In this document: in pieces, positions 1 to 64,000 of the stretch
How the letters are laid out: each line of letters begins with the position of its first letter
Position numbering within the stretch: position 1 is the stretch's first letter
Assembly: GCA_045837725.1 (NCBI GenBank)
Contig: JBEWZL010000211.1
Coordinates: 1-64,000, forward strand
DNA: 64,000 nt
Direction of reading: 5' to 3'
Source: Vermamoeba vermiformis
Lineage: Eukaryota
Made by a program: the position numbers and the translations under genes
Notes under the pieces: model-generated
The model's database searches: none
What the model saw: the letters and a program-made list of their open reading frames with translations, nothing else
Told to the model about the DNA's origin: nothing

Positions 1-91
1 CTGATTGTGATTAATATTATACAATTTTTTATTCACAAAACTGATGTGGAATTAAAACTACAAGTACATTAAATATTGATTCTTGTCGCCC

Positions 92-2171
92 TTAAGCCGG
101 GGGGGCGTGAGTGTCACCCTCATGCTTGGCCGAGTCGTTCGAGCTGAAGTGACCAGTGAGTACAACTGATTTGTTGGTCGAACTAACGCCGACAGAAGTG
201 TCGCTGCTGTCCTCGCCAGTGCCGAAGTGCACGCGACGCAACTTGGGGAAGAACAAGAAGAAGAGCACACTGCCGCCGATCAACATGATTGCAAAGCCAA
301 TGATACCAGCCTCAATACTGACGTTGTAGGGGATGATGAGCATGATGGCAATGGCAATCACACCGATGAAGACAGTGTTGTAGATAGCCCAACCGATCGA
401 CTTGGACTCGTTGTAGAGCTTGCGCTTGACGTTCTTGATCTTGTACGAGACCAACACACCGCACACGAGCAAGACTCCCTTGGTGCACAAGAAGAGAGCG
501 ACGGGCCAGACATCTTTGGATTGGCAAGTCAAGTATTCTTGAGTATCGCTGAGGAAGGTAGAAGTAGTATTGATGACAGGCTTGTACGGATCAGCAACGG
601 TCCAAGCGATGAGGATAGCGGATTCGATTAGAGTCATTGGAAGAACTCCCTTGAGAATGAGTTCCATGTTGGTAATCTTGAAGACCTTGAGTGAGCTCTT
701 GGAGAAGAGACGCCAGATGCGGTAGTTCTTCATAATCAGTGCACTGTAAGTAATACTGAAACCGAGACCGCCGAGCCAGATGCGCAAGTTGCACCAATTC
801 GCCGAAGGAACACCCATCCAGAAGAAGACGGAGATGAATGCCAGTACGCAGCCAAGGATGACGATGCTCAAGAAGACAGGTGACGAGGCACGGAAGACGA
901 TGTGACGTTGTTTGACTTGCACGTCAATGAACACGAGTACGGCGAGGAAGAGGAGGACACTGGCGACTACGATCAGCGCGATACCCAAGGGCGAGGAGTA
1001 GTCCACGAAGAGGTCTTGGATGATGTCAGCGCGGGTGTAGTTGCGGATCATATTGAGGCCCGAGAGTGGTGCTTTGAACGACAAGATCTGCGTGAGAGAC
1101 AAGCACGTGCCGTTGTAGAGGGCAGGAGCGACGCCAGGGAATGTACCACAGAATACTGAGTTTGGATTGGCGACGAGTAAGTTGTAAGCATTGGTGACTG
1201 TGCGACGAACGTTATCGGTAGTTTGAGTCGAAAAGTCACCGAGTGTCAAGAGACCAGTGTCAAATCCAGACCAAGTAGTGGTGTTGGCATAAACACTGAA
1301 GTTACCGTTGGGAATGGTGTTGACGATGCTGAAGAGTGGTGCTCCCCAGTCGTAGATGATGGAAAACATGCTGAGCTCACCGACCATTGTAGCGCTGATC
1401 AGCGATCTGACCAACGCTCGGGATGGACATGTTGGTCCAAGCTTTAGCAGCATCAGTAGATTGAGAAGAGGCACAGTCGACTTGATAGTCCTCAACCAAA
1501 ATTCGGGCAACACCGTCTTCGAGCAAATTAATAAGAATTGGATCGTATATAATAATATAGGTCCTATACTCACCTTCGAGCAGTGGGTCGTAGAAACTGT
1601 CGGTGAAAGTTGACAAAACATTCGCATCTGGATTGACTGAGCGCACGCCGAGGTAGAATGCGTTCTCGTATGACCAACTGAGTGGTTGAAGTCCAATACC
1701 AAGAAAAGCGACGTTGTTGGTTTGCGTTTGAATACCGCAAGCGATGCCAGCCAAGTAATAGCCTTCCCATGACTTCGGGTCGAGTTTAGCAACGTTAGCA
1801 CTACCAGTTCCAGCAACGGCGATGATTTTAATGTTCGCGTTAGGGTGGTCACCAGTGAACCGACTTTGCTCGTCCACATAAGCCGAAGAAGTGATGAAAG
1901 CCATGTCAAAGTCTTGCGCCACCAGATTCTGCAACTCGTTGTAGAGGTTTTCAACGGGGAAAGACTGGTACAAACGAGCAGTGACATTGAAGCCTTGCAA
2001 GAAAAGTTGTCGATCCGCGTACGCTCGTCCAAGCTCCAGACGATAGTTGTAGCCAAAATCGTTGATCGGATCTGAAAAGAATGCTGCCATTCTGAATTCA
2101 GAAGCCGCCCATGTATCACAAATAATCATGCTAAGCGCAATAGCGCCAAGAATGAACCTACTAAGTGTCAT
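92..2171 (-). CDS. Family-3 (GABA-B-like, Dictyostelium Grl-type) GPCR with N-terminal Bmp-like periplasmic-binding domain; one intron, one frameshift
   Basis: Signal peptide MTLSRFILGAIALSMII and Bmp-like motifs (INDFGYNY, WEGYYLAGIACG, ENAFYLG, SFYDP) lie in ORF 1377..2171. The 7TM part (RASSPVFL, CNLRIW, KNYRIWRLF, NESKSIG, FFPK) lies in ORF 92..2119. Intron 1517..1573; the frame switches at ~1388. Confidence 0.85.
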
Positions 2172-3254
2172 TATAATGACTTAGTATCTGAGTTGTGGTG
2201 TTCGAGTGAATACTCGTAAAGTTAATAACAAATAAATTAAACAAAAACAATTTTGATTCATGGCCGTGCCAATAAATTTCTCGCCTTTTCAAAACTTTAG
2301 TAGACAATTATGAATTTTGACGGAAGATCTGATCCGATTAAATTGCGAGAGCACATGCTAACATTGAGCAAAATGCCCATGCAAGGTTAACAGTTTGAAG
2401 ATAATGTCCCGTTTAAATGATTAAAGTTTCAAAGCCTTAGCTTGCGAAAAAAGAAATTATGTGAGCGATTTTATGTTCTAATTATGCGCGTTACTTAATC
2501 ATACGCTTGAGCGACAAAGAATTGCGTGTGATGTAGACTAATCTATGAATTCAATAACGAAATCACCAAATCTATCTGCGGATAGACGATCGTGATCACA
2601 GTTGCCTAATAAGTCATTGCAAAAATATTGGGATATACCTCGGGAGTATTCTGTAGGCGTCATTATTACGGTGCTCTTAGATCGAATCCAGCATCATCGT
2701 ACTGACGGAATTAACGCATTCAAAGCCGCCGTTTCATATTTCAATTTGTGAAAGATTTTTTTGTGAACGGACCGTACGGAAGCAAATTTAATACCCGAAC
2801 AAAGACTTTCCAACGCGGCTCGGCCAAGCGACAGTAACTTGTATATAATAAAGTGCATACATACCGCGGCTATGTGACGTGCAATTCCGTTCCGGCGGAA
2901 CAACAGACGGCTATTTTAATTGGTGGATCTCTCACGTGGCGAAATTCACCCCTTCTGTTCCGAATCTGTCAGTTTTGCCTCTTTGTGCGCACTATCTAGG
3001 CTTTGTGCGTACTACTAGGTAGTATGGGGGACTAGGTGCCTGCTTAAGAATTCGTTCAGTGAAAACTGTCTGGGGTTTCACATAGCCTGAGGGACGGTGT
3101 TTGTCGTTGAAAAAAAGACATGAAACAAATACAATTATTCTTCGTTCTTATTCTATAGACAAGACCATAGTAAAAACTATAATATTCTAACAAAGCCATT
3201 CGCGGCTAATCTGGATAAGAGTCGATACATCCAACTTTTTATTTCAATTACACT

Positions 3255-5206
3255 ATGAATAGCCTTGGGCATTTGTCAAAATTTGGTAATAAATTAAATA
3301 AGAATATCATTAAATATGTAAGTGTTCAATATCGAGTTATTACCATTTCAAAAATATCTTTGGAAATTTGATAATAAAATTTTACTCCTAATGATCGCTT
3401 CAAATTATCCTTTCAATTGCATCAAAAAATATCTAATTATATTTACGATTTAATACAGTCATTTTCCCTGCCTCTACTTCAACGCCGAGGTAAATCCACC
3501 GAGTCACCAAGCGTTGTACAAGCCAGAGAGCTTCGCAAGACTCAAGAACGAGATCAGGTATATGAAATACCTATTGATATTATATATATGTGATTAATAA
3601 TATTGCATCGATCAGTGGCTCGCACAAGCCTCGACTGGCTTGCCTAGCTTTTCAAAAGTTCTTAGCGATAATGGAGTTCAGCCGTTAAAACGGTAAATAT
3701 AAATAATAATACAGTTTGGCCTTATTATAATGAAATTATTAACTTTAATCGCACTTCAGAAAGTCAATGAAAATCTTGCAACTAAATCTGGGCAAGTTGT
3801 GCAATATGACCTGTCATCATTGTCACGTTGAAGCAGGCCCTACTAAGACTAGGTATTAATAATACTAATATAACCTTCTTTGCTAATTATCTTTCGAGTA
3901 CAAGATCGATCCATTCAGTTCACGACACAAAAATTAATTACTAATTTGTTATTTTTCAGAGAAAATATGGATAAAAAGACAGCTGAACGAGTGGTACAAT
4001 TGATGAATAACACGAGTCAAATAGACACCGTGGATCTGACGGGCAAGTGTCACGACATTGACACGATGACACGTGTCACTTTCAAACATTGCAGTAATTT
4101 AACACGTGAAATTGTCTCATAGGAGGTGCCCCCGAAATGAACCCTCACTTTAGATACATCGTCGATGAAGCGAAAAAGTCCAACAAGACTGTCATTGATC
4201 GATGCAACCTGACCATCTTTTACGAACAAAATTATGATTGGTTGCCCGAATATCTCGCCAAAAATCACGTGCAAGTCGTTGCCTCGCTGCCCTGTTACAC
4301 ATTAGACAACGTTGAGAAACAAGTACGTCACTATAGAATGCTTACAATAGTGGCTAATAGGACTTTAGCGCGGCAAAGGTGTTTTCGACAAAAGTATTCA
4401 CGCGCTTCAATGGCTGAACAAATTAGGTACGTTACCTTGTTTAGATAATAATGAGCCTGTATAACCGTTCATGAAAGGTTACGGCAAAGACCCCAATTTG
4501 GAACTTCACCTCGTGTATAACCCCGGAGGCGCTGCTCTTCCAGGTCCTCAGAAACAATTGGTACTATAAGAGCATATAGTAGGTGGCATCCTTATATTAA
4601 TACGATGATTTTTATAGGAAATTGATTACAAGAGAGAACTGAAACAATACGCGAACATCGAGTTCAACAAGTTATTCACGATCACTAATATGCCGATTAA
4701 ACGATTCGCAGATTTCTTATATAACAACGGACAATACAAACAGTATATGGAACTGCTTGTTAATTCATTTAACAAAGCTACACTCGATCACTTGATGTGC
4801 GTGGATCAAGGTACGAAACTAATTTTGACCATTGACTTTTTGATACTAATGCTTGGCTTAGTGAGCGTTGGCTGGGACGGTACTTTGTATGGTACGTATA
4901 GCCGCGAATCTCCTATTAATGGCAATACTAACGACCCATTCTGATAGATTGTGACTTCAATCAAATGCTCGAACTGAACATCGGTGCTGCAGCTGCTAAC
5001 GGCAAAATGACCGTGTGGGACATTCAAAACTTTGACGAATTAGTCGTAAGTACACAATAATATAAAAATAGAAGGAACTGCGCACGTTTTTTTTAAACCT
5101 TGACTAATTTACACCCGCCACTTAGAACAAACGAATTGCCGTTAAAAATCATTGCTTTGGCTGCACTGCTGGCGCAGGATCATCGTGCGGAGGAGCTTTG
5201 TTATAA
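3255..5206 (+). CDS. arsS: Radical SAM protein of the ArsS (arsenosugar biosynthesis)/DUF3641 family, multi-exon
   Basis: The spliced translation gives LQLNLGKLCNMTCHHCHVEAGP (CxxxCxxC), DLTGGAPEMNPHF, IDRCNLT, VVASLPCY, LVYNP, NMPIKRF, VGWDG-YDCDFNQM and the C-terminal HCFGCTAGAGSSCGGAL. The start at 3255 is inferred. Confidence 0.85.
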
Positions 5207-5397
5207 TTATATTGTACTATTACGCTACCATTAAATTCTGGTTCAAAATCTTTGCCTAGATCTGCTGTCCAACCCAGATCCGCAGAACTTCTCTCCTTGT
5301 TATATTTCAAATTATACAGTTTTATTTTGTTGAATAGATGTCGAATCAAATGTATGTACCAAATAGCTCTATATTATATAGTCTCCTATTGTCGTTT

Positions 5398-6510
5398 TTA
5401 GAAGAAGGTGGTGTCATCCTCAGCACTCTTCTTAAATCTGAACTTATCACCATAGTTCTTAGTCTCTTTGCTGAATTGATCGACACGATCATCGACTCGG
5501 TATTCAAAGCCTATACAAATAAAATAATAAATATTTGATAAAAAAATCAAAAAATATTATCGCTGGATCCCGTCAAAAAATATCTTTGTAATCCAAGTCA
5601 AATTCGATTATTATATGCTATGATAGCATATAGTATACTTCTATGGTATTATTATTGCCAAATAAGGTGTTAAAAATGCTAAAAAATAGTTACCATTGTG
5701 AATGGCGAAGTTAATTGCGGCTTGCTTGGTAGGGAACACAATGCTGAGATTGGACAGCGGATCACGTGATGAAGTCCAGCCCATCAAGGGATTGATCCAG
5801 CGCTCAGTGCGGGTGAATTTCAATTCGTACTTATCGGTGTCCTGTTCATGAAAGTATGAGATCGAGCGAGGTTTGAAAAACTGGCTCGAAAATAAACTTC
5901 CAATTTTGATATAGTATAAATAAATGGATTTAATAATGGTAAATTTCGGTGGTATTGTTAGTAAATGAAAATTAAGTGGTTGGATCCGGATGGCGGGTAG
6001 ATTTCTTGATCTTTGGTTGTAAGTAACGTACCCGACTGCCGTGTTGCATAGAGTGTCTAGATACATTAGTGATTTCAACACCTCGGTTTAATTGTTCTCT
6101 GGGAACACCAGTCAAAAATTCAATGGCATCTTTGTTGATGTGTCGAAGATCTTTCCAAACAGTCTCACCGCCTAGAAATAAATTAATAATATGCATATAA
6201 TTTTAATACGTATTTTTATATCATATATTTGAATTTATTATCGATATAGCAACGACTACATGAAAAATAAAAAATATCATAATTAAAAAATATCGGATTT
6301 GACACCAGTTAAATCACTATACGCTAAATATCATCATTATAAATAATATAAATACATACTTTCAGCATTATAAGTCTCGACAACGTCGCTGGATTTCACC
6401 GTGGTATCTACATAATTTCTGCTGAAGATGCTGCCAGTTGCTTTCTTCGCGGTTGAGTTTTTCATCAACGACGAAGCGCGGCGAGTGCAATTAACTAATT
6501 GGCGCAACAT
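5398..6510 (-). CDS. NDUFS4: NADH:ubiquinone oxidoreductase subunit NDUFS4 (complex I)
   Basis: Exons encode a mitochondrial presequence-like N-terminus, TGVPREQL..R.V.I...SRHSMQHG, ERWINPLMGWTSSRDP, FPTKQAAINFA and KNYGDKF. Confidence 0.9.
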
Positions 6511-7126
6511 GGTGATTATCGACTGGTGGTTTACTGCACAAATCCAAAAAAAAATGATCCGTCTCGTTTGCCTCAAGAACCTTTAACACTGCCATCATGA
6601 TTCTATCTTGTTCAATCGTAATGATGCGGTTTTATGACCATACCAGTTTGTACTGAAATTGCCTAACGGCGTCGCCACAAAGATCTGAGCCGTTTTGTTT
6701 TCTTCGAAGCGTAATTGTCCATAATGTCTTTCCTATTGACATATAAGTGGCATATACTCGCGGTTAATATTGCGGTCACCGCCCAAATGGCCGTTGCTCG
6801 ATAACGGATGTACTTCGCTACACGCAAGTTTTTTTTGAAAGGCAGAGGTTTATCATTGGCGTATTTACAAAATAACAAGGTAAATTATACAAGGAATACG
6901 AACGATATTTCTAGACTTGATTCTATTTGATGCAAGTCGAGTTTTCGTTCAGCAAAAACAAGAAGCAAGGCCACATCCGGTCGATGGTACACTAGGGTAG
7001 TAAAGATAACATAACAGTGCTATCTATAGTATACCTCGGATGCAGCGCTTACTTCTGGTGGGTAAATCAAATAAAAGGGTTGATCCAAAATGTACTGGTT
7101 GAATAAATATCGAATGAATAGCTAGA

Positions 7127-10100
7127 TTAATACCAAGGCGCGGCAAAATCTCCAAATAAGTGCGTTGAGCCCATATCAACATCGTCGTTGCCTAGAATGT
7201 CGCTCTCGCCCACAAGCAGATCCGCGAACACGGCATCTGCATCCGTTGCTCCAGCTTCGCCTTGAGTCGACGCAATGGCTTCATTAGCATCAAGCTCTTC
7301 GTTGCAGGATAGATGAAGGTCGCCAGTGAACATTTCAGGCTCTTCTGCTTGCGCAGGTACCATTCCGCCTTGAGCAAACAGATTCGGATTCGTTTGATCG
7401 CCGAGCTCAATACCAATGATATCATCAGCATAGAGCTCATCTGCAAACTCTTGAGCTTCGTCTGGTTGCTCAATATAGGCTTGTTGCTCGTGTTCTACGG
7501 CAGGCACTTTCTCTTCTTCAACAGATTCGAGATTTGGAAACTTTGGAATCGCTTCTCCTGACAATCTGCTTGATCTTCTAGACGCGCGAACAATAGGTAC
7601 CGGCGATGGCTTCAATTTCTTCTTGGGAGGCTCGCTAGTTTCGTTTGTATTTGACGCATCCAAAATTGAGCCAGATGCGAGGACTTCAGCTTCACCGTCG
7701 AAGTCAATCTTCTTCTTTACCGAGTCCAATGACTTTCGCTTGCGTCCTCGCTTGCCTTTAGTCGTTGGAGCCGACGCAGGTTTAGCTGGCTCACTGGATG
7801 CGGCTTCAGGCGCTATGGAACTCACTGCAGCCTCTTCTTGTTGAGATGGCGCACTAGTACGTACGTTAATACATATCTATATGATGGTAATATATTATTC
7901 CTATGATCGTACATTGCTTGGTTAGTTGTTGTAACGGATGTAGCAACTGGTGCAACTGGAACAACAGGAGGTGGCGGTGGAGGTGGTGGAATAAGATCGC
8001 TATATGGCTTCTTCATATCCTCTTTCTTTTTAAGTGAGATCTTGAAGCCTGGAATAACTTGAGCTGAAACAGATCTGCCTAGAGTAACTAAAAACAAGTA
8101 GTCGGGTTAGATCCGGATCTAATGTGGATACTAGTTAAATATATTACCTGCAGGCACGACGGCTGGTTTCGGAGGAGCGGCAATAATAGTGCTAAGCTGA
8201 CTTTGAGTGAATAGTTCGGTCAAAGACTTAGATCGAACTTTGAGCTTTGATTCAGCAGAATTTGACGCGCTGTCTGAGCTCTCTTGTTGACTAGCAGTCG
8301 TTCCGTCATTAGTGATAGAAGCACTAGAACTCTGTTCAGTCTTCGGAATTTCAACAGATGCGGCGAGTAGGTGAACTGCTGAAGGAGCAGCTGGAGCTAC
8401 CTCGCTTGTGGTACTGGTATTTTTAACGTCGTTAGCTTCCGTAGATTGGTTTGAGCCTGCTGAGGTCGCTGGATCTGGTTCAGTTCGTTTGTTTTTAAAG
8501 GTTGGAGATCCGAGGTTGAGTTGCGATAAATTGAGCTTTGAAGTGTGGTTGGGTGATGTTAATGAGTCGTCCAATATTGAGGCATTAGGGCTCATCAACA
8601 GGCTCTGGTTCAACGACGCATCCACGCTTTGGTGTTGCAGTGTAAGATCCATCTCTGAAATAGACGAGTTGACCTCGCTGCTAACTTGTATACTGAAAGA
8701 ATCGTCTACAATGCTCTTATCAATCGACTCGTCGACTGTTTTGGTGGGCTCTGAAGCGGATGTAACGGCCGAGTCTTCTCCGAATAACTTTCGCTTTGAC
8801 CTGAGCTTAGATGCGCTTGCATTTCGTGTAGAATTTGCTGGAGATGCTTCATTGGCTGTTTCAGTCACTGGCTGAAGTGGCTTTTGCTCAACAACAGTTC
8901 GAATAGTCACATCCAAATGATCGGCTGAAACCGATCTTACTTGTGGCTTGTTTTCAAATTGAATAGTCGAACCAATCAGTCGAAAGCGCGTAGATTTGCC
9001 ACTAATATTCTTGGGCGATCCAAATAGGCTTGCGAAAGACTGCGAATTTGCTTTCTGTTCTAGAATGACTTGATCCAAGGTTTGAGCTTTACTCTGAGGC
9101 AACAATGCGCTCTTGTTTGGCTGTACTTGTGTTGGGGTAGCAGGTCTAGCAGTAGCTGCGTCAACTTGCTCCGAAGATGTGGCTACAAAATGAAGTTGAA
9201 TTAGATCCGGAATTATTCTCATAATTTCGAGCTTTAAATTTAAAATTCAGTTAGACTGCGTACCTAACGCCCTCTTTTCTGTACTGGCAGGTCGATTAGC
9301 CTTAGGCAATGGAGATTGCAAGATCCGAGCTGGTTTTGGCGCCAGTTCTTTATTTGCCTTTGAATCAGATCCAGCTGGTGAGGCGGTCTTGGCAGGAGGC
9401 TCAGCAGTACCTATTCTCGACGCAATGAACTGCGGATTAATATTCTCCTTCTCCATTTTCTTTTTGACTACTGCATGAAAATGATTCTTTGTAGCTTCAG
9501 GACTCCTATCGCGCATAATATTAATATGTGGGCCAACGTACGATATATGGTCTTTGGTATAATGAGAATCGCCAATTAATCATTTAAAAAAAGAAAGACT
9601 TAATGTTGGATTCAGATGCCGATCCGTTGCCGAACAATTATCGTACCTGCCAATGGCTTTACTAATCTCGCGCCATGAATGACCATACTTCTGCACCAAT
9701 TCAATAATCTTCGCGTCTTCTGCATCAGACCAAGGCCCTTTAGGGTCGCCTTCATGTTGTTTTAAATAGGCGTACCTACAAACATCAGTCGTAAGTCTAA
9801 GCTCGTTCCATACATATCAAATAATACGACTATACAAATATTATGCTTATAATTACCTATCTCTGCACTGACGATGAACTCGACCAGGGATCTGACTTGC
9901 AATACGAGCCCAACGGTCTTTAGTCTCTTCAGTTGTCTTAACGAGGGATAAAAGCAGCTCATCCTCCTACAGTACATCATTAGCATCGATAATACATGCT
10001 TGGTGGCTCGTTCTCGCATAGTAAATCAAATTTAAAAATTGAGCGCGTTCAGTGAATCTCTTTAACTTCTCGAGATTAAGAATAACGGTAAAAAGACAAT

Positions 10101-10739
10101 AAATTGCTTGATTATATGATGCTAAAGCATATACACCGAAAATAATAACTAAATAAGGCGTAACGTCACGACTGAGTTTCGTAATTTTGAATTGAAGCAA
10201 AAATAGTACCTCTTTAGACCAACGGCCTTTCTTCATTGAGACTGCTGCAGGTTCTGATCGTTCTTCTGTCGAAATTTGAGAACCAGACTGCGAGGCATCG
10301 TCTTCTAATAGGGCAGAGTTAAGATCTAAAAAATCAAAAGAAAAGTTAGCGGATAAATCACAAGCAAGAGGAGTAATTTGTACCTGATTCGTTACTCTCT
10401 TCAGTCATATCTTCATTAGGCTCCGATTTAATAGGCAACAATTTATTTATAACTTGGGCTGGATCCTTTTTGGAAGTTGATGATTTACGACTTCTAGTCT
10501 TTGGTTCATGTATATCCCGTTGCACACTAATCTATAGAATACAATTCTATCAGCCATATCCTTGAGAATAAGCGGCAAAATAAAAATTATTTAATTCTGA
10601 TCAGAGTCCAGATATTTTTGATTTATTCATTTCAAACGCAATATAAACAGGCTTTTCTATCATTATTTAATATATCCCGCATAGGGTGATATTTAAATGA
10701 TTAGAAAATAAAGAGAAAAGGGCATACCTCTAAATCCAT
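7127..10739 (-). CDS. Myb-domain (two-repeat) transcription factor with long low-complexity C-terminus
   Basis: Myb repeats KKGRWSKEEDELL...WARIASQIPGRVHRQCRD and KGPWSDAEDAKIIELVQKYGHSWREISKAIG...RS...KNHF are split over exons. Large S/T/P-rich exons lie at 8131-9222 and 7127-7825. The start is uncertain. Confidence 0.8.
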
Positions 10740-11237
10740 TCTACTTTTTTTACTTCTTCATTCTAATGAACCCAACGAAGCCCTTCGACGCAGATACAAT
10801 AACAAGTCCTTAAATATGATTATTATTATGCGGCTTTGTGCATAACAAGGTGTACAGGAGGGAACAATGGATATTTTTTTTGGTTTTAAATTCGAATTTC
10901 GCGCGCCAAATGGCGCCAAATCTGAAATTTAGTTACACAATAGGAATGTCTTCGTTTGCCTATCGGGATATGATTATATGGTACCTTACGAACGATAATG
11001 ACGTTTCTAAAAGATATGCAGATTACGTGCACCAAAAAGACGAGTTTGACATCCGAAGCCCCGAAAAGAATTTCCCTTGCTTATGAGCGGAATAAGGTCT
11101 CAAATACAAAAGTGTATTGCACTCGAGTGGAATTAGCAATAAACGGGAGTTTAATCCATAAGTGATTCGTTTTACTGAATTCAGATCAATTTAACAGAAT
11201 CCATTACAGTGCATTCATTGAAGCACACGTGACCACC

Positions 11238-12458
11238 TTATTCGAGGCTCTTAGCCAAAGTTTGATTGGTAGTAGCAGCGTAGAAGATAAGGAAGCCTAT
11301 TTAAATTTTCAACCGTCAGTTTTTCAGATGTGGCATCTTCGGACAATGTTACTACGTACAGCAGCAAGAGAAGCCAATGAAAAAGACGATAGATCTCAAG
11401 ACAGACAAGTTGAGGAGATAAAGCACGTGGTAGATGGCACGAGAAACGATAAAGATGATTGACAACTTGGTCACAAGAATGCTAGGCACACCAGCAATCG
11501 TAGCCAAAATTACGGCCACAGAGAAGATGGAGAAGTTCTAAATAAGGTCCTATTAGATATGTACTCCGCATTGAATAATTAATAGCCGTTTGAATCTTCA
11601 GTTGGATCTCGTTTTGATGATTCAAATTTTAGTAAAGAAATCTCACCTCGATGGCGTTGTAGTGACCGCCTAAAAATAGATCAATGAGTTACACGTCATC
11701 ACTATAATTATGCTAATCTATTTAATTCGTACTAACTGCACGTGAACCCCAACCAGTCAATTCGCTCTAAGTCAAAAAAAAAAGAACTTAATTAAATCAG
11801 AAATTGGCTTAACTAACGACAAACTCTTACTTGTTGTTTGCGAGGGCTCTATAATAAACAATATTAGTGATGTGCACGATTTAAATCATTTTTGGTTGAC
11901 TTACAAAGTTGTTATAGCCGCGAGGTTGCATGGACATAGCAACACTAACAGGAAGACGAGAAGCCAATATGAAGGCCAAAGCAGCACCAATGGCAACAAA
12001 AGGCACGTTATAGCCAGATTGAGCGACTCTTTGGAAGTAGAAATCCAACGCGGTCGGGAAGGAGATGAGGTAGTAGACTAGAGAAGCACTCAAAGCAAGC
12101 AAAACAGCAGTGCTCACCAAGATTGCAATAACGCCACCAATGCCACCTCGTCTTTGCTCAGTAGTTGAGCTAGCTGGGGCTAAATAAATAAAATTCGGGT
12201 CAACATCCGGAGAGATATTTTGTTACGAGCAATTTCACAAACAAAAAATTAGAATTCGATTTTCTCTATTTTGCTATTCGTCCTCGAGCATAAATTTAAC
12301 ATGACAACGTGATATAATGCTAAATAAAAGCCACGATGGTATTTTTCGTTGATCCACAACGGTAATATTGCAACAAACTTGAATCATAACGAGCACGCAG
12401 TATAAGCATAACTCGTACCTTTAACGGGAGTACTCGATGCACTGTTAATCTTCTTCAT
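11238..12458 (-). CDS. MAPEG-family membrane protein
   Basis: Hydrophobic helices plus [19 protein letters not shown]...HYNAIENFSIF and [12 protein letters not shown]...RSIVF, typical of the bacterial-type MAPEG subfamily. Confidence 0.75.
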
Positions 12459-12665
12459 ATTCGCTTTTGTTGCTGTTCGCTTGGTAAGTTAACACAACAA
12501 AAAGACGCTCGTAGAAAATTTCCTCCTTGTTTGAAATTTTTTGTCAGCGCGTCGCAACACACTTTTGTAATTTATTTTGTAAGCAACGACACTACAGGTA
12601 CGCAGTGTTGCTGTAAAATATTATTAGCGCGGTGTATTAATGCTCTTATTGTTAGATTTACAACC

Positions 12666-14017
12666 ATGTCATTGAACAGAAATCAATACGATGGTGATAT
12701 CACTATTTGGAGTCCCCAAGGACGTTTATTTCAAGTAGAATATGCTATGGAGGCCGTTAAGCAAGGCAGCACTTGCGTTGGCTTAAAGTCAAAGACACAT
12801 GCGGTGATTTGCGCAGTCAAAAGATCCTCGTCAGAACTTTCATCTTATCAACGAAAAGTATTCAAAATTGACGACCATATGGGTATTGCTATTTCTGGTC
12901 TCACTGCCGATGCTAGATCCCTCTCCAGGTACATGCGCAACGAATGCATGAACCACAGATATGTCTACGAGACTCCTATGTCTGTTTCTCGCTTGGTTAC
13001 TCAAGTTGCTGACAGTATCCTTATTTTACACAATTTTACAAGGTCCTAGAAGGTCATATAAAATTTTTAAATAATTATGCAATTATTTTCTCCTGTGACA
13101 AAAAATTTTTCATTTGATTTTTGAACGATGGTAAACGTAGTAACTTTAAATATCGATATTATACGAGTAATACCACGCGACTTATTAATATTGCTAGTCT
13201 AGAATCATTAGTATAATATTTCCTTAACTAAAATTCAGAATCTCAAGTACACACTCAAAGATATGGCCGAAGACCCTACGGTGTTGGATTGCTTGTTATT
13301 GGATTCGATGTACGTATTTTTTAAATTTAATTTGAAAATATTGACAAAGGCATCAGCAACTCGGCTCACATCTCTTTGAAACTTGCCCTTCCGGCAACTT
13401 TTATGCTTACAAGGCCCAAGCTGTCGGTGCCAGATCTCAATCAGCCAAGACTTACTTGGAAAAGAACGTTGAGAAATTCCCTGAAGGTAAGCTTTCTTTC
13501 AATTTGCAATCCGAAAAGTTTTCCGCCATCTAAATTTTCTACAACGTAATCTCTGTTACGTATAAAATTGGAATTTTATTAATATACGAGATCGTTTTGA
13601 GATGATGCTGACGTTTATTTTCATGAAGCCACTTTGGAACAGCTGATTCGTCATGGTTTGTTGGCTCTTCGTGAATCCATGGCTTACAAGGTACGCTCAT
13701 ATCTGTTAATCATATTTAATCGTGCACATAGGTTAGTAAGCCTAATAAATTTAAAAATAGGAAGGAGACAAGGAGCCTGAGCCTTTGAGCATCAAGAACT
13801 GCAGTGTTGGAATTGTCGGTGTTGATCAAGAGTTTATTATTTTGGAGGACGACAAATTGGCTACTTACGTAAGTATTCTTATACTAGCCGGGACCTATAT
13901 ACTATAATTATTTGTTTTGCCATTATAAAATCAATACGAATATCGTAAAGGCTCGTACTAATCGCGACTTCGTTCCAGATCTCCTCGCTTGACGAAGGTG
14001 CTATGCAAATTGATTAA
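12666..14017 (+). CDS. PSMA1: 20S proteasome subunit alpha type-1 (alpha6)
   Basis: [64 protein letters not shown] and [12 protein letters not shown]. Confidence 0.95.
13015..13238 (+). other. U12-type (minor spliceosome) GT-AG intron in PSMA1
   Basis: The 5' site is GTATCCTT (13015-13022). The branch site TTCCTTAAC (13220-13228) lies about 10 nt before the AG at 13237-13238, with no polypyrimidine tract. Splicing restores [17 protein letters not shown]. Confidence 0.9.
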
Positions 14018-14197
14018 CGCCTACAATCATGTGATATAAGCCTATGTTGTTAAATAGAGCAATTATATATAAGTCGCACTGACGAGAGATTTTTAAACGG
14101 ATCTCTTTGTATTGCAAATAGTTCAATTAAAACAACTTTGTTTTGTAATTAACACTTTACTTTTAATATTTAACAAGAATATAATACTATAATTCGC

Positions 14198-14882
14198 TTA
14201 TGTATTAACAGACCAGGTGAATCTATAGAACAAAAGTTGGTTAGACTCGAGCAGATCGGCTCAAACAATAATTTTAAAAACTACGTACCCGCACTTTGTA
14301 CATTCATAAAATACTGTTTGCCCTTCGTCAGCTGATCGCAATTGAGCGGTCTTAAAGTAAAGCTCTTTGTGTTCGCATTTGGGACATTCGACCGATCCGT
14401 CGTTGATCTGATCGTGTCGTTAGTAATCATAAATAAGAATATTTTCGATATGTACCTTTGCAGCATATTCAGTTTCAAACTTTTGTGATTTTTTAACATT
14501 ATCAGCTTTCCTTCTTCGAGTCACGATGACTTTTGTTTCAAGATCTGGCCATTAAATAATTATTAAATTGAATAAAAATCGTATAAATGTTGTAATATAT
14601 GTATATTGTAAATATAAAATTTAAATATCCGATTATTGACGAATGAAAGGATAATTTAATATGAGATGCAGGTTGGATCGCTGGATCGCAAGGTAAAAGG
14701 CAGTTATTAACGTGTGTATGGTATTATCAAGGTGTATTACCATCAGTAGTGCATTCATAGCCGCAAGCGCCGCAAGTAACTTGACCAGTTTGACCGGGCA
14801 GATTCAGCAACTGGTTGCAGATAGGACAGAAGTTTGTCTTCAGCTGAGCGTTTGATTTTTCGAACCAAGTACTCGTAGCCAT
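14198..14882 (-). CDS. POLR1H: RNA polymerase I subunit RPA12 (4 exons)
   Basis: N-terminal zinc ribbon FCPICNQLL...CGACG and C-terminal TFIIS-like ribbon ECPKCEHKELYFKTAQLRSADEGQTVFYECTKCG. The ORF track shows only shadow frames here. Confidence 0.9.
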
Positions 14883-15128
14883 GGTGTAAGTGTCAAATTA
14901 ATAGTTAAAAATGACGATTGTGGCTCTAACAGCCAAAAAAACCGGATTCGCTAAATTTTGTCATTGGCCGTAAAGAACTGCCGTTGCTACGATTGCATGG
15001 TACCCTATAAATAGAGTTCGACGTTCAGTAACGAGGGAAGACCGGCAGAGCCCTGCCGCTTAAAGGAAATTTTGTGGCGCTGATTTTTTGCTTCGTGAAC
15101 AGTGCTTCATTTTTATTTTAACTCCTCG

Positions 15129-18100
15129 ATGGGTGATCACAAAGAGAGTAGTATTTATATATTAACCTTCGAGGATAACGGTGACCCTACCTTTCCCTTG
15201 GGAATTTTTGTTCCTAGAGATGCAACCCTGCGTTTTGTCCTCAAGGCAGGCTCTCGCATCTGCACTCTTTCACCTCAAGTAATGACAAATTATGCTTCAA
15301 ATAATGAGCAATTTACGAGAGATAGACTACATCCGGTAGCAAGGTAACTGTCAGACGAAAAAAATATCCAATTAAATCATTTCGTGTCAAAAATCACTTA
15401 TACCATTTACGTGCATATTAATAATTAATACTATATTAATAATATAATTTTACGAATTATTTGGAGCAATAATTGATTACGATTGCAGTGGCATGAAACA
15501 AACTCCAGAAGGCAATTGGATCGCGGATATTTACATTAGTAAAGCTGGCGCATATGATTATTTACTTAGCTGGACTTCTTCGGACGGCTCCCTCGTTGAA
15601 ATGGTATCGAAAATCAAATATTTCCGGCAGTTTTCTTCGGCTGCTCTTCTGCATCGAAATTATTTCCTTGATCAGCAATGCTGTCAAGTCTTATTTTATA
15701 TATGTATACAGTAGGCTGCAAATTAACCGAAATTTTAGGGCAAAATGGGACATTTTGTTGTTGATCCGCGCTTGACCATTGAACGGGAAGACGGAACCAA
15801 GAAAGAGCTACCACTCGATGCTATTTGCCTACAAACGCATTTAACAAAATTAATGGGCCCATTATCAGAATGGGAGGGTCACTTCAAATTGATGGGTGAT
15901 TTAGGCGCGTATTTTCGGATCATCAGATCTCAACGCCATTTTATTAATAATATTACTAATAGGCTATAATATGATCCACTTGACACCTATTCAAGAACTT
16001 GGCTCATCAAACTCAGCTTACAGCTTATACGATCAATTAACAGTTTATTCAAAACTATTCCCGAATGAGCCTAGAATTACAGGTTAGTTGACGATTAATT
16101 ATCCGCAATTAAGCTAATTCGTTAGCAGAGACCGAGAAGTTTTCGAGATTGAAGACATTTATTGATAATATGGAAAAGAAATACGGTGTAGTGGCGTTAG
16201 GCGATATTGTTTGGAATCATACTAGTCACGATACACCTTGGATTGGCGAGCACCCTGAAGCAGCTTATAATACAGATAATTGTCCTTATCTTAAGCCTGC
16301 AGCAGTTGTTGATATCGTACGTAATATCTAAGAAAATTAATTGGATCTTGCTAAGACACGTGGCTTTAGGCACTCCATAAATTAGCTGAGGACCTTGTAG
16401 CTGGAAAATATAATGCTAAGTACGGATTATATGACACTATTCGTAATGAGGACGATATTGGCAAGTTATGTACTATTTTGAAAGAAGAAGTACTGCCTCC
16501 TTTGAGACTATGGGAGTTCTTTATTATCAACGTTGAAGACGCTGTCAATGAAATGAGAGCTAGCATTAAACAGAGCCAGAAAGTGCACGTATTATTATTA
16601 TTATAAGCGGTTGCCTAACAAAATTTTTAGCGAGGAGCCTTATTACGATGTGGATCTGAACGACGACAATAAGCTTACTGAAAAGATCTTTAAAGAGGGT
16701 CTTTACTATGAATCTCATCGAGATAGATTCTCTATTAAGGTAAAGCCCTTGTTACATGTATTTAAGATTCTCCGAGAAAATTTGGCCAAAATATTTTGCG
16801 CTGAAATTTTAAATTCCAGTACGCGAGCAAGTTATTAATATTATTATGTTAGATCAAATTAGAATGTGCTCTTCGATTATTCAATTCGACTCCTTGCAAC
16901 GACCTTACCGATGGCGAGATTGATCGAAGATGCGAAAAGTACCAACGATTACTCGAGAAATTGAACTTGCCAATGTACCTGGAGGTCAATGATCATATTC
17001 AGTAAGTATAATACGATAATGAGAGCGTTAGATGCTGAATTATTCATCAGATCTATTATTTCGAACGTCGCATCCACTGTCCGTTACGAAAGATTAGCCG
17101 ATCATGGACCAAAGAAAGGACCCATTAAAAAGGGTCACCTCGTTGATCCTTACTTCCGAAGAGTTCTAACCAACAAATACCCTCACAAACAACGTAATAT
17201 TGGTCGTTATAGCAAGCACCGCCTGGATATCGATAAATTTAATGAAGAAGGCGTAACTTACTGCGCGCACAATGGTTGGATTTGGGGAGGTACGTAATGA
17301 CCATACCTTTATTGTACTATATGATTCTTATTCATTACTAGGAAATCCATTGTTTGATTTCGCCGGACCCGATTCAAAGTGCTACATCCGGCGTGAAGTT
17401 ATAATTTGGGGTGACTGTATCAAGTTCCGATATGGCGCTGGTCCAAGTGACAGTCCCTGGCTCTGGGAACACATGAAGGAGTACACGCAATTCATGGCTA
17501 AGATCTTCCACGGCCTTCGTGTAGACAACGCGCATTCAACTCCAATCCACGTGGCACGATATCTCATCGATGCTGCTCGAGAGGTATACATAATGATACC
17601 GATATGCCTATTCTTTATTCACAAGTTATTTCTATTAGGTGAGACCCGAGCTGTATGTGACTGCTGAGTTGTTTACTGGCAGCGAAGAAGTCGACAATAT
17701 CTTCATCAGCAAGCTGGGCATTAACTCGCTCATCCGCGAAGGAATGCAGGCTGGTGACCCGTGGGAGTTGGGTCGCTTAGTCCATCGTTACGGTGGTCGT
17801 GCTGTTGGATCTGTAGTCGAGCGATACAGTACCATGTACTACTCCAAAGAAGGCGATCAAAGCGGGTAAGAATAAGTTCAGTTAATCGAGTCATGAGACA
17901 TATTTAACGTGTCCCTTAGTGTCAACATGGCGCTCAAGCCTCGCATTCCTCCTGCTTTGTTCATGGACTGCACACACGACAACGAAGTTCCGAATCAAAA
18001 ACGATCTTTGTGGGACACTTTGCCCAACGCAGCGCTGGTAAGTATATGCTGGAAGGCATTGTCGTACGATACTAATGAGTATTATTAAGGTTACTATGGC

Positions 18101-21100
18101 TCGTTGTGCTATCGGTAGTGTTAAAGGCTACGACGCAATTTACCCGCAACGCATCGATTTGGTCAATGAAGCTAAGCTCTATCCTACTGACAGCATTGAA
18201 AAGCCTTTGCAAAACGAAGGTGTTTATTTCCCGCGCAAAATCTTGAACACGTTGCACAAGTAAGTGGCCGAATGAATGTCAGTAATTTTTCATATTAGCT
18301 AATATTTTTTATAGGAAACTCGAGGAAGAAGGATACACCGAGATTCACGTGCATCAAGAAGAGAACGTAATCACCGTGCAGCGACATAATCCGTCCAATC
18401 ACAAAGCAGTCTATGCTATCTGCCATACCGCGTTTTACGGCGGTGGAAACAATTTTGGCGAAACACCGAAATTCACCGTCAAAATCCCACACAAGGTCAC
18501 TAAACTGCTCTTCGCTGCTCAGATTGACGTAGAGATTTCGTTACGAGTAAGCGATAATAATCATAAAAAAGTACTTCGTACACAAGACCAAAGCAAAGCC
18601 TAACACTTGGACAGGCTGAAACTTCGGACCATTTGCAAGGCATTGCTTCAAAGTGCCGCATGATTGTTGACAGCGACGACTACTCGTCAGTGTTGACACT
18701 CAGAGAGTGCAATGACGGCTTGGCTAAATCATTTGAGGTCCACTTTAACAACTTCCACCCTGGTGCTGTCGTGTTTTTCGAAGCCACTCTCCACGGTAGG
18801 TTATCACCGTTCGTGAGTAAAGTTCGTCTAACGTATTGTCCTTGCAGACGATGAATCCCGTGCCTCAGAGGTGTTGTCAGGATTAAAGCACGATCACAGC
18901 TTGTTTGATCATTTCAAGGCCCTAGACTGCTTGGACTTCAATTACTTGTTGTACAGATGTGAAGACGAGGAACGGTACGTCATTAGTATATCCCTTATCG
19001 TGGCACGTGATTTATTGTAGTTGTTTCAGATCTGTGGATGGTAACTCCGGCGTGTATAATATACCCGAATATGGACCACTTGTGTTTGCTGGAATTCAAG
19101 GTTTTGTCTCAGTCCTGCAAACTATTCGCCTTAATAATGACATGGGCCACCAACTGTTCAATAATTTGCGTGCTGGTAATTGGGCCATGGATTACATTCT
19201 TTACCGCATTGAGCGACAGATGCGTGTCAGCGAATCCGAGAAAAACAAATGGACTGGCTTGTATAATTGGCTCAAGGGCTATTTCGAAGCCGTAAGTAAC
19301 ATTAATATATAGTAACCTTATAATTGAATCCTTTGTAAAGGCAAAGAAAATGCCGCGCTACTTGGTGCCAAAGTCGTTCGATCGGATCTTGATGAAGCTT
19401 TACCTCTCAGCTATTGAATATATTACTCGCGTATTGATGGTGCCGTCAGCCATGACTACGACACGGTATTCTTTCTTTCAACAGCTTCTGTTAACCTCCG
19501 TTCAGTTAGTCGCAAGTATGCCAAACAGCTGGGTTATTCATCCTAAACTCCTCTCGGTAAGTTATTATGCCTAAATAATACGCCTTCATATTTTGTGAGC
19601 ACGAAGAGAAAAGTTGGAAATTTTTCTATTGGTTCTGGTACGAAGCTACCATAATTTTCCTTGCGCAAATTTTGCTGCCTCTTCATAGGGATGAACGCGC
19701 GTGGCAGAGACTTGAGAAAGTGCTCTGTATTCGTGCTTCATCTTTTCTTTCGCCAAGTGGGTTGAAGAGGATTCTGATGGATATCCTATCATAATACTTC
19801 GATTTATGACCAGGGCTGCGGATCGTGGCCTGGAGTCATTTGTCACAGGTTGCACGCTACGCAATCACTTTCTTTTTTACTTTTGACACTCACCTATAAC
19901 TACTCGACTCAACTTTTCCTTTTTAGGAAGGAGAATACAAAGCTGCGATGGCCGCTGGTTTGCCGCACTTTAGCACGGGTTACATGCGCGTGTGGGGCCG
20001 TGACACTTTTATTTCATTGAACGGCTTGTTGATCCGTCCTGGAAGATATAAGGTACGAGTATAATAATCGTAAAAAGCATTCAGAGTCATAGCTCTAATG
20101 TTCGGTTTCATAGGACGCGCAAGATCTGATCTTAGGTTTTGGATCTTCAATGAGACACGGACTTATTCCTAACTTGTTGGATCAAGGATGGAATCCAAGG
20201 TAGTCCCTTCTATTAATATATCCAAGTAATCTAACCCGTGTTCTATTTTTAGATACAACTGCCGCGATGCTGTTTGGTGGTGGTTAGCTTCGATTCAGGA
20301 TTATTGCACCCACGCACCTGAAGGCGTTGAATTCTTAAAAACATCATTATGTCGATTGTTCCCATGGGACGACTATGATAGCCCTAATACTCCTTCAACG
20401 CACAAAGTCACTTTAGTGGATCTGATCCAGGAGGCAATGCAGCGACACGCAGCTGGTATCTACTTCAGAGAACGAAATGCCGGCCAAAAAATTGATAGCA
20501 AGATGACTGATGAAGGCTTTAATGTGTCTGTATCGTTGGATTATGAAACCGGATTCATTTCTGGTGGCAACAAAATGAACTGCGGCACGTGGATGGACAA
20601 GATGGGTGACTCGCAGAAGGCTGGAAACTTCGGATTGCCTGCTACATCAAGGTAAGATCATTTACTATACAAAACAAACTACTTTACACGCATTCTTGCG
20701 TTTTTCTCGAATTGAAATGCCGGATCCGATCTGATCCTATGCTTGGGCGACCTTAAAATATGTGGCGCCTTGTCTTTTTGACGACCTCGTATGATCCGAG
20801 ACAGTTTTTTCAACTCAAGGCGCTATAGCTTAGTGGTAGAGCACTGGTCTCATAAGTCGGTTGTCTTGGTTCGATTCCAAGTAGCGCCTAATTTCAATTT
20901 CTTTTTTGCTCTTTTAACTTGCGGTAACAACTTACATTCCATAGCTTTGAATATGACTTCGAATATTCGCAATTACGGCTTAAGTTGAGTGGATGTGACT
21001 AACTTATTTTTTCCTTTAGAGACGGAGCTGATGTTGAAATTATTGGCTTGTTGAAGTACACGGTGCGCTGGTTATCAGAGCTATCGGCCAGCAATCCTGC

Positions 21101-22177
21101 TTTGTTCCCGCACAAAGGCGTCAAGATCACGGTCAATCATGGTACGTCGCGTACTGGATCTTGTTTTTGCTTTAAAACGATTTACTTATGCTTGAAATAT
21201 AGAAAATCGGTTCTTGAGCTATGAAGAATGGAATAAGAAGCTTCAAGCGAACTTTGAGAAGTATTTCTACATCCCGTTGAACTCGATCGACGATGTGCAC
21301 CACGTAATCGACAAGAACACTGTGAATAGAAGAGGCATATACAAAGATGTATATGGATCGAATGACAGTTGGCACGACTATCAATTCAGGCCTAATCAAT
21401 GCGTGGCTATGGCTTTGGCTCCCGAGCTGTTCAATCCGGATCATGCTCGTACCGCACTGCATCTGATTGAGAATAACTTGTTGGGACCATTAGGCATGAA
21501 GACCTTGGACCCTAGTGATATGCGCTACAGACCTAATTACGACAATGGCGCTGATACTGAGGACTTTTTGACCAGCAAAGGATTTAATTACCATCAAGGC
21601 CCAGTACGTACTCTTAAATAGTATTATATGATAGGTGAAGGTAAATACTAACATATTAATATGAATAGGAATGGTTATGGCCCGTTGGCTACTTCTTGAA
21701 GGCTAAAATCCAATTCGCGGAAGAAAAAGTCAGATCTGACTTAGCCAATCATATTTGGTCAATTCTAAAGCCTCATCGAACAGCTATCGATCAGTCCTAT
21801 TGGTGCGGATTGCCCGGTAAGTCTTCTTCACCTTTCAGATCCGGATTTAAAGTCTTTACGTCCCACAAATAACTAACAGCTCATTCATGGGCCGCTATTT
21901 CTTTTCATTTATTCTAGAATTACATTGGGTGGAAAGTACAGGTGGGGTGCATCTCGGAGTGTCGAGTTGCCACCGCGTGGTCGCTTTCCATCCACTTTTT
22001 TTTGCTACATCCGGTTATAATTTTATTTATGTACAATACTGACGTATTTAATACTAAATAGAATTGACCAACTACCACGGCAGTTTCTGCAGAGATTCGT
22101 GTCCTTCGCAAGCTTGGTCCACTGGCACTATTATTGACGCGATTTTTGACTTGCATGCGCTCATGAAACAAAAATAG
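15129..22177 (+). CDS. AGL: Glycogen debranching enzyme (4-alpha-glucanotransferase/amylo-1,6-glucosidase), many exons
   Basis: [131 protein letters not shown] and QAWS. Confidence 0.96.
19705..19878 (+). ncRNA. Candidate structured ncRNA inside AGL intron 19557..19926
   Basis: A series of hairpins with G-U pairs valid on the + strand (19705-19727 with a GAGA loop, 19764-19800, 19807-19838), a possible closing helix 19757-19764/19862-19868, then TTTCTTTTTT. The family was not recognised. Confidence 0.4.
20765..20908 (+). repeat. ~145-bp tRNA-containing cassette, copy 1 (in AGL intron 20652..21019)
   Basis: Identical to 44912..45056 except for one T indel and one T/C substitution. It comprises a 54-bp leader, the tRNA and a T-rich trailer. 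Confidence 0.95.
20819..20889 (+). tRNA. tRNA-like gene, anticodon CAT (Met by anticodon; atypical body)
   Basis: Cloverleaf: acceptor GGCGCTA/TAGCGCC, D-arm GCTT-AGTGGTA-GAGC, anticodon arm CTGGT-CTCATAA-GTCGG (three G-U pairs), T-arm CTTGG-TTCGATT-CCAAG, followed by a downstream T6. Confidence 0.8.
21861..21868 (+). promoter_or_regulatory. DUSE/USE-like upstream element TCCCACAA
   Basis: Matches the Dictyostelium DUSE consensus WCCCAYAA and ends about 60 nt upstream of the hairpin at 21927, the spacing known for DUSE-driven small RNAs. Confidence 0.5.
21927..22003 (+). ncRNA. Candidate 67-nt Pol III-type panhandle RNA inside the last AGL intron (21817..22061)
   Basis: Terminal helix GGGTGGAAAG/CTTTCCATCC (10 bp, one G-U on +), inner GGTGG/CCACC and CTCG/CGAG, followed by T8 at 21996-22003. 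It is a GC-rich island in an AT-rich intron. Confidence 0.55.
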
Positions 22178-22307
22178 GCCAGAAAAATGTATTAAATAAT
22201 ACAGGCTAACAAAATAAATTATTTATTTTACAACGTTCGCTTCTAGACAAAGACAGACGGATCTGCATCCAAAAATAATTTCGAGAATTCTGCAATTAAG
22301 TTCCACA

Positions 22308-24084
<1,777 letters not shown>

Positions 24085-24108
24085 CTACGTACAATAAAAA
24101 CAAGATAA

Positions 24109-26479
24109 TTACAGAACAGAGTATTCAATATGTTCGTCTTCAGGGAAAATGAACGGATTCACGACTTCTTCGATTAGTTGGGGCTCAGCGGCATTCATAA
24201 TTTGTTCCAAGAACGCATTAGCATCGTCATCGTGGAACATCATGTCAGGAGATAAGTCTTGTTGCTCCACTTCTGGATTTGGATCGGAGATCGGCGAGTT
24301 GCTATCTACAATTTCTGGGCTTGAGACGGAGCTGCTATTCAGTATTTCGACTATACTACTATCTCGGTTCATTTCTTTGTTGAATAGAGGTGCTGTATGG
24401 TCCACAAAGCCCTTGACGCTTCTTACAAAGTCTCGGTACGAAATAGCCTTTCCAAATTTGTTAATTGTTTCTCGAACACCCTTATTGAGCAAGGCGCTTG
24501 TAGGATGTCTATAACTGCTTTCTTCAAGTATACGCAATGACTACATAAAGTTAGATCATTAATTTTTTTTTTTCGGATCCGATGTGAGCTTACCAGATCC
24601 AACTCTTCTTGCCAATCATAGATTATACAGAGTCCGGTGATAACGGCCACAATGGTAGCAGACCAGTAGCTGCACACACAGATCGGTTGCCTGGCTGTTT
24701 CGAGCACACCTCTCACGCATTCAAGCATGAATTGTGGCTGGTTTCCAACGAAATAAATCAACGCTTTCGTGGCTTCCTGATAAACTTCCAAAATTTTTCT
24801 GCGATAATTTGTTAGCAGCCGCCACCTACAATAATAATATCCTAAATAACTAACCTCATTCTATCAGGGAACTTTTCAGTTTGTTTCAAAAGTTCGTCAC
24901 CTTGTTCGGCTAACGTGATCCAAGTATTGTACTGTTTGACATTTGCAGATCTATTCTCGTTGATATATTGCGCTGCCTCGAGTGTGATTTTTAGTTGCAA
25001 AATGTTGAGTTGATAGACGTAATTAGGCTCCTCGCCAGATAAACTAGCATTGTTACTCGAATAATAAAATTGATTAATTAACACCAGGGCCTGGTCTCTA
25101 ATAAAACAAGCAAAGTTAATATAACTACTAGTATTAACATATAATAAGGCTCACATATAACCAGCCCAAGCAAGCAGACAACCGTACGTAAAGTCCGAAA
25201 CTCGTTTAAGGTGCTGTGCTTGAGGTTTGTTGCTGAATTTTGACACGAAATTATCTGTTGACCGTCGTGCAATATCAACGTAAAACGTAGCCTTCTCGCA
25301 GTCTCCCATACTCTGAAAAATCAGATCCGTGTTCAGTCGTTACTTGGCGTGACTTAGTATTGTTATAGAGCTTACCATTTGAGCCTCTGCTATCATAAAG
25401 TGACTTTGGGCGATATCTGCACAATTACTATTATCGAATAGCGGACCCATGGCAGCTCTATAAAAAACAAAAATCGTGTCAACACCTCAGATCTACGTGT
25501 CTAGAAAAATCCAAGAATTCCTGAACTCACTTTGCTTCTTGCTCTAGCTGCTTATATAAAGTAAAATCCCCCGTATATGCTGAAGCACTTGCAAGAATAC
25601 TGTACATTAAAGCCTTTTGCGGCGTATAAACTGAGAATAAAAATATTAGATCCGGATTCAAAAGTTAACTTGTTAGCGAATAGCTCTTAAGTATAATAAG
25701 CTCTTACTTTTGCTCGTTTCCAATTCTTCAATGCTTCTAAATGGTGGTTTAATCTCGTACGAAGGATAGCCTCCCCACATGTAGATGTCGATTAACGTAT
25801 TAAACAACACTGAATTTGAAAGCTTGAACATTCCTCGCGGCTAATAAATATTAATTAATGCTATAATATGATATTATTAGAATATTTTGACGTACTTCGA
25901 CTGCTAATAAGCCTTCTGAAAATAGCTGGTTGTATTGTTGTTCCATTATTTGCGTTTTTTGCTCGTAAAATGATGCCATCTTTTTGTACCGCTCAATTTC
26001 ATCTTCCATTTTTTTAATATCATCGAGAACAGGCACTTTGCCTAAAAAGGAAAAATTAATACTGCGATCCAAAAACTCTGTGCGTGAGCAACGTAAGTAT
26101 GGATTCAAATATAACGTACCTCCTCTTGGACCTCGTTTTTTAGGACCTTTTGCGTAAATGCAAGGAATATTTCGTTCGATACACAGACTGCACGTGGGTT
26201 TTTTGCGATCGCCTGTCGCGTGTATTAATTAATGGAAATAATACGTGCGAAAATAATAATATTTAAAATATATTGATATAATAGGTGCTTTTTGAATCCT
26301 TTCTCATGCAAATCCACAAATAAAATTTCAAAAAGTAATTTGCGGATTCGTCGTGCCCGTTTAATTGATATCTTACATTTAGTGTGCCATTTTCTACAAT
26401 TAATACATGTCAGCTCTTTCTGCGCTTTCGGTTTTGCCCCGACCTCAGTCGACATCTGCATTTCGGTCGCTAACGACAT
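24109..26479 (-). CDS. Zn(II)2Cys6 binuclear cluster transcription factor (paralog 1)
   Basis: CINCRKWHTKC|DRKKPTCSLCIERNIPCIY..PKKRGP, a coiled coil, and a middle region (QKALMYSILA, GPLFDN, GNQPQF) shared with the loci at 53586 and 56108. Confidence 0.88.
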
Positions 26480-26907
26480 TATCTACTTCCTCAAATACAA
26501 TTTCGGTACCGTAGGTATAGTATTTGTTGTGTCTGATATTAAGGAATTATTGAATTCATGCTCGTGCTCCTAGTTGTTGACTTTTCATGTTCGGAGTAAT
26601 TTTAAAGTGCTGATCGACGTCTAAAAAATCTTATAGAGATAATAGGACTAGGCTGAATAGCACACCTCTTCCATGTTTATAATCACTAAGCCGAAACTTG
26701 ACAATAGAATCACAGGAAGTCGGTAGCGACATCCATCTTGTAAAGTTTACTCTTGCAGAGCTATGCGACGATTTGATGTTTTATAACGCCTCTAGACTTT
26801 ATTTATTTACTATTAATGACGCTATTTCCACGAATTATATACAAGGTAACTGGCAACATCAGTTACATTTTCAACAAAATTACAAAAAAGCTACATCTAA
26901 CCAAAAA

Positions 26908-29532
26908 CTAAACGCTAAAGTTCACTCGCTCTTTGTACCTCTTAAAGTACTCTTGTAGCGAGCGATGCTTATAATCCTCTATGAGCAGTTTGACTTGTAG
27001 ATCCGACAGCAAGTAATCCTCCGTCTTCGTTACAAACGCAAAACTTTCATCGATGAGCTTCAATAAGTACACAGTCGCTTGGACTAACTCTAAAGTAATA
27101 GAGTGGGCCAAGTACCTATTAAATAAACAAAATAAGGGTCAAAACTAGATCTCGCGAAGTACCAGATTCAAGTCAACTTACCGACAAATGTTGAATGGGG
27201 AAATGAACAAATCCACTATGAATCGCTGGGCATCGGCCATCTGGGCACCAGTAGCTGTCTCTAAATGATATAGCACGAAGGCTCGATGATCGGCCTCGAC
27301 ATCCGGATCCAGATGTACGAAGGTATGTCCAGTCTGGTGATTATGGCTATTATAGTGCGTAGCTGTAAGCTCAGGGTGCTGTTGTTGAATCTTTTGACGT
27401 CGTTGCAAGAAATAATGATGAATGTAGTGGATGTACTGCGTCTCTTGCAACTCCTTGATTTGTTCTTTAAACGCCGCCTAAATATCATTACATTAACATA
27501 AGTTATTCGTACATATGATATGAGGCTTAGTAAACGCAATATTATATTGTCTGCAATAAATATAAAAGAGATCCGGTCGTTTTTGCTTACTGTAGTTTGC
27601 AAGGCAGAAAAGTGATTCTTAATGATGGTAATGCACTGCACTTCCAATACTCTCAAGCCATAGACCAGCGAGAACTCGTACAGCTCCAAGCAATTGTTCA
27701 TGTCGACACTCTTAGCGAGCACTTCCTCGCACAAGTACTTGAGACTAGGAAACTTCTTCTTATTCAAAAAATAGTAGTAACTGTTGTGCACGGCTTGTTG
27801 CTGATCGATCACGCCGTTCTGAGATGAAGTTGGCAACAACACACCACGTGACAGGATCAACGCAATTTTGTGTTCGCGTTGTTGCGTGCTTTTGATCAGC
27901 CTTGGCGCGTGATGTGAGTGGAACAACTGTTGATAAAGTGCTGTCTTGGAGCCCTCTGGTTGCGTTAACGCTGCTGGATTCGCGTGTGGATCCGTCGAAG
28001 AGCTTGCATTTCTATCACCGTCTGTTGAATAGATTATAAGTACTATACTTCTAAATAGGTTTTTATACTACAGTGCGGGTCTCTAAATAGATTGATATGA
28101 TATATAAACGTACCTATTGAATCTCGCTTGAGCAACTGCGGGTTCAAGTGAGCACCTTCCGCGAAGTTAATAAGTTCACCGTCATCCAGCTCCTTTTTGA
28201 TTTCTTGTTCGATTTCTTTGACGTTCTGAACTGAATCGATATCAGTAGGCTCCGTCGATTGCAACTTTGTCAAATTATTTTTGTTCTTGATCCAGTCTCT
28301 TCGCTGTTGAATAGCTTTGAGTGACCGAGCCTGGACTTTATATCTCCTATTAGTAGGCGGGGACATCGACGACTCTGATCGTTTGGTAGGCGGGGACATT
28401 GACGACTCTGATCGTTTGCGGACCCCATTTGTTGTCGGTGAAGGTGGCTTGTGATCTGAACGAGTGTTAGATCCGTGTGACAACAGCAGTCTATCATTAC
28501 TCTCACGTGACTCGTTAGCCATGGAGTACTCGTTGAGCAGTGACAGCCAGCCGTGCGTAGCATTGACTGTTCCGGACTTGGGTCGGCCGCCAGTACTGTT
28601 GCTCAGCGCGCCCTTTGGCTTGGCGTTGTTGGGCACTGCTTGCGTGGAATAAGTTCGCGTGATGCCCGCTGCGTTCTTTGCGTGTCCCGGAATATTTTTA
28701 GGCTGTGTCGGTCGACCACGTGGATAAGGTGCTTTTCCATTTAAGGCATTGTTGCCGGTCTTAACTGGATCCACTAACACCGTGTCCTTCTTGGGCCCGA
28801 ACAAAAACGATAGAAATCCTTCGTTCTCATCGCGCTGCTTTTTAGTCTGCACCGGAGTACTATCGCCTAACTGTACAAATTTGGAAATGTTAGCGAATTG
28901 AGTTCTTTCATTCCATAAGCACTATTTTTGGAACGGCCAATAATGCGAGAAATAGAAAATTCGTTCATGAATTTAATCTACAGGAACGAGATATTTATAT
29001 ATTAAATAGTCCATTGTATACTTATTAATGATATTATTTGTTTTTAAATTTATCGGCGCATAATAAAAATTTATAGCGTAAATTTGAAATTAATGGGTGT
29101 GTACTCGATGGATTAATATTATCCGACTATCTACGCGTAAATAATAACATCATTATAGTATATGTAATGTTACTACTTGAAATTTCTGCTTTTGAAGAGT
29201 TGACTGATATAAAAATGGATTTGATCTGACATTTCAATTCGCGTTGATCGTGTAAACGAGAAAATTAATTGATATAAGCGCCTTATAAATCTAATATTTA
29301 AAAATATATTAATTTCTGCGCGGATTTGCACAACTTGCAATATGAGTTCAAACACCGAATTAATGCAATTGTTGGCCGATAATGCCAATAAAATAATATT
29401 TTAGCGTTATAAATAATAAATAACGCTAAAATAAACAATTTAATGTAAATAGTTGTAATTGCTTACATGGACGTCTGGATCAGAGAAGGATCTTCCTCCA
29501 GTTCGAGGTGTTTTTACTTCTGTGTTGCCCAT
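26908..29532 (-). CDS. Hypothetical protein with BACK/BTB-associated helical segment; possible N-myristoylation (MGNT)
   Basis: FPSLKYLCEEVLAKSVDMNNCLELYEFSLVYGLRVLEVQCITIIKNHF resembles BTB-C-terminal/BACK helices. Exons were joined by GT-AG sites and the start is inferred. Confidence 0.55.
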
Positions 29533-29888
29533 AGGCTCGTAATAATATTATCTACTGCTAAGAGCCTTTTCTCGAGTGAATCAATCGGCTGCAAGTCAAA
29601 TCCTCTTCTAAGAACTATTGAAAAGGCGGGTGAGTTCGCCAATAGAATACAAGGTTATAAGTATATAAACACTAATAGTGAGTTTAGTGTTGTTGTTTTA
29701 TGAAGGGACGAAACAATAAAAAGATTTTCAAGCACGTGTTTAATTTTAAATGATAAAAATAGGTGCACATCCGCTGAGGAACCTTACAACGAATGGTCTC
29801 TTGGTATATTGGTACTAATACTATTTAATACACGAGAACGTCAATTGAACTTCATTTATTTACAGAGGAAGAATGGTCGCGAGCTCGA

Positions 29889-30997
29889 TCAGATTGCAAG
29901 AGCCAACAATGCAGCTGCGCTGAGCATAGCAGCGGAGCAATAATAACCACCTGCACCGCTTTGCAAATTCGCAGAAGGAGTGTTTGTTTGAGGAAGAGGG
30001 GTACCAACAGGCGCGATCGGCGCAGACGTAACGGGTTCCTCAACAGGTGGAGCAACAGGTACGTACTCGGCGCAGCTTCCTAAATGAGCAGTGCATGCGT
30101 CACTAGCAATCCAATTGTCGCATTGGCTTCCTCCGCACTGGTCCTTGCAACGCGTAACATTAACTCCTCCGTTGGCACCGCAAGAGAGGGTGATCCACCA
30201 AATAGCGCCCTTGACCTCCATAGGAACGCAGTAATCGTAGCGAGCTATATCAAATAAGAAGAGACCGTTAGTACAGGAAATTTTACAGCTGGATGTGGAT
30301 TTGACGAGAACAACATCAATGAGATTTCCTCGTGCATGAGATACTGTAAGCAAGTGATCTGTAGATATACATAATCACGTGCTCTGATCTGCACCATAAA
30401 GCATGCACGAAGAATTTGAGAGTTGGAAATCTCGTAAATTCTGAAGAAAGTGATAAACCAAGTTTTTGAGGTTGTTAAGAATTAAGTATGACCCTCATAC
30501 GCGTAAAATAGAAGCGTAGCTAAGAATCAAGCGAAAAATGATAAATTATTCTTAAGATGCGCTAAAACTTACCGGTCGCCTCAATGAGCGGGTTAGCACA
30601 GTCAGTGCCGTCGTTCATATATACATAAGGCCATCCTGCAGTCACGACAAAGTCGTCGGGGGCAGTCGTTGGGCAGTTAATTGTCTTGCGGAATGGAGAA
30701 TCAATGCCAGTAAAAGGGTCGCATCCAGCAGGCGTGCAGGGGTCGGTAGTAAGATCCTAATAATGAATTTAGATTAATCATCATTATTATAGTCGAGCTA
30801 GCATAATAGTATTTTATCTATTATCAAAATAACATGAAAGCGGATTCGTTAGCGATACGTACCAAGTATCCTCCAGCATATACAGCATCGCAAATACCAT
30901 CGTCTCGGAGATAGACTTGCTTAAGTCCGAAGACTTGAGGAGCTAATTGCATGAAAGAGAGAAGTAGTACGGAGAATACAAAGATCTGACGCGACAT
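29889..30997 (-). CDS. Secreted Cys-rich surface protein, probably GPI-anchored
   Basis: Signal peptide MSRQIFVFSVLLLSFMQLAPQVFG, Cys-rich body, P/T-rich stalk and hydrophobic C-terminus SAAMLSAAALLALAI; 3 exons. Confidence 0.7.
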
Positions 30998-31563
30998 CTG
31001 TTGTTCTTGTTTGAAGTTGTAAACTGATAATGAAAAAGCGAATGATGACAAATAAGTACCTGCGTAGGTTGGTAAAATTTTGAAATAAAAGATTTCTACA
31101 ATAGATTTCTGTTCAGATATGTGGACCGAGCCCTAAACTTTTCACTAAAAAGGCGAATCTGACCATTTTCAGACAATTTTTCGCCTCCGCGATTCGTTAA
31201 ATAATTCCCTTATTTCACCGTCGCGTAAGATCTCAATTTGAAACAAGAACACTTACCGCGTGTCATGGTTGAGTTGGACTGGCTAGGAATTGCTTGACAA
31301 CCTAACGGTGGCACTATTGACATAATGATAAATGTACTAATGTGGAGATTTGCCCGCAGGTACACCTGGAACACAAAATAATATTAGTTTTCAGATTTAC
31401 GCTCGCAATCTCGTGCCCTCGTTTTGAAACACGTGAAAATACGTAGTAATTTCATTAAATACTGTCAAATTTTAATTTATCGTGCATAAATACTGGACTG
31501 AGGCATTTCTATTGTATACCTAATCACCAAACTAAATAAATCTGATCACGTACCTTATTCAAC

Positions 31564-31896
31564 ATGGAACAAGCCATTACCCAATGCCAAGCAGTGCACG
31601 CTTCCGTGCTTAGAACATTTTTGCATTGCTCTTCAATGGGAGGCAAGCACGTCACTCCGGACCATCTGCGTCTCTTGATCGACTGCCAGCAGATTACTGC
31701 GACCGCCGCCGACTTCATGTTACGAAAGTCTCCATTGCATCATCTTACTTGCCGAGCTTGCGCTGAGGTTTGCGAACAGATGGCGCAAGATTTTGAAAGT
31801 ATCGACAAAAACGACAAAGATATGATGAAGAGCGCTGAGGAATGTCGCAAATGTGCTAAATTATGTCGAGAAATGTCACAACAGAAGCAAAGCTAA
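31564..31896 (+). CDS. DUF326 / four-helix-bundle copper-storage (Csp3/YhjQ-like) protein, intronless
   Basis: HC..MGGKH..P.HLRLL.DC..I...AADFMLR.S.LH..TC.ACAEVC...ECRKCA.LCREM pattern, with no signal peptide. Confidence 0.8.
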   Translation: MEQAITQCQAVHASVLRTFLHCSSMGGKHVTPDHLRLLIDCQQITATAADFMLRKSPLHHLTCRACAEVCEQMAQDFESIDKNDKDMMKSAEECRKCAKLCREMSQQKQS

Positions 31897-32082
31897 GCTG
31901 AATTGTGGTCATTTGACCGTTGTAGAGAAATAAATGATTTGCCTCCAGATTCGGCCTTATTTTTCAAACTTGAATTATAAAGCCATGATCCTTAGTAACC
32001 ACAAGCGAGGGTGATATTACTAATATCCTAGGATCTAGATAAATAATTGTTGTTTATTCACAAAGAGGATCGAAGTTTGTCC

Positions 32083-32946
32083 TTAAAGCATATTTTGCGG
32101 GAACAAGCCGGGCATCTCTTTAGCAGCGCGCTTAATAGGCTTGGTAAAGATACCAACATTGTTAGAACTGCAGCTCTTAGGCAATTCAAAGACGCTTTCA
32201 TCGACGGATCCTTCGTAATCAGTCGTGTACGCGTAGACAGGGCCCATATCCTTGCCTTCAATGATTTGCATCATCAAGTCATTGCCGCGCCAGCACGTAG
32301 TAGCAGTGCTGAAACCTATTATACACGCGATTAGAGAACGTCGTTTCAGGGAATTTAACTGAAGATCTCGTTGTAATTTAACTATCAAACGTGAAAATAA
32401 AGGGCTTATTGTCTTCATACCGTAGTCATTTTTCCAAGCATCGCAAAGCTTGCCGTCAGGAAGAGATTTAGTACCAACATAAGTAGCAGCATTCAAAAAG
32501 GCCCACGGATCCGACCAAGGAGGCGATTGCATTGTTTGGCATTCGTTAGTGGTTACATTGATGGCGTATAACTTGCCCTATTCAAATAACGGTTATTAAT
32601 GCTGCCTCTTACAGCTATTGTAGTATGACAACTTACGAGGTTATAGAATCCGATGTACGACATTGTTTTTTCGCCCTTTTGATTGAAGAAATCGGTTCGG
32701 AGACTAAAAAACGTATCGATTAGACTTATATATGCATTTGAAATGGCATTTTTAGTAAAAGAGCACTTACTTCTTGTGGACACCATCGTAATAGCCACGA
32801 GTGAAGCTGTAGCCAAACGAACCCATAGTAAAGATTGAGGCTTGGAACACGTTGGATGGCTTGGGCTTGGCGGGGTCGAAGCCGTAGACAAGTGTGGCTA
32901 GGCACAGAGCAGTAGCAACGATAAGAGTTGTTTTCAAAGTCGACAT
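32083..32946 (-). CDS. Secreted ependymin-related (EPDR/LolA-like fold) protein
   Basis: Signal peptide, GYYDG...LRTDF, YVG......CDAW and C-terminal DESVFELPKSC, a pattern typical of EPDR-like proteins. The family assignment is by eye. Confidence 0.55.
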
Positions 32947-33852
32947 GTCAAAAATTTATGATTTCGATTAGCTGTTGTTTTCTTCGTTAGAAGTTGATTG
33001 AAATAACGAACCGAGCTTAGCTATTTATACTTTAAAATTTTCAGTGCGCATCGAGGCACTTGCAATTTTTGATTCACAAAGCACTCGAAAATTGGAATTG
33101 TCGAAGGAAGTTTACGGATCAAACAAACTGTTTGGTTCACACAACACGCTATAAATTAAATATTCAGAACGAAGATTACCTCGGATGAAATGCGTTGCAC
33201 CAAAAGTATTGAAAATTAACCTGATTTTTTCGCTGGTTTAGATGAGGTTTGGTAATTAGGTGCATAATAATCGTGTATTGGTCCTCTTTCGTTCCGTTCG
33301 ATGAGATTGATAATAAACTCTTCTGTTATATTTTTTGGTCGCATCATGGAATGTATATTACGAGTTGTGGGTTCAAGGAAGTTGTTGCAGTAAACTGAGC
33401 GTGGGCCAATTTTTTGTTGCCTCGCAATACCCAACCACCGAAGCAATGACATATCTGCTTGCTTAGTCTATAACTATATTATTTATATTATTAATACTAG
33501 TATTATTGATACGGCTGTCCTCCTAGTCGTTTGGTTGTAACGATGACAAACCAAATCCAGTAAGCTTGAAATATCAATATTTGTCCAGCCGTATTACGTG
33601 TAATATTTTTCTATCATTTTTAGCGATATTCATTGCATTTTTCTCAATAACAAAGATTTGCCCCCACAAATTTGATCTTGGATCTCTTTGCATTCTTTTG
33701 GCGCGCAAGAATGGGGAGCAGCCACGTTTAATTTGACGAATTTTGACCACAGAATAGTTCCTACTTTTTTCTGGCTCTGCAAATTTGGCTCTGAGAAAAT
33801 ATAAAAATGGATGGACTTACGAGCTGAATCACTTGTTTTCATCCTGCCTAAT

Positions 33853-36800
33853 ATGTACACCACATTAGGACTAAAAAACAGCGCGATCAAGCGTTTGTAC
33901 TCGGACATGGCCGAGCTGCTGCAAGATCCGGTGTGGCGAGCCAGTGCCTTGCCCTTGAGCGACAATATATTCGAGTGGCAGGCCTTTGTGGACCAAAAGG
34001 CTCAGGCTTTGAAAATGTGCCTCTGCACTTCGTTATGACCTTTTCAGAGCAATATCCAGCGAGTAAGTTCGCGATCGAGATCGAGTTGAGCGAAGAATTA
34101 ACTTTCTATTCTTTTAGAGCCTCCTATTGTCCGCCTTGGCACTACTATAATGCACCCCAATGTTTTTGGCAATAAGTTGTGCCTGGATATGCTTGAAGAA
34201 GGGATGTGGTCCCTCGATTATTTTACTGTAAGTAGATTCGACCGCTTATTAGCTGAACAGTTGCTAATAATAGTACAGAATGACCCTTATACTGGCTGGT
34301 CATCCGCGTATGGTGTTTCAGCTATTCTTCGACAACTGCAAGTTTTTCTGTTGGATCGTAATGGCTACGGCAAATCTACGCACGAAGTCAGCACAGCCCA
34401 TAATTACCAATGCCCGGGCTGTCAACATAGAGGGAACTTGCCTTGGCCTCCTATGAAAGATAGTGACAAGATTATTGAGACTAGACTTCTTAAAGCCCCT
34501 AAAATGGCAACGACCACTAAGGCCATGCAGCGCTTGTTCAATTCACTACAAGGCCAGTACTATGAAGAAGAGCCCGAGCCTACTTCGCACGATCAGACGC
34601 CGACTAAGGAGAACATTCAACCGAACATTCAGCCTCAAACCAGCAACGTGAAAGTCGAAAAAGTTGACACGAGTACCATGCCTGAGCAGGTCAAGACGGA
34701 AGCGCCGGTGACACCTGCCAAGGCCAATTCTCAGCAAAAAAAGAAGCAGGCACAGCCTACGCCGAAGCAAAACAATAACCCAAGGAATCCTAAAGTGTCG
34801 GCAGCTGGATTCATCGAGGAAGTGTGCGCACCTCCAGTCCCTACCAAGACTCCTAAGAATAAGAAGGCCAAACGAAAGTCACCACCTAGCTACGTAGACC
34901 AGTTGATCAAAGAGTCAATTGAGGCAGAAAAAGAGCGACTAGCCAGAGCTCAAGAGAGGAAGGCTAAGAAAGCTCAGAAGACTCAGTCAAAGCCAGACAT
35001 CGAAGATGCCACCGTGACACCTGTCAAAAATGACACTTCAGATGTCATCATGACACCTCCTCAAACACCTTCTCCGACACAAGAGCCTAACGTCATCGAC
35101 ACACAGCAAGCTGACGTAGTCTCAGTAACACCGGTGGCGGCTGTTGCTCAGCCTCAAAATGGCAACAACGCTGACGCTAGTGTTCCTGCATCCAAGCGCA
35201 AGGCTCAACCAAAGCAAAAGAAGCAAACGAAAAAACAAAAACAAAACAATACTACTACTCACAAGAAGCCTGTTCACGTGCCTACATCAGGGTTTATCAT
35301 CGAGGAAGACTGTGCTACGCCGCAGAATGGCGAGCAAAAGTCGTCTCCGAGTTACGTTGATGCGTTGATTAAAGAAACTATAGCGAAAGAGAAAGAGAAG
35401 CAGCTGAAGGCTCAACAAAAGAAGGCCAAGAAGGCTCAAAAGAAGCCCGAGCCAAAGCCAGCCAAAGATTCTGCTCCTGTTACAACACCTGTCGAAAGTG
35501 ACACTTCGAGCGGTACTTTGACACCTGTCAACACAGCTGCACCTGCACCTTGGATCCAGAAGCCCGAAGTTATTGAAGAACCTGAGGACGTCTATCGCGT
35601 GACATTATCTGACATGCCTTATGACGTGCTGCTGAACATAATTCAATATTTCATGTGGACGGATCTGACGAGCATGGCGTGTGTCAACAAACAACTGTCA
35701 ACCATCACGCAAGAGAGTCACGTGTGGAAGACTTTGTGCATGAACTACTTGCCAGGTGCTCCTATCATCGTGAAGACAATGTCCGAAAAGATGAAAAGAA
35801 AGCGTGCTGCCGCTGATGAAACTTGCTGGCGCGAAATGTTCTTGAAAGGCAGAGACTTCGTTAAAAATGAACTGCGATGCTTCCATTCAAAATTATCCTT
35901 CGAGGACGACGTTATGGTAAGTTTTGCGAGCGATTTTGAGGATATAAAATTACGGGTAATAATATTTCCTTTTTAGGGAATTCCGTTGAACATCGTTTAC
36001 GGCGAAGGAAACAACAGATGGATCGTTGGTATATCAACGACCTTTGATATTATTTCTAAACAAGCGTTTTACGGAGATGGTATCCGCAAAGCTTGTTGGA
36101 AACAGCCGTTCAAGTTCTGGCTGCCGATCTACATCAACAAGCAACACGCTGCGATGGCTCGAAAATTCTTCGAAACGAGCGTTGAGCGTGTTGTCGGCAG
36201 TCCTTTTAAGCCCACTGATGTAACGACTATCTTGCCTAAACTCATGAGCACGATGGTCGTTGAAGTCAGTGATCAAAAGTCGCATGGTACGTTAATTTTT
36301 CCTTATATGGTAATAAGCGATCGGATCTGACTTTGATCTTCTTATAGCTTCTGAAAAGGCGTTAGAAGGATACTGCTGGTTCCACCGTTGGTTCTTAGAA
36401 TATGTTACCAAGAGTCTTAGTGTTAAAACAGCAGTTAATCAACGACTAGCGAGCTTCGTCCAAGATCCGAAATTCAGAACGAAAAAATTTACGCAATCTC
36501 TCGGCGAATGGATCTGCTTGCTATCTGTTAGTGATAAGTTCGGCTGGGCCGATGTTTCCGCTGCTTACATTAACGAGAGTAAGTACACCAAAAAAATTCT
36601 TAGAAATTAAATGCTCATAATTTTTCTTCTAGGCTTTGATCGTAATGCTAAATGGAGTCTTCAAAAGTTCCCAGAATTAGCTAATCGCAATTTATCGTGC
36701 GATGAGCGGATGCGCAAGACTTTTGAAGGCTGTTTAGTCTCCATTCGTTTGTTAATGTTCCACGTGTTCTTCTTAGACTTTGTTAGACCACGTGGCATGT

Positions 36801-37139
36801 CGTTAGAACGCATCAAGGTACGTTAAAGACATCACTTTCCATATTTAGTAATAATAATCAAAATTAATTTAAATTTATTTTTAGGATCAATATGACGCGT
36901 TCTATGGAATGCTATCGCATTCACAAAAAGAAACCTTCCAAAAGGGTGTCTTTGAAATTCTAAATATTAACAATTGGGAGGATTTCTTCTTAAGCATCAA
37001 ATTGAAGAAGATCCCGACCGAAGAGCAGTTCGAGAAGATCTTAATCAATGCAATTTTGAATTCATATTGTAAAGGCTATCATAAGGTGCCTAATCATGAA
37101 AAGCAACGAAAAGATCTCGTGTATTCGTTGCTTCCTTAA
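33853..37139 (+). CDS. UBC (E2)-domain + low-complexity linker + F-box + uncharacterised C-terminal domain; frameshift at ~33980
   Basis: AIKRL..D, PLSDNIFEW, GP, F...YP, HPNVFGNKLCLDML (catalytic Cys) and GWSSAY. F-box LSDMPYDVLLNIIQYF...DLTSMACVNKQL...VWKTLC. C-terminal LRCFHSK, WLPIYINKQH and HASEKALEGYCWFHR. Confidence 0.8.
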
Positions 37140-37460
37140 TAAAAAAAAATGATTGCCGGACTTTCACCTGCACATTCCAAGTCATTGTTTGACATGTGTC
37201 ATTACTTGCTTCTCAGTTCTTCATTTGCAGCCCTTTATTCAGTACGTAGCATCTATTATTTAAAAATTGTTCCAGCTTGCAGTACGAAAATATGACGCGT
37301 GTCAAATGAAACTAGGGCCAAATGGGATTTTCCTTTGTGCTTGAATCATCGGAGGTGTTCCGTTATGTAAATAGCGAAAAGTTATGGTAAATATTCATCG
37401 TAGATATAAAAATGTAGTAATTTATGCAAGTAGTTACAAGACGAATTAATAGTCTTTGTG

Positions 37461-38258
37461 TTAGTTACAGTTCTCGTCGAAGAACAAGTAAGTAGCGCGG
37501 TACAACGAGGCACTAGGACCAGCAGGCACATTAAAATAGAGATGACGACCGTCGTCGAAGTCAAACGCGATCCAGAATCCTTTTGACTGAACGTAATTGT
37601 TGCCGCCGCTGCTGAGAATCGTTCTTGTGCAAATACTGTTGTCGAAGTATTGTACTTGCTTAGAATTATAAATATCATTCGCTGGCGAGTCGCTCCAGAA
37701 ATCTGCGTAGCTGATCGAGACATTGAATTTCAGTGAACCATCGGAGCTTGTACCTAAAGGCTCGAATTAGCCTGATCATAGTATTAATATTGTTATTGTA
37801 TTATTTACCGTTCATAACAACATCAAAGAGGGTTGCCCATTTGAAATCAGGCGAGCTTCGAAGACCAAATGTTGGAAACGTTCCGGTTGCACTAAACGGA
37901 TAAGAAGTGTGCGTATAAGTGTCGTAAAGAGTAGCACTGAGTCCAGCATATCTGTTTTCCTCATCTACGGATCGTTAGAATCCGTTTAGCGAATCCGTTC
38001 GTCGATCGAATCCAACTTACTCAAAAGAACTAAAATAGCGTAGAAATTGCCATTATTGAACTCCAATAGCCATCTATGTTGCTGATTGTCCGAGACATTG
38101 AACGGATTGGAGTTCTGAGGGAATGTAAGTCCTTCGTTATTGTAGAAGCTTTCGTTGGTAGATGACGGGTCTGTTGGGCAGATCTGTGCGCTAACGCCGT
38201 AGAGAGCAATCAATACTATAGCGCAGACAAAGTACGAGCGATGTTGAGCGATATTCAT
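37461..38258 (-). CDS. Secreted hypothetical protein (paralog A of a divergent pair)
   Basis: Signal peptide; 3 exons by GT-AG; shares the FDNS.CT..I motif with 38764..39675. Confidence 0.65.
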
Positions 38259-38763
38259 TGTGAAGTTGTGGAGCCAAGTTGGATTTGGATGCCACAACAA
38301 CGCGAAATCGTTTATATTCTTTCAGGCACTTCTAAATCAGGTATTGTGCGTAATCTCCAACAAATGAGCTAAATTGCACGTGTTTTTCCGGGATAGAGCG
38401 CCGTTTAGTTCGCAAATGCAGCACCATTTTTGTTAGATGCGCCAGCAAGAGACCTCACTTCGATTAATACTGATGACAGCTATCAAAATTAGAATATATT
38501 AATATGTTTGAAAATATTATGGTAAGTAATTTCGTTTTTAAAATACAAGAGCGCGTTGCCGTGAAATTTTTGGCGAAATCCATTTTAAAAATTATCATTA
38601 CCTTCTGTCCTAATCATGGTACATGTCGATGCGCATTACAACGAATTTTTATATATTTTTTTGGGGCTTGTTTTTCGTCAGATTCTAGAGGGAGCGATAA
38701 AAAGCGGATTCGCACCTCATTTTCAGTCCAATTAATGCTGTTACCCACGCATCGTCTTATAAT

Positions 38764-39675
38764 ATGACTAACGCAAAGTATTTAGTCGTGGTGGTATTGT
38801 TGTTTTGTTTGCGCGATTGTTCTTGCAACAATTCTGATCCCTGCTTGAACAATCCGAACCCAAACTCGATTGTACCCTTCAGACAAGTCGTGACTACCAA
38901 CTCGTATTTGTACTCACCTTATGGCGAAGAATTAAGCATTTACGATAGCACTAACTGCTATTTGCTCCACATTTTCTCGTTTTCGACTTCGATCTTTCAA
39001 TACGAATCCAGTACGTTTAGTGGGTTTTTGTTACTTTTCCTTTCTGATTTGTATTATAGGCGTGTATCCTACTTCTTCTCAGGCAAGTATCAGTGGTTAT
39101 CTCCAAGACACTTGCAATAATGGCCAGCAACTTAATCTATATGCATTCGAACACTCGAACAATCCTATATTAAACTTCCCTTCTGCCACCTTATCTCCAG
39201 TTAATGTTAGTCCGTTATTTTTACAAGGTATGATCGCTCAAACACGTAACGCAATTCTTAAATATTTATTTTAGGAAGTTTATTCAACGGATCGTACACC
39301 TGGACTGCTAACGTGACTCTGGATGCAGCTACTTTCACGTCTAATATTAGTAATCCATCGGATGTATATCAGAAAGACGAATTTGTTACCTTTGACAACT
39401 CGCCGTGCACGATTCGAATCCGACAAGATTTCGTTGACCGAGCGTCCCTATACTCGCCGAATATACCACTGAGAATTCGACTCTACAACGGAACATTGCT
39501 ACAGTTTACTTTTCCCGCTAATACGCGCGCTTTAGCCTCCAGAACAGTCACTCAGAAATATTATCAACAATGCACCTGCGCTGAATCTTCTTCTGATGCG
39601 CAAGCCACAACTGAAAATCAATACAGATTTACTCCTCCAACCATTGCTGGTGTTCGTACGTCATTGGAATGTTGA
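38764..39675 (+). CDS. Secreted hypothetical protein (paralog B of a divergent pair)
   Basis: Signal peptide MTNAKYLVVVVLLFCLRDCSC, multiple exons and the FDNSPCTIRI motif. Confidence 0.65.
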
Positions 39676-40006
39676 CACGTGTCATAGCGAAGTGTAAAAA
39701 TGACTGATCTGCGTTACTGAGTCATTTTCGTCCAATAAACTCAATGTAAAGATTTTACATCATAATGAATCCTCTTATATATACAAACCTTAATTGCCAG
39801 TACTGGACCAACAACAGCATGTTTGGAAAAATTCGTGTTTTTCTCCATCGGCACGACCGTGCAATCGGCACACGACACGAGGCAATAAGGCTCATTACGG
39901 TGATTATTGATTACTATAGTCATACTTGGGAAGTGTACTAGAGAAAATCAGTTCGCAGATCTGAGGTTAACTCGTTATATGATTGTTAAAGTATTGTTCT
40001 TATTTT

Positions 40007-43000
40007 TTAATGTAGTTTTCCGATTAACAATTCGAGTTCAATTTCTAATTTTTTGGCTTGATTTTTGTCCTTTGCAGCCATCAAGCCCAACACTTCGTTC
40101 AATTGTTTTTTGCAGCTCGTTAATAAATCACGTGACTCGACCACTGACATCTTCTGGATCAACTCGATGCACGTAGTTTTCATGAATTCAATCTTTGCAT
40201 CATTTCCTTGCGATTTTTTCCATTCGTTGATTAACAATACGAACAAATTGATTATAATAGCCTTCAAATTTTTGCCGCCAAATAAAACCGTGTTATAATC
40301 CAAGTCAACATGTTGCTCCTAAAAAATCATGCAAAATTAATATTATTTCCTTTTTAGGCAAAAAAGATCGTGATTTTTTCACACTTACTTTGCAGTGCAA
40401 AAGATATTTGAATGCAAGTTGACTAGCGCTGTTAATGAACTCTTGATTATAGTCGCTTTCTTTGTATAAGCTTCGTTGCACAAAATGAGCCAAGAAATGC
40501 AACACGTATTTGTACAGCTTTGATTGCGACAAGTCCTATCAAAAAAAGAATTAGATCCGCGACGCAGATCAGATCCGGATCCAGCATTACGTACCAAAGT
40601 TTGCTTTAATAATGAAGCTACGCTTGATAAGGCGACATTACTATTAAGACTAGCAAGATTGTAGCTCAAAGTCTTGGCCAAGAATAACATTCGAGTATTA
40701 TAGTCTGTTGAGATTAAAGTCAGATCCACTAATGAAATAAAATACGGTAATAATATCTATATATTCCAAATATGGTAACACTTGCCTGTTTTGGGCTTAT
40801 CTTCTTTGACCTCCGCAGATTTCTCTTCTTCGTTGTCAACTTCCATTTCGTCATTTGAAGGCTTAGTATTAACCTTTTTCTTATTATTTGTGTCTTCTTT
40901 TTCTTCGATTTCTTTCAGCGTGAATAAATTTAATAAAAATTTGACGTAACTTTCTTCGGAGTCAAAGTGTTGCGGGTACTTCAAGACATTCAACAGATAT
41001 TGTACGGTCTCTGTTGAGGTCGCAGGGTGTTGACAGCAATACAGCAAGGCACGTTGCATGTTAGAATTGAGAATAGAGAAGTAAAATAACAATTCTACGG
41101 CAGTTTTTTGAACCACAACTGGCAGATGCACGAAGGGTCCAAAAAGTTCAAGCGTGCCTGGTGAAATAAATACGATAAGCTTATTATACTACATACTAAT
41201 ATCTAATATAAGCGATAATCTTGTTATGCGATTTAAGTTCTTGCAAGAGTTCCAAAAAAGGAAATTTTCAGTGAACGGCTTGTAACGGGTTAAAAAGTGA
41301 GTACATACCTTTCGCGTTATTTACAACAGTGAAAAAGAACGGGACCATTGGATTTTGAAGCAAATCAGGGTTAAATAACGAGCCGCCAGTCGCAGGCGAT
41401 TGACAGCCGAAATTCCAAAGCAACTTCAAAATTAACTGAAACAAGAAGGGTTAATACGCCGATCGATCGATATGTCTATTTATGGAAAGTACCTGAGAGG
41501 CATGCGAGCTCTTAGTTTGTAACTGCCAGAGAGTTTTGGGTAGATCCAACAACCAATCTTTGACGATCGATTGGTCCAATGAAATTAAGCTAGTCATAGC
41601 ACCACCCATATTAGAGTTATTCTAAAAAAGGGAATATTAAGTTATGCGATCACGTGCTATTATTAAGACTTACCATAATAATATCGGAGATAAATGTAAT
41701 GCAAGCCTTTTTCGAGGTTGATTTTGGCGGGCTGGTTTTGAAGTACGCGTTGAAAGCCTACGAATGACACGTGTCAAAAGAATGTCATAATTAATTCATG
41801 AACCACTTACATCGAACAGCATTTTGAGGTACTCTTTGTCTTGTGTTTTTTCTTGCGAGTAAAACAACATGAGTTTTTTCACGACGGGCAATAATTCTAC
41901 GAGCATCACGTAGTGCGAGAACGGCATGCGGCCCTTATTTTCCTAATAAGGAAATATTATTATATCGTTAAAACTAAAACTGGATTTTTTTATCAGGAAC
42001 ATACTCCGCCTTCAAAATTTGTGATGACAAAATCGGTAATTTTTTCAATCCAATTGACTTCGGCCTTATTATTGTTGTTCTTATTGTTGGTCTCAGTCTC
42101 AATTGAATATTCGTCTTTGATTTCCAAGAAGTACGTCATTACCACGCAAACTTCGACGTTGAGTGCCATCAAGTTGCTTCGGTCCTATGATATTACCATA
42201 TTTAGTAATAAGTTCAAAATAGTAAGCCGAAGGCTTATAATAATAAAAATAAATAAATAAATTAATTGATTTTTTTTTTGTAATTACCTTCTCGCCGTAA
42301 GTTGCTTTGACCGCAAACGGGAAATGAGCCAGGATATACTTTTGTATACTTTTGAGGTATTTTTCTTTCAAGAACGCGGCTAAACTAGGGAACTCCAAGG
42401 TCTCCTTATCGATCGTATTAATTCGATGTTGAAGCTCCAGATCTTCCAAGTTATGAAGCAACATTCTGACGGTGTTTAGTATCATCTTCAAGTGGACTAT
42501 ATTGCCCGCTGATAAATCTGAAGGCTCGCATTCAAGCCAAACTTCTAATAAAAGCGGCAACGCGGCTGCGAATAAGTTTTGTAAGCCTCGTAGAGTCGTC
42601 ACCGCAAAGAAATTCGTGTCAATGACACTCGCGGAGGTGGATACTCGTTTCAATCGATCGCTATTGGTCGTCTTAATTTGGTTAAGAATATTGACTGATG
42701 TAGAATTATCTTCTTGGATGTGGCTCGGCGTTTTTTCGAAAAGTGCTCCAAAATCGTAGGAAGCAGGCGCTGATGGCTTGGTATGAAATAAATTCTAAAA
42801 AATAACCAGGATTAGTATTTTGTACGACCCTCAGTAATAATTGAAAGATAGCGGATGCGATCCGATCTCAAATCCGAGCAGACGTAGATAAAAAGATAAT
42901 ATTATCCAACGCAAAGACTTACGTTATTTTCTTTCCATTTTTGTTCCTGCTCCTTCATAATATTTAAATCCTCCGTAGTATCATGAACCATCTTCGTCTT

Positions 43001-44313
43001 GCCAAACAACGCTCCCAAAAATGCATAAAAGCTCTGAATGACTAAAATGCGCGTCTTAAATGCATTAGTCTTATCACTGAGTGTCGTTTTGACGGTCTTG
43101 TTGGATCTATTCTCGTTGCTTCTCTGCATCTCTTGAAGTCGTTCTTTAGAGAAGGCTTTTGACTTCATATCGGTCGTATTGAAGTTAGCATGGCCTTTGA
43201 CGGGCTCATATTGAGATAACAACGCAATATAGTTCGGCAAGAGCTAGAAAAGATCCGTTACAAAACCGCATCCAAACAAAAAAATGACTGGGTGTGGTTA
43301 AAATCGGCCAGCATATGCGATGATTTCCTTATTAAGTTGATACTTACCTCGTTATAATGTTCAGCAACGAGATCCGGGAAGTATTGAATGAGGGTGTTGA
43401 GAACGAACAACGAATCGTGACGAACAGGGCCTTCAAGATGAGTCATAGCTGAAGTGATATACACCATAAATAAGGGCATAAATGGCGCCAACGAATTCTA
43501 TATTCAAAACATTAGGAAGAGTTTTCCGCGGTATCGTGATCGGCTGGATGTACCTTGTTCATTTGAGGCAATAGAGAAGTCAGCCATGTAACCAAAGATC
43601 GTCTAACTGTACGCTCGTCGTCTAATATTAAAGGCACGACAGCTTGAGCAATAGCTGATAAATTGAGGGCAATCAACTGCGGGTACTCCGCGAGCAGATC
43701 TCTCAAGCCAATTACAGCGTCTGCAATATAGAGTTAGTAATTGGCTGACTGAAATGCCATTTATAGAAAATTATTATATGAAGGAGCGGGCATAATGAAG
43801 TGCTACAGTGTTTAACGCTGAGAAACGGATCAAGATGCCAGATCGCCAATAAAATAATCATTGAATTACCTTTTCTCACGGTATAATTATAATGCTTCAA
43901 TTGTGTTAATAAATCTTCGAGTGATAAGTTGCGTTGATTGACCAGCTTGCCAGATTTGTCTTCAGCAATACTCTGAACGGGCATAGAGATCGCTAAAAAA
44001 TATGATTAATGTTATGAGCGGAGTATATATTCATGTTTATAATTATATTATATTTAAGTAGATTTAAATAAATTTTTCTAACGTTTGTGCAGATTTGGAT
44101 CCGCGATCGAGGACAGATGCAACTGTGCATTTCCATAATATCTCGTGCAAATCCATCCTTGTAATTATCTAATATATTACCTCGTGATTTAAACGACAAA
44201 TTAGTTTCGGTTGTAGATTTGCGCTTTTGGCCAAGCTTTGTCTTGGTCTTCTGAAAGTCCGCATTGGTCTTCTTCTCATTAAATACAGTCTTTCGATGAA
44301 AAATATTAGCCAT
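40007..44313 (-). CDS. TEX10: TEX10/Ipi1 pre-rRNA processing protein (Rix1 complex)
   Basis: ADFQKTKTKLG...TNLSFKSR.I.MP.QS, RNLSLEDLLTQLKHYN..VRKDA..GLRDL, ILDDERTVRR, YITSAMTH, LLLEVWLEC and HFPF. Confidence 0.88.
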
Positions 44314-44404
44314 CCTTAGTGTTGCTATATTTACAAATACTACAGACTAATTTTTGAGCTCGATCAGATCCAGCTTTATTCTCGAAACAAAAAAGTTGGT
44401 TCAA

Positions 44405-46794
44405 TTAGTTGCGCATCCAAGCCTCGATATCTTCGACTTTTCTGGGCACATCAGTCATATTTTCAACGCCATTAGCAGTAATAATAACATCGCTTTCAAT
44501 TCTGACGCCACCAAACTCGTGGAAGCGATCCAACTTCTCTTTGACGATAAATTGCGACAAGTTCGCGTTATTGTACAGCTCGTGCAACAAGGGCTTAATG
44601 AAGTAAACGCCAGGCTCGACAGTGATGACCATGCCTTCCGCCAACACGCGACCACATCTCAATCTAACGAGTAGGTGCTCCGTTAGTATAATGCATATGA
44701 TACTAGTATTATATATTTACGTACTTGTTGAGACCAGGCTCCTTGCTACGAGTTTGACCGCCAGGATAGCCACCGACATCGTGAGTATCCAGACCCAAAA
44801 AGTGACCCAGACCGTGAGGCATGAAGTACGAGGCTAATGCATACAATGTCTATTAGAACTTGATTGACAATAATAAGCATGATAATTAAGACTAGTAGCA
44901 GTCCACTAGCAGCGCCTTTGTCTTTTTGACGACCTCGTATGATCCGAGACAGTTTTTTCAACTCAAGGCGCTATAGCTTAGTGGTAGAGCACCGGTCTCA
45001 TAAGTCGGTTGTCTTGGTTCGATTCCAAGTAGCGCCTAATTTCAATTTCTTTTTTGATTTTTGGTTTTCGTTGCACACAAACAAGCTGCTAAAACTTTCT
45101 GCTATTTTTCGCAGATTCGAAACGCAAAATTATTATTGCTTACCGAGATTAGCTTCAACCATCTTCTCAACATCGCCCTTCAAGAATCCAAAGCGCGTGA
45201 GCTCGGTTAAAATGACGCGTTCTTTGATACAATGTCAGATCCACATTTTTTGCTAGCGAAATGGTTCACATACCAGCCAATCTGTGCATCGAAGGCCAAC
45301 TAACACCAGGCTTAGCAGCAGCTATAACAGCATCGTGAGCTGCCAACACGGTTTCGTAGACCTCGCGTTGATCTTGCGTGAACTTTCCATTAGCAGGGAA
45401 GCAGACGGTAATATCAGAGGCGTAGCAATGATACTCAACACCCATATCAAACAACAACATATCACCGTCCTTAACGACCTAAATGAAGTCTTGTTAGTAC
45501 GTACAGCCGCAAAAAAAATATCGTGCAACGTACTCTCTTGTTGGGAGCACCGGCGTGGCCGTAATGCAAAACAGCGCCGTTAGGACCACTGCAGCAGATG
45601 CAAGTGTAGGAAGGGTTACGGCAACCACCTAGTCTATCGTTAGAGACGAATACTAATGTTGACTTAACTCGTCGAACATACCCTTCGAGTAGCTCTCGTG
45701 CAAGAACAAACTCTCCATTTGATACTCAGTGACGCCTGGCTTCATGGCCTTAATAACTGCACGGTGAGCATTGCTATAGAAATATGTTAGAACGAGAGAA
45801 ATAGCCGTGCTGGTGGTACGTACCTGCTGACTTTGGCAGCGTATCTCATAACCTCTAATTCTTCAGGAGTCTTAATCACTCTCAACTCGACGATTTCGGG
45901 GAATAACAAGGTCTCGTCGGTCTTGAACTGTTCGATGCCGTTGAACTTAGCAGGGACAGCTTCATTGCCTAGAGTAGTGAATGGAAGTGAGCAGATCGCA
46001 CGCGCTTGATACGCATTTTATATGCTTACCGCTATCAGTATTAAGACCCTTAAGAGTAAGAATCAATTGAACGTTGTTATCTAAAGGAATATTAGAGTTG
46101 GAATTTAGGAAACAGATCTAGGCACGCACCAGTCAAGTACTGAGAGATCTCGTCTGTGTAATAGGCCTCGTCGACTTCGTAGTGCTTAACATAGTATGAT
46201 GGAGGATAAATCTACGATAATGGTATTAATAACTGCTTAGAGGTGCTTCACCAAGCTCGTACTTCACCCATCCAGATTGCGTATGACTCGGGCAAACGAG
46301 GAATGAACAGGACTGATTTATTTCTGCATAATATTAATTTAATTAATTGCACGATAATTATCAATATAAGTGTTAATAGGTTACCTGGTAATGTCAATCA
46401 AACCATAGAAACCTGGTTCGCAAACTCCAAATGCCCATTGAAAGTAGCTTTCTTGACGGAACAAAACCTCGTGGTCAGTGTCGTACTATAATAATCAATA
46501 CATAATTATTATTAATTTCTAAAAGATACCAGAAACGTAACGTGCAAATCCAAACCAAATAATCTCAAAAATCCAATTTAGCTGATAAATTAATTTTAAA
46601 ATTTATATTATAATATTTACCAGTGTCTGAGCTTCGCCTCCTTGCAAAAGAATAACAGATTTAGGCAGCTCCTTAGCTTGGAATTTTTCAATCAATCTAA
46701 CACGATTCTTCGCGTGCAAAGACATAGGCACTTTGAGCGTGTTTTGACCTTGCCAAAAATAGGCCTTTCCAGTTTGAGGATCAATGTACGACAT
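44405..46794 (-). CDS. PEPD: Xaa-Pro dipeptidase (prolidase, peptidase M24B)
   Basis: [69 protein letters not shown] and GGVRIESD. Confidence 0.95.
44912..45056 (+). repeat. ~145-bp tRNA-containing cassette, copy 2 (antisense inside PEPD intron 44834..45143)
   Basis: Near-identical to 20765..20908. Confidence 0.95.
44967..45037 (+). tRNA. tRNA-like gene, anticodon CAT (second copy)
   Basis: Same cloverleaf as 20819..20889. The anticodon stem is CCGGT/GTCGG, where the T/C difference converts a U-G pair to C-G. Confidence 0.8.
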
Positions 46795-47286
46795 TGTGTT
46801 GTGTCCGTTCAATCAAAAACGAGTAATAATAAAAAGCAACCTAACCGCCAGACAAGTACGTACGGATGAAACGGATCCATGAAACGAACTAACTGTTTTA
46901 GGTATTGTCGCTTAGTGCATATTTATGAAGCGAGAGTTCAAGGCGAGAACGAGATCTGATCATAAATTGGTTAGCTTCGATCAACACATTGCAACGATGT
47001 TTACATTGTTGATTTAGTCCTCACAGAGGTACAGGAGCTATTCTCAGAGTAGTACAGTGTTCAATTACCATAAAAGGAAGTCAAAATTAATCTCGTGCAA
47101 AATCTCAACAGGAAAAACCGTTGACCCTGAGATTTTATGACGCACGAGCTGGTCTTAGATGATTTAAATATTGTTCGGTTGACTTGACAAGCCTATAATA
47201 GCAAAAAGGAGTCTTTATTTATAACTCCGGTTTCGACTTCAGGCTTTTTCGTTCGGATCACCGAGCAATTTCGCACTGTAAATAAG

Positions 47287-50200
47287 ATGGAAGGCGAAGA
47301 TGTTAGATTAAGAGAGCTGTATTGGTCAATTCCGACCTTGCAGGAGGTACAGTACCGCTGACCATAATTTCCGAAATAATTTATTTTATTGATTTTAACG
47401 CCAATATACGGTCATGTAATATCAACGATTACTTATTTATTCTATAAATAAGTATAATAATATTCAAATCTATGTGGCACGAATGCTATAATCGAATTTG
47501 TTGTACTGGAGTACTAATCCGTTTTACGATTATTATTAGAATATTGACCATATTCGATCGAATCTCAAAAAGACTTACAAGACGTTGACGAGTATGAAAA
47601 AATCAATGGAAAAATATACAGAGGAAAGCCATGCCTTGGCCAACCAACTTGTTGGATTTAGTTGGAGTCCGACTAGCGAAGATAAAGGTAAAGCAACGCA
47701 AATCGGGTATAAAATGGATTTATGGTACTAATAAATATTATAGAAAATATGCTTGTAACTTGCGGCGCAATGATAACCCAGATCGCGCGAGTACAAAATG
47801 GATTGGTAAGGATAAAATGAGTAGAGATTGTTTTTCGGACTAATATTTCTTAGAATAATGCATTGCATGATATATTGATCTCAGCAATCGATAAAATACT
47901 CGACGAAATGAAAGAAGACGAGCTGGTATGATAAATTAATTTGTGACTAAAAATAGATCTAACGCAAAAATGATTAGAGAGAAGCACAGAAGCAAGCTTA
48001 TAGTCAGCTTGTCAATTATAATAATATCCACCGTAAATTAAACTTAGCACTAATTGAACGAGATGAAAAGAAGCAAAAGGTAAATATTGGCCTCATCTTG
48101 CTCGAGCAAACCAAATTATCATTTATAATAATTTAAAAATTATATATTAACGCGATAAATTCCGAAATATCGTAAATTAAACCAGACGGTCTGATACAAA
48201 TTTAAGGAAAATAATATTTGAAATCGTGCAATGTTTAATTTAGTTTAAATAGGAACAAGAGGAGAAGAAGAGCTTAGAAAGAGTATTAATAGGACTTACC
48301 AATCGACTACGAGATTTGCAGACGGTTTCTCGCTTTGATTTCACGAAGAGCTTGCTGACATGGATTTACGCCAACATTCCAGCCCAAACACAGAGTAAGC
48401 ATCAATATAATACTAAAAAATTAAATATAACCGGCCTACTGTAGTGTTGGAAATATTTTCTGGCAACAAAGAGGAAATTTTGGATGTCATGCAAGGAATG
48501 GAACGATCCAAACAAGAATACCTTCAAGGCGTAAGTTATCCTTATAATACGTTATATATTACTAGTATTAATGATTATTATGGTAGCAAACGAAAGGACC
48601 TTCTTCTGTTGAAAATATCATTTCCGTGCCCAGACCGATGAATGAGGCCACGGATGTGACCAAACAAGGATACTTATACCAGCAGAACCACAATGGCGTA
48701 TGGAAGCCTCGATTTGTGATATTAAGACAGAACGAGTTCAGCGTATTCACGTCGTGGAAATCAAAAGAAGTGAAGTACAGCGCGAATTTGATGCTTAGTG
48801 TCGTTAAGCCGCTAATAGACCCCGACACGCCGTTCTGTTTTGAAATTATCACGCAAGTCAAGCGCGCACAGTTCAAGGCGTTCAATCAAGTCGATTACAA
48901 AGCGTGGATGGATATTTTGCAGCACGGCATTGCCGAGGCTTTAAATCACATTGACTCGCCGCACGTGACTCAGTCGCCGTTGAGAATGGGCAGTTCTCAG
49001 GCCTTATCGGACACCAAGCTCTTAAATCATTTGCGCGAACTGTCTGATTCCAACACCATGTGCGCTGATTGTGGTGCATCCGGTAAGTCTTTGCAACAAT
49101 TTCTTAGCAGTACCCGAGACCTTCTAATGTATAATTAAGACCCTGATTATGTGTGCATTAATAACGGTGCTTTGGTGTGCGCGGAATGTAGCACCGTTCA
49201 TCGGTCCTTGTCGCAGATCTCAAAAGTCAGATCTTTGCGAACCGATAAGATCAATCCTTATATCGTCAGCGTAAGTAATTAAAATAATATAGCAATACTA
49301 ATATGGCTTGTAGTTCTTGGAGACAATGACTAACGATATTGTTAACGCCATCTACCTCGAACAAGAACCAGCAGTAAAAATTTCAGCGCAAACAGTTTAG
49401 TAAGCAAAAATAATTCAATTTATTATTTATAATTACTAACAGTAGTTAATTTTAGTAAGGACAGACGATTGTACATTCAACGAAAATATCAGTTTAGACA
49501 ATACGCAAAGGCTCGTTTTTCAGATTCACTCGAAGAGGTTTCACAAGTACGTATATACTTTATTATACATACTATAATTAATATAATATCGTTCTAATGG
49601 TGGTACCGTAGGATCTTTTCTCGGCTTTATTGCGTGTCGATTACCCGGAGGCCGTTCAGTTTATAGTTATGGGAGCAATGCTCGACTGGAAGAATTCGAT
49701 CGATGCCAATAAGTCGTTGTGCCATTACGTCGTTGAAGATTCAAATGTCGTTGGGTTGTGGCTGTTAGTTCTCAATGACGCACCAACGACTCTTCAAGAC
49801 TCTCACGGAAACACTCCTTTGCACTACGCAGCTAATTTGGCCTTCCCAGAATGCGTCAAAGTCTTGCTTAGCGTTCTAACTCCCGAAGAAGTTGAAACCA
49901 GAAACGTGTTCAGTAAGTAGCTGTTAATTTTTTAAACTTTACAAGGGCTAATTTAAACAGGTAAAACTGCATTGGACGTGGCACGTGATCATTTGATGAG
50001 AGCAGAAGAAATCACCGATGATATGAAAGAAGTCGTTAAAGTGCTCGAAGAATTTTTGTATGGTCCGCAAGAAGAACAACGGCTGTCAACTCCACGCGGA
50101 GGCTCAGAAGAAGCCGATGTTACTGCGTCACCGCGCAGTTCTGAAAAGAAGCGGCGTGGCTCGACCGTCATGGATATTCTCAAGGGCATGAAAGACCGAC

Positions 50201-51339
50201 GAAACAGCACTGCGCAATTGAAGAAATCAGATAAGAGAAATTCAAAGGCAAATTTCCGAGCACCTGAAAAGACGGCGTCTCCTCGCGCGAGCTTAAAATT
50301 CGACGAGTCTCCGACTATTAAGTATTACCGCCAAGACGAAGTTGTGCCCCTGTCACCAACGAAATCTGGCACTTTTGCATATGGCGCCTCGCCGTACAAA
50401 GACGTCGATTTCAATGACTTAGAGGCGCTTGAACGGGCCGCGGCGGCTGTGCCAACATCACCGAGACGGGAGCGCAGTAACTCTATTACAATCACTTCGT
50501 CACCGAGGAAAGATGACGCGAAAAGAATTGCTGCGGAGACCATCACTGAAGAACCTAACACTGAAATTGCTGCAGCGGAGACTAGCGGCGATCAAGTCCC
50601 CGAGCCACATGTTGAGACAACGGACGCTGTGCCTGCCCCTGCAAACGAAACAGCGGACTTGGCGAGCAATAATCAGGCCACAGAACACGAGGCTAAAGTG
50701 GCGACTGCGCAGACCGAGACGACGAAGTGGAGGCCAGTACGAACATCGTCAAACAGTTCGGGCAGAGCTCTTGGCAAGAGCGAGTCGATGGCGGGCAGTT
50801 ACCGCAACAATCCGTACTTTACGTTCAGAAATTCCATGCGCGATCAGCTCGAGGAGTTTGAAGCCATGGAACGCAATGGAGAAAATCCAGATGAAGACCT
50901 TAAATCTGCTAAACGAGCTAAAGAAGCACCTGAATCGCGCAGAATATCGTTGCAGCTCGGAAGTAACAATACTAACTCGGCGGATGGAGACGACAAGTTG
51001 ATCCCTTCACCTCGATCCAACAAGCCGCAGTTCCAGAATATATTCGCGACCTCGAAGACTGATCCATCAATAAGCACTAATAATAACAATAATAATACCA
51101 ATAATGAGGAAAATTCAGCGTTACGCGTTTCGAGCGGATCTGTTGCCGCTATGAAAAGCAGTAGCTCGCCGACAATGCGCTTAAGTCTAGAACAATCTGA
51201 TGCAAAGTCACCTAGCAAGGACAAAGATAAGAAAGAGAAGAAAGAAAAGGATAAGAAGGCGCCTACACCTCGATCTGGACGAACAAAATTGCTATTCAGA
51301 AACAAGAGCAAGAAAGAAAAGAGCGATAAAGCTGAGTAA
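47287..51339 (+). CDS. ArfGAP with coiled-coil/BAR-like, PH and ankyrin domains (ACAP/centaurin-beta-like)
   Basis: PH domain (KQGYLYQ...WKPRFVIL...FCFEIIT...WMDIL), ArfGAP motif CADC-x16-CAECSTVHR, ankyrin motif GNTPLHYAA and a long disordered tail. Confidence 0.88.
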
Positions 51340-51471
51340 TTGTAATTGTAAACATGATCTTAGTACAAGTTTGTACCCCAGTAAATATTGTCGAATACTA
51401 GTAAACTAGTTGTAGCAGGGGTTTTGGCGGTTGGATCGTTGATTTTGCATTTTTCAATTCCAATGCATTAA

Positions 51472-53201
51472 ATGGCACAACAAGTCGTTATGACTAATAT
51501 TACCAGTTCCATAACGCTAACTGATTTATATGAGCAAAAACTGGTACTCCCAGAAGGTAAAAAAACGAAGTTGCCTTAGATTTAGACGATCTTCTAAATA
51601 CAACCCCGAAGCATCCAGAAAAATAATATAATATCAAGAAATATTATATCTGATGTTATTATACGTAAGCAAATTGTTCTAATAATTTTCTGAGCAGATA
51701 AAGTAAAATTCAAGATCAAAGAGAAAACTTACGAAGCTTGGCTCGTTTGCGTGAACAACATCGCGCAACTCCAAATAGAATTAAAAGGGAAATTAATAAC
51801 TGCACCTAGACCGTACGCCTTTTATAAAGCAGTCGTCGAAGCATTAAACCCTGGATCTCCCGAGAACAAATCCCTTGCTCGTGGAAAATCATCCAAATCT
51901 TTCATTGTTCGACATTTATCTTTGGATGAGCTAAAGAAGTATGCCTTGGCGAACAAGATTATGCGGTAATAAGCTTTGAGGCTTAGACTTAAGTTCGACG
52001 GATTTCACTAAATCTGCACAGAAATCCCAAAGTTCATTCGATCTCCCCTCGTTTAGGCTACGTGGTTGCCTATACAAGCGAGAAAGATACGCAAAAAGTT
52101 GCTGCCGAGCTGTCAAAAGAGTTTAAAAGTCTCCGCATAAGCGTAGTCTACGAAGAAAAGCGCAAAAAAGTGCTCAAAAATTGGGTTCCTGGCGCTGAAA
52201 TCCAAGCAGCGCAATCAGCTAGTGATTTGGACAATAAGATGGACGTATCCTATGGAACTGTTGGATGCTTTATTCAAGATGCTAAGGGTAATAACTACGG
52301 CGTTACTTGCGCTCACTGCTTCTACCCGCACTCGGACACTTCTTTTTTCTCATTTGCAAAAATTAATAATCAGAGAATTTCAGGTACGGCGATTCAAAAG
52401 GTGGATAAACATGATATTGCGTATTTCATGGTTCCTAAGGAGACACAGCCCAGCAACACTGTTGTCATAAACAACAGTACAGGTTTGGAGATAGCCGCTC
52501 AGAAACCAAAATTAACCGATAGCGACTGCGCTCAATCGCCGAAGAGCGATTTTTCAAGCTATAGTTATACGGAAAAGAAATATGATGTCGAGCTCAAATC
52601 AGATGGAGCCGATAATACTGCGACTAATTATGGTAACTCCCAAAACAATAACAATTCTGAAGTAAGTTATAAGCATAATGAATCAAGCGAGGAAGAAGAC
52701 TTAGATTTACAAAACGATCCTGATTACGGCGATAACTATACTCACTTAACCGATATTAGTTTGGAGTGTTGGGTTACAAATAAGCTTAGCGGCGGCTTTT
52801 CTTTGCCTGTTTTCAAGATTGGTGCAAAAACTGGACTCACGATTGGAATTGCAAGAGAAATTCGTACAGAGGTGCGTGCCCCATAGTTTTAGCTGCATAA
52901 ACTAACGATATATCTAATAGAATAGCATGGCTTTCGTTCGGATCGAATCAGTATTCCCTCACAAACAACACATTGGCGCAAAACCCGAGCGTCTATTTGA
53001 GGTCAATCCTGTTGATTTTGGAATGCATGGCGATTCTGGAGCGTTGGTAGTCACCCGGTTATTGCGGACGGTCAGTCTCGATTTATGCCCCTTGGAATCT
53101 ATGGAGGTGACGTGGATACGCCCGATAGTCATTTTGCCTATGAAATGTCTGGTGTGCTGTACACGCTGGAACTGAAACTGGGATTAATTTCTGTGCTCTA
53201 A
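51472..53201 (+). CDS. Trypsin-like (Nal1/Ssy5-like) serine protease with N-terminal RAMA-like domain; frameshift at ~53056
   Basis: Catalytic triad motifs GVTCAHC, HDIAY and GDSGALV, plus GTVGCF and KIGAKTGLTIG. Introns 51557..51697, 51966..52021 and 52872..52920 keep the frame. The 3' end is uncertain. Confidence 0.75.
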
Positions 53202-53585
53202 ATGTGGCAGCGACGATCTTTCAAATATCCTAACTATGAACCAAAAGATTATGCCGTAGGTTTGGTTAGCTGGTTGGAATGTAAAGTTCGTTAATTATTA
53301 TAAACTACTGTAATAAATTATATTATCGTTTTGTGTCTTTACTGTTAAAGATACAAAATAACATTTAACGGAGAACGAAATTAACCGAGTCTCCATCAGG
53401 ATAAAAATTGCTCCGGATGGTAAAAATTCAAAATCTAGCGTCGTAACACAATAAATGAGGCGAAATCTTAATAATTTTATTTATTTATTCGTTTGTAATA
53501 CGGCGAAGGCAACAACAGTGTTTTTTACGAAGCTAAATCAAGTTAGCGGATTTTTATTTTGTCAGATCCGACAGCTTTCTTCATA

Positions 53586-55776
53586 ATGTCATCTGCCAAA
53601 GATAATCGTAGAAATACTCTCGAATTATCGTGTATTAATTGTAGAAAGTGGCATAGCAAATGTAAGGAAACAAATCACTGAATTAATTAAATTATACCTT
53701 AATTAATAATATTTGCCTTTTAAAATACTCTCTCGCATAATAACAATACATTGGTTGTCAATATCTTTAATTTAATTTCTTTAAAAGCCCTCGATTTACA
53801 ATTTAATTTAGGCGATCGGAAGAAACCGACATGTAGCTACTGCATTGAACGCAATATAGCTTGTGTGTACGATAGGCCGCCTAAGAAACGGGGTCCTCGA
53901 GATGGTAAGCCAATTAAACATACGGATGGTGAGTTCTAATTTCTTCCTAAAGCAAAAACCGAGATGCAAGAGGAAATGGAAGTAATCAAAGCAGAAGTAG
54001 AAAAATATACGCAAGCAGCGATATATTGGCAAGCAAAGGCTCGTACAGCGGAACAACAACGGCGAGAAATGCTTTTGTGTTTTACTGGCGGACATCCAGA
54101 AGTAAGTTCTTACCTCAAACCTTTTACATTGTTACTAAATATACGGTAATAGTCGCGAGAGACATTTAAACTCAATAATTCAACGGTTTTTTATTCGCTG
54201 GTGGACATGTACATGTTAGAAGCTTTTCCATCGTACGGAGTCAAACCGCCGTTCAATACTCTCGAAGAATTTAATAACGCCTTGGGTATGTAAATTAAGC
54301 CTATATTTAGTTATAATATTTAACGATGTATTAGACTATTCCCCTCAAAAAGGATTAATGTTCAGTATCCTCGCGAACGCATCTGCTTGCGCCGGCGATG
54401 CAAAGTTACAAGAGCAGTTAGAGTTCGAAACTAAGTACGAATTTATAAAAGGTGCCAAGTAGAATAATATTAATATGAACATATTATATAGAGCGACATT
54501 AGGACCGTTGTTTGATAACAGCAATCACCATGACATACCGATCACTCATTTTCTGATGTCTGAAACCGCTCTCGTAAGTCGCTTCTATAATAGTGGAAGA
54601 TGATGTTAATATGATACTAATATAATATTAACTAGACTATCGGAGATAGAGAAAAATGGATTTTTTATTTTGACATAGCAAGAAGATCCGCCGATAACTT
54701 TGTCAAAAAGTTTCAACATAAAGAAGAAGCTTATCGACTATCAAAAATGACTAAGTACCATGAAGCAGTATCATATGCGTTTGAAGGCAATTGGTAAGAG
54801 ATCCGTAATTAGATCGTCAAAGTGGAAATTGATTATTTTCGTATAGGGCAGCAGGATTGAAAATTATTAATGAATTTTTTAATTATTACGATGTTTCTCA
54901 TCCGAAGACTGATGCGACAATAATGCAGCAAACAGACAAGATGTTTATCAACCTCTTAAAAGTCATGTTCGAAATTGGACTTATGTTGAGCCAAGATGAC
55001 TCGCAGATCACCGTGCAACAGTTTAATACTTGGATTCTATTAATAACTCAATCTGAAAACATCTTGCAAGACATTAAAATACCAGAAAAACTAAGGTACG
55101 AAGATCTTGATATTGAAAAAGTACCAAATTGACGGTTATTTGGCAGGAAAAATACGTCAATGTTGAAGAGCTGTATAAAGACACTGCTTTATCATGCAGG
55201 AAGGCAGCCACACTTCGTTCTAGAAAATATTAGAGAAATTCTTATTGCTGCACGAGATCCGCTTTGTGCTGGAGGCAATTGGACTTCAAAGATCGTCATG
55301 ATAGTCTCTGGATTATGTCTATCTTATGGCTGGCAAGATGAGCTGCGACAGGTAAGAATCGATTTAAATTCATGATTTCCTAATTTGGAAATTCTTAGGC
55401 GCTCGAGATTTTAAAGAGCTGTAGTCATCGTAAGACTATTGCTATGGCAGCCCAGGCCATTGAAAATATAGTGACTCAATATGGTAGCGGTATTTCGTTC
55501 GTAGATTACGTTCGAATGTTGAGCAGTTTTTTCGATCGACGAAGCCCAAATCCGCAAGTCAGTCACGGTGTCATCAGCGTATCTCATCACGGAGAGTTTG
55601 TATATACTCAGTCATCGAGCGACTCTAACAGTCCTGTAAGTCAAGAAGGTAGTGACGGTGCGTCTATGGAAGATTTTCAAGCGAACACATCCGATCTGAC
55701 GCAGGCGTCAGAATACTTGTTGGAGCCTGTACTGACTTCGGATATAGATATAGCTAATTTTAACTTTAGCGAATAA
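53586..55776 (+). CDS. Zn(II)2Cys6 transcription factor (paralog 2)
   Basis: CINCRKWHSKC|DRKKPTCSYCIERNIACVYDRPPKKRGP, with the same exon pattern as 24109..26479. Confidence 0.88.
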
Positions 55777-56107
55777 TAAATGTAAATAGAACAGCGGATT
55801 TTTGTACTCTTAATCCTTTCTTTGGGCAGAGCGGATCATTGCGGAATTTGAGTCCAACAACGGACGTCTAGACGCTTGATGGCATTAAAACTGTTTAGTT
55901 TCAACGTTAATCACTCTACTTGATTGTTGGTTCGGATTTATCACCAGAATCATTCATGCGATTAACCGTAAGATCCGTAACAAGTTTTTTACCAGTCAAA
56001 AACTGAAACACTACACAACCGATGGCACAAATATTGAATTACAGCATCTGAAAACAATAATTTCAAGGAAATTAACGATAAAGAGTTCATCGAACTGAGC
56101 AGTCAGC

Positions 56108-58409
56108 ATGTCGGATGAAACTAGCGTTAGCACAAGTTCAAAAGCAAAAAAATTCTCGTGTAATCGGTGTAAAAAATGGCATTTAAAATGTAAGTAATAT
56201 TGAAAGGCTTGTCAGATAATCAGTATTGCAGATCCCGCCAAGTTTATGATTTTACCAAAAAGTTTAATTAAAGTTAACCTTGATAATAACAATTATTTAT
56301 AATCCCTATATATATTGCGATTATTTTAAATATTAATTTTTTACTTTTAATTCAGGCGATCAGAAAAAACCGACTTGCAGTACTTGTGAAGAAAAGAATG
56401 TGGTTTGTTTGTACGAGAGAAAAACTCGCGAAGGTATTTACACCGTATTCTTTAATTTTCATACAGTCTAATTCGAATTCCAAAACAGGATCTACGATTT
56501 TACTTTCCGACGCGAAGAAAATAGAACAGGAATTAGAACATTTTAGGAAATTAACAGCTTATTGGCAAGAAAAAACACAATATTTATCGCAAGAGCTTCA
56601 AGCATTAAAAAATAGCGACGCACAACTGGCGATCGAGGTAACATTCTTTTTTAATCGCTTAAATTAAGTCTCAAATTAATCTAATAGTATAAATAGTCTG
56701 CAGGAGCATTTAAATTGCATAATTCTTTGCTATTTAATAATCTCCTGGATATCTACATGCTCGAAGAATTTCCGAAACACGAGATCCGACCTCCTTACAC
56801 GAATCTAGAAAGCTTTAGTCAAAATAACGGTAATATAATGGCTATATTATAAATTAGATCTGCATATGGCTAACTTATTCTTGCTAGATCTGTCACCGCA
56901 GAAGGGCTTAATGTACACTATTCTTGCAAACTCTTCGTCATTAGTAGGCGATATAAATTTATACAAACAATTAGTACACGAAGCAAAGTACGTATTGTAT
57001 TATTATTATACTATATTAATGAACGATATTCTTAACAAATTTTTCGTAGAGTTTCATTAGGCCCCTGGTTCGATAACACTAATTTAGAAGTTGCAGCAAG
57101 TCATTTTATTATGTCTGAAGCTCATATAGTAAGATATAAATATTATAATAATTATACGCAGGATATTAACGATGGTGTCAATAGTTTGCGGGAGATGTCG
57201 AAAAAGCAGAATTTTATCGAGAGATTGCAAAAAGAACAGCGATTGATTACTGTCAGAAAAACAAAAACAAAAATGAAGCGCGACACATGCAAAATTTGGT
57301 CAATTTTATGACCGTAACGTATTTATCAACACAACCGAGCGACGCCAACTTGTAAGTACTGGATCTCGGTCTCCAAGAAATTTTAAGACCTCCAATCACT
57401 ACACATTATTAATAGGTGCCGGTCTTAATATACCTCATATTATAGGGAGTTTGGATTAAAGATTGTAAATGAGTTTTATGACTCGTGTTCGACGAGTTTG
57501 AGTGGTAACGGAGAAACAAAACTGCATCGTTTAGGCATTATTTGGATGAAAGTTTTACTGGAAATTAGAGCGTGGATGGCGACACGAAAACCATTGTCAA
57601 TGCGAGATTATAATCGATGGATTGTGTTAATGGACGAAGCAGATCAGAACATCAAAACTGTACCAGACGAGACCAAGTAAGTATTTTATATCTATATATT
57701 TATGGTACCTACTTTCTATTTTAATTGCTACTATTGTAATATATCCAGAAATTTTTATCGTTCCTTACATCCAGAGAAATTTGGTTTAATTGATTGTTTT
57801 TTTCTAGGAGAAATATTCTTATGAACCATGAGTCACTACGAGGGCTATTATATCACGTTGGTAATCAGCCACAATTCCTACGAGAAAGCATTCACGCGGT
57901 GCTAGCAGCAGCTCTGATGCCAAGTAGTGCAACGACATATTGGCCTGCCAAGGCTCTTATGATGGCTGCGGGAATGTGCTTAGTCTATAATTGGCCGGAT
58001 GAATTCCATAGGGTACGGCTGTCGATCTAAAAAATATTTAAAAATATTTTTCTAAGTTATCTTTTAGGCCTATAATTTATTAGAACAGCATAGTAAGCAT
58101 CCAACAGATCTTATAGCGAAAGAAACTATCAAAAACGCCATCGACCAATTCGGATCGACTATTTCATTTTCGCAATTCGCAGAGTTGCTTAAAAGAAACT
58201 TTTCCGGGAAACGATTTCATCCAAAGTATCTCGAAAACAGTTCTGTTATTGGCATAGAAGAGTTAAGCAGTAGCACATCGTCGCCGCTAGATCCGATTTT
58301 ACCGGATCTAACTACGACTTCGCCGATGGAACAAATGCTAGGCGAAGTGCCTGAACCATTCTCGTTCGATTTTGATGCTAGTAATAGCAATCAGTTTGTT
58401 AATATGTAA
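56108..58409 (+). CDS. Zn(II)2Cys6 transcription factor (paralog 3)
   Basis: CNRCKKWHLKC|DQKKPTCSTCEEKNVVCLY, PQKGLMYTILA and GNQPQF. Confidence 0.86.
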
Positions 58410-59089
58410 ACTTGTACATAAACGGCAGGGCCAGTCCCATTTTGTTCGCGTACGTTCAGTCCAACAACCGGTTTATTCCTATTATTCTTTTTAACTATTA
58501 ACATGAAGCACCATGAGTGTAGATTTTATTAAGAGACAATTGGGCTGAGTACTAATGCCTTCGCCGGTACATCCGCGGTAAGTTTCAAACATTTATTAAA
58601 TGTTGGTAAACTGCTATCACTATTTTATACTGGAGATTGATAATAATCAATGCCTTGCTGATTTCTACCACCCTAATTAACCATTATTATTTTATTAAAA
58701 TAAATTAATTTATTTTTAAAATAGTGTTACTGTGGACCACAGCCTTAACGCATCAATAATAGAAATGCGCATATTTATAGATATTTGAGTTATGAAAATT
58801 AATTTCACCCCAAGTCCGGATGTGTATCGCCCTGGTCCAGTTGTGTGAATCAGGTCAACTAAAGCCAGCCGAAATGCACAATTTACTTAACAATTGCGAG
58901 GCCTATTTTAGTGCACCAAATCTGAAGTGGAGCTGGTAAGCCTAGATCCGATCGGATTTCAATTGATTTCGATTGTGTCTTACATCTGTTCGCACTAATT
59001 ATCTGAATTCTAAGCAGCATAATACAAATTAATAATAATCGTTGTTTTTAGGCCGGCAATATAACGCTTGCTCAGGATCTGGCGCCAGA

Positions 59090-62000
59090 ATGTTCAAACC
59101 GCCAATCCTAGTAATTTTATTATTATTAATTTTAAATGAATATTCTCTCGGACAAGTAGCTTATGAAACAGCACACCTTTCATCTGCAAGAAAAGGAATC
59201 GCATCTGTGGAAGCTGACGGATTGATTTATTTTGCTGGTGGATTTGCTTTCAACGAGTTTCCTGCTTCAAAAATACTCGATATTTATGATACAATTAATG
59301 GAAATTGGAGCGCTACAGTACTTCCAGCAGCACGAAGTTACATTACAACTTTAGTGGTCGATCCGAATATTTATTTTATTGGTGGAAGCGATTGGATTAA
59401 TATTCCGTATACTTATTCAACGACACTACGAGATTTTGTGCCTCTTGTAAATTCATCTGGCCCGACAGTTCGTGCCCCGATCCAGATCACACAACTGAAC
59501 TCAACATTAGTACTTGTGGGCGAATTCTCTGTGGACTTTTTGGACTTAATTTCACTCGAATGGAGCTACAGTAATGAATTAACGAGCTTAATCGTGCAAA
59601 ATCCTTCAGCAAACGTCATTGTGGCCGAAGAAGTTGTCATTGTGATCAGTCCACTTCAGTCAACTAGTGCTTGGGTCTATGACCTCAAAACAAAGAATGT
59701 AGCTGAATATACGAACAAGCTTGACGGCTTCTCTTCGCCGTTAACGCAATCTGAAGGATCAAATAGCGTGGTGTTCTTGGTGTTCAACGACAAGTGCCTG
59801 CTTTACAACGTCGCGAAGAAGGACTGGCGAACCTATAATACGACAAATATTCGCGTTGTTACTCACACTGGCGACTACTCTTATGTCCTCGTAGATACAG
59901 TCTATGCTGACAATTGGAACGGATCTGCCCCTGCGACACTGACCACAAGTTACACGTACGCAGCTTCCTTTGGTCCCTACATTGCACTGTACAATGCCCA
60001 GGTCTTCACGCTATACACGAACGATATGAAGTATCACGGCTCCATTTCGTACCTTACTGCTGAAGTGAACTTTGACATGGGTGTGGCGTGGGGCAGCGAC
60101 CGATTCGTGTTCCGTAACTCCGCGATGATGACAATTTTAAACGCTAACGGCATGAATACCACGTCGGAGGGTCCTTTCGGTCCGTCTCTATCAAGAATTT
60201 TTGTCTACGATGACACGACGTTGCTCCTGTTACAAGACTCTTTTCTACACACATATGTGAACGGCGCTGGCCTTACGTTAACTAAAGCAGTCCAATTCGC
60301 ACCAACCTATCTCGTTGGAGATCAAATGCTCACATTAAAACGATCATTCAAGATCCAAGATCGGCAGAGCTCACCTCCGACTTTTCGACCGGCTTCACCA
60401 ACACAACTCTCGTTTCTCAGAAAGGAAATTCCTTCGTGACCGTGTTGCCAACTCCAACGCACGTGTTCTACGAGGCTATGGACGTGTACAATTATAGAAC
60501 TGGTGAATGGACCAATGGCACCGTAGTACCCGTAGAACTGTTCCAAACGGAAACGAACGGCCCTGTTCCGATCACGTTCCTTCCCAGCGCTGTCATTCGC
60601 GACGAGATTTACGTGTGGAGACTCAACACGTTTGCCGTGTACAATGTCACTAAGCAACAATGGACCGTCTCTAACATCTCTGAAGTCACGATCTACCCGG
60701 TCTATGGCCAAGGCAAAATTTTCACGCCCGAACCTGTCATCAACGACGTAGCGTATTTGTACGCGTACCCTGGCAACAATTTTTACGTCGTTGAAAACAG
60801 CCAAGATTTGAACTGGCCCACGACATCTGAAGCGTTTGACAACACCGGACAGTATTCCTTCTCACAACGAGTGGTTTATAACGACAAGATCTACGCGCTC
60901 AGATTCACTAGCGGAAACATATACGATGCAATATTCAATTACAATCCTGCTACTAATATTTGGGACTTGACGATCTTGCCTAAACCAGTGCCGTATGCCT
61001 CGATGATGATTGGCGGAGATTTCCTGATTGTCTTCACGTTGAACTCGACGATCTTCTACTTGTCAATGTCGACAGGCCAGTGGGTCACAATAGATAACTT
61101 CTCGTACAGCTACTTGCCATCGACACGTGTCACGACGAGTACATCAATCATAATCGCTGGAGGAGTCGATCCACTCACGCATTTGAGCACTGATCTTGTG
61201 CTAATATTCGACATCAGTTCATTCGCCTTGCCTCCCGTGGCAGCCAATCAAATAGACGGACCTTCTGTACAATCAACTATTGAAGGACCTATCATCGCAG
61301 CTATTGTCGTGCCAATTGTTGTCGTTGTAGCGGCTGGCGTGGCGGTCCTAATTGTGCTCATACGCAGGCGCGACAAGAAGAGCAAGAGCAGCGTGTCGAT
61401 GGTTGGATTGGAAGCAAAGCACGGACAGTGGTTCACGCCATTCAGCGACATTCAGTTCGGTGATCAGCTCGGTCAAGGAGCGAACGGTCAAGTGTTCAAA
61501 GGTCGTTGGAACAACACTGAAGTCGCATTGAAAGTGAGTATGACACAAGCAAACACGAGCGTCATCTCAGAACTGTCACTGATGATCAACATGCGACCAC
61601 ATCCAAACATTGTTCAACTTCTTGGTTTCAGTGTGCATCCAGAGACCAATAGTATCATCTTGATCCTCGAATACTGCAATGAACGATCGTTGAGTGGTGT
61701 TCTATTTGACACCAACGAAGCGATTGAAATGGAAAAGAAGCTGTCGTGGATCAAGGGTGTTGCCCGAGGCATCAGTCATTTGCACTCGAACAATATCGTG
61801 CATCGAGATATTGCGGCGAGAAACATTCTACTGCGCAACAATGAAGCAAAAGTGACAGACTTTGGCATGAGTCGATTGGTCGATGAACAGCAACAACGAG
61901 GAACAACCAAATCCGAACTTGGTCCAATCAGATGGATGGCTCCTGAAGCGCTAAGAAGCAAAGAATACTCTACGAAGTCTGGTAAGGACCATATTAAACC

Positions 62001-62283
62001 TTAAAAAGCCCGAATAAGCGCGATCTCGTTGGCCCGTGAAAAATTAGTGACTGACACTTTGACACTTTTGACACTTTGTTTCGTTATGTATCGTACTGAC
62101 ATCCTTTGTGTAGATGTATGGTCGTTTGGTATTCTGATGTACGAAGTGATCGCACAACAAGAGCCTCATACCAACGAAGATCCGATCACGATTGGAAGGT
62201 TGATCCGTGATGAAGGAAAAACACCAGAAATACCTTCAACATGTCCACCAGCACTTGCGACACTGTCATTAATTACTTGTTGA
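59090..62283 (+). CDS. Receptor tyrosine kinase with Kelch-like beta-propeller ectodomain; frameshift ~60360, C-terminus truncated
   Basis: Signal peptide, Kelch-like repeats (LSSARKGIASV...IYFAGG...LDIYD...W) and TM helix IIAAIVVPIVVVVAAGVAVLIVLI. Kinase motifs GQGANG, VALK, HRDIAARN, DFG, PIRWMAPE and DVWSFG. Confidence 0.88.
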
Positions 62284-64000
62284 ATATCTTCACTGTTGGG
62301 CAGTACTTTAGTTATTACAACAACAACGCCCTTCACGTGTACAATGGAACTTTTGTGGCCTCTATTCTATTCTCCTTCAATTCGAAGAATATTTTGGCCC
62401 TTGGATCCGCGTTAAGCACCGCAGACTACGTGTTTGCAGATGACAATGTAGTTTATTGGTTCTCAGCACAAAACAGAAATGTCACGTGGTTATTTAACGC
62501 GACTACCTCAGTTTTTCAGATCTTTGCACTTGACAGCAACCGAGCGGCTATTTTTGGCTCAGACGTGACAATGTACATTTATGACATATCACTACGAACA
62601 CTTTCAACGTCCTCGCCGGAGTATCTTCCTCTATATCTAGTTGGCGATCAATTCTTGTCGTGGTCAATGTCATTTTTGGCGTCAACTCCGTCCAGCATTT
62701 CAATGTTCACGAAGGATTTTTCCGCGAAACATTTAGTATCTCAATCGGGAGATTCACTGGTCGTCATGGCTCAATCGTCGAATCCAAAATATTACTCAGG
62801 CATGGATATATACAACTATAGGACCAATCAGTGGACCTTCAATGCGACAGACATGTCAATATTACTCGGTTCATCGTTTGGAACAAATCCAATATTTTTG
62901 CAATTTTTTGCTGCAGCGCTAATCAACGACGAAGTATACTTATGGAATCAAGCCAAATTTGCCATATTTAACTTGACCAGTACCCAATTTGTTTCGGTAG
63001 AAACCACATCCACGAACATTGACCCGTTATTCGGCGAAGGATCGATTTTTGCATTAGAACCAGTCATTGACAAGTCAATCTATCTCCACAGTGGCGGAAA
63101 TGATTTTTTCTATCAAATTGACAGTCAAACTTTGAACCAAACGACCACGGTCCCAATAGCTGCAAATGACGGAACTGGCCAATCACAATCACTCTTGCAA
63201 CAACGACTAACGTACAACAACAAGATTTACGCACTAAGATACAGTACATCAACGTTGCTGTACGATGCAATATTTTATTACGATCCAGCTGCTAGTCGTT
63301 GGACTCGACTTTGTTGCCATTTGCAGTTACGCATGCAGCAATGACAATCGCTGAAGATCTGATTGTAGTGTTCACATCCAACTCGTCGCTGTATTATTAT
63401 TACATACCCACCGGCGACTGGAACAAAATCGACTTCCTGTACAATTTTATTCCTTCTGTGGCGAGCGTCAGTGCCTCGAAGATCGTCATCGGCGGAGGTC
63501 TGGATCCGCTCACGAACACTTTCAACGATCAAGTCGTAGTGCTGAACATCACTCAATTGAGCTCTATGATGCAGACGAATACTCCATCGGTCAATCAAAC
63601 TACACCCTCCGCTGGTGGACTGGCCAGCGATAGTCCTATCATTGCAGCTATTGTCGTGCCAATCGTCGTAGTTGTAGCTGCTGGCGTGGCTGTGCTAGTA
63701 GTACTCATTCGCAAGCGTGACAAGAAGAAGAAGAACGACGTCACTACAGTTGGATTAGAAGCAAAGTACGGACAGTGGTTCACTCCATTCAGCGACATTC
63801 AGTTCGGTGATCAGCTCGGTCAAGGTGCAAATGGTCAAGTGTTCAAAGGTCGTTGGAACAACACTGAAGTTGCATTGAAAGTGAGTATGACACAAGCAAA
63901 CACGAGTGTAATTTCAGAACTGTCACTGATGATCAACATGCGACCACATCCAAACATTGTTCAACTTCTTGGTTTCAGTGTTCATCCCGAGACCGATTCA
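62256..64000 (+). CDS. Second tandem receptor tyrosine kinase, 5'-truncated, frameshift ~63306, runs off the window
   Basis: The ectodomain aligns to the first kinase (MDIYNYRT, QR..YN.KIYALR, GG.DPLT). The TM helix is closely similar and the kinase N-lobe DNA is near-identical. Confidence 0.82.

What the first reader, a model, noticed from the sequence alone, without database searches (positions are those of the whole stretch)
20765..20908. A 145-bp leader+tRNA cassette sits in introns of two unrelated genes (AGL sense, PEPD antisense)
Seen: 20765..20908 and 44912..45056 differ by one indel and one substitution. The identity covers a 54-bp 5' leader and the T-rich trailer, not just the tRNA. 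Both host introns (368 and 310 bp) are far longer than the typical local intron. The leader starts with (A/G)GCGCCTT, complementary to the AAGGCGCT that begins the tRNA, so it could compete with the acceptor stem. It also has a CTCG-TATGATC-CGAG hairpin. No target-site duplication is visible. Inference: a mobile tRNA-derived element (SINE-like) or a recently duplicated Pol III unit that lodges in introns independent of orientation.
Basis: partly seen in the sequence, partly recalled or inferred. Interest (0 to 1): 0.75.

Follow-up and report, generated by a model that had tools for sequence, protein, structure and literature searches.

The report
Duplicated methionine tRNA gene inside introns
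Two almost identical copies of an ordinary methionine tRNA gene, each copied together with its short promoter and terminator flanks, sit inside introns of two unrelated genes of a fungus-like eukaryote; this is a normal tRNA gene family being duplicated and kept uniform, not a jumping element.

Summary
The window has two intact tRNA-Met(CAU) genes that share 49-54 bp upstream and 19 bp downstream. They differ by one substitution and one single-base indel. One lies sense in a 368-bp intron of a glycogen debranching enzyme gene. The other lies antisense in a 310-bp intron of an M24 (prolidase-like) peptidase gene.

The SINE-like reading is not supported. A related organism (metagenome contig L002) carries the same tRNA in the same peptidase intron, so that copy is old. 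Within each lineage the copies at different loci are nearly identical. Between lineages the middle of the leader (9 of 15) and the trailer (4 of 18) differ. That is the signature of concerted evolution or lineage-specific re-copying.

The shared block runs from about -49 to the T6 terminator, which is one complete Pol III unit. There are no target-site duplications, no tail, and T5/T6 runs inside the leader. Contig depth suggests a few further copies, including one sequence variant and a third flank. The leader's GCGCC start and its hairpin are not conserved.

Verdict: an ordinary multicopy tRNA gene duplicated as DNA. Interest is low to moderate.

The parts
20765..20818 (+). Copy A leader (-54..-1). 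The part from 20769/20770 on (-50/-49) is shared with all cassette copies seen. 20765-20769 (GCGCC) is shared only with copy B.
20770..20790 (+). Upstream block -49..-29 of copy A. It is conserved between lineages (1-2 mismatches of 21) and is a candidate TFIIIB-side promoter element.
20819..20889 (+). tRNA-Met(CAU) gene copy A, elongator type (ARAGORN gives 20818-20890). A-box-like 20826-20836 and B-box-like 20868-20878, judged against recalled consensus sequences.
20890..20908 (+). Copy A trailer with the T6 run (20902-20907), the likely Pol III terminator. Identity with copy B ends at 20908.
20652..21019 (+). Host intron (368 bp) of the glycogen debranching enzyme gene. The tRNA lies in sense orientation.
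   Evidence: (X5 joint skipping 368, GT..AG)
44912..44966 (+). Copy B leader. It has one extra T near its start relative to copy A.
44918..44938 (+). Upstream block -49..-29 of copy B.
44967..45037 (+). tRNA-Met(CAU) gene copy B (ARAGORN gives 44966-45038). C at 44993 matches the relatives and the majority of contigs.
45038..45056 (+). Copy B trailer with the T6 run (45050-45055).
45088..45137 (+). Extra downstream block of copy B. It is shared with the relative's non-orthologous copy L001 but not with copy A (core 27-mer at 45091-45117).
44834..45143 (-). Host intron (310 bp) of the M24 (prolidase-like) peptidase gene. The tRNA lies antisense. The orthologous intron of L002 holds the same tRNA.

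Best explanation
These are two members of an ordinary nuclear elongator tRNA-Met(CAU) gene family. Each is a self-contained RNA polymerase III unit nested in an intron of a Pol II gene.

The shared 139-145 bp is the whole functional unit. It comprises about 49 bp of upstream DNA where TFIIIB would sit, the tRNA with its internal A and B boxes, and a 12-nt trailer ending in a T6 terminator.

The copy in the peptidase intron is the older resident. The copy in the debranching-enzyme intron arose by DNA-level copying of a short segment of it, or of a sister copy. The family is kept uniform within the genome by recent re-copying and/or ectopic gene conversion.

Shown: intact tRNA, nesting in spliced introns, orthologous conservation of one locus, and the within-lineage identity against between-lineage divergence.

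Inferred: Pol III transcription from about -10, the promoter role of the conserved -49..-29 and -13..-1 blocks, the direction of copying (B to A), and the copying mechanism. I put recent duplication against conversion of older paralogs at roughly 55:45; this is unresolved.
For: 1. The genes look functional. Rfam tRNA scores are 66-69 bits and the anticodon is CAT. By eye there is an exact match to the recalled A-box and B-box consensus and a T6 run 12 nt downstream.

2. Both host introns are real.

3. L002, a metagenome contig of a relative, has M24 peptidase exons on both sides that align to the window's exons. It holds the same tRNA-Met antisense in the same intron.

4. The mismatch table by segment reads:
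- A vs B: 0/21, 0/15, 0/13, 1/71, 0/18.
- L001 vs L002: 1/21, 0/15, 0/13, 0/71, 0/18.
- Window vs relatives: 1-2/21, 9/15, 2/13, 2-3/71, 4/18.
So copies at different loci share lineage-specific states, while positional orthologs differ.

5. Shared flanks have different outer ends in different pairs: -54 for A/B, about -75 for L001/L002 (score 50 vs 17.1, 0 of 500 shuffles), and -49/-50 for a variant and a third copy. L001 also shares a 50-nt block further downstream with copy B (score 65 vs 14.9, 0 of 500). This block lies beyond the Pol III terminator. Copying was therefore of DNA, in separate events, and all surviving copies include the -49..terminator core.

6. Copy number is that of a small family. 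Summed contig word depth over the cassette is 1428-3052 against 267-587 in the flanks (X2), and 490-1430 against 60-141 (X1). There is one variant cassette contig, 139 nt, spanning exactly 20770-20908 with 4 differences.

7. Literature: dispersed tRNA paralogs evolve concertedly, and intergenic conversion was shown in S. pombe (PMC4981973, passages read, citing Amstutz 1985). RNA genes nested in introns are documented in Caenorhabditis (PMC3342880, abstract start and passages read).
Against: - No genome was available. Copy number, contexts and boundaries of the other copies rest on k-mer contigs of two runs of one sample. The tool warns that this depth is not a copy number.
- Orthology of the debranching-enzyme copy could not be checked in relatives, so 'recent duplicate' against 'old paralog homogenised by conversion' is open.
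- No expression data exist. The one raw RNA run laid gave 7 reads, none in the intron, so transcription, start site and CCA-tRNA are not shown.
- L001 and L002 come from different metagenomes and may not be one species.
- A third flank carries a GTAAGT 28 nt upstream of its cassette. That would fit a third intronic copy and leaves some room for an intron preference that simple duplication does not predict.
- The strong conservation of -49..-29 has no known counterpart that I could cite for fungi.
Confidence: 0.78

Rival explanations
1. A SINE-like or otherwise mobile tRNA-derived element. In this reading the 139-145 bp unit is a non-autonomous element that inserts into introns in either orientation.
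For: - More than two copies exist.
- A variant contig ends exactly at 20770 and 20908, which implies constant ends with differing flanks.
- A third upstream flank has a splice-donor-like GTAAGT.
- Copies occur at non-homologous sites in two lineages (GDE intron here, CH/S1 intergenic region in L001).
- The literature notes that tRNA genes 'behave similar to mobile elements' (PMC4981973 abstract).
Against: - The tRNA is intact and is not at the 5' end of the unit.
- The leader holds T5 and T6 runs that should stop Pol III.
- A terminator directly follows the tRNA, with no body or tail.
- There are no target-site duplications and no inverted ends (one search lists no inverted repeat at the cassette).
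- The outer ends differ between pairs (-54, -75, -49), and one pair shares DNA beyond the terminator.
- The peptidase-intron site is occupied in a relative too.
- Depth suggests only a handful of copies.
Confidence: 0.07
2. Old, independent tRNA-Met genes whose flanks are alike only because selection holds a long upstream promoter and terminator constant, with no recent copying or conversion.
For: Two parts of the leader (-49..-29, -13..-1) are indeed conserved between lineages (1-2 of 21 and 2 of 13 mismatches). The block matches the expected extent of a Pol III unit.
Against: The middle of the leader (-28..-14) differs at 9 of 15 positions and the trailer at 4 of 18 between lineages, so these positions are free to change. 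Yet they are identical between the paralogs of each lineage (0/15 and 0/18 in both). A and B also share 5-7 further bases upstream of -49 that other copies lack.
Confidence: 0.05
3. Assembly artefact: one of the two copies was pasted in by mis-assembly of a repeat.
For: No contig of the DNA runs bridges the cassette with 31 or more letters on both sides.
Against: - Contigs join the GDE intron flanks to cassette sequence on both sides (20650-20798 and 20888-21047), in two runs.
- A diverged second version of the right flank also starts inside the trailer.
- The peptidase-intron copy is confirmed by an independent contig of a relative (L002).
- The spliced mRNA contig skips exactly 368 bases.
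Confidence: 0.02

Closest known systems
Small RNA genes (tRNA, snoRNA, snRNA) nested in introns of protein-coding genes, as studied in Caenorhabditis (PMC3342880; abstract start and passages read, supplements not seen)
   Same: A complete RNA gene lies wholly inside an intron of an unrelated host gene. tRNA genes carry internal promoters, so a duplicated copy can survive anywhere.
   Different: This is a fungus-like genome where the typical intron is about 50-65 bp. The two host introns are 5-7 times that length. One nesting is conserved in a relative, whereas the paper stresses turnover.
Concerted evolution of dispersed tRNA genes by intergenic (ectopic) gene conversion (Amstutz et al. 1985 in S. 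pombe, seen only as cited in PMC4981973; PMC4981973 abstract and passages read)
   Same: Paralogs at unlinked loci keep species-specific identical sequence, while positional orthologs differ between species. Orthology can be told only by synteny, as done here with the peptidase intron.
   Different: Here the homogeneous tract covers 49-75 bp upstream and the trailer as well as the tRNA. Conversion itself was not demonstrated, and recent re-duplication explains the data equally well.
tRNA-derived SINEs (general definition, recalled)
   Same: Contains a tRNA sequence with A and B boxes, is present in several dispersed copies, and is found in introns.
   Different: The tRNA is intact and functional-looking and is preceded by a shared leader. 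A terminator follows at once. There is no body or tail and no target-site duplication. Copy number is low, and one site is orthologously occupied.
Upstream promoter elements of tRNA genes (TATA-like and other 5'-flank consensus, reported only for some plants and S. pombe according to the abstract of PMC11547032; abstract start seen in a search listing)
   Same: Two short upstream blocks (-49..-29 and -13..-1, the latter T-rich followed by CAA) are conserved between lineages while the DNA between them is not.
   Different: The conserved distal block is not TATA-like. It has been seen only at tRNA-Met genes, and its function is untested.

Membership tests
Functional nuclear elongator tRNA-Met gene (Pol III type 2 promoter) | Cloverleaf that passes a curated tRNA model | tested here: met
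   Rfam RF00005 scores 66.2 and 69.4 bits against a gathering score of 29, full length 1-71. ARAGORN calls both.
Functional nuclear elongator tRNA-Met gene (Pol III type 2 promoter) | Anticodon CAT and no initiator hallmarks (A1:U72, A54, A60, three G:C pairs in the anticodon stem; hallmarks recalled) | tested here: met
   Anticodon is cat. In the Rfam register the gene has G1:C72, a T-loop TTCGATT, and an anticodon stem with G-U pairs (read by eye).
Functional nuclear elongator tRNA-Met gene (Pol III type 2 promoter) | Internal A and B boxes and a downstream T-run terminator | tested here: met
   TAGCTTAGTGG at 20826-20836 and GGTTCGATTCC at 20868-20878 match the recalled consensus. T6 lies at 20902-20907.
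Functional nuclear elongator tRNA-Met gene (Pol III type 2 promoter) | Mature CCA-bearing tRNA is made | not testable with these tools
   The only raw RNA run laid gave 7 reads, none in the intron. It is a poly(A)-type cDNA library by its label.
tRNA-derived SINE | Element starts with the tRNA-related head (the Pol III transcript equals the element) | tested here: not met
   49-54 shared bases precede the tRNA and contain T5 and T6 runs.
tRNA-derived SINE | tRNA-unrelated body and a tail after the head | tested here: not met
   A T6 terminator lies 12 nt after the tRNA. A/B identity ends at 20908. Downstream A vs B is not similar (score 15 vs 15.2; 274 of 500 shuffles as good).
tRNA-derived SINE | Target-site duplications flanking each copy | tested here: not met
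   None seen by eye at either window copy.
tRNA-derived SINE | Many copies, with presence/absence differences at orthologous sites | tested here: inconclusive
   Several copies by contig depth, plus a variant and a third flank. The peptidase-intron site is occupied in the relative L002. The GDE site could not be examined in relatives.
Intron-nested RNA gene | Gene lies wholly within an intron that is spliced out | tested here: met
   GDE: a contig of run X5 joins 20649/51 to 21018/20, skipping 368 bases with GT..AG ends, and the homolog-guided junction agrees. Peptidase: in-frame exon join and conserved exons in L002.
Concertedly evolving tRNA paralogs | Paralogs within a genome are more alike than positional orthologs between genomes | tested here: met
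   table. Orthology of winB and L002 comes from flanking M24 exons. Caveat: L001 and L002 come from different metagenomes.
Concertedly evolving tRNA paralogs | Conversion tracts shown directly (as against recent duplication) | tested here: inconclusive
   The GDE copy seems present on two diverged versions of the intron flank, which hints that it is older than its 0.7% difference from copy B. With about 33 unconstrained sites, however, the expectation is only about 2 differences.

The most novel reading that the evidence does not exclude
The -49 to terminator unit is a discrete, DNA-level 'tRNA gene cassette'. It is repeatedly copied into new sites, preferentially introns, by a templated-insertion or repair process seeded at the Pol III complex. 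Its conserved distal block (-49..-29, not TATA-like) is a lineage-specific, possibly tRNA-Met-specific upstream Pol III promoter element of a kind not described in fungi.
Probability: 0.12. Interest if true: 0.6.

Novelty: new member of a known kind. Interest (0 to 1): 0.3.

Why it matters
As it stands, this is a clean small example of how tRNA gene families spread and stay uniform. The copied unit is exactly promoter to terminator. One nested location is stable across species while other copies turn over.

It would matter more if the conserved -49..-29 block proved to be a real upstream Pol III element. According to the abstract of PMC11547032, 5'-flank consensus sequences of tRNA genes are known only from some plants and S. 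pombe. It would also matter more if a genome-wide census showed a true preference of new copies for introns.

Tried and rejected
- Earlier findings of the scan: nothing by sequence or by place. The 8 findings listed by words concern archaeal, bacterial or mitochondrial cases and do not bear on this one.
- Metagenome scan with a 23-nt leader string: 0 hits.
- RNA evidence: no RNA holder was listed for the organism in the index. The raw RNA run X21 gave 7 laid reads, 90-99% alike, all in exons. This says nothing about expression of the tRNA or of a leader RNA.
- My ab initio splice-path scripts mis-modelled several introns. They split both host introns through pseudo-exons, contradicted. I use them only for the short introns with consensus donors and rely on the homolog-guided junctions.
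- Similarity of copy A's downstream intron to copy B's or L001's: not above shuffles (274 and 399 of 500 as good). A hairpin I saw by eye at a similar place in copy A is in a different register, so I dropped it.
- Similarity further upstream of -55 between the window copies, or between window and relatives: none (200-487 of 500 shuffles as good).
- A Dictyostelium-style external B box downstream: considered from memory. The matches (TTCGAA) are weak, and I dropped the idea.
- MITE or foldback ends: one search found no inverted repeat at the cassette.
- Other RNA families in the GDE region: none at E up to 1, apart from the tRNA and a sub-threshold antisense hit on the tRNA itself (31.3 bits against gathering 65.7).
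- The -49..-29 block and the 27-nt downstream block occur nowhere else in the window.
- One Pfam call failed on wrong coordinates and was redone.
- Supplements of the papers were not available. Counts of nested tRNA genes in PMC3342880 may lie there.
Full report
**1. What is in the sequence**

ARAGORN finds two tRNA genes in the whole 64-kb window. Both are tRNA-Met with anticodon CAT on the + strand, at 20818-20890 and 44966-45038. Rfam's tRNA model matches both over its full length, at 66.2 and 69.4 bits against a gathering score of 29. These are the only two gathering-level RNA matches in the window.

In the Rfam register (20819-20889) the gene has G1:C72, U8, a D-loop AGTGGTA and a T-loop TTCGATT. 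It is an elongator and not an initiator; the initiator hallmarks are recalled and come from no call. The strings TAGCTTAGTGG and GGTTCGATTCC match the recalled A-box and B-box consensus. A T6 run follows 12 nt after the tRNA.

The two genes are embedded in a longer shared block, 20765-20908 against 44912-45056.
- A 46-nt leader core is exact in both, with 0.00 matches expected in 100 shuffles.
- An ungapped repeat search gives 98% over 145 nt.
- The only differences are T20845 versus C44993 and one extra T near the leader start of copy B.

**2. Where the copies sit**

- Exon translations around copy A hit GDE_C and hDGE_amylase on the + strand. Those around copy B hit Peptidase_M24 on the - strand (6 of 7 pieces hit).
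- A 92%-identical full-length debranching enzyme (P0001) was mapped on the window with tblastn. Splice junctions were then chosen by best protein fit. The host intron is 20652-21019, 368 bp.
- A contig in run X5 independently joins the two exons and skips 368 bases with GT..AG ends.
- The peptidase intron is 44834-45143, 310 bp. I joined ...CTCG and CCTCGTAC... in frame to give L-A-S-Y-F-M-P-H-G. The aligned ortholog supports this.

On intron length: of 15 debranching-enzyme introns resolved, 12 are 46-68 bp and three are long, at 245, 368 and 370 bp. Junctions in two stretches (16585-17341 and 17586-18090) were not resolved by this step. The two other long introns hold no tRNA and no other Rfam match at E up to 1. 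Long introns here are therefore not only a consequence of hosting a tRNA.

**3. More copies in the same organism**

No genome is held. I therefore laid Logan contigs of two DNA runs of one sample (X1, X2) on 20500-21200.
- Summed word depth over the cassette is 1428-3052 (X2) and 490-1430 (X1). The flanks are at 267-587 and 60-141. The tool warns that this is not a copy number. I read it only as 'several copies, not hundreds'.
- One 139-nt contig covers exactly 20770-20908 with four differences (20801, 20803, 20807, 20845). A contig that stops at both cassette ends implies that this variant has at least two different flanks on each side.
- One contig carries 255 unrelated letters before 20769. 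This is a third upstream context, and it lacks the GCGCC that precedes the block in copies A and B. It has a GTAAGT 28 nt upstream, which might be a splice donor.
- A second, diverged version of the right flank of the GDE intron (7 substitutions and 17 gapped letters over 20888-21047) also begins inside the trailer. Its depth and that of the window version add up to about the exon depth.
- A loose end behind 20907 resembles copy B's flank with 2 changes. The sample thus seems to hold two versions of both loci, each with the cassette.

**4. Relatives**

A scan of metagenome contigs with a leader 23-mer found nothing. A degenerate pattern from the tRNA found two contigs, each with one tRNA-Met.

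- **L002** carries M24 peptidase exons on both sides of the tRNA. These align to the window's exons. The tRNA is antisense in the same intron, which by my reading is 261 bp there. The peptidase-intron copy is therefore older than the split of these lineages.
- **L001** has the tRNA between a CH-domain gene on the - strand and an S1-domain gene on the + strand. I take the latter to be eIF2-alpha-like, by eye. This site is probably intergenic and is a different locus again.

**5. The decisive pattern**

All four leaders are 49 nt from the shared start to the tRNA, so they compare without gaps. Mismatches by segment:

| Pair | -49..-29 | -28..-14 | -13..-1 | tRNA | trailer |
|---|---|---|---|---|---|
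| A vs B | 0/21 | 0/15 | 0/13 | 1/71 | 0/18 |
| L001 vs L002 | 1/21 | 0/15 | 0/13 | 0/71 | 0/18 |
| window vs relatives | 1-2/21 | 9/15 | 2/13 | 2-3/71 | 4/18 |

Three things follow.
- Copies at different loci share their lineage's states, although one locus is orthologous between lineages. That is concerted evolution or lineage-specific re-copying. Both are known behaviour of tRNA families (PMC4981973, abstract and passages read; it cites Amstutz 1985 for conversion among unlinked tRNA genes).
- The spacer and trailer are free to vary, so identity between A and B is due to recent common descent and not to constraint.
- Two blocks, -49..-29 and -13..-1, are conserved across lineages whose intron DNA is otherwise unalignable. 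They are probably functional.

**6. How the unit was copied**

The outer limits of identity differ between pairs:
- about -54 for A/B;
- about -75 for L001/L002 (score 50 against 17.1 ± 2.7; 0 of 500 shuffles);
- -49/-50 for the variant and the third copy.

L001 also shares a 50-nt block about 30 nt beyond the terminator with the window's copy B (score 65 against 14.9 ± 2.4; 0 of 500). Copy A does not share it (274 of 500 shuffles as good).

Sequence beyond a Pol III terminator and upstream of any plausible start cannot come from a Pol III transcript. The copying was therefore of DNA, in separate events with ragged ends. The 'constant' core from -49 to the terminator is most simply what a copy must contain to remain a working gene.

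I saw no target-site duplications and no inverted ends.

**7. The leader-competition idea**

If the 144 nt were one RNA, its MFE would pair the GCGCCUUG start with the tRNA 5' end, but with z = -1.2. From -8 on, the fold is the acceptor stem and T-arm. Three things argue against a leader-containing transcript with a function:
- T5 and T6 runs lie inside the leader.
- The GCGCC is absent in the third copy and in relatives.
- The expected start is near -10 (established knowledge of type 2 promoters, recalled).
No RNA data bear on this question.

**8. Comparison and verdict**

The arrangement works like any intron-nested Pol III gene (PMC3342880 for Caenorhabditis). It evolves like other dispersed tRNA families (PMC4981973). 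It fails three defining features of a tRNA-derived SINE: head at the 5' end, body and tail, and target-site duplications.

What is mildly new is the documentation of a promoter-to-terminator copy unit, a nesting conserved across lineages in a short-intron genome, and a conserved non-TATA distal upstream block. [quoted passage not shown]

I rate it a new member of a known kind, with interest 0.3.

Noticed in passing
window 21920-22002 (+), inside the 245-bp GDE intron 21817-22061: A roughly 70-nt near-perfect hairpin (paired part about 21926-21994) followed by a T-run. MFE is -37.2 kcal/mol against -22.1 ± 2.95 for shuffles, z = -5.13, with 0 of 200 shuffles as good. There is no Rfam match at E up to 1. 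It could be an intronic small-RNA precursor or a foldback remnant.
   Followed up: partly
window 19557-19926: A third long intron (370 bp) in the same GDE gene, with no tRNA and no Rfam match. Its fold z-score is -2.41, with 2 of 100 shuffles as good. What fills it is unknown.
   Followed up: partly
window 20888-21047 and the flank behind 20907 (runs X1, X2): The DNA sample holds a second, diverged version of the intron flanks of both host loci. The GDE version has 7 substitutions and 17 gapped letters. The depths of the two versions add up to about the exon depth, at roughly 35:65. This could be two haplotypes or a strain mixture. The next intron (21142-21202) shows no second version.
   Followed up: no
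window 20846-20889 (run X2, record 12): A 91-nt contig shares the 3' half of the tRNA (2 differences, 1 gap). Its 5' half is unrelated and is preceded by a TTTCAAC-like motif similar to the cassette's -13..-7. It may be a chimeric or decayed family member.
   Followed up: no
window 20845: The T that distinguishes copy A weakens an anticodon-stem pair to U-G. It is not seen in any laid contig; all show C, as in copy B and the relatives. It is either a single-copy variant lost in contig building or an assembly error.
   Followed up: partly
window 20818 and 20889: In the Rfam register the discriminator base is U, and base -1 is A, so the acceptor helix could extend to 8 bp. ARAGORN's call is one base longer at each end. 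The same holds in L001 and L002.
   Followed up: no
window 20500-20649 and 21018-21141 (run X5): A run labelled as a different organism holds a spliced GDE mRNA contig with a single difference from the window. Several other runs with other organism labels hold 0.2-0.3 of the words. The organism, or a very close relative, seems to occur in samples of other species.
   Followed up: no
window 61288-61587 and 63635-63934; 60922-60963 and 63261-63302: Two direct repeat pairs with the same spacing of about 2.34 kb (89% and 81% identity). This suggests a tandemly duplicated gene near the window's end.
   Followed up: no
window 26365-26407 and 53631-53673: A 43-nt inverted pair, 84% complementary, 27 kb apart. 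It may be chance or a small repeat.
   Followed up: no

Follow-up and report, generated by a model that had tools for sequence, protein, structure and literature searches.

The window, a stretch of 64,000 nucleotides of Vermamoeba vermiformis DNA, carries on its forward strand AGL, the gene for the glycogen debranching enzyme, upstream exons of which match Pfam GDE_C. The penultimate coding exon (21669..21816; translation EWLWPVGY...WCGLP) was assigned from its translation and from reads or contigs of four sequencing runs, and the last exon (22062..22177, including the stop codon TAG at 22175-22177) from its translation, reads and contigs. Between them lies an intron of 245 nt (21817..22061) that begins with GTAAGT and ends with AATAG; the AGL intron upstream of it measures 65 nt. 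The initial annotation had placed a small RNA gene in the last AGL intron, and that host was borne out by the GT at 21817, the AG at 22061 and contig joints in two runs (X1 and X2), which skip 245 and 249 nt. A tRNA-Met gene sits in a different AGL intron and a 96-nt gene, described below, in an intron of NELF-A, so a Pol III gene within an intron is nothing unusual in this genome.

The sequence nested in the last AGL intron is predicted to yield an unbranched panhandle RNA with a body of 69 nt before its U tail (21927..21995, forward strand), the start having been placed from the promoter score and the fold. The RNA is 61% GC and is set in an AT-rich intron. Its terminal helix, GGGTGGAAAG (21927-21936) paired with CTTTCCATCC (21984-21993), is present as originally placed, and in our fold comprises 11 bp with a 5' arm at 21927..21937 (pair probabilities 0.95-1.0) and a 3' arm at 21983..21993. 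Inner stems and an apical hairpin (GUGG/CCGC, GCA/UGC and CUCG/CGAG; pair probabilities 0.89-1.0) occupy 21942..21976. The CTCG/CGAG stem among them had been noted before; the GGTGG/CCACC pairing proposed with it is present as complementarity, but the ensemble prefers GUGG (residues 16-19) paired with CCGC (47-50) at probabilities of 0.93-0.96. About 50 of 67 nt are paired, in some 26 pairs, and apart from the 11-bp helix, the longest unbroken one, the pairing is interrupted by bulges. A box-A-like stretch at +8 (21934..21945) is weak, having two mismatches to a 12-nt consensus form of our own making, a fit reached somewhere in the RNA by 638 of 2000 shuffles, and four to the published 11-nt form, to which the best stretch in the RNA has three.

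Folding of the 84 nt surrounding the hairpin, on the forward strand, gave -37.2 kcal/mol (z -5.35), and none of 200 shuffles was as stable; the opposite strand gave -24.4 (z -2.95). Among folds spanning up to 75 nt on both strands of the window, this hairpin is the most stable, the next reaching -30.4.

Promoter and terminator signals

Upstream of the hairpin lies an element resembling the DUSE/PSE, TCCCACAA (21861..21868, forward strand; 12.4 bits in the motif model), followed by a TATA-like box, GCTATTTC (21894..21901; 4.2 bits for the TATA component, weak alone). Downstream, a run of eight T residues (21996..22003) in the context AC-T8-GCT has the form of a Pol III terminator. Two details of the earlier description shift slightly: the motif is where it was reported but begins 66 nt ahead of the first G, and the T8 run follows the helix after two nucleotides (AC), not immediately. 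The 8-mer WCCCAYAA is no evidence by itself, as it occurs four times in the window where 5.9 occurrences would be expected. Only one of the 12 runs of at least eight T residues in the window has WCCCAHA 100-160 nt upstream, namely that of the candidate.

The signals were compared with those of the genome's own small RNA genes. WCCCRHA is located 65-67 nt upstream of four U6 genes, three U6 variants, two U2 variants (both of those fetched, out of four) and tRNA-Sec (the single gene above the cut-off), and all ten genes also possess a TATA-like box near -30 and end in a T-run. GCTATTTC occupies the place taken by GCTATAAC in two U6 genes, the candidate start G follows CATT where the U6 genes have AATT and then G, and the AC-Tn-GCT terminator context recurs at three of the four U6 genes. 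The earlier proposal of a DUSE-like promoter thus gains from these ten genes, all of which carry the same element at nearly the same distance. We combined weight matrices for the motif, the TATA-like box and the start into a promoter model, using these genes for training and leaving the candidate out. Position 21927 on the forward strand scored 21.2 bits, 4.6 of them from the start part with its purine start, and outranked every other one of the 127,830 window positions (runner-up 16.5 bits), although this rank is somewhat favourable because the layout of the model was picked after the candidate's likeness to U6 had been noticed. The score falls inside the leave-one-out range of the training genes (11.8-28.1 bits). 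The first paired base of the hairpin coincides with this top-scored position, and the terminator is in register too. We consider the locus very probably a real, if putative, Pol III gene.

It had been suggested that the proposal be checked against the upstream element of the organism's snRNA genes. The outcome was divided: U6 genes and U2 variants share the motif, but the three canonical U2 genes all lack it and end in an A-rich box. This distribution argues that the motif marks Pol III-type genes here, not all snRNA genes, and from its occurrences the upstream motif of the Vermamoeba genome appears to be of the Pol III type. In Dictyostelium, genes of Pol II as well as of Pol III use the DUSE (PMC7919456, in the portion available), which lies about 63 bp upstream (PMC3188802, likewise in part).

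A genome-wide pattern combining the promoter with a T-run gave 40 matches against 22 in a reversed control. Thirty of the 40 were fetched and 26 distinct loci folded, among which the window RNA alone is a stable GC-rich hairpin, with -0.53 kcal/mol per nt compared with -0.26 for the runner-up. A survey with the promoter only yielded 39 matches, compared with 17 for the control; every one of the 39 was examined, and the survey recovered five U6-type genes, the window candidate and a second orphan, L159.

Copies, an orthologous intron and transcript coverage

A second copy of the window RNA was found neither by DNA search nor by a 21-nt pattern allowing three mismatches in the organism's own genome (43.3 Mb in 309 contigs), and two structure models (R2 and R3) had no matches beyond their own source sequences. 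A metagenome scan returned 30 AGL loci, one of which, L086, is close, its adjacent exon being 92% identical. Of 22 other AGL loci listed, 17 continue directly into the codons of the next exon and five are uninformative. Scans of prokaryote genomes and viral sequences gave no useful ortholog; the stem-arm pattern matched 40 stretches in viral contigs, none followed by a T-run like that in the window.

The orthologous intron of L086 is also enlarged (197 nt, compared with about 59 nt for its neighbour). In it, ACCCTCAA differs from the motif at one position and precedes by 65 nt a 46-nt hairpin whose first base is G (z -2.86; 3 of 200 shuffles). T5 follows the hairpin, and then T8-GCT as in the window. 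By eye, GGAATG/CATTC is the L086 counterpart of GGAAAG/CTTTCC, possibly a compensatory change. The L086 promoter scored only 7.2 bits, a value reached by 418 of the 127,830 window positions. The two hairpin bodies showed no significant likeness under four scoring schemes (84-121 of 500 shuffles), and the covariance model of the candidate did not find the L086 hairpin. Compared over their full length, T-runs and all, the two introns are weakly alike (7 of 1000 mononucleotide shuffles); the promoter regions align at 33 of 1000 shuffles with the motif and, without it, at a non-significant 142 of 300. The L086 intron, used as a query against the genome of the window, retrieved nothing, and in Rfam it gave no credible family. 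Conservation in orthologous introns had been named as a check on the small RNA gene, and the answer is mixed, the enlarged intron, motif-like element, hairpin and T-runs being present but the promoter weak and sequence likeness lacking, and one relative cannot show covariation. The layout is thus common to the two introns and the sequence is not, as would be expected if the element evolves fast or if its counterpart in L086 has decayed.

Four of 23 runs were inspected. AGL exons are covered and introns removed, and across the four runs there are zero reads or contigs over 21864-22045; they are of low depth, come from other strains or species, and none is described as a small-RNA library. Two of them contributed only 25 and 15 reads, mostly less than 95% alike, indicating another strain or species. 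The empty coverage of 21864-22045 neither shows nor excludes expression.

Comparison with known RNA families

Rfam gave no credible family for the window at gathering thresholds, nor for the 900 nt and 96 nt around the candidate at E-values up to 10. The best weak match of the window RNA was a miRNA family at chance level (12.8 bits, E 5.8, gathering score 100). These searches agree with the original statement that the RNA, whose expression is predicted only, belongs to no recognised class. Searches with 17 of the promoter loci were equally devoid of credible families; at one of them, L160, a bacterial LSU rRNA model matched with a low E-value below its own gathering score.

Several classes were considered and rejected. 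The Class I RNAs of dictyostelids require an 11-nt motif adjoining a short stem; they exist in many copies, lie between genes and have a GC content of 32-41% (PMC7919456, in the text available). The candidate shares their DUSE, but only one copy of it was found, it is intronic and 61% GC, and the Class I motif, reported absent from the outset, is indeed missing, with six mismatches at the expected place and 1988 of 2000 shuffles doing as well. A derivative of a tRNA or tRNA-Sec was dismissed on a negative ARAGORN result and the lack of an anticodon arm or T-loop, and look-alike short words seen by eye did not make an origin from tRNA-Sec, -Leu or -Ser significant: among several comparisons with the genome's tRNA-Sec, Leu, Ser and Met, the lowest value, obtained once, was 23 of 1000 shuffles. 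For C/D or H/ACA snoRNAs, snRNAs and SRP RNA there was no Rfam match and there were no C/D boxes; an ACA after the window T-run is not retained in L086. Reading the T-run as an Sm site was discarded because U6 genes end alike and canonical U2 uses another promoter and a 3' box. An antisense guide role was set aside as well, no excess pairing being detected with eight other non-coding RNAs of the genome (rRNA not among them). Y RNAs are transcribed by Pol III from an upstream promoter and resemble the window RNA in their paired ends, U tail and size, and the helix by which they bind Ro is bulged. This class too was rejected: the terminal helix of the candidate is unbulged, Rfam gave no match, and a TROVE search of the genome found only a TEP1-like gene and no separate Ro60.

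The initial annotation had compared the 3' end of the RNA with vault RNAs. Dictyostelium has been a subject of vault genetics and in situ structures, and it has a TEP1. Two MVPs are encoded in the Vermamoeba genome, together with a single TROVE protein whose domains, TROVE-DUF5920-DUF4062, make it TEP1-like. One MVP shares 97% identity with the representative of a cluster that has a named Vermamoeba vermiformis protein among its members, the other named members seen being from Echinamoeba and Arcella; this places the organism among the tubulinean amoebozoans and outside the dictyostelids. A 2026 preprint connects DUF4062 with TEP1, and in Dictyostelium an orthologue of TEP1 is associated with vaults (PMC13100048), both sources being available in part. 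With MVPs and a TEP1-like protein encoded, a vault RNA is expected in the genome; the presence of these genes is necessary for a vault RNA without being specific to the window RNA.

The second orphan of the promoter survey, L159, matches this expectation better. It is a 96-nt panhandle ending in T8 (G000:C276:213425-213520, L159:176-271), with a fold z of -2.16 and a promoter of 13.3 bits that is of the U6 type like that of the window gene, and reading frames and GT-AG ends place it in the last intron of a NELF-A gene. Rfam assigned it to no family. We compared it by eye with the T. brucei vault RNA sequence given in Fig. S10 of PMC12547018, the part of that paper used here: the two have in common an exact 13-mer, AGCAAAGGGGCGT, and an exact 10-mer, CTTCTGCATA, with the word order swapped, and their first bases are alike at eight of ten positions with a possible terminal helix of five pairs. 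From base composition, the two exact words would occur together by chance with a probability of 2e-6 to 1e-4, or 8e-5 to 5e-3 over 39 loci, and within 496 kb of sequence each word was found at the L159 locus only. U6, too, matches the T. brucei RNA in a word of 10 nt, and one short word therefore proves little. The lowest-energy fold of L159 pairs its 5' end in another register (-31.4 versus -28.6). Judged by sequence, the 96-nt gene is quite likely a vault RNA ortholog, represented by one amoebozoan sequence.

Validated vault RNAs come from vertebrates, sea urchin and T. brucei (PMC7058938), further trypanosomatids have them (PMC9326685), and structure is described as the best route to them elsewhere (PMC3762200), in the available parts of these papers. 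A vault RNA outside animals is thus already known; within the literature searched, none is from amoebae. That literature, subscription papers and bioRxiv supplements lying outside its scope, held no report of the window RNA, of L159 or of an amoebozoan vault RNA, and no paper on Vermamoeba non-coding RNAs.

The window RNA itself was compared with vault RNAs as well. Its 5' and 3' ends are paired by the 11-bp helix, but this helix is continuous, whereas the trypanosome vault RNA is recognised by a bulged terminal helix (PMC9326685, in part). Rfam Vault (RF00006) did not match the window RNA in 96 nt at E-values up to 10, nor anything genome-wide among the 48 of 2503 candidates that were scored; L159 is likewise unmatched, so the model may miss protist members. 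The best fit to the published vault box B consensus (PMC5054030) has four mismatches, and to each loop word of L159 and T. brucei the window RNA has five. Its first ten nucleotides agree at eight positions with the start common to L159 and the T. brucei RNA, the second best value among the 39 promoter matches and one equalled by 62 of 25,713 G-starts in the window. Identity over the first ten is seven with L159 and six with two U6 variants. By eye, an 11-nt word recurs, one mismatch apart, in the vault RNA of T. brucei (chance expectation 0.06-0.37), and single-sequence models of the window RNA and of L159 did not find each other. The 3' end presumably resembles that of animal vault RNAs. The words behind the original guess, UCGAG and CCGCGUGG, are missing from the L086 intron, and patterns of vault words in viral contigs gave 0, 0 and 34 matches, none of the 34 with an upstream motif or second word. 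The vault-like identity first suggested for the window RNA is weakened by the absent Rfam Vault match, the four box B mismatches, the lack of those words in L086 and the far better match of L159 to the T. brucei vault RNA. From these comparisons, the main vault RNA of the amoeba is more likely the 96-nt gene than the window RNA.

Discussion

We propose that the last AGL intron harbours a self-contained type-3 (U6-type) Pol III gene in the same orientation as AGL. Its upstream element and TATA-like box would recruit Pol III, which would start at G21927 and stop in the T8 run, giving an RNA of about 72 nt with its ends locked by the 11-bp helix and a short U tail. Established Pol III biology would predict a 5'-triphosphate, an oligo-U end, La binding and independence from AGL splicing. 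The RNA is almost wholly paired and has no exposed guide stretch, and a protein-binding rod is for that reason the most likely form of action; by its anatomy it might serve as a scaffold or decoy, as Class I, Y and vault RNAs do. On balance we favour, with some reserve, a putative orphan panhandle RNA made by Pol III that is lineage-restricted, fast-evolving and protein-binding and is not the main vault RNA of the amoeba.

The alternative that retains most of this scheme is a second, divergent vault-type RNA, whose terminal helix would dock onto the TROVE domain of TEP1 and which would be carried by vaults, or stabilised with them, alongside the 96-nt RNA. The two MVP genes and the TEP1-like TROVE gene would accommodate it, and vault RNAs are Pol III panhandles of little sequence conservation that can be multi-copy (PMC7058938, in part). 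The eight-of-ten start, the 11-nt word with one mismatch and the presumed 3'-end likeness to animal vault RNAs point the same way. However, the unbroken helix, the missing Rfam Vault match, the box B with four mismatches, the absent loop words and the short length speak against this assignment, the reciprocal models fail, and the start identity of seven with L159 is barely above the six of the U6 variants. We regard it as doubtful that the window RNA is of this kind, and somewhat unlikely that the amoeba has two vault-type RNAs, the 96-nt RNA and the 67-nt rod, both with U6-type promoters and both in last introns.

The same locus could instead be the remnant of a once-active Pol III RNA gene, now silent or decaying and further decayed in L086, where the promoter is weak and the hairpin shorter and dissimilar. 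The zero reads over the element, in four low-depth runs from other strains or species, would be in keeping with this, as would the several unusual variants of U6 and U2 that use this type of promoter, from which the promoter seems to spread easily. Decay would erode the parts of a gene, yet in the window all are intact (the 21.2-bit promoter, 11 unbroken pairs, 61% GC and T8), and we consider decay improbable. Quite improbable, too, is a Pol III-made short hairpin precursor that Dicer would cut into a small regulatory RNA: Amoebozoa are reported to have microRNAs (PMC11014262, in the part available), the unbranched rod has about 26 pairs and a 3' U overhang, and its sole weak Rfam match, at chance level, is a miRNA family, but the longest helix is 11 bp with bulges elsewhere and neither arm is conserved in L086. 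That the hairpin is not a gene at all, and instead acts within the intron of the AGL pre-mRNA as a structure affecting splicing or 3'-end formation, seems scarcely credible. It does lie on the sense strand of the intron, and the L086 intron has a hairpin too; the highest-ranking Pol III promoter, in register with the first paired base, and a U6-like terminator would then go unexplained, and the joints in two runs represent plain intron removal.

If expressed, the favoured orphan panhandle RNA would be a small Pol III RNA without an Rfam family, and the DUSE-driven panhandle design would reach beyond the social amoebae. The U6-type promoter of this genome is sharp enough to list orphan RNA genes. 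The probable amoebozoan vault RNA at L159 is the more testable result of the two, since the two short searchable words common to L159 and T. brucei make the question of an amoebozoan or ancestral vault RNA directly testable. Should there be two vault RNAs, they would be the first from an amoebozoan in the literature searched, and a TEP1-binding core would be older than the split between Amoebozoa and Discoba; the 67-nt rod, if a vault RNA, would be shorter than those described in the accessible parts of two reviews (PMC7058938, PMC9326685).

Among known systems, the genome's own U6 and tRNA-Sec genes resemble the window gene in the motif at -65 to -67, the TATA-like box, the start context and the T-run, but the window transcript is unrelated to U6 by Rfam and not significantly like tRNA-Sec. 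The dictyostelid Class I RNAs (PMC7919456, PMC3188802, in the text available) share with it a DUSE about 60 nt upstream, a 5' G, a stem joining the ends, a downstream T-run and a similar size (42-65 nt), and we also count as a likeness that their stem is kept across species by structure rather than by sequence. They differ in that this stem has 5-6 bp, compared with 11 bp here, and in that the available portions of both papers describe Class I RNAs as not found outside Dictyostelia. Vault RNAs (RF00006; T. brucei TBsRNA-10) are, like the predicted window RNA, Pol III panhandles with paired ends and a U tail, but their usual range of 84-140 nt (PMC9326685, in part) exceeds the 67-69 nt of the AGL intron hairpin.

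Other genes with the U6-type promoter, and further loci

The U6-type promoter (a DUSE-like upstream motif and a TATA-like box, with a T-run ending the gene) also occurs at variants of known snRNAs. Three divergent U6 genes, L006, L007 and L008 (G000:C289, C163 and C123), carry the same type of promoter; they score 75-79 bits, compared with 114.6, and have a different 5' stem and an additional 3' hairpin ahead of the T-run. Four divergent U2-like genes of 219 nt were also detected at 56-57 bits (L123, L124 and places on G000:C49 and C202), and the two of them that were examined, L123 and L124, differ from the three canonical U2 genes in having T-run ends and a promoter of the U6 type; they are possibly variant snRNAs made by Pol III. 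The canonical U2 genes (L120-L122) lack the DUSE-like motif; what they have in common is an A-rich box on the 3' side and an upstream block of another kind, ACCACAACAAATTT...CAGAT. At L128 (from ~1568; G000:C43:67399 onward, + strand), 315 nt of structured sequence separate the promoter-pattern match from the first T-run; this sequence matches no Rfam family and is possibly a further Pol III RNA. The GC-rich sequence 3' of the promoter-pattern match at L160 (G000:C300:128170 onward) scored 27.7 bits with the bacterial LSU rRNA model, which is below threshold.

Among the tRNA genes, a single clear tRNA-Sec gene (L164, G000:C184:169283-169369, - strand) has ACCCACAA at -67, and selenocysteine decoding is therefore likely to be present in this amoeba. 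The window holds two near-identical tRNA-Met genes on the + strand (20819-20889 and 44967-45037), the first within a ~370-nt AGL intron; the shared sequence continues for ~55 nt on the upstream side and 18 nt on the downstream side, and the pair is a recent duplication. On the 91-kb contig G000:C309 (L162, L163, L168 and L169), tRNA clusters recur in inverted orientation, a layout that resembles either an organellar genome carrying a large inverted repeat or a duplication introduced by the assembly.

In the close relative's metagenomic locus, TCCCACAA occurs directly beyond the AGL stop, ~66 nt upstream of a small hairpin (L086:814-900, + strand; z -2.5). The motif is absent from the matching place in the window, and its occurrence in the relative is probably due to chance. 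A contig assigned to a giant-virus bin of IMG/VR (L044) contains a C-terminal region of AGL with 53% identity and no introns over the stretch read, which represents either host contamination or a captured gene.

A probable vault RNA

A 96-nt panhandle RNA gene with TCCCACAA at -67 and a T8 end lies at L159:176-271 (G000:C276:213425-213520, + strand; also L178:2926-3021), apparently in the last intron of a NELF-A gene. It shares the 5' end, an exact 13-mer and, in swapped order, an exact 10-mer with the T. brucei vault RNA, and is probably the vault RNA of this amoeba. By eye, a 10-nt stretch of U6 (L002-L005) is identical to bases 3-12 of the T. brucei RNA, and U6 can pair weakly with the 13-mer; both may be chance, but knock-down of the T. 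brucei vault RNA reportedly affects trans-splicing. Partial complementarity between the 13-mer and the 10-mer could allow them to pair in a single helix, with its closed end on opposite sides in the amoeba and in T. brucei.

Follow-up and report, generated by a model that had tools for sequence, protein, structure and literature searches.

Positions 51472 to 53201 of the window (the whole 64,000-nt stretch of DNA analyzed here) hold a four-exon gene on the plus strand (Table 1). Joining positions 51472 to 51556 (exon 1) to positions 51698 to 51965 (exon 2) yields the N-terminus quoted in an earlier description of the locus made from the letters alone (termed the sequence-only reading herein), and the other peptides quoted there were also located in the window where that reading had placed them. 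The gene is predicted to encode a protein of about 494 residues which, judged by eye from its polar N-terminus, would carry no signal peptide. From the N-terminus onward, the protein would comprise a basic domain of about 110 residues, a basic linker (residues 119 to 178), and a serine protease of the chymotrypsin fold (PA clan, residues ∼185 to 494), in which some 100 residues of acidic insert separate the catalytic Asp from the second barrel. The catalytic residues His216, Asp249, and Ser440 are in canonical order and in their motif contexts (TCAHC at residue 213, HDIA at 248, and GDSG at 438). The first description is supported as regards a trypsin-fold serine protease with this triad, the acidic insert (residues 271 to 372), and an additional N-terminal domain. 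The coding frame, in contrast to what had been assumed, does not run unbroken to 53201: it is shifted by one base at positions 53047 to 53056. Past GDSGALVV, the in-frame reading enters unrelated sequence and reaches a stop at 53175 to 53177, and the protease-like tail (SHPVIADGQSRFMPLGIYGG..., with its stop at 53199 to 53201) sits in another frame.

Table 1. Features of the protease gene; positions are those of the window
Feature	Positions	Strand	Remarks
Exon 1	51472..51556	+	ATG at 51472; residues 1-28 and first base of codon 29
Intron 1	51557..51697	+	141 nt, GT..AG
Exon 2	51698..51965	+	Residues 29-118; bulk of the basic N-terminal domain
Stretch matching RAMA profiles	51502..51807	+	Residues 11-65, spliced over intron 1; N-terminal half of the profiles
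Intron 2	51966..52021	+	56 nt, GT..AG
Exon 3	52022..52871	+	Residues 118-401: basic linker, barrel 1 (His, Asp), insert, start of barrel 2
Basic linker	52023..52202	+	Residues 119-178, pI 9.7
Catalytic His216 codon	52314..52316	+	Within TCAHC
Catalytic Asp249 codon	52413..52415	+	Within HDIA
Acidic low-complexity insert, Asn/Ser-rich	52479..52784	+	Residues 271-372, pI 4.2; 21 D+E versus 8 K+R
Intron 3	52872..52920	+	49 nt, GT..AG; CTAAC branch-like site
Exon 4, portion sharing the frame of exons 1-3, up to and including GDSGAL	52921..53046	+	
Catalytic Ser440 codon	53035..53037	+	Within GDSG
Zone of the one-base frameshift	53047..53056	+	
C-terminal tail of the protease, shifted frame	53049..53201	+	Stop 53199-53201

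The protease part shows a similarity to Nal1-like serine proteases that is seen at the level of profile and language-model comparisons. Against a Nal1-like profile it scored 11.8 bits, a value reached by none of 5,000 block shuffles (maximum, 7.3 bits), and the best-scoring open reading frames (ORFs) of the window were pieces of this gene, with the in-frame part of exon 4 at the top (7.3 bits). A BLASTP comparison with one bacterial Nal1_C protein gave an E value of 0.024 around HGDSG, and the alignment to bacterial Nal1-like proteins continues over the frame break into the frame of the tail. The best neighbors of exon 3 in the ESM Atlas (score of 0.94, 177 shared features) carried the labels Nal1_C, NAL1_N, S64, Trypsin, and alpha-lytic protease. 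Pfam, the remote searches, and the structure predictions were run on unbroken translations of single exons, so the spliced protein was seen in pieces. Trypsin_2 (PF13365) matched the His-Asp stretch with an E value of 0.1 (13.7 bits versus a cut-off of 27.6), DUF2616 matched exon 3 with an E value of 0.001 (19.3 bits; cut-off, 25), and Nal1_C (PF25819) and NAL1_N (PF25608) gave no match at an E value of ≤10 on any exon; both an intron and the frame break interrupt the domain. The AlphaFold2 (AF2) model of exon 3 had a mean pLDDT of 34.7 and was unusable for fold comparison. By eye, the linker looks similar to a prodomain of strand-helix-strand type that precedes the protease in bacterial Nal1-like proteins; it gave no profile match, and the Pfam search for NAL1_N was also empty. 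NAL1_N was matched in 3 of 301 genomes of one phylum, and Nal1_C in 1 of 251 genomes of another; none of five further genomes gave a match.

No homologue was retrieved from any of the collections searched. A full HMMER search with exon 3 against 1.84 billion cluster representatives gave no relative at an E value of ≤0.001, so that all family assignments depend on profile signals that are weak. The same result, no homologue, was obtained in word-index searches, for which exon 3 was used at near and longer lengths and exon 2 at longer lengths (E value of ≤10), in two metagenome scans with exons 3 and 2, and in a search of PDB sequences with these two exons (E value of ≤10). PADLOC and NCBIfam gave no match, and tblastn with the protein joined by X residues detected no paralogue within the window. 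The gene is most likely a lineage-specific eukaryotic orphan. Since the gene downstream begins with a split Zn2Cys6 cluster (CX2CX6C ... CX2CX6C), the DNA probably comes from an early-diverging fungus and not from a protist.

The sequence-only reading had called the N-terminal head RAMA-like, and this likeness is supported in part. The first ∼35 to 55 residues of the spliced protein match the helix and hairpin half of locally built RAMA profiles, with a significance between a P value of 0.04 and an E value of 1e-5, depending on the profile; the test was not fully blind, since the protein had been chosen beforehand for its RAMA-like look. With a local profile of 14 sequences, the spliced head scored 10.5 bits, over the first third only, and this score was reached by none of 20,000 plain and none of 20,000 block shuffles. 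The 288 ORFs of the window scored at most 7.9 bits with this profile; among 766 bacterial ORFs, 71 reached at least 10.5 bits and the next best scored 6.6. The lowest of these 71 among those listed (13.0 to 27.3 bits) all lie in loci that were chosen for a RAMA match. Leave-one-out profiles gave 8.6 to 11.7 bits, and in the PDB the profile recovered the genuine RAMA domains of CcrM, at 42.5 bits, and of MPND, at 34.9 bits. The signal requires splicing: exon 1 alone scored 2.5 bits and exon 2 alone −0.5 bits, compared to 12.1 bits for spliced residues 1 to 60. In a separate comparison, exon 2 alone gave a P value of 0.18 with the profile. Other profiles gave weaker values, namely, a P value of 0.034 for a profile of mostly CcrM-type sequences (head score reached by 3 of 120 shuffles), 4.2 bits (P value of 0.04; 2 of 120 shuffles) for nine non-CcrM sequences, 3.8 bits (100 of 20,000 shuffles) for all 50 sequences, and a P value of 0.012 in a further comparison.

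The remainder of the head did not follow the family. Its C-terminal half (residues 45 to 125) gave no signal with the RAMA profile (−0.9 bits), and the signature of the family, comprising the invariant Ser70, Gly89, and Trp93 and the near-invariant Trp90 of alignment A1 (S-P-S ... N-G-W-x-x-W), is not kept; a forced alignment places APRPYAF and SKSFIV there. The proposed Pfam check likewise came back empty, with no match of RAMA (PF18755; gathering cut-off, 35.2 bits) to the translations of exon 1 or exon 2 at an E value of ≤10. In the ESM Atlas, RAMA clusters ranked first and third, with weak scores of 0.78 and 0.76. The head is basic (pI of 9.65 for residues 10 to 118). According to PMC9963953, a RAMA domain folds into three helices and two long antiparallel strands, together with four short ones, and the single-sequence AF2 model of exon 2 shows four strands followed by helices, with a pLDDT of ∼80 over the first 50 residues. 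The fold comparison with this model did list a RAMA structure, solely as 7ydt (MPND), but with a Z score tied with those of dsRBD, SH2, and other folds, so that it does not discriminate between them; NAL1 and CcrM were not among the matches listed, an absence that excludes nothing.

Taken together, the findings partly support a reading of the first half of the head as a remote, degenerate RAMA relative. The explanation that we favor overall, with a probability of roughly 0.45, is that the locus encodes a Nal1/S64-like protease preceded by a linker and a degenerate, RAMA-related basic head, in a gene whose frame is broken.

It is quite conceivable that the head is instead unrelated to RAMA and is a lineage-specific domain with an accessory or assembly role in a Nal1-like protease, with the RAMA likeness being a chance match to a helix and hairpin. 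Rice NAL1, as described in PMC12012508, has an N-terminal domain (residues 1 to 88) and an ATP-binding domain of four strands and a helix (residues 89 to 172) ahead of the protease, and both are required to build the cage of the active hexamer; the exon 2 model also consists of four strands and a helix. The missing signature, the silent second half, the empty Pfam search, and the MPND fold match tied with dsRBD, SH2, and others agree with such a domain, as does an unrelated repeat protein in the PDB (4p99) that matched the N-terminal half of the RAMA profile, with each repeat reaching 8.5 bits. On the other hand, the score of the head exceeded those of all 40,000 shuffles and of every natural ORF in the control sets that had no RAMA match, and the region that by eye corresponds to the Nal1-type prodomain is linker 119-178 rather than the head. 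NAL1_N gave no Pfam match on exons 2 and 3 either, and the 50 best VIA fold rows contain no NAL1 chain, although this last absence excludes nothing.

The locus shows signs of constraint. DNA run X2 holds a second, diverged copy or allele with 13 coding differences, 9 of them at third codon positions and 8 synonymous (binomial P of ∼0.009, calculated by hand), indicating that the gene is more than a chance arrangement of ORFs. In exon 1, this variant copy carries three substitutions, two of which are synonymous, and its indels lie upstream of the ATG only. A single contig of run X5 spans intron 2 and retains it; the kind of this run was guessed, and the contig is silent on splicing. Two RNA runs under the same species label (X12 and X14) contained no matching reads in ∼13 million each, which is no test of expression.

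The frame break itself is probably real, since it is carried by contigs of two runs from different studies: the DNA of the break region is identical in X2 (contig covering 52152 to 53350) and X5 (53029 to 53271). The gene may thus be dead. A different acceptor for intron 3 was considered as a repair and ruled out; an upstream stop closes the frame of the tail, and therefore no splice choice at this intron mends it. As assembled, the copy would give a truncated and probably inactive product; it was either disabled recently or carries a shared base-calling error. That the locus is a decaying, unexpressed relic of a protease with no working product now appears rather unlikely to us. The one-base break immediately 3′ of the catalytic Ser, its identical letters in contigs of different studies, and the uniformly empty homologue searches speak for such a relic. 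They are set against a shifted tail of 51 codons that is still open and still aligns to Nal1-like proteins, mostly synonymous changes relative to the second copy, and no stop codon within any exon apart from the one frame break; moreover, the break lies at a short single-base run, a common site of calling errors, and run X2 may share its sample with the assembly. Removal of a 29-nt GT..AG micro-intron (53047 to 53075; GT at 53047-53048, AG at 53074-53075; 3n+2) would join the two frames exactly into an intact product that is shorter after GDSGAL, but this is highly improbable, since the three clear introns are far larger (49 to 141 nt), no CTNAY branch-like site is seen by eye, the gap from GDSG to the GI strand would shrink to 8 residues versus 12 to 13 in the bacterial Nal1-like proteins seen, and the X5 contig, from a run whose kind is only guessed, retains the 29 nt.

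The sequence-only reading had gone on to propose a cytosolic or nuclear protease gated by N6-methyladenine (6mA) DNA through a RAMA reader, as a sensor-effector of conflict or immunity. The neighboring genes (a PH-domain gene, a Zn-cluster factor, a proteasome subunit, and kinases) are ordinary eukaryotic genes and form no defense island, and with PADLOC also empty the immune role found no backing. Gating of the protease by DNA or 6mA is not supported. RAMA has been proposed as a discriminator of 6mA and is fused to a JAB peptidase in animals (PMC4738411), the head is partly RAMA-like, and one early-diverging fungus has abundant 6mA that is essential to it (PMC12019607), but the residues of the RAMA signature are absent from the head and, according to PMC9963953, the RAMA domain of MPND binds double-stranded DNA with no preference for 6mA and that of CcrM contacts the backbone only, which together with the setting of the gene makes a 6mA-gated sensor very improbable.

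Under the favored reading, that of a Nal1/S64-like protease with a degenerate RAMA-related head, the basic head might bind nucleic acid or chromatin without specificity for sequence or methylation, or it might aid the assembly of the protease. Either role could bring an intracellular protease of the Nal1 type to nuclear substrates. MPND, which pairs RAMA with a JAB peptidase, and plant NAL1, which cleaves transcription regulators, offer loose parallels. In its fullest form, this would be a chromatin-tethered protease of an early-diverging fungus in which a degenerate RAMA-derived head delivers a Nal1-type serine protease to nuclear regulators that it cleaves, a picture that we regard as improbable. 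Genomes of this fungal group can be rich in 6mA. Should the head be a functional relative of RAMA, a RAMA-like module would be reported for the first time in a fungus, and for the first time in fusion with a serine protease. It would give a candidate DNA-associated factor in fungi that have no known reader of adenine methylation, and the connection of Nal1-type proteases with transcription regulators would then extend beyond plants. As an orphan with a broken frame, the gene has for now the value of a lead.

Compared to the Nal1-like proteases (rice NARROW LEAF 1, PDB 8PMM and 8PME), the protein shares the trypsin-fold order of the His-Asp-Ser triad, the '...K.G..TG.T.G...' strand that precedes the Ser, HGDSG, and a 'G(I/L)..GG ... 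VL..L' tail. Both would be intracellular, with no signal peptide (here judged by eye), and both have an extra region N-terminal of the protease. The window protein differs in its acidic insert of ∼100 residues and its additional head of ∼110 residues, in a His-Asp spacing of 33 versus the 57 given for NAL1 (PMC12012508), in the lack of any Pfam match above the cut-off and of any phmmer match to PDB chains, and in its broken frame.

With the bacterial RAMA fusions (the CcrM methylase, PDB 6PBD, and restriction nucleases), the protein shares the helix-hairpin start ('vtl.dLi.aGll.pG..l ... A.v'). In the 12 bacterial ORFs examined, RAMA lies C-terminal to HSDR_N, GmrSD, GIY-YIG, or N6_N4_Mtase domains and none has a protease, whereas the window protein carries its module N-terminally, without the signature, and in fusion with a protease. 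The founding survey reports RAMA in animals, green and red algae, stramenopiles, and giant viruses, and the partners it names include JAB peptidases and chromatin domains, with serine proteases not on that list (PMC4738411); our literature search for a RAMA domain and a serine protease together found no paper. A further counterpart is MPND of animals (PDB 7YDT and 7YDW), in which an N-terminal RAMA module likewise precedes a peptidase; acidic stretches in the same protein and a basic head are further likenesses. MPND has the JAB metalloenzyme fold in place of a serine protease, and it keeps SPS and GW and matches the profile along its entire length with 34.9 bits, versus 10.5 bits over the first third for the window protein. 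If its head does descend from RAMA, the window protein would represent a serine-protease counterpart of MPND, with an architecture absent from the listed eukaryotic RAMA fusions.

The protease gene is spliced from four exons (see the table below), and joining them as modelled reproduces the peptides quoted in the sequence-only reading. The three introns are 141, 56, and 49 nt long, all three have GT..AG borders, and the third contains a CTAAC branch-like site. The spliced product consists of an N-terminal domain of ∼118 residues (the head), a linker (residues 119 to 178), and a protease with the motifs TCAHC (His216), HDIA (Asp249), and GDSG (Ser440). Head and linker are both basic (pI 9.65 and 9.7, respectively). 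The acidic insert reported earlier is present between the Asp and the second protease half; it is ∼100 residues long, Asn/Ser-rich, and has a pI of 4.2. The upstream gene ends 132 nt ahead of the protease ATG, leaving a very short intergenic spacer.

Coordinates of the protease gene, its frame break, and neighbouring features
Feature	Position	Strand	Remarks
Class C (7tm_3) G-protein-coupled receptor ORF	92-2125	-	676 residues, unbroken; E 2.9e-45
Upstream neighbour	48587-51339	+	PH domain; long Ser/Lys/Asn-rich disordered tail
Exon 1	51472-51556	+	
Exon 2	51698-51965	+	
Exon 3	52022-52871	+	
Pfam DUF2616 match, sub-threshold	52113-52335		exon 3 residues 31-105; E 0.001, 19.3 bits (cut-off 25); overlaps linker and protease start
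Exon 4	from 52921	+	
One-base shift	between 53047 and 53056		
GT..AG pair, 29 nt	53047-53075		
Stop of GDSG frame	53175-53177		
Stop of shifted tail	53199-53201		
Next gene downstream, start	53586-53672, then about 53800	+	Zn2Cys6 cluster, intron-split
Downstream region	53586-58409	+	sequence suggests tandem paralogous regulators
Two similar ORFs in this region	55399-55776; 58068-58409	+	30% identity over 53 residues, E 2e-7
Kelch-repeat ORFs running into a tyrosine-kinase-like domain	59039-62004	+	PK_Tyr_Ser-Thr, E 2.5e-46; looks like a receptor-kinase-like architecture

The identification of a trypsin-like protease was confirmed. Pfam Trypsin_2 matched the His-Asp stretch at an E value of 0.1, and no match or relative of the protease was found among PDB sequences, in three word-index homologue searches, among 1.84 billion cluster representatives (0 matches), or in metagenome contigs; the AF2 model of exon 3 was unusable (pLDDT of 34.7). 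The ESM Atlas neighbours of exon 3 were clusters with the Nal1_C, NAL1_N, S64, Trypsin, and alpha-lytic protease families, the best of them at 0.94 with 177 shared features and a recognition of 2264, just missing the tool's mark of 2300. A profile of three bacterial Nal1-like proteins, picked by their Pfam families, was compared with residues 119 to 494 (with X at the frame break). It matched with a P value of 7e-4 over 96 columns in hhalign and with 11.8 bits in hmmsearch (E 4e-6 for one sequence), and both alignments cross the break into the shifted tail. None of 5,000 block shuffles reached 11.8 bits (maximum, 7.3), and the top-scoring window ORFs were pieces of this gene. Judging from the triad in canonical contexts and the profile match, the protease is probably (roughly 85%) a Nal1-like member of the PA clan, an assignment for which no score reaches a curated cut-off.

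The sequenced copy, as assembled, is broken just past the catalytic Ser440. Beyond GDSGALVV, the GDSG frame runs through unrelated sequence to its stop, and a tail resembling a protease end (starting SHPVIADGQSRFMPLGIYGG) is shifted by one base; the coding end originally assigned, 53201, belongs to a frame other than that of GDSG. Because the tail's frame is closed upstream, the choice of the intron 3 acceptor cannot repair the break. Removal of the 29-nt GT..AG pair as an intron would join both frames, but such splicing is very improbable, given that this candidate is far shorter than the gene's real introns, has no branch-like site, and would leave just 8 residues from GDSG to the next conserved strand, compared with 12 to 13 in the bacterial relatives seen. 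Contigs from X2, a DNA run that is possibly the assembly's own sample, match the window letter for letter over 52152 to 53350 (0 differences), and a contig from X5, a run from another study whose kind is a guess, is identical over 53029 to 53271 (0 differences), in both cases including the break.

X2 also contains a second form of the gene, a diverged copy or allele covered about half as deeply as the main one; it was seen at window positions 51370 to 51540 and 52028 to 52175 and no further, short of the break zone. It has 13 differences from the window within exons 1 and 3, 9 of them at third codon positions (binomial P ≈ 0.009, hand calculation) and 8 synonymous; its indels (an 11-nt insertion and two of 1 nt, one lost and one gained) are confined to the region upstream of the ATG. 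The sole difference seen in X5 is synonymous as well. Because the differences are mostly third-position or synonymous, the frame used has been under coding constraint. In two raw-read RNA runs carrying the same species label, no read matched, a result that does not bear on expression.

The description of the head as RAMA-like held for its first part but not for the remainder. Exon 2 had no match to the Pfam RAMA family (PF18755), a check proposed at the outset, at E ≤ 10, and phmmer against the PDB, with MPND and CcrM included, gave no match for exon 2. Against A1, a RAMA alignment built in this analysis, exon 2 alone reached a P value of 0.18. Its AF2 model (pLDDT of 68, ∼80 over the first 50 residues) has four strands followed by helices; Foldseek found no match to it (best E, 0.12), and the top 1,000 entries re-aligned to the model listed no RAMA domain, a structural outcome that points neither way. 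In the ESM Atlas, RAMA clusters ranked first and third for exon 2, with weak scores (0.78 and 0.76) and a recognition of 1589.

RAMA profiles built from PF18755 domains of bacterial genomes were compared locally with spliced residues 1 to 125. Four phyla had PF18755 matches in 85/301, 15/301, 13/301, and 11/261 genomes, respectively, the second count including two unpublished genomes whose sequences were left out of the profiles.

RAMA profiles compared with the head
Profile	P	Score	Shuffles reaching it
45 sequences, mostly CcrM-type	0.034		3/120
9 non-CcrM sequences	0.04	4.2 bits	2/120
14 non-CcrM sequences	0.0021 (49 columns, residues 12-65)	10.5 bits, E 3e-5 (residues 11-44)	0/20,000 plain; 0/20,000 block
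All 50 sequences	0.012	3.8 bits	100/20,000

Leave-one-out versions of the 14-sequence profile gave 8.6 to 11.7 bits, and the maximum among 288 window ORFs was 7.9 bits. When 766 bacterial-locus ORFs were scored, 71 had at least 10.5 bits and the next had 6.6; the lowest of the 71, as listed (13.0 to 27.3 bits), all lay within loci chosen for a RAMA match. In the PDB, the profile matched CcrM (42.5 bits) and MPND (34.9 bits), each over the whole domain, and its first half matched an unrelated repeat protein at 8.5 bits per repeat. Head residues 45 to 125 scored −0.9 bits, the RAMA-invariant positions (the Ser of SPS and the Gly and Trp of NGW..W) are not conserved, and the head comes out negative on the family's defining tests. 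Scored separately, exon 1 gave 2.5 bits and exon 2 gave −0.5; spliced residues 1 to 60 reached 12.1 bits. Since the signal appears only in the spliced product, the splice is also supported. The start of the head is RAMA-like in sequence (helix plus hairpin), and the head may be a degenerate relative; we put true homology at slightly under even odds, an estimate lowered partly because the protein had been singled out for this very likeness.

The window comes from a eukaryote; among its other ORFs are a class C GPCR, a proteasome alpha subunit, and ORFs with F-box, PH, Kelch, or protein kinase domains. The Zn2Cys6 cluster that opens the next gene downstream marks an essentially fungal type of transcription factor, and Mucoromycota is the recorded source of one cluster neighbouring exon 3 in the Atlas. 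The proposed reading as a 6mA sensor with an immune or conflict role finds no support of its own: PADLOC found no defence-system match, the neighbours are ordinary genes, and the RAMA signature residues are absent.

According to PMC9963953, RAMA domains of known structure make their DNA contacts at the backbone, with no specificity for bases or 6mA, and the acidic flanks of MPND modulate DNA and histone binding. Rice NAL1, as described in PMC12012508, works inside the cell, shows protease activity only once its N-terminal domains have built it into a hexamer, and cleaves a transcription factor; its action on a TOPLESS-related corepressor is cited there. By analogy, the basic head would bring the protease to nucleic acid or chromatin, or would assemble it, and a Nal1-type protease recruited or assembled in this way is the most likely working form.

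A search of one literature collection found no paper containing both "RAMA domain" and "serine protease." The available portion of the founding survey (PMC4738411) places eukaryotic RAMA domains in animals, chlorophytes, stramenopiles, rhodophytes, and giant viruses, with JAB peptidases and chromatin domains among their partners, and in that portion neither fungi nor serine proteases are named among carriers or partners. All 12 bacterial RAMA proteins examined differ from the present protein in carrying RAMA on the C-terminal side, without a protease; their partners are HSDR_N, GmrSD, GIY-YIG, N6_N4_Mtase, and DUF4268. If the head is not RAMA-derived, the protein would be a divergent new Nal1-like protease with an unassigned head; if it is, the combination of RAMA and serine protease would be a new architecture made of known kinds.
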